A DNA stretch of 64,000 nt from TPA_inf: Saccharomyces. Lineage: Eukaryota. The position numbers were made by a program, and so were the translations under genes. Below are positions 1 to 64,000 of the stretch, in pieces. The notes beneath the pieces are model-generated. The model was not told the origin of the DNA and made no database searches. It was given only the letters and a program-made list of their open reading frames with translations. Every line of letters begins with the position of its first letter. The stretch's first letter is position 1. The stretch spans positions 96,001-160,000 of the forward strand of contig BK006934.2 of assembly GCA_000146045.2 (NCBI GenBank), read 5' to 3'.

Positions 1-1937
1 ACTGAGACATTCGTACCTATTTCATAAGCAGTATAAACACCACCTGATGCACCTTGACCAATTTTTACTAAATTGGCATATTTTGTACTTGGGTCACCGT
101 CTGAGCAAATTTCGTTCAATTTGGCATATAGTTGTTTTTTACGTCTTTCCCTTTCCTCTCTCTTTTTCTCATTTAATTCTTTAGACAAGCTTCTTGCTTG
201 AGCTGGCTTCGAAGTAGGTGTCGTTACCGTCTCTTGCGCCGGCGCTTTTGGCGATTGAGCAACTTGCTGTGGTGTGTGAGCTGTGGAGATGATTGGAGAC
301 GTTTTGGATTTGGTTGGAGGTATTGGTGGTAGTGGCTGCTCCTCTTTTTTTAAAGTGGCATTTCTTGATATTGAGGACCTGTTTGGGCTGGTCCTGTTCG
401 GAGTTGTAGGTGCATGAGTCTGCTTCAAGGGCGAAACATTGGCGGCAGAATTCATGACGGGTGATTTTATAATTGGAGCTGAAGCGGACGCAGAAGATGG
501 GGGCTTAGGAGCCGGTCTACTTGGTATGAATTTCCCGTTTGCTGAACTAGAATCTGTATTTAAGGTTGGAGACATGACGTGATTGGACATTGGTGTACCT
601 GTTCTGGAACCGTAATTGTGCGAATCACTTGTCGACGGAGGAAATTTATTGAATGAGTTTGCAGGCGGTGTTGAAACTTGAGGACTTCCCGGCAATCCTG
701 TGGTTGTGTTGAAAGTCTTGAACATTTTATCTTCACCGTTTGTTTCCGTGACATCCTGATAGAATTTGACAATATCCATGACTGCTTGCATGTTTTGCTG
801 TTGTTCTCTTTTGGAAATACCACTAGAAGTCAACAATTTTTCCCATTCCTCCGGCAAACCTGTGTACTCACCAGTCTTGGAGTCCACGCCCACATGGTGG
901 ATATGCTTGGCATTGTATGGCGTAGATATCCTCAAAGCGGTGGTTATAGAAGATGAGGAAGAATTATTGGACGACGATGAGGCCCTTTTATCATCCTGAG
1001 AATTTCTCTTTATATTCTGTACAAAGGACGTAAAGACATCTTTCATTCTTAGTGTACCACTATTTGAACCGCTTTTCCTTTTTTTCGAAGAGGAAGAATA
1101 ATACGATTTTTCTGTTTGCTTTTTAGGTGGAGAGGAGTTTTTTAAAGGATTTTTCGAAGGAAAGCTTTTTTTCACAGAAACCGGTTTACTTTTTGCTTCA
1201 GGCTTGGACGGTTTAACTTTTGGTTTATGTTGCTTATGCTTAGGGTTCGAAAGCGAATGGGAAGCTGAATTGATCTGTCTTGGCGTGGTTGTCATCGATG
1301 GTTTAGAGATAACGGGAGTGGACACTGGTGTAGCCCTTCGTATATCAGTGGAGCTCTTATTCGAGTTTACTGTGGAAGATGCAACTGGCTGCTGGTGCTT
1401 CACTGTCGCGTTATTTTCTATAGTTTCTGTAGAATCTGTTAACGACAGTTTTGATAGTAAAGTGTCATTAAACTGGTGATCTGACTCGGACGCATTTATG
1501 GTAGAAAATGTGTTGTCAGCAGAATGATCCGGGGTTATATTGCTGGTATTTATGTTTGGAGTGACTGCTTCTAGAGATTTGGTTTCATCGATGTTAGAAT
1601 GAGGACTCATGGATGAAGACATTCCACTGATGACAGAGGAGGAAGATACTCGGGTAAATTGAATAGGATCATCTAGTGAAACGACATTATTGTCATCATC
1701 ATTGGTTGTCTCCGCGTTCTTCGCAGGATCCATGGATTTGTATCCACCAGCTTCATGGGCAGCATTAGTGCCTTTTTGTAAGGCATTGACGTTCAAAGTT
1801 CCAGTGGTCCTTGGTAATCGTAATCCATCGCCGCCATCGCCATTGCCGCCCATGGCCCTTTCATTGTCATTGCTGATACCGTTATCAAGACTGTCCTTGT
1901 CTGGTAGTTCCGATACAGCAGATGGATCATTGCTCAT
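1..1937 (-). CDS. STE20: STE20, PAK-family protein kinase; the N-terminal part through the start of the kinase domain, 3' end beyond the window
   Basis: The reverse complement of 1921-1937 gives ATGAGCAATGATCCATC (MSNDPS). The reverse complement of 1-170 translates to ...ERERRKKQLYAKLNEICSDGDPSTKYANLVKIGQGASGGVYTAYEIGTNVS, the start of the kinase domain with its GxGxxG loop. The minus-strand frame stays open to position 1. The ORF is absent from the six-frame track because it has no stop inside the window. Confidence 0.9.
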   Translation of the reverse strand, partial: MSNDPSAVSELPDKDSLDNGISNDNERAMGGNGDGGDGLRLPRTTGTLNVNALQKGTNAAHEAGGYKSMDPAKNAETTNDDDNNVVSLDDPIQFTRVSSSSVISGMSSSMSPHSNIDETKSLEAVTPNINTSNITPDHSADNTFSTINASESDHQFNDTLLSKLSLTDSTETIENNATVKHQQPVASSTVNSNKSSTDIRRATPVSTPVISKPSMTTTPRQINSASHSLSNPKHKQHKPKVKPSKPEAKSKPVSVKKSFPSKNPLKNSSPPKKQTEKSYYSSSSKKRKSGSNSGTLRMKDVFTSFVQNIKRNSQDDKRASSSSNNSSSSSITTALRISTPYNAKHIHHVGVDSKTGEYTGLPEEWEKLLTSSGISKREQQQNMQAVMDIVKFYQDVTETNGEDKMFKTFNTTTGLPGSPQVSTPPANSFNKFPPSTSDSHNYGSRTGTPMSNHVMSPTLNTDSSSANGKFIPSRPAPKPPSSASASAPIIKSPVMNSAANVSPLKQTHAPTTPNRTSPNRSSISRNATLKKEEQPLPPIPPTKSKTSPIISTAHTPQQVAQSPKAPAQETVTTPTSKPAQARSLSKELNEKKREERERRKKQLYAKLNEICSDGDPSTKYANLVKIGQGASGGVYTAYEIGTNVS

Positions 1938-2342
1938 TTCTTGTATTAGTCGAGGATCTTGTGGGATATTTAGGATGGGGTGTGAGGCAGTGAAGGGAAG
2001 AAGTTTGGGTTGCTTGCTACCTCGCTCTAATTGTACGTACGGATGTATGTCTTTAAGAAAGTATGTAAGTGTGTGTAGTATGTGAGTATCTATGTAAGCA
2101 TGCGTTGCTAATGCGAATTTACGGATGCCTCTTTTTGGTTTCGTATTTTTCCTCTCTGGCCAGGTGACTTTCTGAATTTTTCAGCTGCCAAAAGCGGTAG
2201 ACTTTCGAATTCCCTCTCTTGGCCGTGTTTCGGGCCACGAGGCGAAAATTTTTTTTTTTTAATCGAAAAAAAAAGGAAAAAAAGATTAACGTTTCTTTTT
2301 CGTTCTATCGTCTTCTACGATATCGCATGTAACACAATGCAG

Positions 2343-2795
2343 CTATCTGATAATATGGTCCCAGAATCGCAATAGCCGGGCAGGCACGCTACTAGAAGGC
2401 GGTTCTGGATAGAATTCAACTTTAGATGGCAGACTGAGGCACTGCCGTAACACAAGGCTAAGTAGCCGCAGCTGTTGCGGTCCATCTTGTGTCGCGGTGA
2501 GATCCCACAATCCATAGACGAGTACATTAGAGTATTGCGGACCATTCGCCTGCGCTTGCATCCGGGTGAGGTACATGTATAAGTACTTTACCCGGCCCAA
2601 AAAAACTACGGATACCCGCTCCCGGCTTGCCACGTGACCTGCCACAGTGTTCGTAGTCACGTGCTCCTTCAGTCCTCCTAACTCTACGTACTTCCTGGCA
2701 GTGTCTCCAAGGACTATCACCAGTACGTTTGGGCTTGACTGATCCAGGCTCCAATCGCTTTCTACTAGCTGTTGCAACCGCTCTTCAAACTGCAT
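2343..2795 (-). CDS. SHU1: SHU1, Shu-complex subunit, 150 aa
   Basis: Complete 150-aa ORF beginning MQFEERLQQLVESDW. Its position is immediately downstream-divergent from STE20, as on chromosome VIII. Confidence 0.8.
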   Translation of the reverse strand: MQFEERLQQLVESDWSLDQSSPNVLVIVLGDTARKYVELGGLKEHVTTNTVAGHVASRERVSVVFLGRVKYLYMYLTRMQAQANGPQYSNVLVYGLWDLTATQDGPQQLRLLSLVLRQCLSLPSKVEFYPEPPSSSVPARLLRFWDHIIR

Positions 2796-2827
2796 ATTGT
2801 ATCCTGCTGCTGCTGTTGTTGCACCCG

Positions 2828-4403
<1,576 letters not shown>

Positions 4404-4647
4404 ACACTTTTATTTTCTTTTGGCTTGTTAACCTAAACTTGTACATATGCCCATATATCCTTAAATATATATATATAGCCAACCCGAAGACGCTAAATAA
4501 ACGCATTTTTTTTTTTTTTTACAGAATTATTACTTTCGTACTTGGGTTTATGCTTCTTATAACAACAACTATGAGCTATACCATGTTAACTTGGCCTTCA
4601 TACAGGGGGGAAATCATATGATGATACGTATTCTCCTTAAGATACGT

Positions 4648-5883
4648 TTATTCACACTTTTCCTTAGATTCTTCATTTTCAGCGCTCTCATCAGAATCAC
4701 TGTCACTTCTTTCGTCCTTTTGGATACCTTGCCATATCAATCTGTACAAGATTCTAAGAATTAAAAACAGCCAATACAGGTTAACTAATTGTAACGCAGC
4801 AATTAGTACAAATACAATTGGCAACGAAATCCAACATTTGTATTGTTGTGTGGCAAAATTCAACACATAATTACCTTCATGACGGAATTCTGTTAAGACT
4901 GACCATAATATTCTGATATTCACGACATGGCGCAGATAGATCCAAAAGAACACGAACAAGCCGAACACAAAGGGAGTAAATACAGAATTCAGATAGTTTA
5001 ATGTCTTAGACAAAGAAAGGAAAAAATCTGACACATCCATAGTAATATAGATAGCCAATCCCATTTTGGTAAAATGGAAAACATATGATGACCAAATTAA
5101 TAATAATGTCACAATGTGATGAAAAACCAATTCCTTGTAATCCTTTCTTGGCTTTTCTAATTGTAGAACAAGAACACAAGCCTGTTGCGCCCAAAATGCC
5201 GCTTGACCCAAGTAAAATATCTTAAACAAGAACGGATTGGTTATAACAGGATATGTTCTGTACATTGGTTTTGTCTTGAACAACCACAAATCACTATGGT
5301 ACATAATATAAAGACCAAAGGGCCCTGAAACTCCGCAATAAAATATGGCATACATTTGTTCTAGCATACGCTTTTGACGATGCTCGGAAGTAACATTTAG
5401 GTATACCGTGAATGGTCGAATTACAACATCCATCAAAAACTCACGTAAAAATGTGAAGAAAATCATGTAGAAAAACACAAAACTCAAATCTTTGATACCT
5501 TTTGCATATGAGTCTGTGCCATCAACTTGATATGATATGGCTACGAACATGTGCAGCGGGTTTGATTCTGTTCTATTCCCAGATAAAAAGTACGCGCTAT
5601 ACACGCATACAAGTATGAAGAATGGTGTCAACCAACTATGACGGTAATTCATTTCTCTATATGAAAACCAAACCTTCCACAGTAGGTCACTATCCTTTTT
5701 AGAGTCACCAGTCAAGGCTTTCATCCTTTTTTTGGCCTCATTTTTAGAGGCAGCACTTTCAGGCATGGCTGCAAAGCCAGGAACTGTATCACCTAAATCA
5801 ATTTTACCCACGGAAGAGTTTCGTCTTCTTGTTTTTGCATTAACAACTAACCTATCGATAGATTTGTCCGTAGCTGATGTCAT
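4648..5883 (-). CDS. LAG1: LAG1, ceramide synthase component, 411 aa
   Basis: 411-aa multi-pass membrane protein with a Lag1/TLC-domain sequence (…[39 protein letters not shown]…) and an acidic C-terminal tail. Confidence 0.9.
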
Positions 5884-6611
5884 GTTGTCGTTATTTCTTC
5901 AGTTTCTCTGTATCTTGGAGTTCACTCTCAACACTGTCTAATATACCTTGCCACTTTAGATAGACAAGCAGTCAGATCAATTGAGACAACCTTACGAAAT
6001 CGTTTGGCAAATATCTTGACCTTCTTAGTACAGGGCTGCAGTTTTCCTTGCCTTGTTTGTCAAGTGATAGCGCGTAAAATGTTGATGCTGCAATTTGCTT
6101 TTCCCGCTAAAAAAATGGAATTTTTTCATCGTTTTTCACTACCCCTGGGCTGCCCTCGGTCAAGAAGGATTTCAAATGGAAGATGACGCATTAGGTAAGT
6201 TTAAAGCGTTAAATTCTCTATAAAAGGGATCTCTATTTACCTGTAATATACTATCGATATTAGTCTTGACGGACTGGGGTGTCCCTGGTCATAATACCCT
6301 AAAGGAAAAACGACTACGACCTTTGTCGGTCTAGCCGAAAGGTGTTTATATTTATGGAATCAGCAAGTGCAGGAAGATAGCAGGCTCTAAGATTGATTCA
6401 AAAGCTAAACCCTACATTACTGCCGCAGAACTTCGGTAGCCTTTGTACGTAATTATATACATTATTCTAATGGTTAACCTCATTTACCGTTATTAGTGAT
6501 TAGTTAAGAAATTCGAATTACATAAATGAAACGCAATGGATTCTAACTGTTAAATATAGGGGCCATGCCAGAGGCAATGCGTAAATCTATCTAAGGAAAC
6601 CGTTGACAAAA

Positions 6612-7970
6612 ATGTCATCATCTGCGATTAAAATAAGGAATGCACTGTTGAAGGCAACAGATCCCAAGTTGAGAAGTGATAACTGGCAATACATTTTAGA
6701 TGTTTGCGATTTGGTGAAGGAAGATCCCGAAGATAATGGACAAGAGGTTATGTCTCTTATAGAGAAGAGGCTAGAACAACAGGATGCTAACGTGATCTTA
6801 AGAACCCTCTCTTTGACGGTATCTTTGGCAGAAAATTGTGGTTCCCGCTTAAGACAGGAAATTAGTTCAAAAAATTTTACCTCTTTGTTATATGCGCTCA
6901 TCGAGAGCCATTCTGTACACATTACTCTAAAAAAAGCGGTGACTGATGTTGTCAAGCAACTGTCTGATTCATTCAAGGATGACCCATCATTACGCGCCAT
7001 GGGAGATCTATATGACAAAATTAAAAGAAAGGCTCCATATTTGGTACAGCCTAATGTACCAGAGAAGCATAACATGAGTACCCAGGCAGACAACTCAGAT
7101 GATGAGGAATTACAAAAAGCACTAAAAATGTCTTTGTTTGAGTACGAAAAGCAAAAAAAGCTACAAGAACAGGAAAAAGAAAGTGCCGAAGTCCTTCCGC
7201 AGCAACAGCAGCAGCATCAGCAGCAGAATCAAGCTCCTGCTCACAAAATACCGGCACAAACCGTTGTGAGAAGAGTTCGGGCTCTATATGACTTAACCAC
7301 AAACGAACCGGATGAATTGTCCTTTAGGAAGGGCGATGTTATTACAGTGCTGGAACAAGTATATAGAGATTGGTGGAAGGGAGCTCTTCGAGGAAATATG
7401 GGTATATTTCCATTAAATTATGTAACACCGATTGTTGAGCCATCGAAAGAAGAAATTGAGAAGGAAAAAAATAAGGAAGCCATAGTATTCTCTCAAAAAA
7501 CTACCATAGATCAACTTCATAATTCGCTTAATGCAGCTTCTAAAACGGGAAATTCAAATGAAGTTTTGCAAGATCCTCATATTGGAGATATGTACGGATC
7601 TGTAACGCCTTTGAGACCTCAAGTTACGAGAATGTTAGGTAAATATGCTAAAGAAAAAGAAGACATGTTATCCCTGCGTCAAGTCTTAGCAAATGCAGAA
7701 CGCTCATATAATCAACTAATGGATCGTGCAGCTAACGCACATATCTCACCACCAGTTCCAGGCCCTGCACTCTACGCAGGAATGACTCATGCTAATAATA
7801 CTCCAGTAATGCCACCTCAGAGGCAGAGTTACCAAAGCAATGAGTACTCACCTTACCCTTCTAATTTGCCAATCCAACATCCTACGAATAGCGCAAATAA
7901 TACCCCACAATACGGTTATGATCTTGGATATTCAGTTGTTAGCCAACCACCACCTGGTTATGAACAATAG
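6612..7970 (+). CDS. HSE1: HSE1, ESCRT-0 subunit with VHS, UIM and SH3 domains
   Basis: ATG at 6612 ([33 protein letters not shown]…). A UIM-like motif ([17 protein letters not shown]), a polyQ tract, an SH3 domain ([27 protein letters not shown]…WWKG) and a proline/tyrosine-rich C-terminus are present. Confidence 0.9.
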
Positions 7971-8225
7971 CCCTTCAACTTATATAGCACCTTTACATAT
8001 CTTTAATTTTTACGAAGAGCATTTTATTCAACTTTTGTACCTTTAAAGACGGTTTTCAGCCCACACATTTTTTGTTATTTTACACCACACAGTAAAACTT
8101 TCTTGCTTTTTTTTCTTGAGACTCCCCGACCATTGTTCGATATTCCAATTTTCGCAATCTTCAGAAAAGGGTATCCTAACATTCTAAATTAATAATAAAG
8201 AAGAGAGGCTACAAGCATTTATTAG

Positions 8226-9091
<866 letters not shown>

Positions 9092-9583
9092 AAAAAGAAG
9101 AATAATTCTAAAATCCATAGGTAAGTACTGAAAGCAATTTTGCGTTCCGTCAATGCATATTATATATATTAATCTTAACCATTTATGTAAACAACATATC
9201 ATTTCATTTTGTTCTGGCCACATTCCCTGTTCCTCTCAATATAGTGATGTTTTATAAGGGATATTCTTTGCGGCTCCATTATAAATACACTTTACCATGA
9301 GAGTTTCCTCACCAGCTATATTACTCGCGCCAACTACCATTCGACGCAAGGAACAAAAAAGCATCTAGATAATAGTAGAGAGGTGGTGATACACCCTCAG
9401 GTTGCTATGACGATATATTCTCCGTAAATTCTTTCTTACGATTATTCCTTTAGATCGGCAAGAGATTTGGGCTTGAGGAAGCGATAAAATTCTTTGTTGA
9501 CAAAACTCTCCCTTAGTGCTTGTGAAATAAACATCAATAATCATTTTTTTATTTTTCGCGTTTTTAAGATAATGTCTTAACCA

Positions 9584-9703
9584 ATTTTCTAAGTTCGGAA
9601 CACAAAACCCAATGTTTAATCATTTTTAATAAACAATTTAGTATATATATTATTTTAATTTTATTAAATTAATTAAAATTAAAAGAATTATTAGTCATGT
9701 GAT
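9584..9703 (-). other. CEN8: CEN8 point centromere. CDEI at 9696-9703 (ATCACATG on the minus strand), CDEII at about 9609-9695 (an ~87 bp tract almost entirely A/T), CDEIII at about 9584-9608 (minus strand GTTTTGTGTTCCGAACTTAGAAAAT with the central CCG)
   Basis: The three conserved elements are in the right order and spacing. CDEI matches RTCACRTG. CDEIII matches TGTTT.TG.TTCCGAA....AAAA. The site lies between RPL14B (YHL001W) and OSH7 (YHR001W), where the arm designation changes. Confidence 0.88.
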
Positions 9704-10054
9704 TACCATCCTACTTATTATACTAAATCGTTTTGTGGATGTGTAATTGTTGGAGTTCTTCTTATCTACTTTTTAACTTGTGTGTAATTAGAGCTGTACA
9801 TTCAAGGTAAGGAATGTAATGCACCAATGATTACCTAAATCAAATTCGAAATATGTATCAGTATATTATAGGAATGTTAATTCGCTCGTGCGTACTAATT
9901 TTTCCGAGGTCACTCGCAAATCCAGAATTCTAAAGGATGAAAGTATATTTTCTGAAATCGTCAACAAAGAAGGGATGTGATATATTCAAAATGGAAAGAT
10001 TCCTCCTTCTTTCATTTAGAAATAGGAAACTAACCAGTAAATTAGAAACAAAGA

Positions 10055-11368
10055 ATGGCTCTCAATAAACTAAAGAATATACCTTCTTTAACAAACAGTT
10101 CTCATAGCTCAATTAACGGCATTGCATCCAATGCTGCAAATTCCAAACCAAGCGGAGCAGACACGGATGATATCGATGAGAATGATGAATCTGGGCAAAG
10201 TATTCTATTAAATATTATTTCCCAGCTGAAGCCAGGTTGTGATTTATCTAGAATCACACTTCCGACATTTATTCTGGAAAAAAAATCGATGTTGGAGAGA
10301 ATCACTAATCAATTACAATTCCCAGATGTTCTTTTAGAAGCACACTCCAATAAAGACGGGCTGCAAAGGTTCGTTAAAGTGGTAGCATGGTACCTAGCAG
10401 GTTGGCACATTGGGCCCAGGGCTGTGAAGAAGCCCCTAAATCCCATTCTTGGAGAACACTTTACAGCTTATTGGGATTTGCCTAACAAGCAACAAGCCTT
10501 TTACATTGCAGAACAAACGAGTCACCATCCTCCTGAATCTGCGTATTTTTACATGATTCCAGAATCGAATATTAGAGTTGATGGAGTTGTTGTGCCAAAA
10601 TCGAAATTTTTAGGAAACTCAAGTGCTGCAATGATGGAGGGGTTAACTGTATTGCAATTCCTTGATATCAAGGATGCAAATGGTAAACCAGAGAAATATA
10701 CTCTATCGCAACCAAATGTTTACGCAAGGGGAATTCTGTTTGGCAAGATGAGGATTGAATTGGGAGATCACATGGTCATTATGGGTCCTAAGTATCAAGT
10801 GGATATTGAGTTCAAAACAAAGGGCTTTATTTCTGGTACCTATGATGCAATTGAAGGTACAATTAAGGATTACGATGGTAAGGAATACTACCAAATTAGT
10901 GGTAAGTGGAATGATATTATGTATATCAAAGATTTGAGGGAAAAAAGCTCTAAAAAGACTGTTCTCTTCGATACTCATCAGCATTTTCCTCTAGCTCCTA
11001 AAGTCCGCCCATTGGAGGAACAGGGAGAATACGAATCGAGAAGGCTTTGGAAGAAGGTTACGGATGCGCTGGCTGTACGTGACCATGAAGTAGCTACAGA
11101 AGAAAAGTTTCAGATAGAAAACCGCCAAAGAGAGCTGGCCAAAAAGAGGGCCGAAGACGGCGTTGAATTTCATTCAAAACTATTTAGAAGGGCAGAGCCA
11201 GGTGAGGATTTAGATTATTATATTTACAAGCACATCCCTGAAGGGACCGACAAGCATGAAGAACAGATCAGGAGCATTTTGGAAACTGCCCCGATTTTAC
11301 CAGGACAGACATTCACTGAAAAATTTTCTATTCCGGCTTATAAAAAGCATGGAATCCAAAAGAATTAG
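10055..11368 (+). CDS. OSH7: OSH7, oxysterol-binding-protein homologue, 437 aa
   Basis: An OSBP-related domain is present, including the fingerprint region EQTSHHPPESAYFY. Confidence 0.9.
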   Translation: MALNKLKNIPSLTNSSHSSINGIASNAANSKPSGADTDDIDENDESGQSILLNIISQLKPGCDLSRITLPTFILEKKSMLERITNQLQFPDVLLEAHSNKDGLQRFVKVVAWYLAGWHIGPRAVKKPLNPILGEHFTAYWDLPNKQQAFYIAEQTSHHPPESAYFYMIPESNIRVDGVVVPKSKFLGNSSAAMMEGLTVLQFLDIKDANGKPEKYTLSQPNVYARGILFGKMRIELGDHMVIMGPKYQVDIEFKTKGFISGTYDAIEGTIKDYDGKEYYQISGKWNDIMYIKDLREKSSKKTVLFDTHQHFPLAPKVRPLEEQGEYESRRLWKKVTDALAVRDHEVATEEKFQIENRQRELAKKRAEDGVEFHSKLFRRAEPGEDLDYYIYKHIPEGTDKHEEQIRSILETAPILPGQTFTEKFSIPAYKKHGIQKN

Positions 11369-11825
11369 GCTTCTCATTCTATTTTAATTATACTAGTACG
11401 ATTTCTCACTCTGTAATTTAATATCAGTGTAATATGCACCTAGTTATGGGTAGTTTTTGCTAACGTTACGAGCCGCGAAACTGTCCTCAATCTTCACCAC
11501 TACCTCTAATGACTGAAGAATGCTATGCGATATAACGCTGTCGCACTTTGAATATATACTTATATTTACATAGTTTTCAAGTGCGTATTACTATTGCAAA
11601 GTAGTATTTTGTCACGTGATTTTGATCCAATTAAAACTAAATATGGTTCAACCCGTTGTTTCCGCATCAAAAAACCATACCATTTATCAAGGGGACGGGA
11701 TATATCACATAACAGTTTGAATGCATAATTTGTTATAGATATCTTCTGGAATAATCTTCACAGCAAAAGCGCAAGTCGAATAATATATCGATAAATACAA
11801 TCCATAAGACTTAAAACTAACCTCA

Positions 11826-12122
11826 ATGGCGGTAAGTATCCTATCATATTATGTGAGCTAGAACCGAATTAGTATACTAACATTTATAATACAGTACACT
11901 TCTCATCTGTCTTCAAAAACTGGTCTACATTTCGGTAGACTTTCTTTAAGAAGTTTAACAGCTTATGCTCCGAATTTAATGTTATGGGGTGGTGCTAGCA
12001 TGCTTGGGCTATTTGTATTCACAGAAGGATGGCCTAAGTTTCAAGATACGCTATACAAAAAGATTCCGTTGTTAGGACCTACATTGGAAGATCATACTCC
12101 ACCAGAAGATAAACCTAATTGA
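11826..12122 (+). CDS. QCR10: QCR10, 77-aa subunit of the cytochrome bc1 complex; spliced: exon 1 11826-11831 (ATGGCG), exon 2 11895-12122
   Basis: The spliced product is MA|[75 protein letters not shown]. The 63-nt intron has GTAAGT as its 5' splice site, TACTAAC at 11874-11880 and a CAG acceptor at 11892-11894. Confidence 0.85.
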
Positions 12123-12811
12123 AGCCAAAACATCCAACCGGCTGAGTGATTTTATTTATTTGTTTTACGTTCTTTTCTATCATTTTGGAAGAGGAATTAA
12201 TGCAAAACACATTTGTATTTTTTTTTATTTTTGCATATTCTCGATTATCTATACATATTTTTAAACTGGATCATAAAAGGTATAAAAAGTAATTGATCCA
12301 TACAACATTTTTAAATATTTACCCCTCTATTTTCAGAATATTTACTAAAACATCAGTTATCAAAGAGTAGGGAAAAGTTAACTACAGGTTTGTTTTTCCT
12401 CTTTTTATGTATCTTTTGAGCTTTGTAATTGGGCAGCACATCTCTATGTTTTCAGGGAAACCTATTTCATTCGCCATTTTGATGATTTAGGCATACGCCA
12501 ATGCTAACGCCGTTTCTTGTAATTTCTATTTTTTCAAATGGAGTACTTTACCTTCCTCCCGCAGCTGGAACTTTCAACCCGCCGGAAGAAAAGACCAAAT
12601 AATATTATAATTAATATTTAAAACCCTTGAAAGATCATCTCTTAAAATAACCTCAAATAGTGTAAATCCAAGCACTTGAAAACTTTGCCGTTTTAGAACT
12701 CGTTAAATCCTTTAAGAAGGACATAACAGCCAGAGTAACAAAATAGTTTGCTCGTGAAAGCACCAGTGAAATTTCTCGAGGTAACTGCTAAAATAAACAC
12801 AGTTCTTAAGT

Positions 12812-13885
12812 ATGACGCGAGATAGCCCAGATTCTAACGACAGCTATAAGCATATAAACAAGAATACTACACAAAAAACCTCGTTTGATAGAAATTCATT
12901 CGATTATATTGTACGATCGGGATTAGCTGGAGGTATATCAGGTTCATGTGCGAAAACACTAATCGCACCCTTAGATAGAATAAAAATTTTATTTCAAACA
13001 TCAAATCCGCACTACACAAAGTACACAGGCTCACTAATAGGATTAGTAGAGGCAGCCAAGCATATATGGATCAATGATGGGGTAAGGGGGTTTTTTCAAG
13101 GCCATTCAGCAACCCTTTTAAGGATTTTTCCATATGCTGCTGTCAAATTTGTTGCTTATGAACAGATTAGGAATACCTTGATTCCCTCAAAAGAATTTGA
13201 GTCACATTGGAGAAGGTTGGTGAGTGGTTCACTGGCAGGATTATGCAGTGTTTTCATAACATATCCGTTAGATCTCGTGAGGGTTAGGTTAGCATATGAA
13301 ACAGAACATAAGAGAGTAAAGCTAGGAAGAATAATCAAGAAAATATATAAGGAACCAGCTTCAGCCACGCTAATCAAAAATGATTATATTCCTAACTGGT
13401 TTTGTCATTGGTGTAATTTTTATAGGGGTTATGTTCCAACTGTACTTGGCATGATACCATATGCAGGTGTTTCCTTTTTTGCTCACGATTTACTTCATGA
13501 TGTGCTGAAGAGTCCTTTCTTTGCCCCTTATTCAGTATTAGAACTTTCAGAAGATGATGAATTGGAAAGAGTACAGAAAAAGCAGAGAAGGCCTTTGCGT
13601 ACGTGGGCTGAATTGATCTCTGGTGGTCTAGCTGGTATGGCCTCCCAAACGGCAGCATATCCATTTGAAATTATTAGGAGAAGGCTCCAAGTAAGTGCAC
13701 TGTCACCAAAAACTATGTATGATCATAAATTTCAATCGATATCTGAAATTGCTCACATAATATTTAAAGAACGTGGAGTACGTGGATTTTTTGTTGGTCT
13801 AAGCATAGGTTATATTAAAGTAACACCTATGGTTGCATGTAGTTTTTTCGTCTATGAAAGAATGAAATGGAATTTTGGCATTTAA
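12812..13885 (+). CDS. LEU5: LEU5, mitochondrial carrier family (CoA import), 357 aa
   Basis: Three repeats typical of mitochondrial carriers (PLDRIKILFQ, PLDLVRVRLA, PFEIIRRRLQ). Confidence 0.9.
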   Translation: MTRDSPDSNDSYKHINKNTTQKTSFDRNSFDYIVRSGLAGGISGSCAKTLIAPLDRIKILFQTSNPHYTKYTGSLIGLVEAAKHIWINDGVRGFFQGHSATLLRIFPYAAVKFVAYEQIRNTLIPSKEFESHWRRLVSGSLAGLCSVFITYPLDLVRVRLAYETEHKRVKLGRIIKKIYKEPASATLIKNDYIPNWFCHWCNFYRGYVPTVLGMIPYAGVSFFAHDLLHDVLKSPFFAPYSVLELSEDDELERVQKKQRRPLRTWAELISGGLAGMASQTAAYPFEIIRRRLQVSALSPKTMYDHKFQSISEIAHIIFKERGVRGFFVGLSIGYIKVTPMVACSFFVYERMKWNFGI

Positions 13886-14027
13886 TTATGCATCGCATTT
13901 TGTTTTATTTGCATATCGCAATGAAACCGTCTATTCGGGTTCTATAGGAAGTACACTGCATTACACTATGATGTAAATAGTATTAATAAATCTATATTCA
14001 ATATGTTGTATTTTTGATCTCCCATTG

Positions 14028-15317
14028 CTAAGAATAGTACTCCTCCTCTTTAAAAAGCCTCTCAATAAAATCGAGAACTTCTTCAGAGTATACAGCTGTC
14101 AGTTTCTCACCATCCAGCAAAATCCTTTTTTCGTGAATTTCTTGCTCTTCTTTCGTCATCAGAACAACATTGGTTAAGGAGATTTCTTTGTTAGCTTCCC
14201 ATTTTGTTAGAGCTAGTTTCGTAGAGTATCCGCTAATAGGAGACTTGCCTCTAAACATTTCTTCAACTATATAACCGACCTCTTCTAATCCAAGCAATGA
14301 CGATCGCTCCTTATTTTCATTCAACCGCGCCATCTGCTTTTGGAAAGTCTCTAGGATGCTGTCATAAAACTTTAACCTATTTTTGACCTCATTTTCTTTC
14401 ATTGGATAGCCTGACACTTTGGTTAAAATCCATGTCGCAATACTCAAACCAAAAATACCAGGCATGGTCCCTAATTCCGGTAAATGTCTGAGAGCCTCAT
14501 CTCTGACAGCATTGATTGCACGATGTTCGCAATCTATAGGAGAGAGTATGTCGTCTCGGCGTGGATCGAGCATTTCATTACTAAAAACAACGGAAATCCC
14601 CGTGGCGATACCCCTCTTCCTCAATTTTCTTCTTACACAACGAGATATAGGGTCAAATTCTGTCATGGATATGTCATTTATACTCACACGGGTAGGATCT
14701 GATTTCGTGGCAACACCCATGGAAGAAATAACATCTATTTTATTGTGATGGGCGTACTCTAATAGGTCTACCTTAGATTCTAGATTATCTAGACAATCCA
14801 CGATAAAAGTTGGGGACTCACCGTCTGCAAAAATTAAATCGTGTGAGTTTTCTTTAGTCCAGGCCTTGGCCCTTGCTTTTATTTCAGACCAAGGAGCAAT
14901 TTTAGACAAGTGTTCTTTCAAGCATTGAACTTTGGGCTTTCCAATATCTGATAAAACTGCGCAACAGTGGGTATTCAAAGAGTCGATAGATATGTTTTCT
15001 GGATCTATAATCATAATTTTCTGACAGCCTGAACGAATTAACATTGTGCATACCCACGATCCCACTTCTCCAGCTCCGACTATAACTATATACTGTTCTT
15101 TGATCTTCCTCATACCTTCTTCGCCAAGAAATGCATAGTTACGAGCCAATTGTTCCCTAAATAAGTGGTCATCATATTGACGAGGTCGCGATACGGTTTT
15201 ATTCTTATTAGCCGCACATGAAAGTTTGTATTCTTTCCATACACTTTTGGCAAGTTGGGTTGAAAACACCGATATAAGAGCTGTAGTAGCAATTAACTTC
15301 CACGTATTATTTGCCAT
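14028..15317 (-). CDS. TCD1: TCD1, tRNA threonylcarbamoyladenosine dehydratase (ThiF/MoeB E1-like), 429 aa
   Basis: A Rossmann-fold GxGxxG motif (IVGAGEVGSW) in a ThiF-like domain with an N-terminal membrane anchor. Confidence 0.85.
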   Translation of the reverse strand: MANNTWKLIATTALISVFSTQLAKSVWKEYKLSCAANKNKTVSRPRQYDDHLFREQLARNYAFLGEEGMRKIKEQYIVIVGAGEVGSWVCTMLIRSGCQKIMIIDPENISIDSLNTHCCAVLSDIGKPKVQCLKEHLSKIAPWSEIKARAKAWTKENSHDLIFADGESPTFIVDCLDNLESKVDLLEYAHHNKIDVISSMGVATKSDPTRVSINDISMTEFDPISRCVRRKLRKRGIATGISVVFSNEMLDPRRDDILSPIDCEHRAINAVRDEALRHLPELGTMPGIFGLSIATWILTKVSGYPMKENEVKNRLKFYDSILETFQKQMARLNENKERSSLLGLEEVGYIVEEMFRGKSPISGYSTKLALTKWEANKEISLTNVVLMTKEEQEIHEKRILLDGEKLTAVYSEEVLDFIERLFKEEEYYS

Positions 15318-15530
15318 TTGTTCGTTCTGCTATCCTAACTAATTGCAGTATTAATACTTTACTAACGCTAGAAAATTTTTTCATAGTCTTGTCTCTTTTC
15401 GCTACTGCATAAAATATGAAAAAGAAATCAAAAAACCTGACAGCAAAATGTAAAGTAAGATACGGGCATTTAGCGTGTCACTGCTGAAGATAACGTAAGA
15501 CTAAAAAAATTTCAAGATTAATTCCCAACC

Positions 15531-15554
15531 TATATATATATATATATATATATA
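15531..15554. repeat. (TA)12 dinucleotide microsatellite in the TCD1/NEM1 intergenic region
   Basis: tatatatatatatatatatatata is visible directly in the sequence. Confidence 0.95.
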
Positions 15555-15753
15555 TACTGTTTAGATCAAGTATATCTTCCTGCTAAATAATTAATATGCT
15601 CGTATGTAGAAAACAAAAAAGAGGTCTTTTCTCTTTTTTCTCCCGTTACTTTTTTCCCTGAATGCAATAACCTTTCCATTAAATGAGCAGCAATGGATAG
15701 GCGATTTATCACCTAAAATTCTCATCTTTTTTGGAAGGACACAATAACAATTG

Positions 15754-17094
15754 TCAGTTTATGTTGAATGCCTTCTCTCCATGTTTCAATGCCAGTATAT
15801 TCCTGACATCTGTTGAATACCTCATAGCCTCCAAGAAAGGTAACAGGTTCAGTAAGTCCGTATCAGTTGGATCACTTATCCATCCTTCTACTTGAATAGC
15901 GTTATCTACATTCATTGCGTAACTTACCGGGCTGTTATCTATAATAATGACATCATCCAAAGAAGAGGAGCTGCCTTTCCCGTTTTCTTCGGAGTCCTTG
16001 ACAATGCTCAAATCTTTAATGTATCCAACACCATCCCTTAGAACGCAATCAGAACGGTAATATCTTTTTGAAAAACTGGATGGGAAGGAGCTTTCTAACC
16101 AATCTATCACAGGATCAGCGTATTCTTTCATGGATGCTGTAAAAATGATAAGGTCGTACCATTTGCTAACTTTTGTCAAAAATAAATCACAGTAAGGCCT
16201 CTTGTGAATAAAGTATAGTGTACGAATTCCGCTCAATCCAAACTTCACTTCCACCAAGTGACCCTGAGAAGAATTACTATGCGTTGTACTTCGAGAAGCC
16301 GAGTGAATTAAGGTCTCATCGAGATCTATAACCAGTTTCTTTTTCTTTTGTGTGTTAAGCACGGATTTAGGTATCAGCTTCTTTGGAAATAAGAACCTTC
16401 CCATTCGTTTTGTACCAAATACGGTATTAGAACTTGAATGATTAGAAAGTGATAGTTCTGATTTGGAATAACTTCTTGGCCTTGATTTGACAGATTGAGC
16501 TCTAAGTAATGAGCCTTTAACATTATCCCTTTGTAGAATTATCTCATCACTGGCATTTAAGTCATCCTCAACTGCCTCGGGAATCGTATTTAGATTGCAA
16601 TTTTTAGGATTTGTTTTCTCGCTAGAATCGTTAATATTGCTTGAACTGACAGGCAGCTCATTCTCACTAGCATTTGAACCCCTGTTTCTCTTATCGGTGT
16701 GTTTTACACGACGCTCGATGACACTTAGTGGGAAGGTAAAAACAAACCATAAAGACATCAAGGGCTTGATTATCAGATAATACGGAAGAAAAAGTAGTAG
16801 TGCCCACAAAATTGACGCTATTTTCTCTATTAGGATGGAACGTAAAGCTTTTGGTTTTTTAGGAACAGAATTTTTGCGCTCTTGATTTTGATCAGATTCT
16901 TTTAAGTGGCTTGAGGAGTGGTCGTACTGTTGGTCCACCTCACTAACGCAATCATTTTCGCTGTGGCTAGTATATTTGTTCGAAACTTCCTTTGAAGGGC
17001 CTAGTAGATCTTGATTCTTTGTCACCTCAACATTGATTTTTTTTTGTTTCTTTGTAGTTATTAAATGATTTGAGAAATATTTTAGGGCATTCAT
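15754..17094 (-). CDS. NEM1: NEM1, catalytic subunit of the Nem1-Spo7 phosphatase (HAD/FCP1-like), 446 aa
   Basis: The HAD phosphatase motif DLDETLIHS and N-terminal transmembrane segments are present. Confidence 0.9.
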   Translation of the reverse strand: MNALKYFSNHLITTKKQKKINVEVTKNQDLLGPSKEVSNKYTSHSENDCVSEVDQQYDHSSSHLKESDQNQERKNSVPKKPKALRSILIEKIASILWALLLFLPYYLIIKPLMSLWFVFTFPLSVIERRVKHTDKRNRGSNASENELPVSSSNINDSSEKTNPKNCNLNTIPEAVEDDLNASDEIILQRDNVKGSLLRAQSVKSRPRSYSKSELSLSNHSSSNTVFGTKRMGRFLFPKKLIPKSVLNTQKKKKLVIDLDETLIHSASRSTTHSNSSQGHLVEVKFGLSGIRTLYFIHKRPYCDLFLTKVSKWYDLIIFTASMKEYADPVIDWLESSFPSSFSKRYYRSDCVLRDGVGYIKDLSIVKDSEENGKGSSSSLDDVIIIDNSPVSYAMNVDNAIQVEGWISDPTDTDLLNLLPFLEAMRYSTDVRNILALKHGEKAFNIN

Positions 17095-17498
17095 TCAATT
17101 AATGAAACAATGTCCAGAAATTAACAACAATAAAGAAAAGTGAGAATAGGATGCAAAATAGGTTCTATATATCCCGAGTATTTACCAGGGAGAAGAATTC
17201 GAGATAATACCCTGTCCTTACGTAGAAGAATCAATTGTTTTCAAGAGTTTTTCTTCTAAAAAAGTGTCTGGACCTTTTTTTTCTCATGCGATTTTATTAC
17301 CCTTGTTTTTCAATTGAAAACCCGGAACGATTTAACGAGATCAAGAACTGTTGAACAAAATGGCTTTTTCATTTGGCATTCCATCATAGACTCTAATGGA
17401 GAAGAAAAATAGTAATTTTTTCTGGTGCTGCTGCTCCTTCTTGCATCTTCGGAAACAGAATTTACGTATCTAAACACTACTTTAATTATACAGTTCCT

Positions 17499-18917
17499 TC
17501 ATATAATACCAATTTTTTTAAGGTTTTGCTGGATGATTAGATCGGTGACTGCACTCAATACGAACTTCATAGTTTGGGTATCGGTAGCGCAGGTTCGTTT
17601 CACGTAGATTGGTTTGTTTGTCTTATTCAAGCTCAAAAATATCTTCTCAAAATATTTTAGACCCGCTTCTGCATCGCCGACACGTCCCTGGTAATCAGGA
17701 AAGTACTTTCTTATGGGCATGCTTTTTACCTTTTCCTCGAACAAATCAATTTTATTTAAAAACAAAATAAACGGTGTATCTTTGAACCACTTAGAGTTCA
17801 ATAACGTGTCAAATAGCATTATTGATTCATGCATTCTGTTCACTCTTTCATCCTCAAACAACATCTGGTCGTATTCACTCATTGCTAAAACAAATAAAAC
17901 TGCTGTAATTCCTTCGAAACAATGAATCCACTTCTTACGTTCAGAACGCTGCCCACCAGCGTCGAGAACCTTGAATTTGGACGAGCCGATGTTAAATTCG
18001 GTTTCTGTAATGCCTGTAGTCTTTATACGGCCCTTCAAAATGTCTTCATCCGTACAGACATAATTCGGACTAGCAAATTTCTCAATGTTATCAAAGTAGT
18101 ATGCAGCTGAGCCCTCCAATTGAAACTCATTAGAACGTGCAAAACACTGCTTTATACCTTTGTCGTTATTCCAAAGTTGCTTTATTGCCTTAGCAATGTC
18201 TTCGTGAATAAGATTTCGTCTATTTTGTCCTTGAATTTCCCTTGATGTTTTTCTAACAAACATCTGGTCATCGCCTTCTTGGTTCAAGTCCTTGCAAATA
18301 TCCTGTAGGTTAATTCTACTACTGTTGTTTCTATCAGCATCCTCATTTTGCGTCACCGTTTCAGCATCTCTGTCAGTGTCACTTTTGACATTAGAAATAT
18401 TTCCGTCTTCATCGAAAGCAGCTTTTGCTCGTCCGGTACTCTGAACACGCCTCCTAGTTTCATACCTTTCTGAGTACTTCAGTACATAATCATTTAGAAA
18501 ATCAGAACCACCGGCAACACTGGCGTTGATATAATCTAAAGCTTTAGCCTTTAGCAGTATTCTCTTGCATGCAAACAAATCTTTATTGTTGATCGGATCA
18601 TCACAGTCAAGTTGAATACCTAGTTTTCTGGCCTGAATAATCAAAATTTTCATTGATTGTATGGCATCTGCCCATATCACTTGAGCATACTGTAACCTTT
18701 CTTGATGGGAGAAACCGCCTTGATGTAATAATTTTAATTGTTTTAAAACCGTTGATTTACCTGACTCACCGGCACCTAATAGTAACAGTTTTATTTCATT
18801 CTTGTCACGTTGTTTCTCCAGCTGCAACGATTGCTCGATGACATCATTGGCTCTTTTGTTCTGTAGAAAAGGATCACTTTCGTCTCCTATTGTTTGCGTA
18901 CTCACTGTACACCCCAT
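17499..18917 (-). CDS. GPA1: GPA1, G-alpha subunit of the pheromone pathway, 472 aa
   Basis: The MGCTVS N-terminus (myristoylation and palmitoylation site), the P-loop GAGESGKST, DAGGQRSERKKW, NKIDL and the yeast-specific insert are all present. Confidence 0.95.
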   Translation of the reverse strand: MGCTVSTQTIGDESDPFLQNKRANDVIEQSLQLEKQRDKNEIKLLLLGAGESGKSTVLKQLKLLHQGGFSHQERLQYAQVIWADAIQSMKILIIQARKLGIQLDCDDPINNKDLFACKRILLKAKALDYINASVAGGSDFLNDYVLKYSERYETRRRVQSTGRAKAAFDEDGNISNVKSDTDRDAETVTQNEDADRNNSSRINLQDICKDLNQEGDDQMFVRKTSREIQGQNRRNLIHEDIAKAIKQLWNNDKGIKQCFARSNEFQLEGSAAYYFDNIEKFASPNYVCTDEDILKGRIKTTGITETEFNIGSSKFKVLDAGGQRSERKKWIHCFEGITAVLFVLAMSEYDQMLFEDERVNRMHESIMLFDTLLNSKWFKDTPFILFLNKIDLFEEKVKSMPIRKYFPDYQGRVGDAEAGLKYFEKIFLSLNKTNKPIYVKRTCATDTQTMKFVLSAVTDLIIQQNLKKIGII

Positions 18918-19286
18918 TATTTCCTACCTTAATATATCAATTTATACACCTCTGGATTATTGATGTGATGCTAAAATACCAATTTACAGTATGAATAGCT
19001 TCTACTCAGTTTGGTCTTAGAAATGGTCAAAAATGTTAGAAACGGAGTGACAAGAAAAAATGAATAACAGATCAAAAGATTACGAATAATATAAAACGTA
19101 AAGAAATTGGTGGAATTCTACTATCCTCTTCATTTTAGACTATTTTTTAATATTTCCCTTTAAGGAAAACAATATGTAACAAAAAAATTTCTGCTCTCCA
19201 TTTAATTGCATTTCTACAAGGAAGAATACGCAGAAGGACGCGCAGAGCCCTAAATTGATGTGCTTTTTAACATGCTGAGCCGAGTG

Positions 19287-19328
19287 CGTTTCGGTGAAAT
19301 AACACGAAGATGCGTTTCAAATTGAAAC
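19287..19328. promoter_or_regulatory. Cluster of pheromone-response-element-like half-sites (GTTTCg … GTTTCAaatTGAAACt) about 370-410 bp upstream of the GPA1 ATG
   Basis: TGAAAC and its complement GTTTCA form a near-palindrome at 19314-19328, with a further GTTTCG at 19287-19292. The Ste12 PRE consensus is TGAAACA. GPA1 is known to be pheromone-inducible. Confidence 0.4.
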
Positions 19329-19619
19329 TAGTCAGTGTTATCTGCATGAAAAGGGAATATCGTTATGCATTCAGTTTTCCAATAGAGACATTTTTTTTTT
19401 TTTAGATTCGGCTTGCTTTATCCACCTATGATCTTGTTTTCAAACAACATGTGCCATGTAAGATAAAAAGGTAAAGATGAAGTACAGAAAAGAGTATAAT
19501 GTTACTTGTATATACAGGATATGAATCAATAATACTAATTATAACGTTGAGTCGAGTAAAACAGCTTATGGATTTCTTTTCTTATTTTCGTCTTATCATT
19601 ACTGCTTTAATGCACATTT

Positions 19620-19901
19620 CTAAAACTTACCGGCTGCGTTAAATGATTGGCCCATTTTCTGCATGTTTTCACCGACTTGAACATTGGTCTCAAAATATTT
19701 GGCCACACATCTGTCTAGGCACGAAGATTCATTCTTATTCAGCTCACCCTCGGAATAAGAAGTATTGATACATTTTTTATAACAGTTATTAACCAATTTA
19801 TTGAACATGTCTGTGACCAAATCTAGTTCAGCTTCCGCAGCTTGAATCTTTTGTTGAGATGATAATTGAGGCTGACCACCACCGAAACCTAAGAAAGACA
19901 T
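19620..19901 (-). CDS. TIM10: TIM10, small Tim protein of the mitochondrial intermembrane space, 93 aa
   Basis: Twin CX3C motif (CYKKC … CLDRC). Confidence 0.92.
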
Positions 19902-20106
19902 GTTTTTCTAAGTATGATAGTTCCTTCTTTTGCTTGTTTATCTGTTAAAAGACATGAGAGGGGAACGAGGAGAGTAATAGTTCTTTAGAGAGCTTGCTCT
20001 TGTACGTTCACTGCCAGCTCTCTCGCTGAAAAAATTAAAGAAAAAAAATGTCCGATAGCTTCAGAGGGTGATCATCAGCTACGAATTGGGAAATCAATGC
20101 AAAAAA

Positions 20107-20179
20107 TGCTTCCAATCGGATTTGAACCGATGATCTCCACATTACTAGTGTGGCGCCTTACCAACTTGGCCATAGAAGC
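20107..20179 (-). tRNA. tT(AGU): tRNA-Thr (anticodon AGU), 73 nt, no intron
   Basis: The minus-strand sequence is GCTTCTATGGCCAAGTTGGTAAGGCGCCACACTAGTAATGTGGAGATCATCGGTTCAAATCCGATTGGAAGCA. The anticodon loop is CTAGTAA and the B box is GGTTCAAATCC. Confidence 0.92.
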
Positions 20180-20420
20180 TCTAATAGTGATAGGACCCAG
20201 ATTATATTTAGTGACTTGTTGATAAATGTTTTAAAATATTACCTTCGTGTCGTTATCGTTACTGAGGAAAGATTTGCAAAAAATAATTACATACTTGGGC
20301 TCTTCTGAACGAACAAGTTAACCAAAAAGGTGTATATTACTTCCTCTTGTTTTGTTTCCGGGCTAATGCTTACCTTTCCTTTGTTTCCAATGTTCTTCTT
20401 TAACACCAAAACATACTATT

Positions 20421-20752
20421 TGAGAAATGGGTGAATGTTGAGATAATTGTTGGGATTCCATTTTTGATAAAGGCTATAATATTAGGTATACAGAATATAC
20501 TAGAAGTTCTCCTCGAGGATATAGGAATCCTCAAAATGGAATCTATATTTCTATTTACTAATATCACGATTATTCCTCATTCCGTTTTATATGTTTCATT
20601 ATCCTATTACATTATCAATCCTTGCACTTCAGCTTCCTCTAACATCGATGACAGCTTCTCATAACTTATGTCATCATCTTAACACCGTATATGATAATAT
20701 ATTGATAATATAACTATTAGTTGATAGACGATAGTGGATTTTTATTCCAACA
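20421..20752 (-). mobile_element. Full-length solo delta LTR (Ty1/Ty2 family), 332 bp, minus orientation, about 240 bp upstream of tRNA-Thr
   Basis: It starts with TGAGAAATGGGTGAATGTTGAGATAATTGTTGGGATTCC, the reverse complement of a delta 3' end. It ends with …TTATTCCAACA, the reverse complement of TGTTGGAATAA. The TG…CA termini are intact. Confidence 0.88.
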
Positions 20753-21055
20753 CTATTTGAGGTTTGGCAACTGTTGAAATTATTGTTAGGACATTGTTAA
20801 AAAAGGTTCTTTTATTAGGTCTACAAAAACAAAAAAAGTTTTTTCACGAGGACAGCGTGAATCACAAAGGTGAGGTCAATAGTTTTACATAATAATAAAT
20901 AACGTTTTTTTTTTCTTCCTTTCATGTGTTGCCTTTCTTTATCCAATTACATTGTCAGCCCTTACATTTCAGTGCCTATTGAATTTGTTGACCACTTCCC
21001 ATCAGCAATACCATCCTCTTACGCAATATATGATAATATACCCGCGACATAAATA
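20753..21055 (-). mobile_element. Diverged, older delta-like solo LTR abutting the first one, same orientation
   Basis: Recognisable but degraded delta blocks (TTGAAATTATTGTTAGGACATTGTT…ATTACATTGTCAGCCCTTACATTTCAG…TATATGATAATATAC). Similarity to consensus is much lower than for the neighbouring LTR. The boundaries are approximate. Confidence 0.5.
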
Positions 21056-21813
21056 TTAGGTTAAAAACAGACGGCAAAATGTGCCTTGGGCGGCAAAATC
21101 ATGAGAAGCGCACATGTCGTGATATCAATAGCACGGAATTCCAGAAGAGAGAAAATACCAGCACTTATAACAAATGATCACAGTAAGCGTGAAAAAGAAG
21201 AGCCTGTTGCTACAAAGAACATTGAAATGATAAAATAGTGAAAGAATTCCAATGAATGGGAATATGGATGGCATTTTGGCAAGAAATTGGGCGGTAAATT
21301 TTCGTAAAGCTGATTGATGGTCAGCAAAACTCTCTTCAGAAGAACCAGAGAAATGGGCCAATTCTCACGAAGAAAATTCTTATAGTGTGTAAGCATAGGT
21401 AACGATCACGATACCATTAATTACCTGCAGTCAAGAACGAGATTTATTAACTGAAGAAAAAAAACAGACCATTTCCCACAAAAATTGTCGACGTTTAACT
21501 TGTGACTGATAGAAAGTTATAAAGTAAGCTATTAATGGAGGTTCTGAACGCATGACATGCTCCTCTAAGGGCTAGAATAGAGATTATAATGTTATTTGAA
21601 GATTGAAAGTCTGTTACCCTTCTTAGAGTCATCCATTCGAACGAAGAGTATCTTTTTTTAGAATTCTTATCATTTTTTTTTTCTCTTCACATTCCAATAC
21701 GGGCAAAAAGCGAGAAAAACGATGATTAATAAATGAAAAACAGTGATTAATCATCCGACAAACAGACAAATGCAAGAGAGCAAAAAGTTGGGGAAGTAAG
21801 GAAATCCATTATC

Positions 21814-23439
21814 ATGCCTATCTTATCACTATCTTCAACACGGAACAGCGTGTTAACAAGGATATATGACTACCTTAAAGCATTAGTGCAGCAAGTGATT
21901 GTGCCCAATGTGGAAGACGACAAATCTTCGAAAAGTACTCCTTTCGAAAAGTTAGAACCTGCGAAACAGAACCATCCACAGAAAGACTGCTGTGCTACCG
22001 AAAAGGACGATCTGGTTGACGTGAGCGAATTATTTCCCAAACAGAACAACAAACAATTGAGTCTAACATCAAAATCTTCAGTTGTACCCTGTGCTTTAAA
22101 TTTGGATAACCTAGAAACACCTTTCTCAATTAAAATTGATAATAATGGTGCAGTCACTACACAGTTGAACTTGGACGAACCGATTTTACGGGGCCCTAGC
22201 CGCGGCGAGCCAGCAAAGTTACAGAATGACTTGATAAGTTCTCCCCCGCTAGAGGAATCCTATATCAATAATGACCAGTACAAAGCTCTTTTCCCCTCTA
22301 ATTTCCTTCCAATCACGCCCGTAAGTAGCGTAATCACTCCTGCATCGAAGAAAAGTATTGATGAATCTCCCCTATCCGATGAGGTTCAAGGAATTGCTGA
22401 TGAGTCATCCGAAACTTTACCATATATATGTCACTATTGCGATGCTAGGTTCCGAATCAGAGGTTACTTAACACGACACATAAAAAAGCATGCGAAAAGG
22501 AAGGCCTATCACTGTCCATTTTTTGATAATAGCATTTCGCAAGAATTGCGATGCCATACTTCTGGGGGGTTTAGCAGAAGAGATACCTACAAAACACATT
22601 TGAAATCTAGACATTTCACTTACCCAGAAGGTGTTAAGCCTCAGGACCGTAATAAATCACCTGGAGTGTGCACTCAATGTGGGGAACACTTTAGCACTAG
22701 TGAGAGCTGGGTGGAAAACCACATTGAGGCTGGGAGTTGCAAAGGTTTACCAGAAGGCTATTCAGAGGGAATACGAGAGAAGAAAAAGACGTCTAAAATG
22801 AAAATGATAAAGACTTCGGATGGCCAAACAAGGTTCATCTCATCCGACGAAAGTGTTTCCGAACCAGCTTTACAAAATAAGAATTGTATAGAAGCGACAG
22901 TAATGCAGTCCAAGGAACGCCCTAATGACAAGATCATACCAACCAAAACCGAAAAAAACGATTTTGGAATAGGCACTCAATGGTTTGAACGCAAACAAAT
23001 ATCAAGACCTACACAAACTACACAATCAAGAGGACCTACAGAAGTCCAAAATCTCAAAGAGTGGTCAATAATATCTCCCCCAATTTTGTCACCCCAAAAT
23101 GCATCTTCTGTACCACAAGAGTATCAATCATCAAGATACACATTGCATATGGATTCTCCAGCATTATCCTCTGCCTCCTCAGCGCTATCTCCACTTTCAG
23201 GCGATCCAATAACAACTACAGAAACAAATAAGTCATACCCATTGGATTCAGAGCAATCGTTGTTGGAGCCAGACAAAACCGAGGAGGACGCAATCAATCA
23301 GTCAAAGGAAAGCAATATGATTTCCATTAATGAGATGTTACAGAAGCAAATGGACTTTGAACTTCTGGGTGAGAATCATTTGAAGGAGACTCAAGATTAT
23401 CTGGCCCTTTACAAAAAAGCTTATGGGATAGAATTTTAA
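21814..23439 (+). CDS. STP2: STP2, C2H2 zinc-finger transcription factor (SPS amino-acid sensing), 541 aa
   Basis: Zinc fingers YICHYCDARFRIRGYLTRHIKKH and YHCPFF…. Confidence 0.88.
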   Translation: MPILSLSSTRNSVLTRIYDYLKALVQQVIVPNVEDDKSSKSTPFEKLEPAKQNHPQKDCCATEKDDLVDVSELFPKQNNKQLSLTSKSSVVPCALNLDNLETPFSIKIDNNGAVTTQLNLDEPILRGPSRGEPAKLQNDLISSPPLEESYINNDQYKALFPSNFLPITPVSSVITPASKKSIDESPLSDEVQGIADESSETLPYICHYCDARFRIRGYLTRHIKKHAKRKAYHCPFFDNSISQELRCHTSGGFSRRDTYKTHLKSRHFTYPEGVKPQDRNKSPGVCTQCGEHFSTSESWVENHIEAGSCKGLPEGYSEGIREKKKTSKMKMIKTSDGQTRFISSDESVSEPALQNKNCIEATVMQSKERPNDKIIPTKTEKNDFGIGTQWFERKQISRPTQTTQSRGPTEVQNLKEWSIISPPILSPQNASSVPQEYQSSRYTLHMDSPALSSASSALSPLSGDPITTTETNKSYPLDSEQSLLEPDKTEEDAINQSKESNMISINEMLQKQMDFELLGENHLKETQDYLALYKKAYGIEF

Positions 23440-24090
23440 GGTTAATTCAGGTATTATTTTTATGGCGGTTTCAGGTATTTTACGTAATATTATTATTATA
23501 TCATTTTTGTAGCAATATATTATTTTTAGCGGTGCTTTATAAAACAATGGATACTAAGGATGGTTCAATTCACTCATCATTTGGATTTATCACTATAAAA
23601 AGCAGTAATGAATCTTATATACATTTATTTCAGTGAATCCATATTTAAGAGAGCTTCCTCAGTGACCCCTCCCCAAAACTCCTCTCCTCCTGGGCCCTCT
23701 CTTGATTAATTTAAATTGCAAAAAGATTTACAAGTTTGCGAAAAGACTGCTTTATTTCCGCTTGGCCTGTGAGCTGTGTGTTCTCTCTTCTAATCCAGTA
23801 GGCATGTTGCATAAATAAACCTTATATTTGATGTTGTTTTAGAAATGTAATCTATATATAATTTCGTAGTATAAATATTTATAAATAAAGAAGTGAAACC
23901 ATACCACTCATAAATAATGCGGGATGGTTGTCCAAGTTTGAAAGTAACTAAAGAACATAACTCGATGTCATATCAAACGTACTGGCAAATAAAATAAATC
24001 ATTGGAGATGGATGAGTGTGGCGATAAGGCCCACGTGAATGTACAACTTCTCTCTTTTTCTGTTTTTTTTTTTTTTCTCAGTTACAAACC

Positions 24091-25713
<1,623 letters not shown>

Positions 25714-26169
25714 TCAAGCCTGCTGCAATTGTGAAGGAAAAAAAATTTTTTCTGGAAACTATTAATTAATATAATGAAAAATTATTACTTCCTATCGAAA
25801 ATACACACGCTGAACGATACTGCTTATCAATCTTTTTATAAATAATTTACCAATAACGAAAAGGGAAAAAGGAAAAGGGAAAAAAAAAAAGACATTGAAA
25901 GAGAGAATTAAGAGGGAATAAGAAAACTAAGGGAAAATACGCTATCTTATATAATGAATACACATGGAGGGCAATTTTTAGAGGCTTTTCGAATACATGC
26001 GAGTACGTAAACGTCGTTAACTCGTGGAGATGCACAATAGGATGTGCTCATACCAAGAAAAAAAAAAAATTCAGGCATAAAATCGATGTCTCCTGCAAGA
26101 TACCTACCACACTTATTGTGTTCTGCAAGAGACTATTGTCATCTGAAAAGCGATTATCTTGAAATCTTA

Positions 26170-26188
26170 GTTTCGTTTCGTTTCGTTT
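26170..26188. repeat. (GTTTC)3-4 pentanucleotide repeat in the ERG11-SOD2 intergenic region
   Basis: gtttcgtttcgtttcgttt. Confidence 0.9.
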
Positions 26189-26888
26189 AGGGCCAGCGCT
26201 TCGTTTGTCTCGTTTTTCGTGGATTATCGGCCTTTAAGATTGTCCAACCCGGCAAATCTTGCACGCACATTGTATGTGCGCTGCTCGTATAGTATCCACT
26301 TCGTGTGACATTACTATAATCGTACGGCTTAGTCGGGAATAAAGGCTGGCCTCATTTTCGTACAGAGACATTTTGCCGGAAATTTCGTATTTTGCTGTGC
26401 CCCCGGTAATTCCCGGGCGCGGCACAAAACCTCTCTAAACAACCGCCCATTGTTGCAATTGTTCGTCTGTACGGGACAGGCGGCGATCATAACGTCGCAC
26501 GGTGCACAGCAATTGCCGTTTTCGGAGATCTCCCTGAGTAAGCAGTCGTTTACGACCTTAATGGCTTTACAATTATCGGTTGGAACAATAACAAGAACAA
26601 TTGGTTCTCTGCCTGGTGGTGAGTTAATCTGGTGGGAATGTAGTGCACAGGCGCGAGTAACGTAGGAAGCGAGAGAGAACAAGGAAAAAGAAAAAGTGGA
26701 GGAAGGTTGGTTGTATTGTCTTTTTCGGTTCTTTTCTTTTCTTTTTTTCTTTTTTTACGATGCATGTATATGTATTTTAATAGTAAAATATATTATTAAA
26801 TAGGGGAGTGTGGTTGTGTGATTTAGTAGAGTAGTTAGAATAAAAACGACACAGTGGAAAAAAAAAGGTATTTTCTTTCTTTCTTTCT

Positions 26889-27590
26889 TCAGATCTTGCC
26901 AGCATCGAATCTTCTGGATGCTTCTTTCCAGTTGACCACATTCCAAATGGCTTTGAAGTAGTCGGCTTTCTTGTTTTGGTACTGCAAGTAGTAGGCGTGT
27001 TCCCAGGCGTCAATGGCAACTAGAGGAACTAGTGGGCCTGTGACGGTATCCTGGTTGTAGGTTTGAACAACGTCCAGCTTGCCTCCATTAGAGAGGTTTT
27101 TCACAATGAAGGCCCATCCGGAGCCCTGCACGCCTGCTAGCTTTGTGTTGGTCAACTTAATCAGCTCGTCCAGACTGCCAAACTGCTCGTCGATTGCCTT
27201 TGCCAAAGCGCCGGTGGGTGGTTCACCACCGCCCTGCGACTCTGGAGCCAGGTTTTCCCAGAATAGACAGTGGTTTGTGAAACCACCGCCATGGAACTTG
27301 ATGTTTTGTTGGATAGCAATCATTTTTCTTGCGTTTGCGGGAGAGGGCTCCTTGGCCAGAAGATCTGAGAGTTCTTGGAATTGGTCAACAGCAGTGTTGA
27401 ATCCGTTCACATAAGTTTGATGGTGCTTGGTGTAATGCAATTCGTTGATTTGACCGGAGATATAAGGTTCCAATGCACCGAAGTCCCACTTCAAGTCTGG
27501 CAAGGTGACTTTGGTTCTCCTTGCTGTGGTGGAGAGCAATGACAAACCACCCTTCTTGGTTAAATTAGCAGCTGCTGTTTTCGCGAACAT
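26889..27590 (-). CDS. SOD2: SOD2, mitochondrial Mn-superoxide dismutase, 233 aa
   Basis: Fe/Mn-SOD signatures (HHQTYVN, DAWEHAYY) and a mitochondrial presequence. Confidence 0.95.
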   Translation of the reverse strand: MFAKTAAANLTKKGGLSLLSTTARRTKVTLPDLKWDFGALEPYISGQINELHYTKHHQTYVNGFNTAVDQFQELSDLLAKEPSPANARKMIAIQQNIKFHGGGFTNHCLFWENLAPESQGGGEPPTGALAKAIDEQFGSLDELIKLTNTKLAGVQGSGWAFIVKNLSNGGKLDVVQTYNQDTVTGPLVPLVAIDAWEHAYYLQYQNKKADYFKAIWNVVNWKEASRRFDAGKI

Positions 27591-27928
27591 CCTGGTACGT
27601 TTTTAGGAGGTATAGTTATCAATTGGGGTTTCGTTCCTGTAGCAGCAAGTGAAAAGCAATCGCTGTAGCTAGCTTGTATATTTTGGGGATGCAACGCTCT
27701 TATATACAAGTTATAGCTTCTTCATCAGGGGTGTCTGCTACGGTCGCGGAAATTTTTCGGCACATCCCTACTTTTTTTTTTGCGAAGCTAGTGGTTCGGC
27801 CTGTGTTATTGGTCCAGGTTTAAGGTCGCGCCAACAATGATAATAGCAATTAGTAATCAGCTCAACCTCAAGTAGAATACTACACGTGCAATCGGTAGCA
27901 TGCGCAAGGGCAAACAGGATAGACGCCA

Positions 27929-27974
27929 AGAGAGAAAGAGAAAGAGAGAGAGAGAGAGAAAAAAAAAAAAGAAA
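27929..27974. repeat. Polypurine (GA)n/A-run tract in the SOD2-TDA3 intergenic region
   Basis: agagaaagagaaagagagagagagagagaaaaaaaaaaaagaaa. Confidence 0.9.
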
Positions 27975-28108
27975 TATATAGATTTAGGTATTCGTTAAAT
28001 ATATACACATTAAATGGCCTCAGAAATTTTAAATATATAAATAAATAAGCTCTTATATGTACAAATTTGTGCATATACTTTTCTTGACCTTTTTACTCCT
28101 CGGCTTGA

Positions 28109-29680
28109 TTAAGAAAGGATGGTGGCGTCGAAATATAACTTTGGATCCAAACTTGAGATTTCCGCAGAGGTTGCTTCGCCATCAAGGAGAATCTCAGCCA
28201 TTAATTTACCTGTTGCTGGCGCATTGTTAATACCCCAACAAGAATGTCCACTTGCAATATAAAGATCCTTGACATTTGTCTCACCAATTAAGGGACCAGA
28301 ACTTGTAGGAACGTTTAAAACTGGCAAAAAACAGGCTTGTTTCCGCAAGAGATGGCCCTTTGATAGAGTTGGCGATAATTTGGATACGTAATGGTACAAT
28401 TCATCACACTTCTCCGAAACTACCTCCACATCGTCCGAACTTTCAGGTATATTGACTAAAGTGTCGCCTTCGCCGCACACATAAACTTCATCTTTTCTAG
28501 CATACATTTCAGGGGAGAAAAATTCACGGTCGTTAACTTTTAGTTCAGCAAGAATAGCGTAAGGTGAAACTGTCTTTTCACTAGGCTTAATGGTGACAGA
28601 GTGGGCTCTCAATCCAGAAATTGGACAATCTTTTAGAATCTTGGAAGTCCAGGGTCCCATACTCAAAACAATCTGCTGGATGTCATTGATTTCAATGGGC
28701 TTCGCGTTCTCATCGTTGAAGATTGTACCCAGCTTAATGTCTGGATTTTCTGCATGCCCTCTGCTATTTCTGCGATTCTTGACGACAGATGGAAGGTACT
28801 TAAGAGAATGAACACAATCCATCTCGTCACACTTTAGCCCAACTACCTTACCTAGGAGAAGATCGACAGCACCTGTTTCCATTGCCTTCGATAAGATGAA
28901 ATGGGTGAATTTATAGGGATGAAGCTGCGCTGTGGTATCAGTACCACCTAGTGATGACCAATCATTAACCAATTCTCTTCTTATCCAATCTAAATCAGCA
29001 GGCAAAGGATTATGGATATTAGTCTCTCTCAGTTGCTCCACGGGACTTACAGAGTCAAGATCAGATGCGCTATTTGTGTGGCTTCTCATGCGCTCATTTG
29101 TTAGAGAGTGTAAACTGGGTACTGAGCTAGAAACATGAATGTCTGATCCTTCTTCCTCGTTACTAGCGGAGTCGTTTTTCAAAGAAGAGCCCGAAGAACT
29201 CAAAGATGAATTAGAGTCCCCGATGTTAAACTTGTTGGATATGTAGCCCGGTCTCTTCTTTGGAGGAGGGACATTCAGATTATATGCCTTCTTGCTCAGT
29301 CTTTCGTAGTTTTCAATGACTTCTTCGCGAACATCTGCTTCTAAGGACACAGTCGTCAATCTTCTGTAGTCCCAGTTGTTTTCTCCATCATATTCATCAC
29401 TCAACTCCTGATGTAGCTGGAAACTTAAAGGTACGATTTGGTGAGGGAAAGCCCAAGATGCAAGCAAGCCACCTGCTTTACCAGAAGCCCCTCCAGCAAT
29501 GCGCCTCGATTCAATGATGGTAATATGATGCGTCGAAGGGCTGAAACTTGGATGCTGGGTCAAGTAGTAAGCAGTACAGCAACCGATGATACCGCCACCT
29601 ACAATGACAATATGTTTTTTCCCTTCGCTGTTCTTTGAAGGGTACGTTTGAAACGGTGGGTGCATAAAATCTTCACCCAT
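28109..29680 (-). CDS. TDA3: TDA3, FAD-dependent oxidoreductase, 523 aa
   Basis: N-terminal FAD dinucleotide fold VIVGGGIIGCCTAYYL and DAO-type domain architecture. Confidence 0.85.
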   Translation of the reverse strand: MGEDFMHPPFQTYPSKNSEGKKHIVIVGGGIIGCCTAYYLTQHPSFSPSTHHITIIESRRIAGGASGKAGGLLASWAFPHQIVPLSFQLHQELSDEYDGENNWDYRRLTTVSLEADVREEVIENYERLSKKAYNLNVPPPKKRPGYISNKFNIGDSNSSLSSSGSSLKNDSASNEEEGSDIHVSSSVPSLHSLTNERMRSHTNSASDLDSVSPVEQLRETNIHNPLPADLDWIRRELVNDWSSLGGTDTTAQLHPYKFTHFILSKAMETGAVDLLLGKVVGLKCDEMDCVHSLKYLPSVVKNRRNSRGHAENPDIKLGTIFNDENAKPIEINDIQQIVLSMGPWTSKILKDCPISGLRAHSVTIKPSEKTVSPYAILAELKVNDREFFSPEMYARKDEVYVCGEGDTLVNIPESSDDVEVVSEKCDELYHYVSKLSPTLSKGHLLRKQACFLPVLNVPTSSGPLIGETNVKDLYIASGHSCWGINNAPATGKLMAEILLDGEATSAEISSLDPKLYFDATILS

Positions 29681-29832
29681 TTATAAACACTATTCCTTCT
29701 GTTGCTTGGTTAAAATGCTATTGATACTTAGATGGTGTATTGGAGAGCACGAAAATCTTTTGCTGAGTGACTTGAACTATCAAACAGAATTACTTGTTGG
29801 CTGATTTTTTTTAAGTCTTGATTTAACAATAG

Positions 29833-29852
29833 AAAAAAAAAAAAAAAAAAAA
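29833..29852. promoter_or_regulatory. Poly(dA:dT) tract of 20 A in the TDA3 promoter, a probable nucleosome-excluding element
   Basis: A homopolymer run visible in the sequence, about 150 bp upstream of the TDA3 ATG. Confidence 0.6.
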
Positions 29853-30105
29853 GGAACAATATAACTTTTGTAGTACGTGTGCCAGGTTACAGATATGGTT
29901 TCACTTCTATGTCGTGCTTTTTTCATTCATACGTAATCTTATGCATGTAGGGGATAGACGCACAAAAGCACCAAGGCTGCATGTATTGATAAATTGGCTT
30001 ACACGATTCCAGCTAAGGGGACTCGGACGGAACCGTCTCATATTATACGTTCAGTGAATATTTTTCACGGAAGAATGGAAAGGGCCTCGAAAGACGTTAA
30101 TGCAT

Positions 30106-30163
30106 CCGTACACCTACATCTTTACATTTTTTGCTGTTGCACCTACACTGTTTTTTTTTTTTT
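30106..30163 (+). promoter_or_regulatory. Two tandem Rap1-like sites (ccgtACACCTACATCTt and gttGCACCTACACtg) followed by a T13 tract, about 360-420 bp upstream of RPL27A
   Basis: Both match the Rap1 consensus ACACCCRYACAYM. Tandem Rap1 sites plus a T-rich tract are the standard ribosomal-protein promoter layout. Confidence 0.6.
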
Positions 30164-30520
30164 CACCTTATGAGTCCTGTATTTCTTGAAAGAGCCGATA
30201 ACAATATTCCAGGTGGAGTCCCGAGGCAGAATCAAGGCTGCGGAGAGAAGTTCCTCTCAAACTAATGGGAGTGATCCGCTCAGTTCTCCCATCACGACAG
30301 AACTGTCTGAGACAAAGTCTTTCCAGCAGAGCTCCGCCTACGCTCTTGCTGCAGAGATTCGCCCGAAGGCAGGTTTCCTGAAATTCTTTTCACTAGTAAA
30401 GTGTTCGTTCATGTAAAACATACTGCCGTAGTTTTGAGCTAAAATTAAAGATATATTAGATTTTTAGAATTTCTTAGATAGTCTCAACGTGTTAAAACAA
30501 AAGCATAACCAAAGAAAAAA

Positions 30521-31492
30521 ATGGCTAAGTTCTTGAAAGCTGGTAAAGTTGGTACGTATCATTTTCAGTTTTTGGACATCAACAAAAAACCGTGCAACTG
30601 TGGTATTAGAAATCCAAGTTATTAGCAGTTGATGTTGTATAATTTGAGTTTGAATTCGAGTATTGTATCTTCATATGGGAGTAGGGAGGAAAAAGCGTGG
30701 AGATGTTAGATCTGGGAAAAAACCTTTAAATTTGAATGATAGCTTATTAATAGAAATATTGGACAAAAAGATGAATGATTTAGGAGCGAAACTAACGATT
30801 ATTCATATTCATTGAGCTATACGAGGCAGTGGAAGGGTTATCAAAAAGTTGTAATTTAAAAGAAAAAAGCATCAATAGCCACCAAATAAGATGGTGAAAG
30901 TTCCGCGATATATTTGCTAAGACCATAGGCACATGTACGCAGGCGACCAGGGCCTTTTATTTACTGTAGTTCTTTCCATGCCCTATTAAAAATTCGTGGG
31001 CCTATGATAATTTTTCTCTCCCTAGTATTGAAGAACAAAATTGAGAATTCGCCAAACTTTAAGAAGGGTTCACATTTACTAACTATTTCTTTTCCTTCCT
31101 TTTTTTACACAGCTGTCGTTGTCCGTGGTCGTTACGCCGGTAAGAAGGTTGTTATCGTTAAACCACATGATGAAGGTTCCAAGTCTCACCCATTTGGTCA
31201 CGCTTTGGTTGCCGGTATTGAAAGATACCCATTGAAGGTCACCAAGAAGCACGGTGCCAAGAAGGTTGCTAAGAGAACCAAGATCAAGCCTTTCATCAAG
31301 GTCGTCAACTACAACCATTTATTGCCAACCAGATACACTTTAGATGTTGAAGCTTTCAAATCCGTTGTTTCTACTGAAACTTTCGAACAACCTTCCCAAC
31401 GTGAAGAAGCTAAGAAAGTCGTCAAGAAGGCTTTCGAAGAAAGACACCAAGCTGGTAAGAACCAATGGTTCTTCTCTAAGTTGAGATTTTAA
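30521..31492 (+). CDS. RPL27A: RPL27A, ribosomal protein L27; spliced: exon 1 30521-30551, exon 2 31113-31492; 136 aa
   Basis: Exon 1 encodes [10 protein letters not shown] plus the G of the Ala codon. The 5' splice site is GTACGT at 30552, TACTAAC lies at 31077-31083, and the CAG acceptor ends at 31112. Exon 2 encodes (A)[60 protein letters not shown]…. Confidence 0.9.
30552..31112 (+). other. RPL27A intron (561 nt) with a non-canonical GTACGT 5' splice site
   Basis: Read from sequence. Only this join restores the conserved L27 N-terminus [18 protein letters not shown]. Confidence 0.85.
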
Positions 31493-31779
31493 GAGAATTG
31501 CATTATGGTCAACCAAAAATCAAAAAATTATTAGTAATATCAACATATGTATATTTAATGTATGTAAACAATGATTAAATATTAATAAAATATATCTACA
31601 TATAAGTATACGCAAATGGGGTTTTTCTTCAAAAAAATTGTTTGCTGGTGTTTTCAACCTTAACGACAAAACGAATCATAACGCGGTAAAGGGGAACGAT
31701 AATATATAATGGAAGCATTAAGCAAACAGCTTTGTAATACGTTTTACAGACACTGAACAAGACAAGATTTTAAACAGCA

Positions 31780-33120
31780 ATGATTATAAGGCGCTTATTT
31801 TCAATTTCAAATCGCTCATTCTTCTTGAAGAAACCTCAATTTGATGTAAAAAAAATAATAGAGATGATTCCTCAGTACCAAACTTCTATCCAGAATAGAG
31901 AGCTGATAGAGGCGGATAGTATTATACGAAGCTTACAACTGTTGGGTGAACGGTATCAAAATATAAAAGAGATTGATAAAGTTATTGCGGATATTCAAAT
32001 ACAGAGGAAATCAATTGAGGCTCAAATCAAAAAGGATAAAACAAAAATTACGGAATACTCAGCTGCGCTGAAGGCCCTGAAAGAACAGTACAACGATCAA
32101 AATAGCAAATCGTCGGAGCTGAAAAAGAAAATCTTGGAGACCTGCAAATCACTTCCAAATACCTTGGATCCTACGGTCCCATTAGATGCCCCACAGATTG
32201 AACAATGGATAAACCCTTTAAAAACACATAAAACTTCAGAAGCTCAGGCGCATGTTGATATCATGCTTAAAAAGAATATGTTAGACCTACAGACTGCCTC
32301 GAACGTTACAGGAATGTCATGGTACTATCTATTGAATGACGGAGCACGTCTCGAACAAGCATTGGTAGCATATGCATTGAAAAAGGCAAACGAAAATGGG
32401 TTTTCAAGCTGCGTACCGCCAAGCATCACGAAGAAGGAGTTAATAGATGCATGTGGATTTAATCCAAGAGATATGAATAATGAAAGGCAAATTTACGCTC
32501 TTCAAGACACCAATTTAGGATTGGTGGCTACCGCGGAGATACCTTTGGCAGGTCTAGGGGCAAACAAAGTTCTAGAGTTAAACTCGGGAGAATGTTCTAA
32601 GAAACTAGTTGGAGTAAGTAGATGTTACAGAGCTGAGGCAGGTGCCAGGGGAAAAGATACGAAAGGTCTCTATCGCGTTCATGAGTTTACTAAAGTAGAA
32701 TTATTTTGCTGGAGCAAGCCAGAAACCAGTGCAAAGGTCCTTGAGGAAATAAAGCAATTTCAGATTTCTGTAGTTGAGGAATTAGGAATACCGGCCAAAG
32801 TACTAAATATGCCATCAAACGATCTTGGTAATCCCGCTTTCAAGAAATACGACATCGAAGCTTGGATGCCAGGAAGGGGGAAATTTGGCGAGATAAGTAG
32901 TGCCTCCAATTGTACCGATTTCCAAAGTAGAAGATTAAATACAAAGTACAGGGACGATAACACAGGAAAGCTAGAATATGTGCACACGCTGAATGGCACA
33001 GCAATGGCTATCCCAAGAGTGATAGTAGCACTAGTAGAAAATTTCTATGACCCAAGCACCGGTAAGATATCTGTTCCTGAATGTTTGAGGGAGTTTATGA
33101 ATGGCCAACGATACATTTAA
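31780..33120 (+). CDS. DIA4: DIA4, mitochondrial seryl-tRNA synthetase (class II), 446 aa
   Basis: An N-terminal coiled-coil arm and the class II motifs (…FRVHEFTKVELF…, GLGRAIPRV-like C-terminal motif 3). Confidence 0.88.
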   Translation: MIIRRLFSISNRSFFLKKPQFDVKKIIEMIPQYQTSIQNRELIEADSIIRSLQLLGERYQNIKEIDKVIADIQIQRKSIEAQIKKDKTKITEYSAALKALKEQYNDQNSKSSELKKKILETCKSLPNTLDPTVPLDAPQIEQWINPLKTHKTSEAQAHVDIMLKKNMLDLQTASNVTGMSWYYLLNDGARLEQALVAYALKKANENGFSSCVPPSITKKELIDACGFNPRDMNNERQIYALQDTNLGLVATAEIPLAGLGANKVLELNSGECSKKLVGVSRCYRAEAGARGKDTKGLYRVHEFTKVELFCWSKPETSAKVLEEIKQFQISVVEELGIPAKVLNMPSNDLGNPAFKKYDIEAWMPGRGKFGEISSASNCTDFQSRRLNTKYRDDNTGKLEYVHTLNGTAMAIPRVIVALVENFYDPSTGKISVPECLREFMNGQRYI

Positions 33121-33480
33121 TAAGTAAGAAAATCTTGTAAATATGTAATCTTATGTTAACCGTAGCATCATTGTGTTGGACGAAATCCTCTGTGATGTTC
33201 TGTGTGATTGAAATTGTATGGTATTTTCGATCATACGAGTATTTTTCCTAAAGATGAAAGAGAACTCGATTCCTAAACAGTTGTTTGTAGGGCATAACGT
33301 TGTATCGTAAATACTTACCATACGCTTAGGTATATTCCTTTAGATTTCCGTAACACCTTTCAGTTTTACTATTCCGCGTGGCGAGGTAAAGATCATAAAA
33401 ATACAAGTTTGTTATAGCATTTCCTGCAAATAATTGCTGTAACTAGTGGCGAAAAGGTCATAGAATTATTCGCCTAAATT

Positions 33481-34448
33481 ATGTTGTTGTTAGCATTAAG
33501 TGATGCACATATTCCTGATAGAGCAACTGTATGTGTTATTCTCCTTTCTTCTCTGGTTAGCTGTAGTGGAACCTATAACGGCCATTGCGCCACAACTTCC
33601 TTTAACATTAATACTAACATATTGATAACGACTTCAATTGCAAGTAGGATTTACCTGTAAAATTCAAAAAATTACTAAGCGTTCCTGATAAAATATCTCA
33701 GGTCGCTTTATTAGGTAATAGTACAAAGTCTTATGACTTTTTGAAATTTGTCAATCAGATATCTAACAATATAACAATCGTAAGAGGAGAATTTGATAAT
33801 GGGCACTTACCAAGCACGAAGAAAGATAAAGCATCAGATAACTCTAGACCGATGGAAGAAATTCCTATGAATAGTATAATAAGGCAAGGTGCTTTGAAAA
33901 TCGGCTGTTGTAGCGGTTATACCGTTGTGCCAAAGAACGACCCCTTATCTTTGTTAGCATTGGCACGCCAGTTGGATGTAGACATTTTATTGTGGGGTGG
34001 TACTCATAACGTTGAAGCTTATACCTTAGAGGGAAAATTTTTCGTTAATCCAGGTAGCTGTACGGGTGCTTTTAATACAGATTGGCCAATTGTCTTTGAT
34101 GTTGAGGATAGCGATGAAGCTGTGACATCAGAGGTGGACAAGCCGACTAAGGAGAATCAGTCGGAGGATGACGATGCCAAGGGTGGATCAACAGGAAAGG
34201 AACAACCTGGGTCTTACACGCCTAAAGAAGGCACTGCTGGGGAACGTGAGAATGAGAATGAAAGCAACGTTAAGCCTGAAAACCAATTTAAGGAAGACGA
34301 GGTTGATATGTCAGATTCGGATATAAATGGGTCTAATTCACCAAGTTTCTGCCTCTTGGATATTCAAGGCAATACCTGCACGTTATACATTTATTTATAC
34401 GTTAATGGAGAAGTGAAGGTCGATAAAGTGGTTTATGAAAAGGAATAG
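33481..34448 (+). CDS. VPS29: VPS29, retromer subunit (metallophosphoesterase fold); spliced: exon 1 33481-33528, exon 2 33648-34448; 282 aa
   Basis: Exon 1 encodes MLLLALSDAHIPDRAT. GTATGT begins at 33529, TACTAAC lies at 33612-33618, and the TAG acceptor ends at 33647. Exon 2 continues DLPVKFKKLLSVPDKISQVALLGNST…, including the yeast-specific acidic insert. Confidence 0.88.
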
Positions 34449-34729
34449 GGTAGCCATTTTCATTTTTATGCATTTCTATGATGTCTAAACATTAGATGCA
34501 TTCGTGAACTTTTTCTTGCAGACGAGATAGATGTAATTAAGATATCCTATCTGCCGGATATTACATATATAAAAAAAGAAAGCTTGCATGCACAGTTTCC
34601 TTACTATTCATGCTCACACAATTCTACCGAATTAGCACTGCAGTGTTTAGAACCGTGCTCAAAAAGAGCTAACAGAGCTTGTGAAGAAGCCTGGATGAAA
34701 ATATACTACGTTTATATAGGTTGATTTAA

Positions 34730-35446
34730 TTATACAATGATATCATTTACGCCTTGCTTAATGATATCCTCTAGTAGATCGCTTTCTAGATCGTCTTCTA
34801 GTTTTTCCTCATTCTCTTTCAAACGGCGATGGGTGAAGTTGCTTATCTGCAACTCCTCTAATTTTAAAACCTTCTTCATGGCGTATGCATCTTCACCATC
34901 CTGATAGTAGCTTTTCTCGATACTCAACACCTCAAACGCCAATGTGTCCCTGTACAAGTGTAAAGCTGCTCTATTAGATTGTCTCACATGCAAGGAAACA
35001 TATTCCGCTTGATGAACTTCTCTCAACGCAAATAAAGCTTGTCTCATTAAGTTTTCGGCAATCCCCATCCTTCTATAGGTTCTCATGACACTTAAGGAAG
35101 TAATATGACCATTTGGTGGCTCGTTTTGCTGGTCGGGGTCGTCGTTCATCTTCACGAGAACGTATCCAACTAATTTTTCGCCCGGAGCCAAGTATGTTGG
35201 ATCCAACTTGATTGTCCTGCCGTCATTGGTCCCATCTAAGGTCAATTCCAATTTGTCGTTCTCATCTTGTTCATCACTATCTTCACAGTCCAAAGTGGTG
35301 GTAGTAGCAACAAACGAAGCCTCTGGCCACGAGAGAATATGATACATATAATATTTCATCATATAATTTTCGGGTAGGTTATGAAGGTTGGCATTTTGCA
35401 TACATATAATGTCATTGATTGTCGCTCTGCGAATATTAATAGGCAT
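34730..35446 (-). CDS. ARD1: ARD1 (NAA10), catalytic subunit of the NatA N-terminal acetyltransferase, 238 aa
   Basis: GNAT acetyl-CoA-binding motif ([17 protein letters not shown]). Confidence 0.9.
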
Positions 35447-35949
35447 GGTTGACGAAGTTTTATTTTGGAGCTTGATCGTATGTATTTAGGTTTCCCTTTT
35501 CACTTGGCAATTACTCGTTGCTGACAAAAGGTTTCAAACTTTTCAGACGGTGCTTTTTTTTTCTGTTCAAAAAACCAATTGACGCGAGAAAGTGAGGATT
35601 GAGCCTAGAGATCAATAAAGACAAATTAGCATTGGATGCAATACTACTAAAGCAAGCGCTTTAAGAGAAAATATTTGTCCTGGAAGTCTCATGGAGATTA
35701 TACTTTATGAATTCTTTATCTCCGGGCAGAAGGCACTTCAGCGTATCATTTGTTCCATGATATTTTCTGAATAAACTTCAGAATTATAATACACAGTATT
35801 TACACATCTAATTTTTGACTACAGTATAATATTCAAGCTTCTTGATTTACCTGCAGTTATGCTTAAATTCACATTTGAATTCTTTAGTATCCGTTTAGCT
35901 AGTTAGTACCTTTGCACGGAAATGTATTAATTAGGAGTATATTGAGAAA

Positions 35950-35959
35950 TAGCCGCCGA
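35950..35959. promoter_or_regulatory. URS1 (Ume6 site) TAGCCGCCGA, about 90 bp upstream of the SPO13 ATG
   Basis: An exact match to the URS1 core TCGGCGGCTA on the opposite strand. URS1-dependent regulation of SPO13 is established. Confidence 0.8.
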
Positions 35960-36046
35960 CAAAAAGGAAGTCTCATAAAAGTGTCTAACAGACAATTAGC
36001 GCAATAAGAAGAAAGAAAACGGATTGAAGTTGAGTCGAGAATAATT

Positions 36047-36922
36047 ATGGCACCCAGAAAACGCTTTAGGCTACTCGAATTAGGGTCACCAACACATTCT
36101 AAAAGGAAAGTTCAAAAACCTCTTCAAGAGAAGACCCCAAACTTGCGAGTTTCTCCACTTGCTTTTAAAATTGGTAAAGAAATCAAGAATAAGGAAATCA
36201 GAAAAACAAAAAAAACAGAATCAGAAAATATATTCAATTCGAAACATGTCGATTTAAGACTAGAAAGCCCACATCCAGGATTAAATTTTGTAAGTGATGC
36301 TCAACAGTACTCAAAGGCTGGAGATGTTCGATATTTGAAAAATAAATCAAGCAATACCTTGAAAAACGAAAGACAAACAATAGAGCGCCCCTCATTTGAT
36401 AATTCCTTAAGGTTCGAGGACATTGAGCAGCCTCCAAAATCTACTTCAACGCCGGTTCTTTCTCAATCTTCTCAAATAAATGTAGAAAGAGAAGCACCCA
36501 TGTTTCCAGTTCCTTACTATATTGCTCCTTCTCCTATGTATAATTTTAGCCCGTATCAAAATTTCGTTGGAAACCCAACGTTCCTGACGCCAAGTCATAA
36601 CCCAAACCTAAACTATGCCATTCCCATCCAACGGCCGGAGTTGCTTTATCCGAATGTTAACGTATACGATTCGCCATTGTTTAAGAAAACAAGACTGCCC
36701 CATCAGACCAAAAGTCTAGATAAAGAAAAAAATTACCAATATCTTCCAATATATCCGGTCTCGATTTCTAATAACGGAGATTTTGTTGGCCAAGAGACAC
36801 CAAGGGCAGCACCAAAGTTAAGTAAAAAGAGACTTTCAAATACATTGGATGTTAATTGTTCCGATTATGAGTCTAGTGGACAAAATGCAACTTATAATGA
36901 TAGTGAGTCTTCCCTTAATTAA
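36047..36922 (+). CDS. SPO13: SPO13, meiosis I regulator, 291 aa
   Basis: Recognised as SPO13 from the translation (MAPRKRFRLLELGSPTHSKRK…). The URS1 promoter element upstream is consistent with this. Confidence 0.85.
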   Translation: MAPRKRFRLLELGSPTHSKRKVQKPLQEKTPNLRVSPLAFKIGKEIKNKEIRKTKKTESENIFNSKHVDLRLESPHPGLNFVSDAQQYSKAGDVRYLKNKSSNTLKNERQTIERPSFDNSLRFEDIEQPPKSTSTPVLSQSSQINVEREAPMFPVPYYIAPSPMYNFSPYQNFVGNPTFLTPSHNPNLNYAIPIQRPELLYPNVNVYDSPLFKKTRLPHQTKSLDKEKNYQYLPIYPVSISNNGDFVGQETPRAAPKLSKKRLSNTLDVNCSDYESSGQNATYNDSESSLN

Positions 36923-37025
36923 AAAGATTAGTTTACTTTTTCTGTAGAATGTTAATTAGTTTATTGCATAGAAAATCTTTAATACTGAATGACAAAATTT
37001 CCACAATTTTTTTTAAAAAAATTAT

Positions 37026-37107
37026 CGACAACTGCAGGACTCGAACCTGCGCGGGCAAAGCCCAAAAGATTTCTAATCTTTCGCCTTAACCACTCGGCCA
37101 AGTTGCC
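37026..37107 (-). tRNA. tS(AGA): tRNA-Ser (anticodon AGA), 82 nt with a long variable arm
   Basis: The minus-strand sequence is GGCAACTTGGCCGAGTGGTTAAGGCGAAAGATTAGAAATCTTTTGGGCTTTGCCCGCGCAGGTTCGAGTCCTGCAGTTGTCG. The anticodon loop is TTAGAAA. Confidence 0.92.
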
Positions 37108-37194
37108 ACTTATTATATAAGTCGTAAGCATAATATCAGGATCTTATGCCTTAGTATAAGTCAATTGAAATTGCAATCCTTGTATGTTTTATAT

Positions 37195-37395
37195 TAAATT
37201 TTGGGTGAATAATTGGATAATTGTTTGAAATCCATTGTTGAAGAAAGGCTATAATATTCGTACACAGAGTATACTAGAAGTTCTTCTCGAGGGTCTTGGA
37301 ATCCACAAAAAGGCGTCGATAAATCTCCATAACTATATTACTTTATCCTATTACATTATCAATTCTTGCTTTTAGCTTCTATTGTATTTGATAAA
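37195..37395 (-). mobile_element. Internally deleted delta LTR fragment, minus orientation
   Basis: GGGTGAATAATTGGATAATTGTTTGAAATCCATTGTTGAAGAAAGGCTATAATATT…ATACTAGAAGTTCTTCTCGAGG…CCTATTACATTATCAAT, which are diverged delta blocks. Confidence 0.6.
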
Positions 37396-37564
37396 ATATT
37401 TCGGCTTCTTTTATGTGTATGCGATTGCGTATTACTAAATATAAATTTATATTTCCTGCGACCATTTGTCCGTCAGAAAAGGCTCTCAAAAAAACAACAC
37501 TACCCTTTTACCGGAAATCACAAACTAAATGTTAAAATAAGAATTTAACATCATCCATTGATTA

Positions 37565-37680
37565 TGAATATTGAGTGAATGATTTAATGATTGTTGCGAT
37601 TTCCTTGTTGGTGAAGGCTATGATATCAGCTATGCAGAATATACTAGTAGTTATCCACCAGAACATAAGAATCCTCAAAA
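37565..37680 (-). mobile_element. Delta LTR 3'-portion fragment, minus orientation, truncated by the adjacent insertion
   Basis: …GAATATACTAGTAGTTATCCACCAGAACATAAGAATCCTCAAAATG is the reverse complement of the U5-proximal half of delta. Confidence 0.55.
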
Positions 37681-38009
37681 TGTAATTAAAAATCCACTAT
37701 CGTCTATCAACCAATAATTATACTATCAATATATTATCATATACGGTGTTAGATGATGAAATAAGTTATGAGAAGCTGTCATCGAAGTTAGAGGAAGCTG
37801 AAGTGCAAGGATTGATAATGTAATAAGATAATGAAACATATAAAACGGAATGAGGAATAATCGTAATATTAGGTTGTAGAAATATAGATTCCATTTTGAG
37901 GATTCCTAAATCCTCGAGGAGAACTTCTAGTATATTGTGTATACCTAATATAATAGCCTTTATCAAAAATGGAATCCCAACAATTATCTCAAAATTCACC
38001 TAATTCTCA
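37681..38009 (+). mobile_element. Near full-length delta LTR, plus orientation, of the same subfamily as 20421-20752 but inverted relative to it
   Basis: The element runs CCACTATCGTCTATCAACCAATAATTATACTATCAATATATTATCATATACGGTGTTAGATGATG … GGAATCCCAACAATTATCTCAAAATTCACCTAATTCTCA. The 77-aa phantom ORF at 37766-37999 (-) differs at 6 of 77 positions from the phantom ORF at 20431-20664 (+). Confidence 0.85.
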
Positions 38010-38029
38010 GAATCTGTATTTCGACATAA

Positions 38030-38210
38030 GGTTATTATGATTATTTCTCCTTCCGTTCTATATTTTTCATTACCCTATTACATTGTCAATCCTTGCATTT
38101 CTGCTTTCATTAGAATTGATGACTGTTTCTCAATGTTTATGCCATCTTCTTACAACTTATTTGACAATAAACTAGTAGCGTGAGTACTAATAAACGGATG
38201 ATATTTTGAA
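38030..38210 (-). mobile_element. Delta LTR 5'-portion fragment, minus orientation
   Basis: …TTCCGTTCTATATTTTTCATTACCCTATTACATTGTCAATCCTTGCATTTCTGCTTTC…ACTAGTAGCGTGAGTACTAATAAACGGATGATA parallels the reverse complement of the U3 half of delta. Confidence 0.5.
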
Positions 38211-38320
38211 GTTTCATAACAACAATCAAAATTTGATGTATTTCATTAAAAATTGATTGATTTTGGGTAATGCAAGGATGACGTATTCGATCATGATTTT
38301 CAGATCGACCAGTAAGTTCC

Positions 38321-38392
38321 GGTCCTATAGTGTAGTGGTTATCACTTTCGGTTTTGATCCGGACAACCCCGGTTCGAATCCGGGTAGGACCT
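38321..38392 (+). tRNA. tQ(UUG): tRNA-Gln (anticodon UUG), 72 nt, followed by a T7 pol III terminator
   Basis: GGTCCTATAGTGTAGTGGTTATCACTTTCGGTTTTGATCCGGACAACCCCGGTTCGAATCCGGGTAGGACCT. The anticodon loop is TTTTGAT and the B box is GGTTCGAATCC. Confidence 0.92.
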
Positions 38393-38553
38393 TTTTTTGC
38401 TAAAATGAACTTGTGTCACAAATTCCGTTCGAAATGGCGGTCCTTTTCCAATAAGTTTTCTTTTTATGGCATTTTTAGCAATTAGAGCTTACTTAACATA
38501 ATGAATTATCCAAGTCAATAAAAGCAGAAATACGAAAAATTCCCTAAAAAAAG

Positions 38554-40533
38554 ATGCCAAACTCTCATGGTAATGTATTGAATAATATCTCTTTAAATAG
38601 CAAGCAAAATCCCAGATCGATTTCTAAAAGTTGCCCAAATGATAAAGATGCAAGGCAGAAAAGCTTCAAAACGATATCAGCCCAAGCACTAGTACGCGTG
38701 CAAGGAGCTGGATATAAGCTCGGTGATGTGAAATTAAAGGATGCTGAAGTCAAAGAAAAGAATAGCCTCAAAAAATACGATTGTAAAAATGCAACTCAAG
38801 AAAAGAAAGAACAAGAGCAAGTATTTGAAAAAACTGTTGCAAAGGGAAGCGTGCAAAAATATATCACGAAAACTTCAAAGACAAATAGTTTGTTTATAGG
38901 AAATCTGAAATCAACTGTCACTGAAGAAATGCTAAGGAAGATATTCAAAAGGTATCAATCTTTTGAATCTGCTAAAGTGTGTCGTGATTTTCTCACCAAA
39001 AAATCATTGGGTTATGGCTATTTGAATTTCAAGGATAAAAACGATGCAGAATCTGCAAGGAAAGAATTTAATTATACGGTTTTTTTTGGTCAAGAAGTTA
39101 AAATAATGCCATCTATGAAAAATACATTATTTAGAAAAAACATCGGAACAAATGTTTTTTTCTCTAACTTACCACTGGAAAATCCCCAACTGACCACAAG
39201 ATCATTTTATCTAATAATGATCGAGTACGGAAATGTACTGTCATGTCTTCTAGAAAGAAGAAAAAACATTGGGTTCGTTTATTTCGATAACGATATTTCT
39301 GCTAGAAATGTAATCAAAAAATACAATAACCAAGAATTTTTTGGAAATAAAATTATATGTGGATTGCATTTTGACAAAGAAGTAAGAACTAGACCTGAAT
39401 TTACAAAAAGAAAAAAAATGATTGGCTCCGACATAGTTATCGAAGACGAACTATTGGCTAGCAATAATTTATCAGATAATGCTCGTTCGAAAACAATATT
39501 AGTCAAAAATTTACCATCTGACACAACACAAGAAGAGGTCTTGGATTACTTCAGCACTATTGGCCCCATAAAATCTGTATTCATCTCTGAAAAGCAGGCG
39601 AACACACCACATAAAGCGTTCGTCACATATAAAAATGAAGAAGAATCTAAAAAGGCACAGAAATGTTTGAATAAAACAATTTTTAAAAACCATACCATTT
39701 GGGTTGGTCCTGGTAAAGATAAGCCTGTTCATAATCAAATTGGAACGAACAAGAAAACAAAGGTTTATCTAAAAAATTTAAGCTTCAATTGCAATAAGGA
39801 GTTTATTTCTCAACTATGTTTACAAGAAAAAATAAGATTCAGTGAAATTAAGATCACAAACTATAACTCATTAAATTGGACATTTTGTGGACATGTTGAG
39901 TGTTTTTCTCGTAGTGATGCTGAGAGATTATTTAATATTTTGGATAGGAGACTAATTGGAAGTAGTTTGGTTGAGGCATCATGGTCAAAGAATAATGATA
40001 ATATACTAAATGAGATAGACTATGACGATGGTAACAACAATGAAAATTATAAGAAATTAATCAACATTAGTTCCATGATGCGTTTCCGCACACAAGAGTT
40101 ATCAGCTCATCAAAAGGGATTAACGTCACAGTTTCAACAAGTAGTTTCCCCATTCTCATCATATTCAAATTCCTACACAAACATGAACTCTCTCGTAGCT
40201 ACGCCGATGAAACCTCATCCAGCATTTAATTTAATTACAAATACTGTTGACGAAAAACTGCATCAGCCTAAGAGAACTAAACAGGAGAATGCAGAAATAC
40301 TTGAGTCCTTAAAAAAAATTATAAACAGAAATTTACAACGTATAAGTATTTCTGGTTTAAATAAAGAAGAAAATCTGCGCAGCATTTCCGAGTTTATTTT
40401 TGACGTATTTTGGGAGCATGACTCAGAAAGGCTATCGCACTTTTTATTAATGACAAATACTTCATTAGAATCACAGAAAATTCTACAAAAACAAGTCACT
40501 AGAGCTGCTGAAAGCCTCGGATTTACAGTTTGA
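38554..40533 (+). CDS. MIP6: MIP6, RNA-binding protein with multiple RRMs, 659 aa
   Basis: Several RRM-like segments (LFIGNLKSTVTEEMLRKIF…, KGYGYLNF RNP-1-like, TILVKNLPSDTTQEEVLDYF…). Confidence 0.8.
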   Translation: MPNSHGNVLNNISLNSKQNPRSISKSCPNDKDARQKSFKTISAQALVRVQGAGYKLGDVKLKDAEVKEKNSLKKYDCKNATQEKKEQEQVFEKTVAKGSVQKYITKTSKTNSLFIGNLKSTVTEEMLRKIFKRYQSFESAKVCRDFLTKKSLGYGYLNFKDKNDAESARKEFNYTVFFGQEVKIMPSMKNTLFRKNIGTNVFFSNLPLENPQLTTRSFYLIMIEYGNVLSCLLERRKNIGFVYFDNDISARNVIKKYNNQEFFGNKIICGLHFDKEVRTRPEFTKRKKMIGSDIVIEDELLASNNLSDNARSKTILVKNLPSDTTQEEVLDYFSTIGPIKSVFISEKQANTPHKAFVTYKNEEESKKAQKCLNKTIFKNHTIWVGPGKDKPVHNQIGTNKKTKVYLKNLSFNCNKEFISQLCLQEKIRFSEIKITNYNSLNWTFCGHVECFSRSDAERLFNILDRRLIGSSLVEASWSKNNDNILNEIDYDDGNNNENYKKLINISSMMRFRTQELSAHQKGLTSQFQQVVSPFSSYSNSYTNMNSLVATPMKPHPAFNLITNTVDEKLHQPKRTKQENAEILESLKKIINRNLQRISISGLNKEENLRSISEFIFDVFWEHDSERLSHFLLMTNTSLESQKILQKQVTRAAESLGFTV

Positions 40534-40880
40534 TTCCTTTTAAAGGAAGAAGGCAGGTTCATCAATATGCAATTTTCGGTACAAAAGTACGTATGTCTAT
40601 AAAAATAGAGTATTGTTTTCTTTGCTATCTTAATCTACCCAGAATTATTCCAAGGAGTTTCAGCCTCGATTTTTTTTTAGTTTAATGGCGTATAGTCCAG
40701 TTTCAAGAAATACTCCACCTACTAAGTGAGTACTTAAGAAGTGGTTCCTCGAAGCTTTCCATTGTGATTATATAACTACAAACATTTCGTAAACATAGCT
40801 GAATAAGGAACCCATCCTCAACTTCATAACTCTAAAAAAAAATTCTATATATAGGAACGAGACATATGGAGGACGATAAT

Positions 40881-42455
40881 TTAAGAAACTCTAACGTAGT
40901 TTGCAGGGAATATTCCTTCTTTTCCGTTAGTCCTGCCTGTCCACCAATCATTTTGAGAATCTGATTTTTTTAAGATAGTAATAACATCACCTTTTTTGAA
41001 AGCCAAGTCGCCTGGTTGTTCTCCAGCAAAATTGTAGAGAGCAACAGCCGTTGGTGTCGCCGAATTTGTAGCAGTGGATTCATTACCTAACCCTGTCTTC
41101 GACATTTTATGTGATAAATCATCGACATTGCTCATATTGCTGGGGTGAGTTGGGCCATGACCAAGGCTATAACCCCTTTCTCTACCATAACCACGCCTAT
41201 TTCCTCGGGTATTATCATAATCCCTACCGGAATGGTTGGGACGGGAGTATTCAGTATCTCTATCATACAAATCATCTTCCCATCGGGTATTCGCACGCGG
41301 CTTAGTACCCCTATCTATCTGTGGGCCTCTATTGCGGCTGCTGTTTCTATTTGGAGATCTTCCGTAATCATAATCTTCATCTTCGCTATCAAAATCTCCA
41401 TACCCGCGACCACGTCCGTAACCATCATCATCATAATCATCATCATAACGACTGCGTGACCCCAGCGACATTCCTCTTCTTCTTGATGATCTTGTGTTTG
41501 GACGTGTTGAGGATTCATCAGTAGAATCAAAGGAATCTGGAATATCGTCGTAATAATGGCTTGTGTTGTCGCTGTATTGACCGTCATCATAAAAATCATC
41601 ACCGCTAGCGTTGTCATCATGGTCGTGGCGTGTAAAGTTGAACGCTCTTGATTCCAAGATACGGAGTAGGGGGTCTGCTGCTGGTGGAACTTTTACTCTA
41701 CCTGACAAAATCATCTTTGATGTACAGTTATCGCCGTAAAACTTTCGATTAGCTTCCCTTCTCTCCAAGATGGCTGAACCTTCCACAGACACACCGGCAA
41801 ATAAACCTTTGCTTTTGGAATAGGCAAAAACTGCCGAGACACCACCTGTGGATGCAGAAGCTGCAGCTTCTGCACTTCTTCCAAGAGGACCTGCGGAAAC
41901 TGACACATTACCACCTAAAGTAATTGTACCAAATTCAGAAAAGGACCTCACTGCCTCTTCCGAATTTAAAATAAAAACAAAATCTGTCAATTCAACGCCG
42001 ACCATACCACCTGCACCAGCACCTGCCATAGCGATAGCAGAGGGAGCCGACCATGTACCGTCTTTTAACCTGGCCACAATCACCCCAGAACCTGCTCTCC
42101 CTGAAAACAAGAAGCCAGCCTTTAAAACCGTGATAATTGCTAGACCTTTAGCTCTTTTTAGCACATATGGTGGAATAACTTGGTCTGCTCCAAATACTTG
42201 ATTTGGTTTAACAAAACTCCTTAGAACTTTCGCGGCCTTCCTGTAGTTAAAACATTCGAAATAAATCAATCATAAAGTTGTTAGTACATTACTTTTGAAA
42301 ACTCATGCCCCATAAGCAATGGACACAGACTAGAGAGCTATCTTGAACATTTTAGCTGCATCCATAAGTTTAGAGGAGGGGCAGCAGGAAGCATATATAT
42401 GAACATACTTGGTCTCGCTTTTCAAGCTTCGAGGAATTGGATTATTGATACCCAT
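40881..42455 (-). CDS. YSC84: YSC84, actin-patch protein with N-terminal Ysc84 homology domain and C-terminal SH3; spliced: exon 1 42409-42455 (47 nt), exon 2 40881-42240; 468 aa
   Basis: Exon 1 encodes MGINNPIPRSLKSETK plus AA of the next codon. GTATGT occupies 42408-42403. The branch point TACTAAC is the complement of 42280-42286, and the CAG acceptor ends at 42241. Exon 2 encodes (K)KAAKVLRSFVKPNQVFGADQVIPP… and ends with the SH3 domain …ALYNFAGEQPGDLAFKKGDVITILKKSDSQNDWWTGRTNGKEGIFPANYVRVS. Confidence 0.88.
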
Positions 42456-42693
42456 TTTTGGATTTTGGATTTGATATTACCACTACTCTTGAAAATTTTA
42501 CTGTGAAGTGTAAGATAGTTTCATGTTATAGATAATGTTAAGAACAGGGTCTAGTTAGGGGGTAGTCAACTTTAATTCCCTTCAGGTCGTTTTCGGTCAG
42601 CGTCGGAACATGTAAAAATGTTGTAGGTGGCATACAAACAGGAAATATAAAACAGACAACAGAAGATATTTGCTCTCAAAAAAACAAATAAAA

Positions 42694-43851
42694 ATGGCTT
42701 GGTCTGGTGGTAAGGATATAGTGGATCAGATATTTGATGCTGGGTATTGGCTCGTCTCGAAAAGCGCTGTCTTGAGCGATGAGATCAAGAACCACGTCGA
42801 AAAATCAATTGAATCCATATCTGGAAAGATATCCAACAAGGAGACTCCTCGACTACAGGAAAACGACAGTAACAGATCTAAAGTATATAAAACTTTGAGG
42901 ATCGGGCTCCAGGATCATTGGAAGCTAGGCTTGGGAATTTCTGCCACCTCCCTGTGCTTATACCTTGGGTATAGGACCTTTTTTAAACTGCCACCTAATT
43001 TACCTGAAGCAGAATCTCAAGTGGTATTAATACTGGGCGATATGAATGATCCTATCATAAGGAATCAAGTGATGGATTTATATCGCAGACGGTTTACAGT
43101 ATATATTTGTACTGAAAATGCAGACGTCTATAAGAAGCACGAAGAAGATCAGGATTTCATATATTACATTGATCCCACCTGCGAAAAAGACTTCGAGGGT
43201 TTTTTTGTTGATGTACCAAGGCTAGCATCCATATTGTTTATGCCAAGGTTATCATATCATCCATCCGGAGTAATTTCATGTGACTCATTGGAATCTGAAA
43301 TTCATTCAAGTATATTTGTGTATTATCAAGCATTATTAAGCATTATACCCCATTTGAAGAGAAAAACCCAACTAATTATGTTCAATCCATCTTTGACTGC
43401 GGACCTGAACTTAGTCCATCATAGTACAGAAATTATAACGTCTGGAATAATCGACTCACTATTTAAAATTTTCAAGGAATATCAAAGGTTAAATGTTTCC
43501 ACAATCAAGCTTGGAATCCTGCAGATTGGGTCACAACCATCGAACTATAAATTTTTGAGAATGGCCGGTTCAGACATTCACGAGGCCCTACATTATCCAG
43601 TTTACAAAATGATAATGAGTGCGAATGGGTATAAACTAAGACAACTGCTAAGTTGGTTAACGACTTTGGGAGGTTACAATAGTGTGTATTATTGCGGCCG
43701 TTTTAGTTATTTAGTCTCATGGCCATTTGCTTCACTTATATTCAACCATCACACACGTCTTTCCCTGAAACGCTTGAGAGGAAGATTAGCCAAGGTATAT
43801 AGCAGCATTATTTCGTTTTTTTGCCGGTCATCTTCTAAATCATCCAAATAA
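42694..43851 (+). CDS. YSC83: YSC83, mitochondrial protein of unknown function, 385 aa
   Basis: ATG at 42694 (MAWSGGKDIVDQIFDAGYWLV…). The track ORF begins at an upstream TTG. It lies divergent from YSC84, as on chromosome VIII. Confidence 0.75.
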   Translation: MAWSGGKDIVDQIFDAGYWLVSKSAVLSDEIKNHVEKSIESISGKISNKETPRLQENDSNRSKVYKTLRIGLQDHWKLGLGISATSLCLYLGYRTFFKLPPNLPEAESQVVLILGDMNDPIIRNQVMDLYRRRFTVYICTENADVYKKHEEDQDFIYYIDPTCEKDFEGFFVDVPRLASILFMPRLSYHPSGVISCDSLESEIHSSIFVYYQALLSIIPHLKRKTQLIMFNPSLTADLNLVHHSTEIITSGIIDSLFKIFKEYQRLNVSTIKLGILQIGSQPSNYKFLRMAGSDIHEALHYPVYKMIMSANGYKLRQLLSWLTTLGGYNSVYYCGRFSYLVSWPFASLIFNHHTRLSLKRLRGRLAKVYSSIISFFCRSSSKSSK

Positions 43852-44010
43852 TATCCTTGATTAGATAACAATTGCTTATCTACGTATATATATACATAGC
43901 ACAATCTCGAAAATATAATACTAATAACAAAATAAGTATTTAAAGAAGGGTTGATGAAGTCCTAGAAGTACCAGACCTGATGAAATTCTTGCGCATAACG
44001 TCGCCATCTG

Positions 44011-45402
44011 CTAATTTAATTGGGATTTCAAATTATCCAATTGCTTCAATACAGCAGATTTAGCGGTTCCACCAGTAGCATCTCGTCTTTCAACGCTTTG
44101 TTCAAAGTTAAAAGTTTCAAAAAGATCTTGTCCGAATCTCGAATCGATCTTTTGATACTGCTCCAAGGTTAATTTATCAATACCGCTTAGACCAAGTCTT
44201 TCAGCAGTAGCGACACACTCACCAGATATGTGATGAGTCTCTCTGAATGGAACACCCTTTCTGACCAAGTAATCTGCCAAGTCGGTAGCTAGCATATCCA
44301 TCGTGAGAGCAGCTTCCATCTTTTCCTTATTTACAGTTAAGGTAGAAATAACACCTGTGGCAATCAGCATGGAGTGCTCTACAGTTGTTAAGCAATCGAA
44401 TAGTGGCTCTTTGTCTTCTTGCATGTCTTTATCATAAGTAGATGGGATACCCTTCAAACTCATCAAGAATCCTGTCAGATCACCAAATACTCTACCGGAT
44501 TTACCTCTTAACAACTCTAACGAGTCTGCATTCTTCTTCTGAGGCATTAAAGAAGAACCTGTTGAATAGGCGTCGCTCAACTGTATGAAACCAAATTCTG
44601 CTGTACAATATATAATCAAATCTTCAGCAAAACGAGAAATATGGTTCATGAACAAAGTTCCCCAAAACATCAACTCCACGATGAAATCTCTATCAGAAAC
44701 AGCAACCAAGGAGTTACCAATTACACTATTGAAACCCAAACCTTCAGCCAAAAATTCTCTATCAATGCCGTAAGGATGACCAGCAAGAGCGCCTGCACCC
44801 AGTGGTGATTGATTCAATCTGTGTAGTATTTGACCCAGTCTCTTGTAATCTTCGGTGAAGTATGTTGCATAAGAGCTCAACCAATGAGACCATCTAATAG
44901 GTTGTGCCCTTTGTAAATGTGTGTAGCCTGGCATTAAGACATCTATCTCACCTTCGGCCCTCTTAATTAGAACTTCAACCAAGCCCTTTAAAGCTGGAAA
45001 GAGGGTGTCATTGACAATGTCACGACAGTATATTCTCAAATCGGTAACAACTTGATCATTACGGGATCTACCGGTGTGGACTTTACCAGCAATATCGCGG
45101 CCAATTAGTTCACCAAGACGTCTTTCATTCGCAGTATGGATATCCTCGTCGTTTGGATGACGGACAAATTTGTCAGCGTCCCATTCTTTTTTGATTTCAG
45201 CCAAACCTTCATGGATCTTTGCCAATTCTGTCTCCGTTAGAAGACCCAACTTCTGCAAGCCCGCTGTGTATACTTTAGTTCCTTCTAAATCTGCCTTATA
45301 CATCTTATAATCATACGGAAGAGACGCATTGTAAAGGTGCATCAAAGGATCGGTTTCACCAGTGAATCTCCCACCCCATAGTTTTTGAGTGCCGTCTGAC
45401 AT
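44011..45402 (-). CDS. ARG4: ARG4, argininosuccinate lyase, 463 aa
   Basis: Fumarate-lyase signature [10 protein letters not shown] and ASL-family sequence throughout. Confidence 0.95.
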
Positions 45403-45574
45403 GTTTGCCTTAGTCTTGTTATATAGTTACCTGCTTTTGAGCTCTTCAATTGCGAATATTCTCCCCTAGCTAAAGAAAGGTAGTCTTATCTCAGAGTTCT
45501 GTGCTTCGCTGACCTTTTATAATCCTTTTTTTTTTTTTTCACATGTTTCAATTTGCGCCAGCTTATCCAAAAAG

Positions 45575-45581
45575 TGAGTCA
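45575..45581. promoter_or_regulatory. GCN4 response element TGAGTCA (the palindromic TGACTCA core), about 175 bp upstream of the ARG4 ATG
   Basis: An exact 7-bp palindromic core in the ARG4 promoter. ARG4 is a classic general-control target. Confidence 0.7.
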
Positions 45582-45893
45582 TTCATCTACTAATCATGAT
45601 TTTCGGGATTCTGCCAATGAGTAACCACCACAAGAACGAACAAATAATCGAAAAAAAAAAACTGTTCTAGGCCAGATATGATGGAGCCTTGGCAGATCAG
45701 GTTATTTGATTGTCGTTAACAGAGGGTTTGGAAGAGTAAAGAAAAATTAATTGCCTGCGCCAACCATTTATTGTTATAACGCTAATTCTTGAATAAATCA
45801 ATGAATAATTAGAGAGAGGGAGGAACGTAAATATTAATCGGTATAAATATTTGTATATATGTGAGCGCTCACGTACTCTTCAGTAACTAAAGA

Positions 45894-47558
45894 TCATGGC
45901 TTACATCTACCGCTGAAACGTGGATACAAGGAACAGTCTCTGACAGTGAATCTGTCACACAACCAGGCTAAAATACGTTCGGTACCGATACCGTAACCAC
46001 CATGTGGGCAAGTACCGTATTTTCTTTGGTCAATGAACCAGTAGTAGGCGTCGGTATCAATACCCTCACGCTTAAACCCTGCCATTAGTTCGTCCATGTC
46101 GTCGATTCTCATAGAACCACCAGTGATTTCACCAACGTTTGGCATCAAAACGTCGACGGATTCAGTGACGCGGGGGTCGTCAGAACAACGCTTCATGTAG
46201 AAAGACTTGATTTCTACTGGGAATCTCGTCAAAAAGATTGGGACGCCGATGGTATCGGTCATCTTTCTTTCAGCAGCTTCTGCAATATCGTCACCAAATT
46301 TAAAGTCTTCGCCCTCTTCGTTCTTGATGTCGTGTTCGTTCAACCAGGTAATGGCATCCTTGTACTGTAATCTCATGAATGGAGCCTTTGGAGCCTTAAA
46401 GTTTGGATTCAATTGTTTTACGAGTGGGCCAGCAATTGGGTCTTCCAAAACGTATTGCACGGATTTGACGATCAAAGTTTCAATATGTTGTAATAGATCG
46501 TCGAAAGTCAAGAAGGCCAATTCAGCTTCGATATGGGTATATTCGGACAAATGTCTTCTTGTGTGGGACTTTTCAGCTCTGAAAGATTCTTGGATGGTAT
46601 AAACATCACCTAGGGAGGCCAAACAGGTTTCTAAATATAATTGGGAACTTTGGGTCAAGTAAGCTTCCTCGCCGTAATAGTTCATCTTGAACAAAGTGGA
46701 ACCACCTTCGACTTGAGTTTGCACCATACATGGTGGGGTAACTTCTGTCAAATGTTCTTCATCATAAACACGTCTAACGCTTTTCAGTAGAGCAGCACGG
46801 ACTTTCATGACTGCAGACAAGGCATCTCCTCTCAAGGCCAAATGACGTTGGTCCAACAGTAAAGAAGGGTCTGAGCCCTCTGCGATTTTGTTTGTAAAGG
46901 AGTCTTCACCACCGGGGGCCAAACCTACAACTTCGTAATAGTCGACATTCAATTCAACACCACCTGGAGCGGTTTTACCCTCAGGCAATTTGACTATGGT
47001 ACCGTACAGAGTAACGGTGGATTCCAAAGTCAGGTCCAAAGTTTGTTGAGCCAATGCCAAATCACCGGACAAGACACATTGAATGAAACCAGATCCGTCT
47101 CTGAGGACGACGAAAATAACCTTCTTGTTAGAACGTAATCTATGGATCCAACCGGAAACCTTAACTCTTTGTCCGACCTTGGAATAAGAGTCATAAATTC
47201 TAGTCTTAATGGCAGCTGGTAGCGATTCGTCCTCCTTAATGGTGATATTCAAAGCAGACAATTGCTTGGCAGCATTTTCTGCCTCTTTTTGTTGTTTCTT
47301 CAACTCCTGTTCCTTTTGCTTGACTGCCTTTTTCTTCAAACCATCACAGCCCTTACGAGCCTTCTTCAAAGCAGAAGCACTGATTTCCTGGTACTCGTTG
47401 TCTTCTGTCTTAAACACGAAAAGCTTAGGTTCCGTGGCATCGCTCTTCTGTTGAGATGCGAACAAAGCATATGCTGGGGTTTTGAATGGATGGTCTTGTG
47501 AACCGGCTGTGGTCAATTCGTCTACACCGGTAGCCTCCTTAATGTACAAAGATGACAT
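45894..47558 (-). CDS. DED81: DED81, cytosolic asparaginyl-tRNA synthetase (class IIb), 554 aa
   Basis: A lysine-rich N-terminal extension, an OB-fold anticodon-binding domain and the class II motif 3 (GGYGIGTERILAWL). Confidence 0.92.
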   Translation of the reverse strand: MSSLYIKEATGVDELTTAGSQDHPFKTPAYALFASQQKSDATEPKLFVFKTEDNEYQEISASALKKARKGCDGLKKKAVKQKEQELKKQQKEAENAAKQLSALNITIKEDESLPAAIKTRIYDSYSKVGQRVKVSGWIHRLRSNKKVIFVVLRDGSGFIQCVLSGDLALAQQTLDLTLESTVTLYGTIVKLPEGKTAPGGVELNVDYYEVVGLAPGGEDSFTNKIAEGSDPSLLLDQRHLALRGDALSAVMKVRAALLKSVRRVYDEEHLTEVTPPCMVQTQVEGGSTLFKMNYYGEEAYLTQSSQLYLETCLASLGDVYTIQESFRAEKSHTRRHLSEYTHIEAELAFLTFDDLLQHIETLIVKSVQYVLEDPIAGPLVKQLNPNFKAPKAPFMRLQYKDAITWLNEHDIKNEEGEDFKFGDDIAEAAERKMTDTIGVPIFLTRFPVEIKSFYMKRCSDDPRVTESVDVLMPNVGEITGGSMRIDDMDELMAGFKREGIDTDAYYWFIDQRKYGTCPHGGYGIGTERILAWLCDRFTVRDCSLYPRFSGRCKP

Positions 47559-47995
47559 GTTTGAAAAAAATGAGGATATAGATTACCTTGCTACTTGCGT
47601 GAGGACCCAGCACCGACTACTACTACGCACAATCTGAGGCCCAAACGTAATTTCTTCTACCTTTTTGATCGTCTTTGATAGCTCGACAGTATGACTGATC
47701 GAACTATCAGGGCATTGATCACCATGCACGATGGAAAATTTTTCACTTTTGCGTCCGATGGGAGGACGCGCCACGGATTTGGTAAAAAATGAAAAATTGG
47801 ATAAGCGATGCTTGAGTCACTGAATGTCTTGGCCCTCGATTGGAAAAAGTATGCTCGTTACTTTTGCTAGATAGTTGCTGGCGGCCTGAAAAGCTTTCCT
47901 ATAAGAGAATATAGAGGTTGGTGTACATCCGTGCTTCGACACATTATATAAAAAACATAACCATAAAGTAAGAGAGTAGAAGAACAAATCAAAAT

Positions 47996-50062
47996 ATGCC
48001 TGTTTCGGAAGCGTTTGCCAAGTTGTGTGTGAATGAGAAGCCTCCTGCTGAATCTGCCGTTGCGGTGAAGTCTTTGGTCTTCAAACCAAAGACTCCAAAG
48101 TCCGCCACCCCTGTTCCTATCGTTGTGGTGGCTTTGCAATCTACTACTACTCCTTCTGCGTTGATTGCCAACGCTACGTCCAGTAAGGATCCAAGATTGG
48201 CTCGCGATGATTTGGTCAAGCAAGCGTTCCAATCTGAATCCGCTAGAGCTTTTATCTTGGGGGATTTGGCTAACGCCACGTCCAATTTTCACTTGCTAAT
48301 TGATCACGAGTTGGGTACTGTTGACGGTGACACTATCTTGCAGTTAAACGACAGTACTTATATGAAGAAATCTGACATGATGAAATTTCTAAACAATTTT
48401 GAGGATAGTCAAAAAGTGGTTGATTTCTCCCAAGAGGTGTCTAAGGAAACCGCTACAGAAGGCAAGAAACAACAGAAAAAGCAGCAACCTTCTAAGGCAG
48501 GCACTGCAGCAGCAGCAGCAGCAGCAGCTTTGGAAGACGCCAAACTTATTGGTATCACCGTAGACAAAGCGTTGGATTTCCCAGGCTGGTACCAACAAAT
48601 CTTGACCAAGGGTGAAATGTTGGACTACTACGATGTTTCTGGCTGTTACATCTTAAGACCTCCTTCTTATGCGATCTGGGAAAACATTCAGAAATGGTTC
48701 GACGACAAGATCAAGGCCATTGGTGTACAAAATGCCTATTTCCCAATGTTTGTTTCCTCACGTGTGTTGGAAAAGGAAAAGGACCATGTTGAAGGCTTTG
48801 CTCCAGAAGTTGCCTGGGTCACCAGAGCTGGCTCCTCTGAATTGGAAGAACCAATCGCCATTAGACCAACTTCTGAAACTGTCATGTATCCTTACTACGC
48901 AAAATGGGTCCAGTCTTACAGAGATTTACCATTGAAACTAAACCAATGGAATTCTGTGGTTAGATGGGAATTCAAGCATCCTCAGCCCTTTTTAAGAACC
49001 AGAGAATTCTTGTGGCAAGAAGGTCATACTGCTCACTTGACTGCTAAGGATGCCGAAGAGGAGGTTTTGCAAATCTTAGATTTCTACGCTGGGGTTTACG
49101 AAGAGTTATTAGCTGTTCCAGTGGTTAAGGGTAGAAAGACCGAAAAGGAAAAATTTGCTGGTGGTGACTTCACCACAACTTGTGAAGGCTATATTCCACA
49201 AACCGGTCGTGGTATTCAAGGTGCCACCTCTCACCATTTGGGCCAAAACTTTTCTAAGATGTTCAATTTGTCTGTGGAGAACCCACTAGGTTCTGATCAT
49301 CCAAAGATCTTTGCGTACCAAAATTCATGGGGTTTATCCACTCGTGTCATTGGTGTCATGGTCATGATCCACTCTGACAACAAGGGTTTGGTTATCCCAC
49401 CAAGAGTGTCCCAATTCCAATCCGTTGTCATTCCAGTGGGCATCACAAAGAAGACCTCTGAGGAACAGCGTAAACACATTCATGAAACAGCCAGAAGTGT
49501 GGAATCCCGTTTGAAAAAGGTTGGCATTAGAGCCTTTGGTGACTATAACGATAATTACACACCAGGTTGGAAATTTTCCCAATACGAGCTAAAGGGTATT
49601 CCAATCCGTATTGAATTAGGTCCTAAGGATATTGAAAAAAACCAAGTCGTTGTCGTTCGTAGAAATGACTCCAAGAAATACGTCGTTTCTTTCGACGAAT
49701 TGGAAGCCCGTATCCCAGAAATCTTAGAAGAAATGCAAGGAGATTTGTTCAAAAAAGCCAAGGAGCTATTCGACACCCACAGAGTTATCGTTAATGAATG
49801 GAGTGGTTTTGTTCCAGCATTGAACAAGAAGAACGTTATCTTAGCACCATGGTGTGGTGTGATGGAATGTGAAGAAGATATCAAGGAATCTTCTGCAAAG
49901 AAAGACGATGGTGAAGAATTCGAGGAAGATGACAAGGCACCAAGTATGGGTGCCAAATCTTTATGTATCCCATTCGACCAACCTGTATTGAATGAAGGTC
50001 AAAAATGTATCAAGTGTGAACGTATTGCTGTCAATTACTGTATGTTCGGTCGTTCTTATTAG
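47996..50062 (+). CDS. Prolyl-tRNA synthetase (YHR020W), class IIa, 688 aa
   Basis: ProRS catalytic core (…FLRTREFLWQEGHTAH…, motif 3 …GGD…), a C-terminal zinc-binding CxxC…CxxC domain and a yeast-specific N-terminal extension with a poly-Ala run. Confidence 0.9.
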   Translation: MPVSEAFAKLCVNEKPPAESAVAVKSLVFKPKTPKSATPVPIVVVALQSTTTPSALIANATSSKDPRLARDDLVKQAFQSESARAFILGDLANATSNFHLLIDHELGTVDGDTILQLNDSTYMKKSDMMKFLNNFEDSQKVVDFSQEVSKETATEGKKQQKKQQPSKAGTAAAAAAAALEDAKLIGITVDKALDFPGWYQQILTKGEMLDYYDVSGCYILRPPSYAIWENIQKWFDDKIKAIGVQNAYFPMFVSSRVLEKEKDHVEGFAPEVAWVTRAGSSELEEPIAIRPTSETVMYPYYAKWVQSYRDLPLKLNQWNSVVRWEFKHPQPFLRTREFLWQEGHTAHLTAKDAEEEVLQILDFYAGVYEELLAVPVVKGRKTEKEKFAGGDFTTTCEGYIPQTGRGIQGATSHHLGQNFSKMFNLSVENPLGSDHPKIFAYQNSWGLSTRVIGVMVMIHSDNKGLVIPPRVSQFQSVVIPVGITKKTSEEQRKHIHETARSVESRLKKVGIRAFGDYNDNYTPGWKFSQYELKGIPIRIELGPKDIEKNQVVVVRRNDSKKYVVSFDELEARIPEILEEMQGDLFKKAKELFDTHRVIVNEWSGFVPALNKKNVILAPWCGVMECEEDIKESSAKKDDGEEFEEDDKAPSMGAKSLCIPFDQPVLNEGQKCIKCERIAVNYCMFGRSY

Positions 50063-50241
50063 TTGCATTTCCCACCTATAATTTTCATGTATAGAGTTTT
50101 TATTTTGTGCTTTTTATCTTTCTAAAAATCAAATATCATCATTTTCAAATAATGTTTCCGCTATTAAATGTACCTTACCATGTTGACAGCTTATACATTA
50201 ACAGACCTTTATAGTACTGTTATGGTAATAACAAAAAAGAT

Positions 50242-50314
50242 TGGACGAGTCCGGAATCGAACCGGAGACCTCTCCCATGCTAAGGGAGCGCGCTACCGAC
50301 TACGCCACACGCCC
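50242..50314 (-). tRNA. tA(AGC): tRNA-Ala (anticodon AGC), 73 nt
   Basis: The minus-strand sequence is GGGCGTGTGGCGTAGTCGGTAGCGCGCTCCCTTAGCATGGGAGAGGTCTCCGGTTCGATTCCGGACTCGTCCA. The anticodon loop is TTAGCAT. Confidence 0.92.
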
Positions 50315-50330
50315 TGATATTTGTTGAATG

Positions 50331-50671
50331 TGTTGTATTACGGGCTCGAGTAATACCGGAGTGTCTTGACAATCCTAATCTGAACAGTCTTAGGGAAGTA
50401 ACCAGTTGTCAAAACGGTTTATCAGATTAATTCACGGAATGTTACTTATCTTATATATTATATAAAATATGAATCATACTAAGTGGTGGAAGCGCGGAAT
50501 CTCGGATCTAAACTAATTGTTCAGGCATTTATACTTTTGGGTAGTTCAGCTAGGGAAGGACGGGTTTTGTCTCATGTTGTTCGTTTTGTTATAAGGTTGT
50601 TTCATATGTGTTTTATGAACGTTTAGGATGACGTATTGTCATACTGACGTATCTCATTTTGAGATACAACA
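50331..50671 (-). mobile_element. Solo sigma element (Ty3 LTR), 341 bp, minus orientation, beginning 16 bp upstream of the tRNA-Ala 5' end
   Basis: TGTTGTATTACGGGCTCGAGTAATACCGGAGTGTCTTGACAATCC … TTTTGAGATACAACA. It has TGTTGTAT/ATACAACA inverted termini. The spacing to the tRNA matches the Ty3 integration specificity. Confidence 0.9.
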
Positions 50672-51870
50672 GAATGAGTGGTATTAAAGAAATAAGGAAT
50701 ACCATAAGGTTGATCAAAATTAAATATTGGAAGGAAGGTAACTAGCTTTTTGACTTTATTATTGTTGGAACTAATAATCATTAATATTCGACACTTTAAA
50801 AATTTTTTATAAGATTAATATCGTTGCAATTAATACACCGTTTGTTGCTATGCTAACAATGTGAATACGCACACCGTATATTTATGTTCATTTCGTATAT
50901 GTTTTTGCATGGGTGTGCCTTTTGCAGAAGACAGAAATGTTGTTCTGGCAAGGGAGACAATAGTTCAGTTGAGGTAAGGCCCTATTAGTTGAACATTAGA
51001 GTGCAAGTCATATATATGAGTAAAATGGGTGTCACATTAAATATATCGTGACTACCCAATCTTCTATTGTATTGGTGGTATTTAAGGTGAACTAATCCGC
51101 ATGTGTTTTATATAATTTCAGACAGAAACAATTATCCTTAGTGAAAAAAATAAGAAAATTCTGGTTCGGTTATTGAGTTATTTTAAAACCTTATTCCTAA
51201 CAGCAGCTTTCACTATTTCCAGTGACATTTATGCCCGGTATAATGACCATTGCAATAACATGTATACATGTAATTCCAGGTGCATCATTTATGCTTCTGG
51301 CACTTACAGTATAGATTTTAATACCAAAAAATGGTATCAGTAATGTTACCAGCGATTTCTAACCAAATGTGACTGGTATTACTATTAGGGTATTCGATGT
51401 ATCAAATGTTACTATCATTATCACTATTGTGGATATAGTATTGGGCTCTATCACGATACTCCATTTAACTCCTACAAAGAGGTTACGCTCGGATGAAATG
51501 CCTTTGTTTAACACCACAGCAGCTAACTGTGGCTACAGGGTCGAGGACTATATCTGCACTTTTATGGTCATTACTAAGAATACTAGAGAAACTTACTGTA
51601 CGATACAATTCAAATGACAAAACCTCCTCTCCTACGGATTGTGCCTTTGATCATAAGATTAACAATGTCAAGAATGTTCCTCTCCTTTTAAACATCATTG
51701 GAAAATTCATTATTTAAATATATAATGAACCTGCCGACCTACTTCAACATCGCCTCCTTAGCGTATCCTTTCCGATTCTAAAAGGTTAATTTAATTGATT
51801 AAAAGTAAATTTATATTTATATATTTAGATAAAAGAAGATGATTTTAACTACACAAAAAAATAAATTAAC

Positions 51871-52669
51871 TTACTTTCTTCTGAAAGAAGTACCTTCAGA
51901 TAATTTGGCCTTACCACCGGTTGGAGTACATAAGACAGTAGAGCATGATTCACAAGTGACAGCAGTTTGAGCATGAGAAAAAACAGTGGTGATGTTCAAA
52001 CAACCTGGGCATTTGACATCCAAGAAGTAGGATCTTGGGCCTTGAACCAAAGTCTTTAACTTGTGCTTTCTGGCTTCAGAAGCAGCAGTTGGGTGCAACA
52101 AATCTTGAACTAAAACCTGTAATGAAATAAATAGAAACGAAAACGAAAGTCGTTTCACAAAAAAATTGATGTTAGTAATTTGAAAACTGTAGGGTTGGGT
52201 AGGATACATCAGAAAAGTTAGAGGAGACAGGAAAAAGTGAGCATTTGTGCTCCAAAAAAAGAAGGATAAATCATTACCCAGCAGTATCCGGCATCATGAT
52301 CCGCCATCTTCAACTGCTATAAGTTTCTATTATTGTTAGATTACCCATAACTCAACACCATATGCTTATCTCCACAGTAGATCTCAAATTTTCTGCTATA
52401 CAGAGCCTTTCAATTCCCTATCTAAAAATTAATTGCTTTCTTTGCACGTCTTTAAAGTCTCCGTTACCAGTTTAATGCATGATTTGTTGATTTTGCGGAA
52501 ACGCATACTCCTATCAAATGTCAGAGGTTGATTACTGCTTTATTTTCCTTTCTTTCTTTTTATTTTAGGCTTTTTTCTTCTACTAGAATTTCATCCGAAT
52601 TCATTCCTCAAATATTGTTCTCTTCTGTTTCCTTCACATCTTATGTTTAATATCTCTTTCACATACCAT
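51871..52669 (-). CDS. RPS27B: RPS27B, ribosomal protein S27; spliced: exon 1 52667-52669 (ATG only), exon 2 51871-52116; 82 aa
   Basis: ATG|GTATGT at 52669-52661 on the minus strand. The branch point TACTAAC is the complement of 52171-52177, and the CAG acceptor ends at 52117. Exon 2 encodes [81 protein letters not shown] with a C4 zinc ribbon. Confidence 0.88.
52117..52666 (-). other. RPS27B intron (550 nt)
   Basis: Its boundaries are forced by the conserved S27 N-terminus MVLVQDLL. A phantom in-frame ATG at 52209 inside the intron accounts for the 112-aa ORF in the track. Confidence 0.85.
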
Positions 52670-53075
52670 ATTGATCTAATATATATGCACTAATTATCTG
52701 GTGTGTTTTCGTATTCTCTAAATAAAAGCAAATGCTATATAGAACTTTTAACGTCTAATATCAATTATAGATAGTGTTAATGACTTGCAAGTTACAGCAC
52801 ACATGAAAGATGAGAGCATACTTACTAAACTGGGCCCAAGAAAGGTCAGCGGGAAGCAGAGGGGAATTGCTGCATTTCCCACCACGTCCTGGTGGGAGTT
52901 TCCTTTCCGAGAGCCACATTGCCTAGCTAGAGGAAGAGAGCCTTGGGCGGGGCGGATCCCGTCTAGATGGGTGGCAAACAAAAGTTTATGGTGGCCCGTG
53001 TTAAATGCGAACACACCTTCCTTTTTTCTTCTGAAATTTCCCCGGCAGATTTTTATTAAATTTTTTTCTTTATAA

Positions 53076-53110
53076 TCCAATGGTGCATGGGTGAAAATGT
53101 ATGGGCTAAA
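53076..53110 (-). promoter_or_regulatory. Tandem Rap1-like sites (TCACCCATGCACC and AGCCCATACATTTTC on the minus strand), about 410-440 bp upstream of the RPS27B ATG
   Basis: Matches to ACACCCRYACAYM, oriented toward RPS27B. Confidence 0.55.
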
Positions 53111-53574
53111 TACAAGAAAGGATGTCAATATTTCTTTTTTACGCGGAAGGTTATAATAGACGTAAGTAATATGGAAAGAATTTATGGGATTTATAAAATA
53201 GATAATAAGTAGATAGCTGTCACAATGAACAGATCTTTTCACTTTCTAATAAAGTACATATATATACATGTTCTTCTTGTTTTTTATTTTCACATTAAGC
53301 AGCAGGCTATTATGCCTTTTTTTATTTTTTTCTTTTCATCATTCGACGGACTTTCATTTGACCTTCGAGTGGTAGCGTTTTTAGCCAAGCACGTTTTCGT
53401 TGGCGTTTGTTCACCCTTTTTTGTTGTAGGTTTTTTTGGTTCATCTAGAGTAGTTGTTACTGAATGGCTTTCGAAGCTTGTATTACCTCCTCCTCCAGTT
53501 TCAATAACACAGGTCTTCTCTTTGTCACGTAAGAGAGGCGAATTCTCCAGCGGATACATCTTGATTATAAACCC

Positions 53575-54345
53575 TTACAAAAGTTTCCTGCGATCACTTT
53601 TAGATTTTTCAATTTTCAATAATACTGCCAAGAACAAATCTTCAACATTTACATTGAACTTGGAGGATGTCTCAAAATAGTCTAAATTGCCTGGCGAGAA
53701 ACCCAGCTCTTGGATAAATGTTAAAACCTTTTCATGAGTAATTGTTCTTTCCGAATCAAGATCACATTTCGTACACGCTATAATAATTGGAATATCCAAT
53801 TCACATTCCAAACGTACGTGGTGAATAATACAAATATAAGACTCTAAGCTGGCAAGAGAGCTGTCATTAGTAGAATCGAAACATAATATAATTGCATCAG
53901 ACTGCCTAATTTGAAGAGTAGTTAGCTCCGAAAGGTACGAAACCTCCATTTGATTGGTATCAAAAACTTGAACATCAATACTGGTGCGTCTTTGAGCAGT
54001 CGATTTATTGGCATTGATCAGGCGCTCTTCTAGGAAATTGCCACAACTTTCATAAATTGTGCCAGAGTTTTTAGCTTTGAAACCCGCATAATTCGGCAAC
54101 TGTCCTTTTACGCCAAAGGTACGATAGTATTTTACCAAAGTATCAAATTGGATTGTCTTGTGGTAGAGGTCCGAAACCCTATAACGATTAGCATCTGATA
54201 TTTGAAATGAACTACCTAGCCAACTGCGAACCAGAGAAGTTTTTCCAGAATGATCATCCCCCATTACAGTAATCTTCGAAGATTTCAAGTCGAAACATCT
54301 TGGGATTGACGCAAGGCTTGCGCCGTATGATAAGCGAACACTCAT
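53575..54345 (-). CDS. YHR022C, Ras-like small GTPase of unknown function, 256 aa
   Basis: P-loop GDDHSGKTS and an NKxD-like TKCD motif, in a small-GTPase fold. Confidence 0.8.
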   Translation of the reverse strand: MSVRLSYGASLASIPRCFDLKSSKITVMGDDHSGKTSLVRSWLGSSFQISDANRYRVSDLYHKTIQFDTLVKYYRTFGVKGQLPNYAGFKAKNSGTIYESCGNFLEERLINANKSTAQRRTSIDVQVFDTNQMEVSYLSELTTLQIRQSDAIILCFDSTNDSSLASLESYICIIHHVRLECELDIPIIIACTKCDLDSERTITHEKVLTFIQELGFSPGNLDYFETSSKFNVNVEDLFLAVLLKIEKSKSDRRKLL

Positions 54346-55665
54346 AGCGTTTGACCTAATACGGTATAATTAAAAGAAAAAAAGACAAAAAAATAGGATA
54401 GCCAACACAGAGCAGAACCTTAACAATTTCTCTAGATACAATTTACATGCTCAGCGTTTCTTTATATACATTCTCCCTGTATATATTCCTTTGAAAATTT
54501 CTTAGATTTTTTTGAAATTAAATAATAAGTAACGAGCCAAGATCGTTAAGGTAAGTACTTGAAAAGGATTTTTCAAAGAAGGCAAGCATAGACGATCTCT
54601 ACGACATTTTTTTTTGCCCTTGATGTTCTTATGAAAAACAACTTCTACAAGTTGTACTTATCAGAAGTGCAAAAAAAAAAAATTGTTTAGACGACAAAAA
54701 TAGCGTTTAATAATCAAGGTCATGGCTTTTAAACAAAGCGTTAATCTTAATCCCTATATCTCCTCTAAAATGGACGTAGCTTTTACAAAGGGATATTACG
54801 CTTGAGTATCCCTTTTGAAGATCGTTGCACCATTACGTATTAAAGCATTTTTTTTCCTCCGTCAAGATCTTACCCGAATACTGCTGCAGGACATACAAAG
54901 CGCACTGACATGACGCAGGAAGATTGATTAGAACCGTCCGCAAAATTTTCTTTGTTACAGCATTAGTAACGCATCACCTCCTTCTCAAGCTAGGGCACTT
55001 TTAACTCATAAAGCGACACATTGCCTTTTCAAATATTGTAGCTTTTCAAATCACGCAATGGAATATTTGCAGCATTCATTGTTCCGTCAAAAGTAAAATT
55101 TATTTTTAGTACTTCAACGTGGAAGGCAAACCTTGCCTTATACCTTTACATGGATGGTTTTATGCTATTGTGAAACGAAGTCAAAAGGCTAAACAAAAAG
55201 ATAAAGGAGGGGCATATTATCGGACCACCTCGTATAGCAAGAAAGGGTACTTATCAAAAGAAAAGGTCGCTGAAAATCGAGCCCCTCTTGAGAATTTGAT
55301 TTTCATACATATCCCTTTTCTCTTCCGGGTTAAAGCCTTTACATAAATGTGTCATTGTATAGCATTACTTTTTTTTTGGTGTGAAAAAAAAATCGGAAAA
55401 ATATTCACAGGGTAATGCTGAGATAGCTTTTCTTACCCTCCTTGGAATTTGGAATATTTCGAGATTTCATCATTTAGCCCAAAAGGGTAATTGCGTAAAC
55501 ATTTGTAATTTCTTGGTGTATTTGTTTTGATTGTTCATTGTTTATGACCAGCTACTTTATTCATACTCTTCCACACTACTTTTTTTTTCTTGATTACATC
55601 TCGAATCCTGCGAACTTCGTGGTTAGAAGATCATAACAAAGTTAGACAGGACAACAACAGCAATA

Positions 55666-58600
55666 ATGACCGGCGGGCAGTCTTGCAGTTCTAATATGAT
55701 CGTCTGGATACCAGATGAGAAAGAAGTTTTCGTAAAAGGGGAGCTGATGAGTACCGATATCAACAAGAATAAATTTACAGGCCAAGAAGAACAAATAGGA
55801 ATTGTCCACCCGTTGGATTCCACAGAGGTTTCTAATCTAGTGCAGGTACGAATATCCGATGTATTTCCAGTTAACCCATCGACTTTTGACAAAGTAGAGA
55901 ATATGTCTGAGTTAACCCATTTGAATGAGCCGTCTGTGCTTTATAACCTAGAAAAGAGGTACGATTGTGATCTAATATACACCTATTCCGGCTTATTTTT
56001 AGTGGCGATTAACCCTTATCACAATTTGAATTTATATTCTGAAGACCATATAAACTTGTACCACAACAAGCATAACAGGTTATCAAAGAGCAGATTGGAT
56101 GAAAACTCCCATGAAAAACTGCCGCCGCATATATTTGCAATTGCAGAAGAAGCCTATGAGAATCTTTTATCTGAAGGAAAAGATCAATCTATTTTAGTCA
56201 CTGGTGAATCCGGTGCGGGCAAGACAGAAAATACGAAAAAGATTCTACAATATCTAGCATCTATAACTTCTGGCTCTCCTTCCAATATAGCTCCTGTTAG
56301 TGGTAGTTCTATTGTAGAAAGCTTCGAAATGAAAATTCTACAAAGTAACCCTATCTTAGAGTCTTTTGGTAATGCACAGACTGTACGAAATAACAACTCT
56401 TCAAGATTCGGTAAATTCATAAAGATAGAATTTAATGAACATGGTATGATCAATGGTGCGCATATCGAGTGGTACCTTTTAGAGAAATCAAGAATTGTTC
56501 ATCAAAATTCGAAAGAAAGAAATTATCATATATTTTACCAACTATTATCCGGTTTAGACGATTCTGAGTTGAAAAATCTACGCCTTAAATCTAGGAACGT
56601 AAAAGATTACAAAATTTTATCCAATTCTAACCAGGATATTATACCAGGAATCAACGACGTAGAGAATTTTAAAGAACTGCTCTCGGCATTGAATATTATT
56701 GGGTTTTCAAAAGATCAAATAAGATGGATATTTCAAGTAGTGGCAATTATTTTATTAATCGGTAACATTGAGTTCGTATCAGACAGAGCAGAACAAGCAT
56801 CTTTCAAAAATGATGTTAGCGCAATTTGTAGCAATTTAGGCGTGGACGAAAAAGATTTCCAAACTGCCATATTAAGGCCTAGATCAAAAGCCGGAAAAGA
56901 GTGGGTTTCACAGTCCAAAAACTCTCAACAAGCTAAGTTCATCTTGAATGCCTTATCAAGAAATCTTTATGAGCGGTTGTTCGGATATATTGTGGATATG
57001 ATTAATAAAAACTTGGACCATGGGAGTGCAACTTTGAATTACATTGGATTGTTGGATATTGCTGGTTTTGAAATATTCGAAAATAATTCCTTTGAACAAT
57101 TATGCATCAACTATACAAATGAAAAATTACAGCAGTTCTTTAATAACCATATGTTTGTTTTAGAACAGAGCGAATATTTAAAGGAAAACATTCAATGGGA
57201 TTATATAGATTACGGAAAAGATTTGCAACTGACGATTGATTTGATCGAAAGCAAGGGGCCACCGACCGGTGTACTACCGTTGTTGGATGAGGAAGCCGTT
57301 TTGCCCAAATCCACTGATGAGTCATTCTACTCTAAACTGATCTCAACTTGGGACCAAAACTCTTCAAAGTTTAAACGTTCAAGATTAAAAAATGGGTTCA
57401 TTTTGAAACACTATGCTGGGGATGTGGAATACACTGTGGAAGGCTGGTTATCCAAAAACAAAGATCCTTTAAACGATAATCTCTTGTCTTTGTTGTCTTC
57501 TTCACAAAACGATATCATTTCAAAACTGTTCCAGCCAGAGGGCGAAAAATCTTCTAGTGCTGGTGTGGAAGCCAACATCTCCAACCAAGAAGTTAAGAAA
57601 TCAGCTAGGACAAGTACCTTCAAGACTACATCATCACGCCATAGAGAACAGCAGATAACATTACTAAATCAACTAGCTTCTACCCACCCACATTTTGTTC
57701 GTTGTATAATTCCAAACAACGTGAAAAAAGTGAAAACATTTAACAGAAGGTTAATCTTAGATCAATTACGTTGTAATGGTGTGCTAGAGGGTATTAGACT
57801 TGCCAGAGAAGGTTACCCAAATAGGATAGCATTCCAAGAATTTTTCCAGCGGTATAGGATCTTGTATCCTGAAAATTCAACCACCACGACTTTCAGTTCT
57901 AAATTAAAAGCCAGTACCAAACAAAACTGTGAGTTTCTTCTAACGTCTTTGCAACTGGATACAAAAGTTTATAAAATTGGTAATACTAAACTGTTTTTCA
58001 AAGCTGGAGTATTGGCAGATTTGGAAAAACAAAAAGATGTTAAGCTGAATAATATTATGATTAAACTAACAGCAACTATACGAGGTTACACAGTAAGAAA
58101 AGAAATAACGTACCATCTACAAAAATTAAAGAAAACAAGGGTGATTGGTAATACCTTCAGATTATACAATAGACTGGTGAAGGAAGATCCTTGGTTTAAT
58201 TTATTTATCAGGATCAAGCCACTTTTAACATCATCCAATGACATGACCAGAACCAAAAAATTCAACGAGCAAATTAATAAACTGAAGAACGACCTTCAAG
58301 AAATGGAATCTAAGAAGAAGTTTTTGGAAGAAAAGAACCAAAAAACTGTCAATGAGTTGGAAAATACGCAGGACTTGCTAAATCAGGAGAAAGAGAATTT
58401 AAGAAAAAATGAGAGCTTATTAAATAGAGTTAAAACCAGCTCAGAAACATTACAAAAACAATTCGATGACCTTGTTTCTGAAAAGGATGAAATTAGCAGG
58501 GAAAAACTAGAAGTTGCGCAAAATCTTGAAGAAGCTCATCAAAAAATCCAAGGCCTTCAAGAAACTATTAGAGAACGGGAGGCGACCTTAGAGAAATTAC

Positions 58601-61452
58601 ACTCAAAAAATAACGAACTAATAAAGCAAATATCAGACTTGAACTGTGACATTTCTAAGGAACAGAGCTCCCAGTCTTTAATCAAAGAATCTAAATTGAA
58701 GCTAGAAAACGAAATAAAGAGATTAAAAGATGTCATAAACTCGAAGGAGGAAGAAATAAAATCGTTCAACGATAAGTTAAGTTCCTCAGAAGAAGATCTT
58801 GACATAAAATTGGTCACTTTAGAGAAAAATTGTAACATTGCGATGTCAAGACTACAATCCCTTGTAACAGAAAATTCAGATTTGCGTTCGAAAAATGAGA
58901 ATTTCAAGAAAGAAAAGGCAGCACTGAATAACCAGTTGAAAAATAAGGAAAGTGAACTGTTAAAGATGAAAGAAAAAATAGATAATCACAAAAAAGAGCT
59001 TGCTACTTTTTCCAAGCAAAGAGATGACGCAGTTAGCGAACATGGTAAAATTACTGCTGAACTAAAAGAGACAAGAATCCAACTTACCGAGTATAAATCT
59101 AACTATCAAAAGATTAAAGAAGAATATTCCAACTTCCAAAGAGAAACGAAGGAACAGGAGCAAAAGAAAAGAAATAGCCTGGTTGAGTCTCTGAACGATA
59201 GTAAAATTAAAGAATTGGAAGCTCGGTTGTCACAGGAAATATCCTTAAATCAATACTTAAACAAAAGAATATCAGGAAATTCTGTAGAAACGAATATTTC
59301 GTCTACTAGACGTTCCACATCGTATTCAGATGATCCACTTGACAAAGAAGATATAATAAAAAAATACTATGACCTTCAATTAGCGTTTACTGAAATAACT
59401 AGGAATCTAGAGAATGAAATTGAAGAGAAGAAGAACTTAATTTCTAGATTGAGATTCACTGAAACAAGACTAGCATCTTCGTCTTTTGAGGACCAAAAGA
59501 TTAAGGCACAAATGAAGAAATTAAAAAAATTGATCCAGGATATGGACCCTAGTATTCCTTTGGACAGTATTCTAAATGAGCCGCTAGATAACTGCCCTGA
59601 CAAAGAGTCTGATATTAACAAATTAATGCTTGAGGTCGATTATTTAAAAAGACAATTGGATATCGAAACAAGAGCTCACTACGATGCAGAAAATGCCATA
59701 TCTGCTTTACACAGTAAATTTAGAAAGATCCAAGGGGAAAGCTCCCTGTCATCTTCTGATATTTACAAACTGAAGTTCGAAGCCAGTGAAGAAAGAGTCA
59801 AATCCTTGGAAGACAAGCTAAAAACCATGCCTTTACGTGATCGAACAAATTTACCTGTCGGAGATATTATAAAGAACCGTGATAGCATTTCAAAATATGA
59901 AGAAGAAATTCGCTATTATAAACTTGAAAACTACAAGCTCCAAGAAATATTAAATGAATCAAATGGAAAATTGAGCCAACTCACTCTTGACTTGAGGCAA
60001 TCAAAATCCAAAGAAGCCCTACTTAGTGAACAATTAGACAGATTACAGAAAGACCTTGAATCTACGGAACGCCAAAAAGAACTACTATCATCCACAATAA
60101 AACAGCAGAAACAGCAATTTGAAAACTGCATGGACGATCTGCAAGGGAATGAACTGCGGCTAAGAGAACATATTCATGCACTAAAACAAGCTGAAGAGGA
60201 CGTAAAGAATATGGCGTCTATCATTGAAAAATTGAAAACTCAAAATAAGCAAAAGGAAAAGTTAATCTGGGAGCGCGAAATGGAAAGAAATGACTCAGAT
60301 ATGCAATTACAGGAAACTCTGCTGGAGTTGAAGAGAGTCCAAGATGTAAAGAAAATCCTGAGTGATGATTTGGCCCATTTAAAGGAGCGATTGAGCGCTG
60401 TAGAAGATAGATCCCAATATACGGATGAGATTAATAGATTAAAGGAAGAATTGAACTGCTCTTTAAAAGCTGAAACAAACTTAAAAAAAGAATTTGCAAC
60501 CCTTAAGTACAAACTGGAAACTTCGACTAATGATTCTGAAGCAAAAATCTCCGATCTGCTGAAGCAGCTCGATCATTATACAAAAGTGGTGGAAATGTTG
60601 AACAACGAAAAAGATGCTATTTCTCTTGCAGAAAAAGAACTTTATCAGAAATACGAGGCACTCAATACTGAATGCGAGTCTCTTAAAGGAAAGATAGTGT
60701 CTTTGACTAAAATCAAGCAGGAACTGGAATCTGACTTAAATCAAAAGACTGATGCGCTACAGATATCAAACGCAGCACTCTCAAGTTCCACACAAAAGAA
60801 TAAAGAGATTACTGAAAAAATCAAATATCTGGAGGAAACACTACAACTGCAAATGGAACAAAATTCAAGGAATGGGGAGTTGGTTAAGACATTACAGGCC
60901 AGCTGCAATGGATATAAAGATAAGTTTGATGATGAGAAGCAGAAGAATATTGATTTATATGAAGAAAATCAAACTTTACAAAAGCTCAACACCGACTTAC
61001 AGCTTCAACTAAAAAATTTGCATGAAAGATTATCAGACACTACTGAAAAAAACGCATGGTTATCAAAGATTCATGAATTGGAAAATATGGTAAGCCTAGA
61101 AACGGACTTGAAATATGAAGAAATGAAAAAGAACAAGAGTTTGGAGAGAGCAGTGGAAGAGTTACAAACTAAGAACTCCCAACAAACAGATGTAATAGAA
61201 CTAGCGAATAAAAATAGAAGCGAATTTGAGGAAGCTACTTTGAAATATGAGGCTCAAATCTCTGACTTAGAAAAGTACATTTCTCAACAAGAGCTTGAGA
61301 TGAAAAAATCCATTAGAGATAATTCTTCTTACCGCGACAAAGTGCAGGAAATGGCCCAAGAAATTGAATTCTGGAAAAGCCGTTATGAATCTACCATGAT
61401 AGGCTCGAAAAATATTGATAGTAACAATGCACAGAGTAAAATTTTCAGTTAA
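55666..61452 (+). CDS. MYO1: MYO1, type II myosin heavy chain, 1928 aa
   Basis: The motor domain has the P-loop GESGAGKTENTKK, switch regions and an IQ region (IRGYTVRKEITYHLQKLKK). This is followed by about 1,100 residues of heptad-repeat coiled coil. Confidence 0.95.
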   Translation: MTGGQSCSSNMIVWIPDEKEVFVKGELMSTDINKNKFTGQEEQIGIVHPLDSTEVSNLVQVRISDVFPVNPSTFDKVENMSELTHLNEPSVLYNLEKRYDCDLIYTYSGLFLVAINPYHNLNLYSEDHINLYHNKHNRLSKSRLDENSHEKLPPHIFAIAEEAYENLLSEGKDQSILVTGESGAGKTENTKKILQYLASITSGSPSNIAPVSGSSIVESFEMKILQSNPILESFGNAQTVRNNNSSRFGKFIKIEFNEHGMINGAHIEWYLLEKSRIVHQNSKERNYHIFYQLLSGLDDSELKNLRLKSRNVKDYKILSNSNQDIIPGINDVENFKELLSALNIIGFSKDQIRWIFQVVAIILLIGNIEFVSDRAEQASFKNDVSAICSNLGVDEKDFQTAILRPRSKAGKEWVSQSKNSQQAKFILNALSRNLYERLFGYIVDMINKNLDHGSATLNYIGLLDIAGFEIFENNSFEQLCINYTNEKLQQFFNNHMFVLEQSEYLKENIQWDYIDYGKDLQLTIDLIESKGPPTGVLPLLDEEAVLPKSTDESFYSKLISTWDQNSSKFKRSRLKNGFILKHYAGDVEYTVEGWLSKNKDPLNDNLLSLLSSSQNDIISKLFQPEGEKSSSAGVEANISNQEVKKSARTSTFKTTSSRHREQQITLLNQLASTHPHFVRCIIPNNVKKVKTFNRRLILDQLRCNGVLEGIRLAREGYPNRIAFQEFFQRYRILYPENSTTTTFSSKLKASTKQNCEFLLTSLQLDTKVYKIGNTKLFFKAGVLADLEKQKDVKLNNIMIKLTATIRGYTVRKEITYHLQKLKKTRVIGNTFRLYNRLVKEDPWFNLFIRIKPLLTSSNDMTRTKKFNEQINKLKNDLQEMESKKKFLEEKNQKTVNELENTQDLLNQEKENLRKNESLLNRVKTSSETLQKQFDDLVSEKDEISREKLEVAQNLEEAHQKIQGLQETIREREATLEKLHSKNNELIKQISDLNCDISKEQSSQSLIKESKLKLENEIKRLKDVINSKEEEIKSFNDKLSSSEEDLDIKLVTLEKNCNIAMSRLQSLVTENSDLRSKNENFKKEKAALNNQLKNKESELLKMKEKIDNHKKELATFSKQRDDAVSEHGKITAELKETRIQLTEYKSNYQKIKEEYSNFQRETKEQEQKKRNSLVESLNDSKIKELEARLSQEISLNQYLNKRISGNSVETNISSTRRSTSYSDDPLDKEDIIKKYYDLQLAFTEITRNLENEIEEKKNLISRLRFTETRLASSSFEDQKIKAQMKKLKKLIQDMDPSIPLDSILNEPLDNCPDKESDINKLMLEVDYLKRQLDIETRAHYDAENAISALHSKFRKIQGESSLSSSDIYKLKFEASEERVKSLEDKLKTMPLRDRTNLPVGDIIKNRDSISKYEEEIRYYKLENYKLQEILNESNGKLSQLTLDLRQSKSKEALLSEQLDRLQKDLESTERQKELLSSTIKQQKQQFENCMDDLQGNELRLREHIHALKQAEEDVKNMASIIEKLKTQNKQKEKLIWEREMERNDSDMQLQETLLELKRVQDVKKILSDDLAHLKERLSAVEDRSQYTDEINRLKEELNCSLKAETNLKKEFATLKYKLETSTNDSEAKISDLLKQLDHYTKVVEMLNNEKDAISLAEKELYQKYEALNTECESLKGKIVSLTKIKQELESDLNQKTDALQISNAALSSSTQKNKEITEKIKYLEETLQLQMEQNSRNGELVKTLQASCNGYKDKFDDEKQKNIDLYEENQTLQKLNTDLQLQLKNLHERLSDTTEKNAWLSKIHELENMVSLETDLKYEEMKKNKSLERAVEELQTKNSQQTDVIELANKNRSEFEEATLKYEAQISDLEKYISQQELEMKKSIRDNSSYRDKVQEMAQEIEFWKSRYESTMIGSKNIDSNNAQSKIFS

Positions 61453-61743
61453 CGAACTTTTTTTTAAAAATTTGGAAGACTTTATATCCTTTATTTAAAA
61501 AAATAATGATGAGATGTTTTGTATATACAGAATGAGAATATGCATTATTAACAGAAAAAGACGACACGAGCGTTATATACTAAGTGGCATGAACTCTTTC
61601 ACCCCGTATCCTTCGATAGTAGTCTTAAAGGTGGTACATAAAATAAAGAAAATAACCGATTCAATAGATAAGCAGCGGAAATAAAGTCTTTTTCCTATCT
61701 TGAAATCTCCAAAATAAAAGTAATAAAGTACTGCTAAAGTTGT

Positions 61744-63192
61744 TCAAAACCAACCCTTCTTCTTGGGACTATCGTTTTTGGAGGAGGAGCTGTTACCCAA
61801 TCCATATGCCTTCAGTACATTTTCCACATCTCCAAAGGATCCTCTGTCTCCTTGCATTACAACAGTAGCTCTACCCTTACCATTGCCAGCATTATTTACA
61901 TTTCCCGTAAATATCATTTCGGCAACACGTGAGATATCATCTGGCTTCAAATCTTCGATCTTACTTATCATTTCGTTGACTGGGATTTTGCGACCATGCA
62001 TGAGAACTTGTCTGCCCATATCTTCCAATTCTACCAGTTTAGACTCTAGGTTCATTAGTAGTGAAGACTTCAACTGATTCTTGGCCCTGGAGACTTCGTC
62101 TTCAGTTAACCTCAAATCCTTATTAGCAAATGTATTATACATTTGCTGTGCAATTACCTCAACCGCTTGAGGAGCTGCCTGCGGTATACAAGATAATGAA
62201 ATACCGAAAATACCAGAATCCGAATAAGAATGGTTGAACGCAACACAATTTTCAACAAAGTAATACTGGTTCAAAACGTGGGTATACAAACGAGAATACA
62301 TCCCCTTTCCTGGCCCACCAGCACTGAAAGAACCACCACCTCCAAGTAAAGTTTGTAATGTTGCTAAAGCATAAATGTCTGGATGATCTATAGGGAGACC
62401 TTCAAATCCGATCTGGATGTGGAATAATTCTGGTAAATTCCCAAACACTGGTGCTGGTGGAATACAACTTTCCCCGCCCGTATATTGGGCAACTTTTTTG
62501 GTGATCGGAGGGTGTGTAGATTGCCAGTCACCGAGATACTTTTCTGTAAGCTCTAATGCCTTTTCGTGAGGAACACCAACAAATGCCGCAACAGTATTTT
62601 CTGGGGTGTAGAATTTATTTCTGTAGTCCAATAAGTAGTATTTAGAAATAGAAGGAATGAGCTCTCTAGGGCAGATTAAAGGGGACCCCAAAGTTTCTCC
62701 GGAGTATGCTGCTGTGTGCAACAGCTCAGGTAATACCAATTCTGGCTTCATCCAAACTTCATCGATTTCATACTCTGCCGACAGCTTCTGTTCTTGCAGT
62801 TCTTGCTCAGTAATCTTAGGGAACCTCACAGTTTCTGACATTAATTGAAGCATTTTACCCACATCCTGGTTGAACACAGAAGCCTGATACATCAAATTTT
62901 CTCTAGACGAGGTACACTGGTAATTCCCACCCAGTAACTCCAACGTCTCTGCCATTGCTCGGCCCTCGACGTGTTCGGTTGATTTGAATGCTAGTCTATC
63001 CAAGATATGTGTACAACCCTTCAAATTCCTACCTTCAAACCGTGATCCTGCGTCGATGTATAGGCCTAAGGCACTAAAGTGTCCAGGAGTATTTGATGTC
63101 GCCACTTTCAGTCCATTCGCTAGTGACGAAAGCTTAAAATTATCGGTTCTAGCGATGTTAGAGTACAACCTCTGAACGCCGTTCCTTAGCAT
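61744..63192 (-). CDS. MAS2: MAS2, alpha subunit of the mitochondrial processing peptidase, 482 aa
   Basis: M16-family inactive-subunit sequence with a glycine-rich loop ([22 protein letters not shown]). Confidence 0.92.
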
Positions 63193-63346
63193 CTTTTGTT
63201 ATTAATCAGCTCTCTGCTTTGCATTAATTTGACCACCTGCCCTGAAACACCTTTCTTCTAGTCCACCTGTGTAGGCTTTTTCACCTGAATTGTTCATTCT
63301 CGATACGCCCTCACGCCGGATGAAAAATTTGTGCAAGAGTCATCAT

Positions 63347-63352
63347 CTCGAA
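63347..63352. promoter_or_regulatory. GCN4 core site (GAGTCA, the complement of TGACTC), about 90 bp upstream of THR1
   Basis: aGAGTCAt in the MAS2/THR1 divergent promoter. THR1 is a general-control target. Confidence 0.5.
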
Positions 63353-63437
63353 AAGATATGGTGATAAAAACAAGTGTACTTCTAACCTGCCTAATGGTTA
63401 TAACAGTAGCATAAAGTAGATATACGGACTACAGAAA

Positions 63438-64000
63438 ATGGTTCGTGCCTTCAAAATTAAAGTTCCAGCTTCTTCCGCCAATATCGGCCCTGGTTATGAT
63501 GTTCTTGGTGTCGGTCTTTCTCTATTCTTGGAGTTAGATGTCACCATCGACTCCAGCCAAGCTCAGGAAACAAACGACGATCCCAACAACTGCAAGCTGT
63601 CTTACACTAAAGAAAGTGAAGGCTATTCTACGGTCCCATTGCGTTCTGATGCTAACCTGATTACCAGGACTGCGTTATATGTGTTGCGTTGCAACAATAT
63701 TAGAAACTTCCCCTCCGGAACCAAAGTTCACGTCTCCAACCCAATCCCACTTGGCCGTGGATTGGGTTCCTCTGGTGCAGCAGTTGTGGCAGGTGTTATT
63801 TTAGGTAACGAAGTGGCCCAATTGGGTTTCTCTAAGCAACGTATGTTGGACTACTGTTTGATGATTGAACGTCATCCAGACAACATAACCGCTGCTATGA
63901 TGGGAGGCTTTTGCGGTTCATTCCTAAGGGACTTGACCCCACAAGAGGTGGAAAGACGTGAGATTCCATTGGCTGAGGTGCTTCCAGAACCTTCTGGTGG
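63438..64000 (+). CDS. THR1: THR1, homoserine kinase; first 187 codons, 3' end beyond the window
   Basis: ATG at 63438 (MVRAFKIKVPASSANIGPGYDVLGVGLSLFLELDV…) and the GHMP-kinase motif PLGRGLGSSGAA. The frame is open to the window end. Confidence 0.9.
   Translation, partial: MVRAFKIKVPASSANIGPGYDVLGVGLSLFLELDVTIDSSQAQETNDDPNNCKLSYTKESEGYSTVPLRSDANLITRTALYVLRCNNIRNFPSGTKVHVSNPIPLGRGLGSSGAAVVAGVILGNEVAQLGFSKQRMLDYCLMIERHPDNITAAMMGGFCGSFLRDLTPQEVERREIPLAEVLPEPSG

Follow-up and report, generated by a model that had tools for sequence, protein, structure and literature searches.

The 64-kb stretch of DNA analysed here (hereafter, the window) contains CEN8, the point centromere of Saccharomyces cerevisiae chromosome VIII, on the minus strand at positions 9585-9703, an assignment to which we give a probability of about 0.98. 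The published 119-bp Scer_CEN8 sequence (Chr8, complement(105581..105699); PMC3141009 Table S2) occurs exactly once in the window, precisely at this location. A sequence-only reading of the same DNA had proposed a three-part point centromere, CEN8, and is borne out, with 119 of 119 positions identical to the published element and with all three of its parts, CDEI, CDEII, and CDEIII, present. There is nothing new in the finding itself, given that CEN8 has long been known, is already annotated, and has been dissected experimentally. Compared with S. cerevisiae CEN8 as described by Gordon, Byrne & Wolfe 2011 (Table S2) and, in the context of synVIII, by Lauer et al. 2023, the element in the window is the same over 119 bp, in its neighboring genes, and in its orientation. 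The only differences from published CEN8 are those of bookkeeping, namely, a length of 118 or 119 bp, depending on whether CDEIII is counted as 25 or 26 bp, and the 120-bp span given in the sequence-only reading.

The surroundings of the element point to the same chromosome. The OSH7, LEU5, LAG1, and TCD1 proteins match those of S288C exactly, which identifies the window as part of S. cerevisiae chromosome VIII, and a 7.3-kb stretch of the window is identical to a chromosome-sized NCBI record of S. cerevisiae (L004, about 570 kb). In the current reference, CEN8 occupies what we take to be chrVIII 105586-105703, so that the window would correspond to chrVIII 96001-160000. CEN8 follows RPL14B and precedes OSH7, whose ATG is 351 bp away, and is oriented with CDEIII toward the left arm and CDEI toward the right arm, in agreement with the synVIII paper (PMC10667555). 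The coordinates of the main features are collected in Table 1.

Table 1. Features of the CEN8 locus, its orthologues in two other Saccharomyces species, and additional elements (window coordinates unless another locus is named)
Feature	Position	Strand	Remarks
LAG1	4651-5883	-	protein identical to S288C
RPL14B (YHL001W)	8277-9091		138-aa Ribosomal_L14e protein; immediately left of CEN8
CDEIII-proximal pericentromeric flank (RPL14B 3' end and spacer)	9086-9584	.	outside the 118-bp core; our own mapping of the '500 bp CDEIII-proximal' that PMC10667555 reports as a requirement for full function of CEN8, both on plasmids and ectopically
CEN8, whole element	9585-9703 or 9586-9703	-	119 bp with a 26-bp CDEIII or 118 bp with a 25-bp CDEIII
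CDEIII, GGGTTTTGTGTTCCGAACTTAGAAAA	9585-9610 (26 bp) or 9586-9610 (25 bp)	-	CCG at positions 13-15
Central CCG triplet of CDEIII	9596-9598	-	CGG on the plus strand; essential Cep3 Zn2Cys6 half-site according to PMC6077249
Left half-site GGG of CDEIII	9608-9610	-	CDEIII positions 1-3
CDEII	9611-9695	-	85 bp, 92.9% A+T, 6 G/C; short A and T runs; predicted DNA of the single Cse4 (CENP-A) nucleosome
CDEI, ATCACATG	9696-9703	-	8 bp, read directly; E-box-type site for a Cbf1 homodimer
OSH7 (YHR001W)	10055-11368		protein identical to S288C
LEU5	12812-13882		protein identical to S288C
TCD1	14031-15317	-	protein identical to S288C
tRNA Thr-AGT	20107-20179	-	tRNA/Rfam scans
tRNA Ser-AGA	37025-37108	-	tRNA/Rfam scans
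tRNA Gln-TTG	38321-38392	+	tRNA/Rfam scans
tRNA Ala-AGC	50242-50314	-	tRNA/Rfam scans
ARS consensus WTTTAYRTTTW, perfect matches	31958-31968, 37436-37446, 51809-51819		number not above chance
S. kudriavzevii orthologue of CEN8	L007, 2185-2302		CDEI GTCACATG; CDEII 84 bp, 89.3% A+T; CDEIII TGGGTTTGATTTCCGAACGTTTAATG
S. uvarum orthologue of CEN8	L009		CDEI GTCACATG; CDEII 86 bp, 88.4% A+T; CDEIII TGTGTTTGTGTTCCGAACATATAAAA

The anatomy of the element is that of a regular S. cerevisiae centromere. The plus strand reads CATGTGAT at 9696-9703, as the sequence-only reading had noted, which on the minus strand becomes ATCACATG, a CDEI that fits both RTCACRTG and the family-wide consensus NNCAVBTG (PMC3141009). 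In S. cerevisiae, the 16 centromeres have a CDEII of 78-87 bp with 86-98% A+T, limits within which CEN8 falls on both counts; across the family Saccharomycetaceae, the A+T content is 76-98%. As in all S. cerevisiae centromeres, positions 13-17 of CDEIII read CCGAA, and positions 2 and 8 are both G. The earlier reading had delineated CDEIII as GTTTTGTGTTCCGAACTTAGAAAAT on the minus strand at 9584-9608, with 87 bp between it and CDEI, and this sequence and spacing are indeed found; the CCG-bearing CDEIII thus stands, but its frame is 2 bp off the convention that places CCG at positions 13-15. The A/T content of about 95% ascribed to the spacer was an overestimate, the 87-bp spacer being 90.8% A+T and the 85-bp CDEII 92.9% (91-93% overall). 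The statement that everything in the window lies within about 55 kb of the kinetochore is arithmetically right (64000-9703 = 54.3 kb). What needs correcting is confined to details, namely, the frame of CDEIII, the A+T figure, and the suggestion of a plasmid assay, which has already been published.

Comparison with other species of the genus shows that the element is conserved in place and in architecture. In the neighboring DNA of S. kudriavzevii (L007) and S. uvarum (L009), which was fetched via the OSH7 orthologues, a three-part element is located in the same spacer, flanked by the L14e gene and OSH7, on the same strand and in the same orientation as CEN8. Across the species, 17-22 of the 26 CDEIII positions are identical to those of the window, and a single position of the 26 separates the S. 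uvarum CDEIII from that of Sbay_CEN8 (Gordon et al. Table S5). The CDEIII core GTTTG..TTCCGAAC is shared by S. cerevisiae with the CEN8 of S. kudriavzevii and of S. uvarum/S. bayanus, where CDEII is 84-86 bp long and 81-89% A+T, whereas the orthologous CDEI begins with G in S. kudriavzevii and S. uvarum and with A in S. cerevisiae. The identity of CDEII between species (0.58-0.66) is no higher than that of composition-matched shuffles (0.63-0.67 ± 0.03), with the length kept at 84-86 bp. Saccharomyces point centromeres have been described as keeping CDEI and CDEIII under constraint while the CDEII in between evolves fast but holds its length and composition (PMC3155921), and CEN8, with its syntenic conservation, constrained CDEI and CDEIII, and fast-evolving CDEII, fits this description. 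In a MAFFT cross-species alignment, CDEI was misplaced, as neither CDEII nor the flanks can be aligned, and an element-anchored comparison was used instead. Upstream of OSH7, the distance to the centromere is about 700 bp in S. kudriavzevii but about 350 bp in both S. cerevisiae and S. uvarum, which indicates that the spacer on the CDEI side has changed in length.

Within S. cerevisiae, CDEI is identical in all five readable strains and CDEIII is invariant. Three strains (L001, L003, and L005; positions 2557-2641 of these loci) carry a second CDEII haplotype that differs from the 85 bp of CDEII in the window at 8 positions, mostly in the CDEIII-proximal third; elsewhere, this haplotype shows 7 differences over the 493 bp of the left flank, whereas CDEI, CDEIII, and the 351 bp of the right flank are unchanged. 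The assembly GCA_000568055.1 (L006) is uninformative here, as a stretch around 2400-2800 of the locus that takes in the centromere and some of the flanking DNA consists of N (1166 in the locus).

The other 15 S. cerevisiae centromeres share with CEN8 the CDEI/CDEII/CDEIII architecture, CCGAA at CDEIII positions 13-17, and G at positions 2 and 8, whereas the CDEII sequence of CEN8 is unrelated to theirs. Gordon et al. group CEN11 with CEN8 under ancestral centromere 2. Centromere CEN11 of C. glabrata (Cgla_CEN11, PMC3141009 Table S2), which is also assigned to ancestral centromere 2, begins with 16 nucleotides, ATCACATGACTAATAA, that are common to CEN8 (window 9688-9703), the two CDEII sequences being otherwise unconserved; this match could reflect either coincidence or constraint just past CDEI.

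Could the three parts have come together by chance, as an E-box for Cbf1 in the OSH7 promoter, an A+T-rich tract, and a CCGAA, without any centromere function? The CDEI motif by itself is found at chance frequency, with 7 occurrences of RTCACRTG in the window against 5.6 expected, CCGAA occurs 80 times, the site is placed 351 bp upstream of the OSH7 ATG, and about 5 positions of CDEIII do not follow the textbook consensus. Indeed, a textbook CDEIII consensus (TGTTTATGNTTTCCGAAANNNAAAAA) had no match in the window with up to 3 mismatches allowed, and as it had missed CEN8, with its roughly 5 departures, its place was taken by a weight matrix derived from the 15 other published centromeres. The combination of the parts is an altogether different matter. 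The pattern TCACRTG-N(80-108)-TCCGAA occurs once in the window, with an actual gap of 96 bp, against 0.07 occurrences expected, and RTCACRTG followed by an A+T-rich spacer and CCGAA likewise occurs once and was seen in none of 300 second-order Markov simulations. The spacer itself, CDEII, is the most A+T-rich 85-bp stretch of the entire window, with 6 G/C compared with 10 in the runner-up. When both strands of the whole window were scanned, with any spacer of 76-89 bp, using CDEI and CDEIII weight matrices derived from the other 15 S. cerevisiae centromeres, CEN8 being left out (Gordon, Byrne & Wolfe 2011 Table S2, PMC3141009), CEN8 scored 33.2 bits against 5.7 for the second-best site; with the leave-one-out CDEIII matrix alone, the scores were 20.0 bits at CEN8 and 5.9 at the next site. 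The sequence-only reading had named a better CDE match between RPL14B and OSH7 as one observation that would speak against it, and the weight matrices find none there or elsewhere in the window. Thus, within the 64 kb, the three-part element is single, and it resides in the 963-bp spacer between RPL14B and OSH7, a locus at which Rfam and tRNA scans returned nothing. Taken together with the identity to published CEN8, the functional literature on this exact locus (PMC10667555, PMC6442628, PMC9371891), and the three-part architecture that is kept in two other species despite a fully scrambled CDEII, the simulations and the weight matrix refute chance co-occurrence, to which we assign a vanishingly small probability.

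An A+T-rich tract of this kind might also be mainly an ARS, or a terminator or nucleosome-free region of RPL14B and OSH7, rather than a kinetochore site, and both its extreme A+T content, which is typical of replication origins and of yeast 3' and 5' intergenic regions, and its position downstream of one gene and upstream of the other would be compatible with such a role. However, a search with the ARS consensus WTTTAYRTTTW found no match in or near 9585-9703, on which ground we reject the origin, and neither an origin nor a terminator explains why CDEI and CDEIII are conserved across species at a fixed spacing of 84-86 bp. We consider this second possibility, too, highly improbable.

Several other features of the window deserve mention in passing. 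Of the perfect ARS consensus matches, the one at 51809 is a candidate replication origin, being located within 51787-51871, which ranks second in A+T content (88%) among the 85-bp stretches of the window. Cbf1-type E-boxes also occur away from the centromere, with two copies of GTCACGTG at 2631 and 2656, 25 bp apart (2631-2663), and an overlapping palindromic pair at 11611-11620, about 200 bp upstream of QCR10; these could be ordinary promoter Cbf1 sites.

The mode of action that CEN8 would share with its class is well established for point centromeres, and for what concerns occupancy, stabilization, and flank dependence of CEN8, we draw on the literature; the identity, anatomy, uniqueness, syntenic conservation, and evolutionary signature of the element come from the present analysis. 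The CBF3 complex would recognize CDEIII, with one Cep3 Zn2Cys6 domain reading the essential CCG, Ctf13-Skp1 contacting the conserved central G, and Ndc10 contacting DNA within and beyond CDEIII. In published work, the Cep3 Zn2Cys6 domains of CBF3 read a TGT/CCG pseudo-palindrome of which the CCG triplet comprises the only CEN bases intolerant of substitution, Ctf13-Skp1 touches the central G, and the Ndc10 contacts reach up to 21-30 bp past CCG (PMC6077249). Via Ndc10-Scm3, CBF3 would then direct one Cse4 (CENP-A) nucleosome onto the 85-bp A+T-rich CDEII, and a single Cse4 particle has been mapped over CDEII at 16 of 16 centromeres (PMC3983907). A Cbf1 dimer on CDEI would stabilize the inner kinetochore and block incoming transcription; by ChIP at CEN8, CDEI mutations abolish Cbf1 binding, and they raise cenRNA8 about 5-fold and loss of chromosome VIII about 3-fold (PMC9371891). 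The single kinetochore assembled in this manner would bind one microtubule and segregate the chromosome.

The CDEIII of CEN8 presents another facet of the story. Of the 16 S. cerevisiae centromeres, CEN8 fits the consensus least well in this element and has the lowest weight-matrix score, 33.2 bits in the leave-one-out scan compared with 35-48 bits for the other centromeres, the latter having been scored with themselves in the matrix. This low score results from the left half-site, GGG, together with a G at position 10. Where the pseudo-palindrome calls for TGT, CEN8 retains only the G at position 2, whereas among the other 15 centromeres, 11 have TGT, two have TGG (CEN9 and CEN16), and two have AGT (CEN5 and CEN6), so that the TGT half-site is no strict defining feature of point centromeres. 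Mutations of TGT are reportedly up to 100-fold milder than those of CCG (PMC6077249). In the orthologues, S. kudriavzevii has TGG as its left half-site and S. uvarum has TGT, and accordingly, the GGG variant appears to be derived in S. cerevisiae.

How far the functional centromere extends beyond the three-part core is a question raised by published experiments with CEN8. The minimal 118-bp CEN8 yielded 9% red colony area, compared with 70% for a 5-kb construct; 500 bp of flank on the CDEIII side largely rescued the minimal element, whereas 1.5 kb on the CDEI side did not, and at an ectopic location, minimal CEN8 either led to aneuploidy or showed no activity (PMC10667555). With about 4.7 kb of flanking DNA, CEN8 supported a stable minichromosome (PMC6442628). 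The plasmid assay with a piece of about 120 bp that the sequence-only reading proposed is, therefore, already in the literature, and its outcome is that the 118-120-bp core alone is insufficient for full function (PMC10667555). This partial function out of context and the poor consensus match of CDEIII are the points that can be raised against the CEN8 assignment, and neither carries real weight. From these data, it can be argued that the functional CEN8 is larger than the core, with the 118/119 bp being necessary but insufficient and a determinant in the CDEIII-side flank (about 9086-9584) being part of the centromere. Apart from the difference in colony area and the rescue by the CDEIII-proximal 500 bp, this possibility gains from the contacts of CBF3/Ndc10, which extend 21-30 bp past CCG and thus beyond the end of the 25-bp CDEIII (PMC6077249), as well as from the left half-site of CEN8 being the most degenerate of the 16. 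On the other side of the scale, most of the flank is unconserved between Saccharomyces species, which argues against a specific sequence element, and the effect may instead reflect the chromatin or transcription context. When a conserved element was sought in the 493 bp of the CDEIII-side flank across the three species, only the RPL14B 3' region (9092 to about 9225) aligned; with nothing but these roughly 130 bp after the RPL14B stop aligning, no specific determinant is evident in the flank. The first 130 bp or so past the stop codon (9092-9225) are near-invariant in S. cerevisiae, S. kudriavzevii, and S. uvarum, the remaining spacer up to CEN8 being unalignable, and presumably represent a constrained RPL14B 3' UTR or terminator. 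On balance, we see even odds that a flanking determinant belongs to the centromere, a proposition that extends the identification of the element as CEN8 and does not replace it.

A more specific version of this proposition would tie the two peculiarities of CEN8 together. If its CDEIII is intrinsically weak, the need for the flank could stem from a specific compensating contact, for example, an extended Ndc10/CBF3 footprint at about 9555-9585, rather than from the general chromatin context. We regard this as unlikely, and the connection between the degenerate half-site and the context dependence of CEN8 is speculation. If it were true, there would be an explanation at the sequence level for the context dependence of a minimal point centromere.

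For the window itself, the CEN8 assignment matters as annotation only, by anchoring this DNA to chromosome VIII of S. cerevisiae and by delimiting roughly the first 20-30 kb on each side of CEN8 as pericentromeric; in yeast, pericentromeric DNA is enriched in cohesin, replicates early, and is suppressed for meiotic crossing-over.
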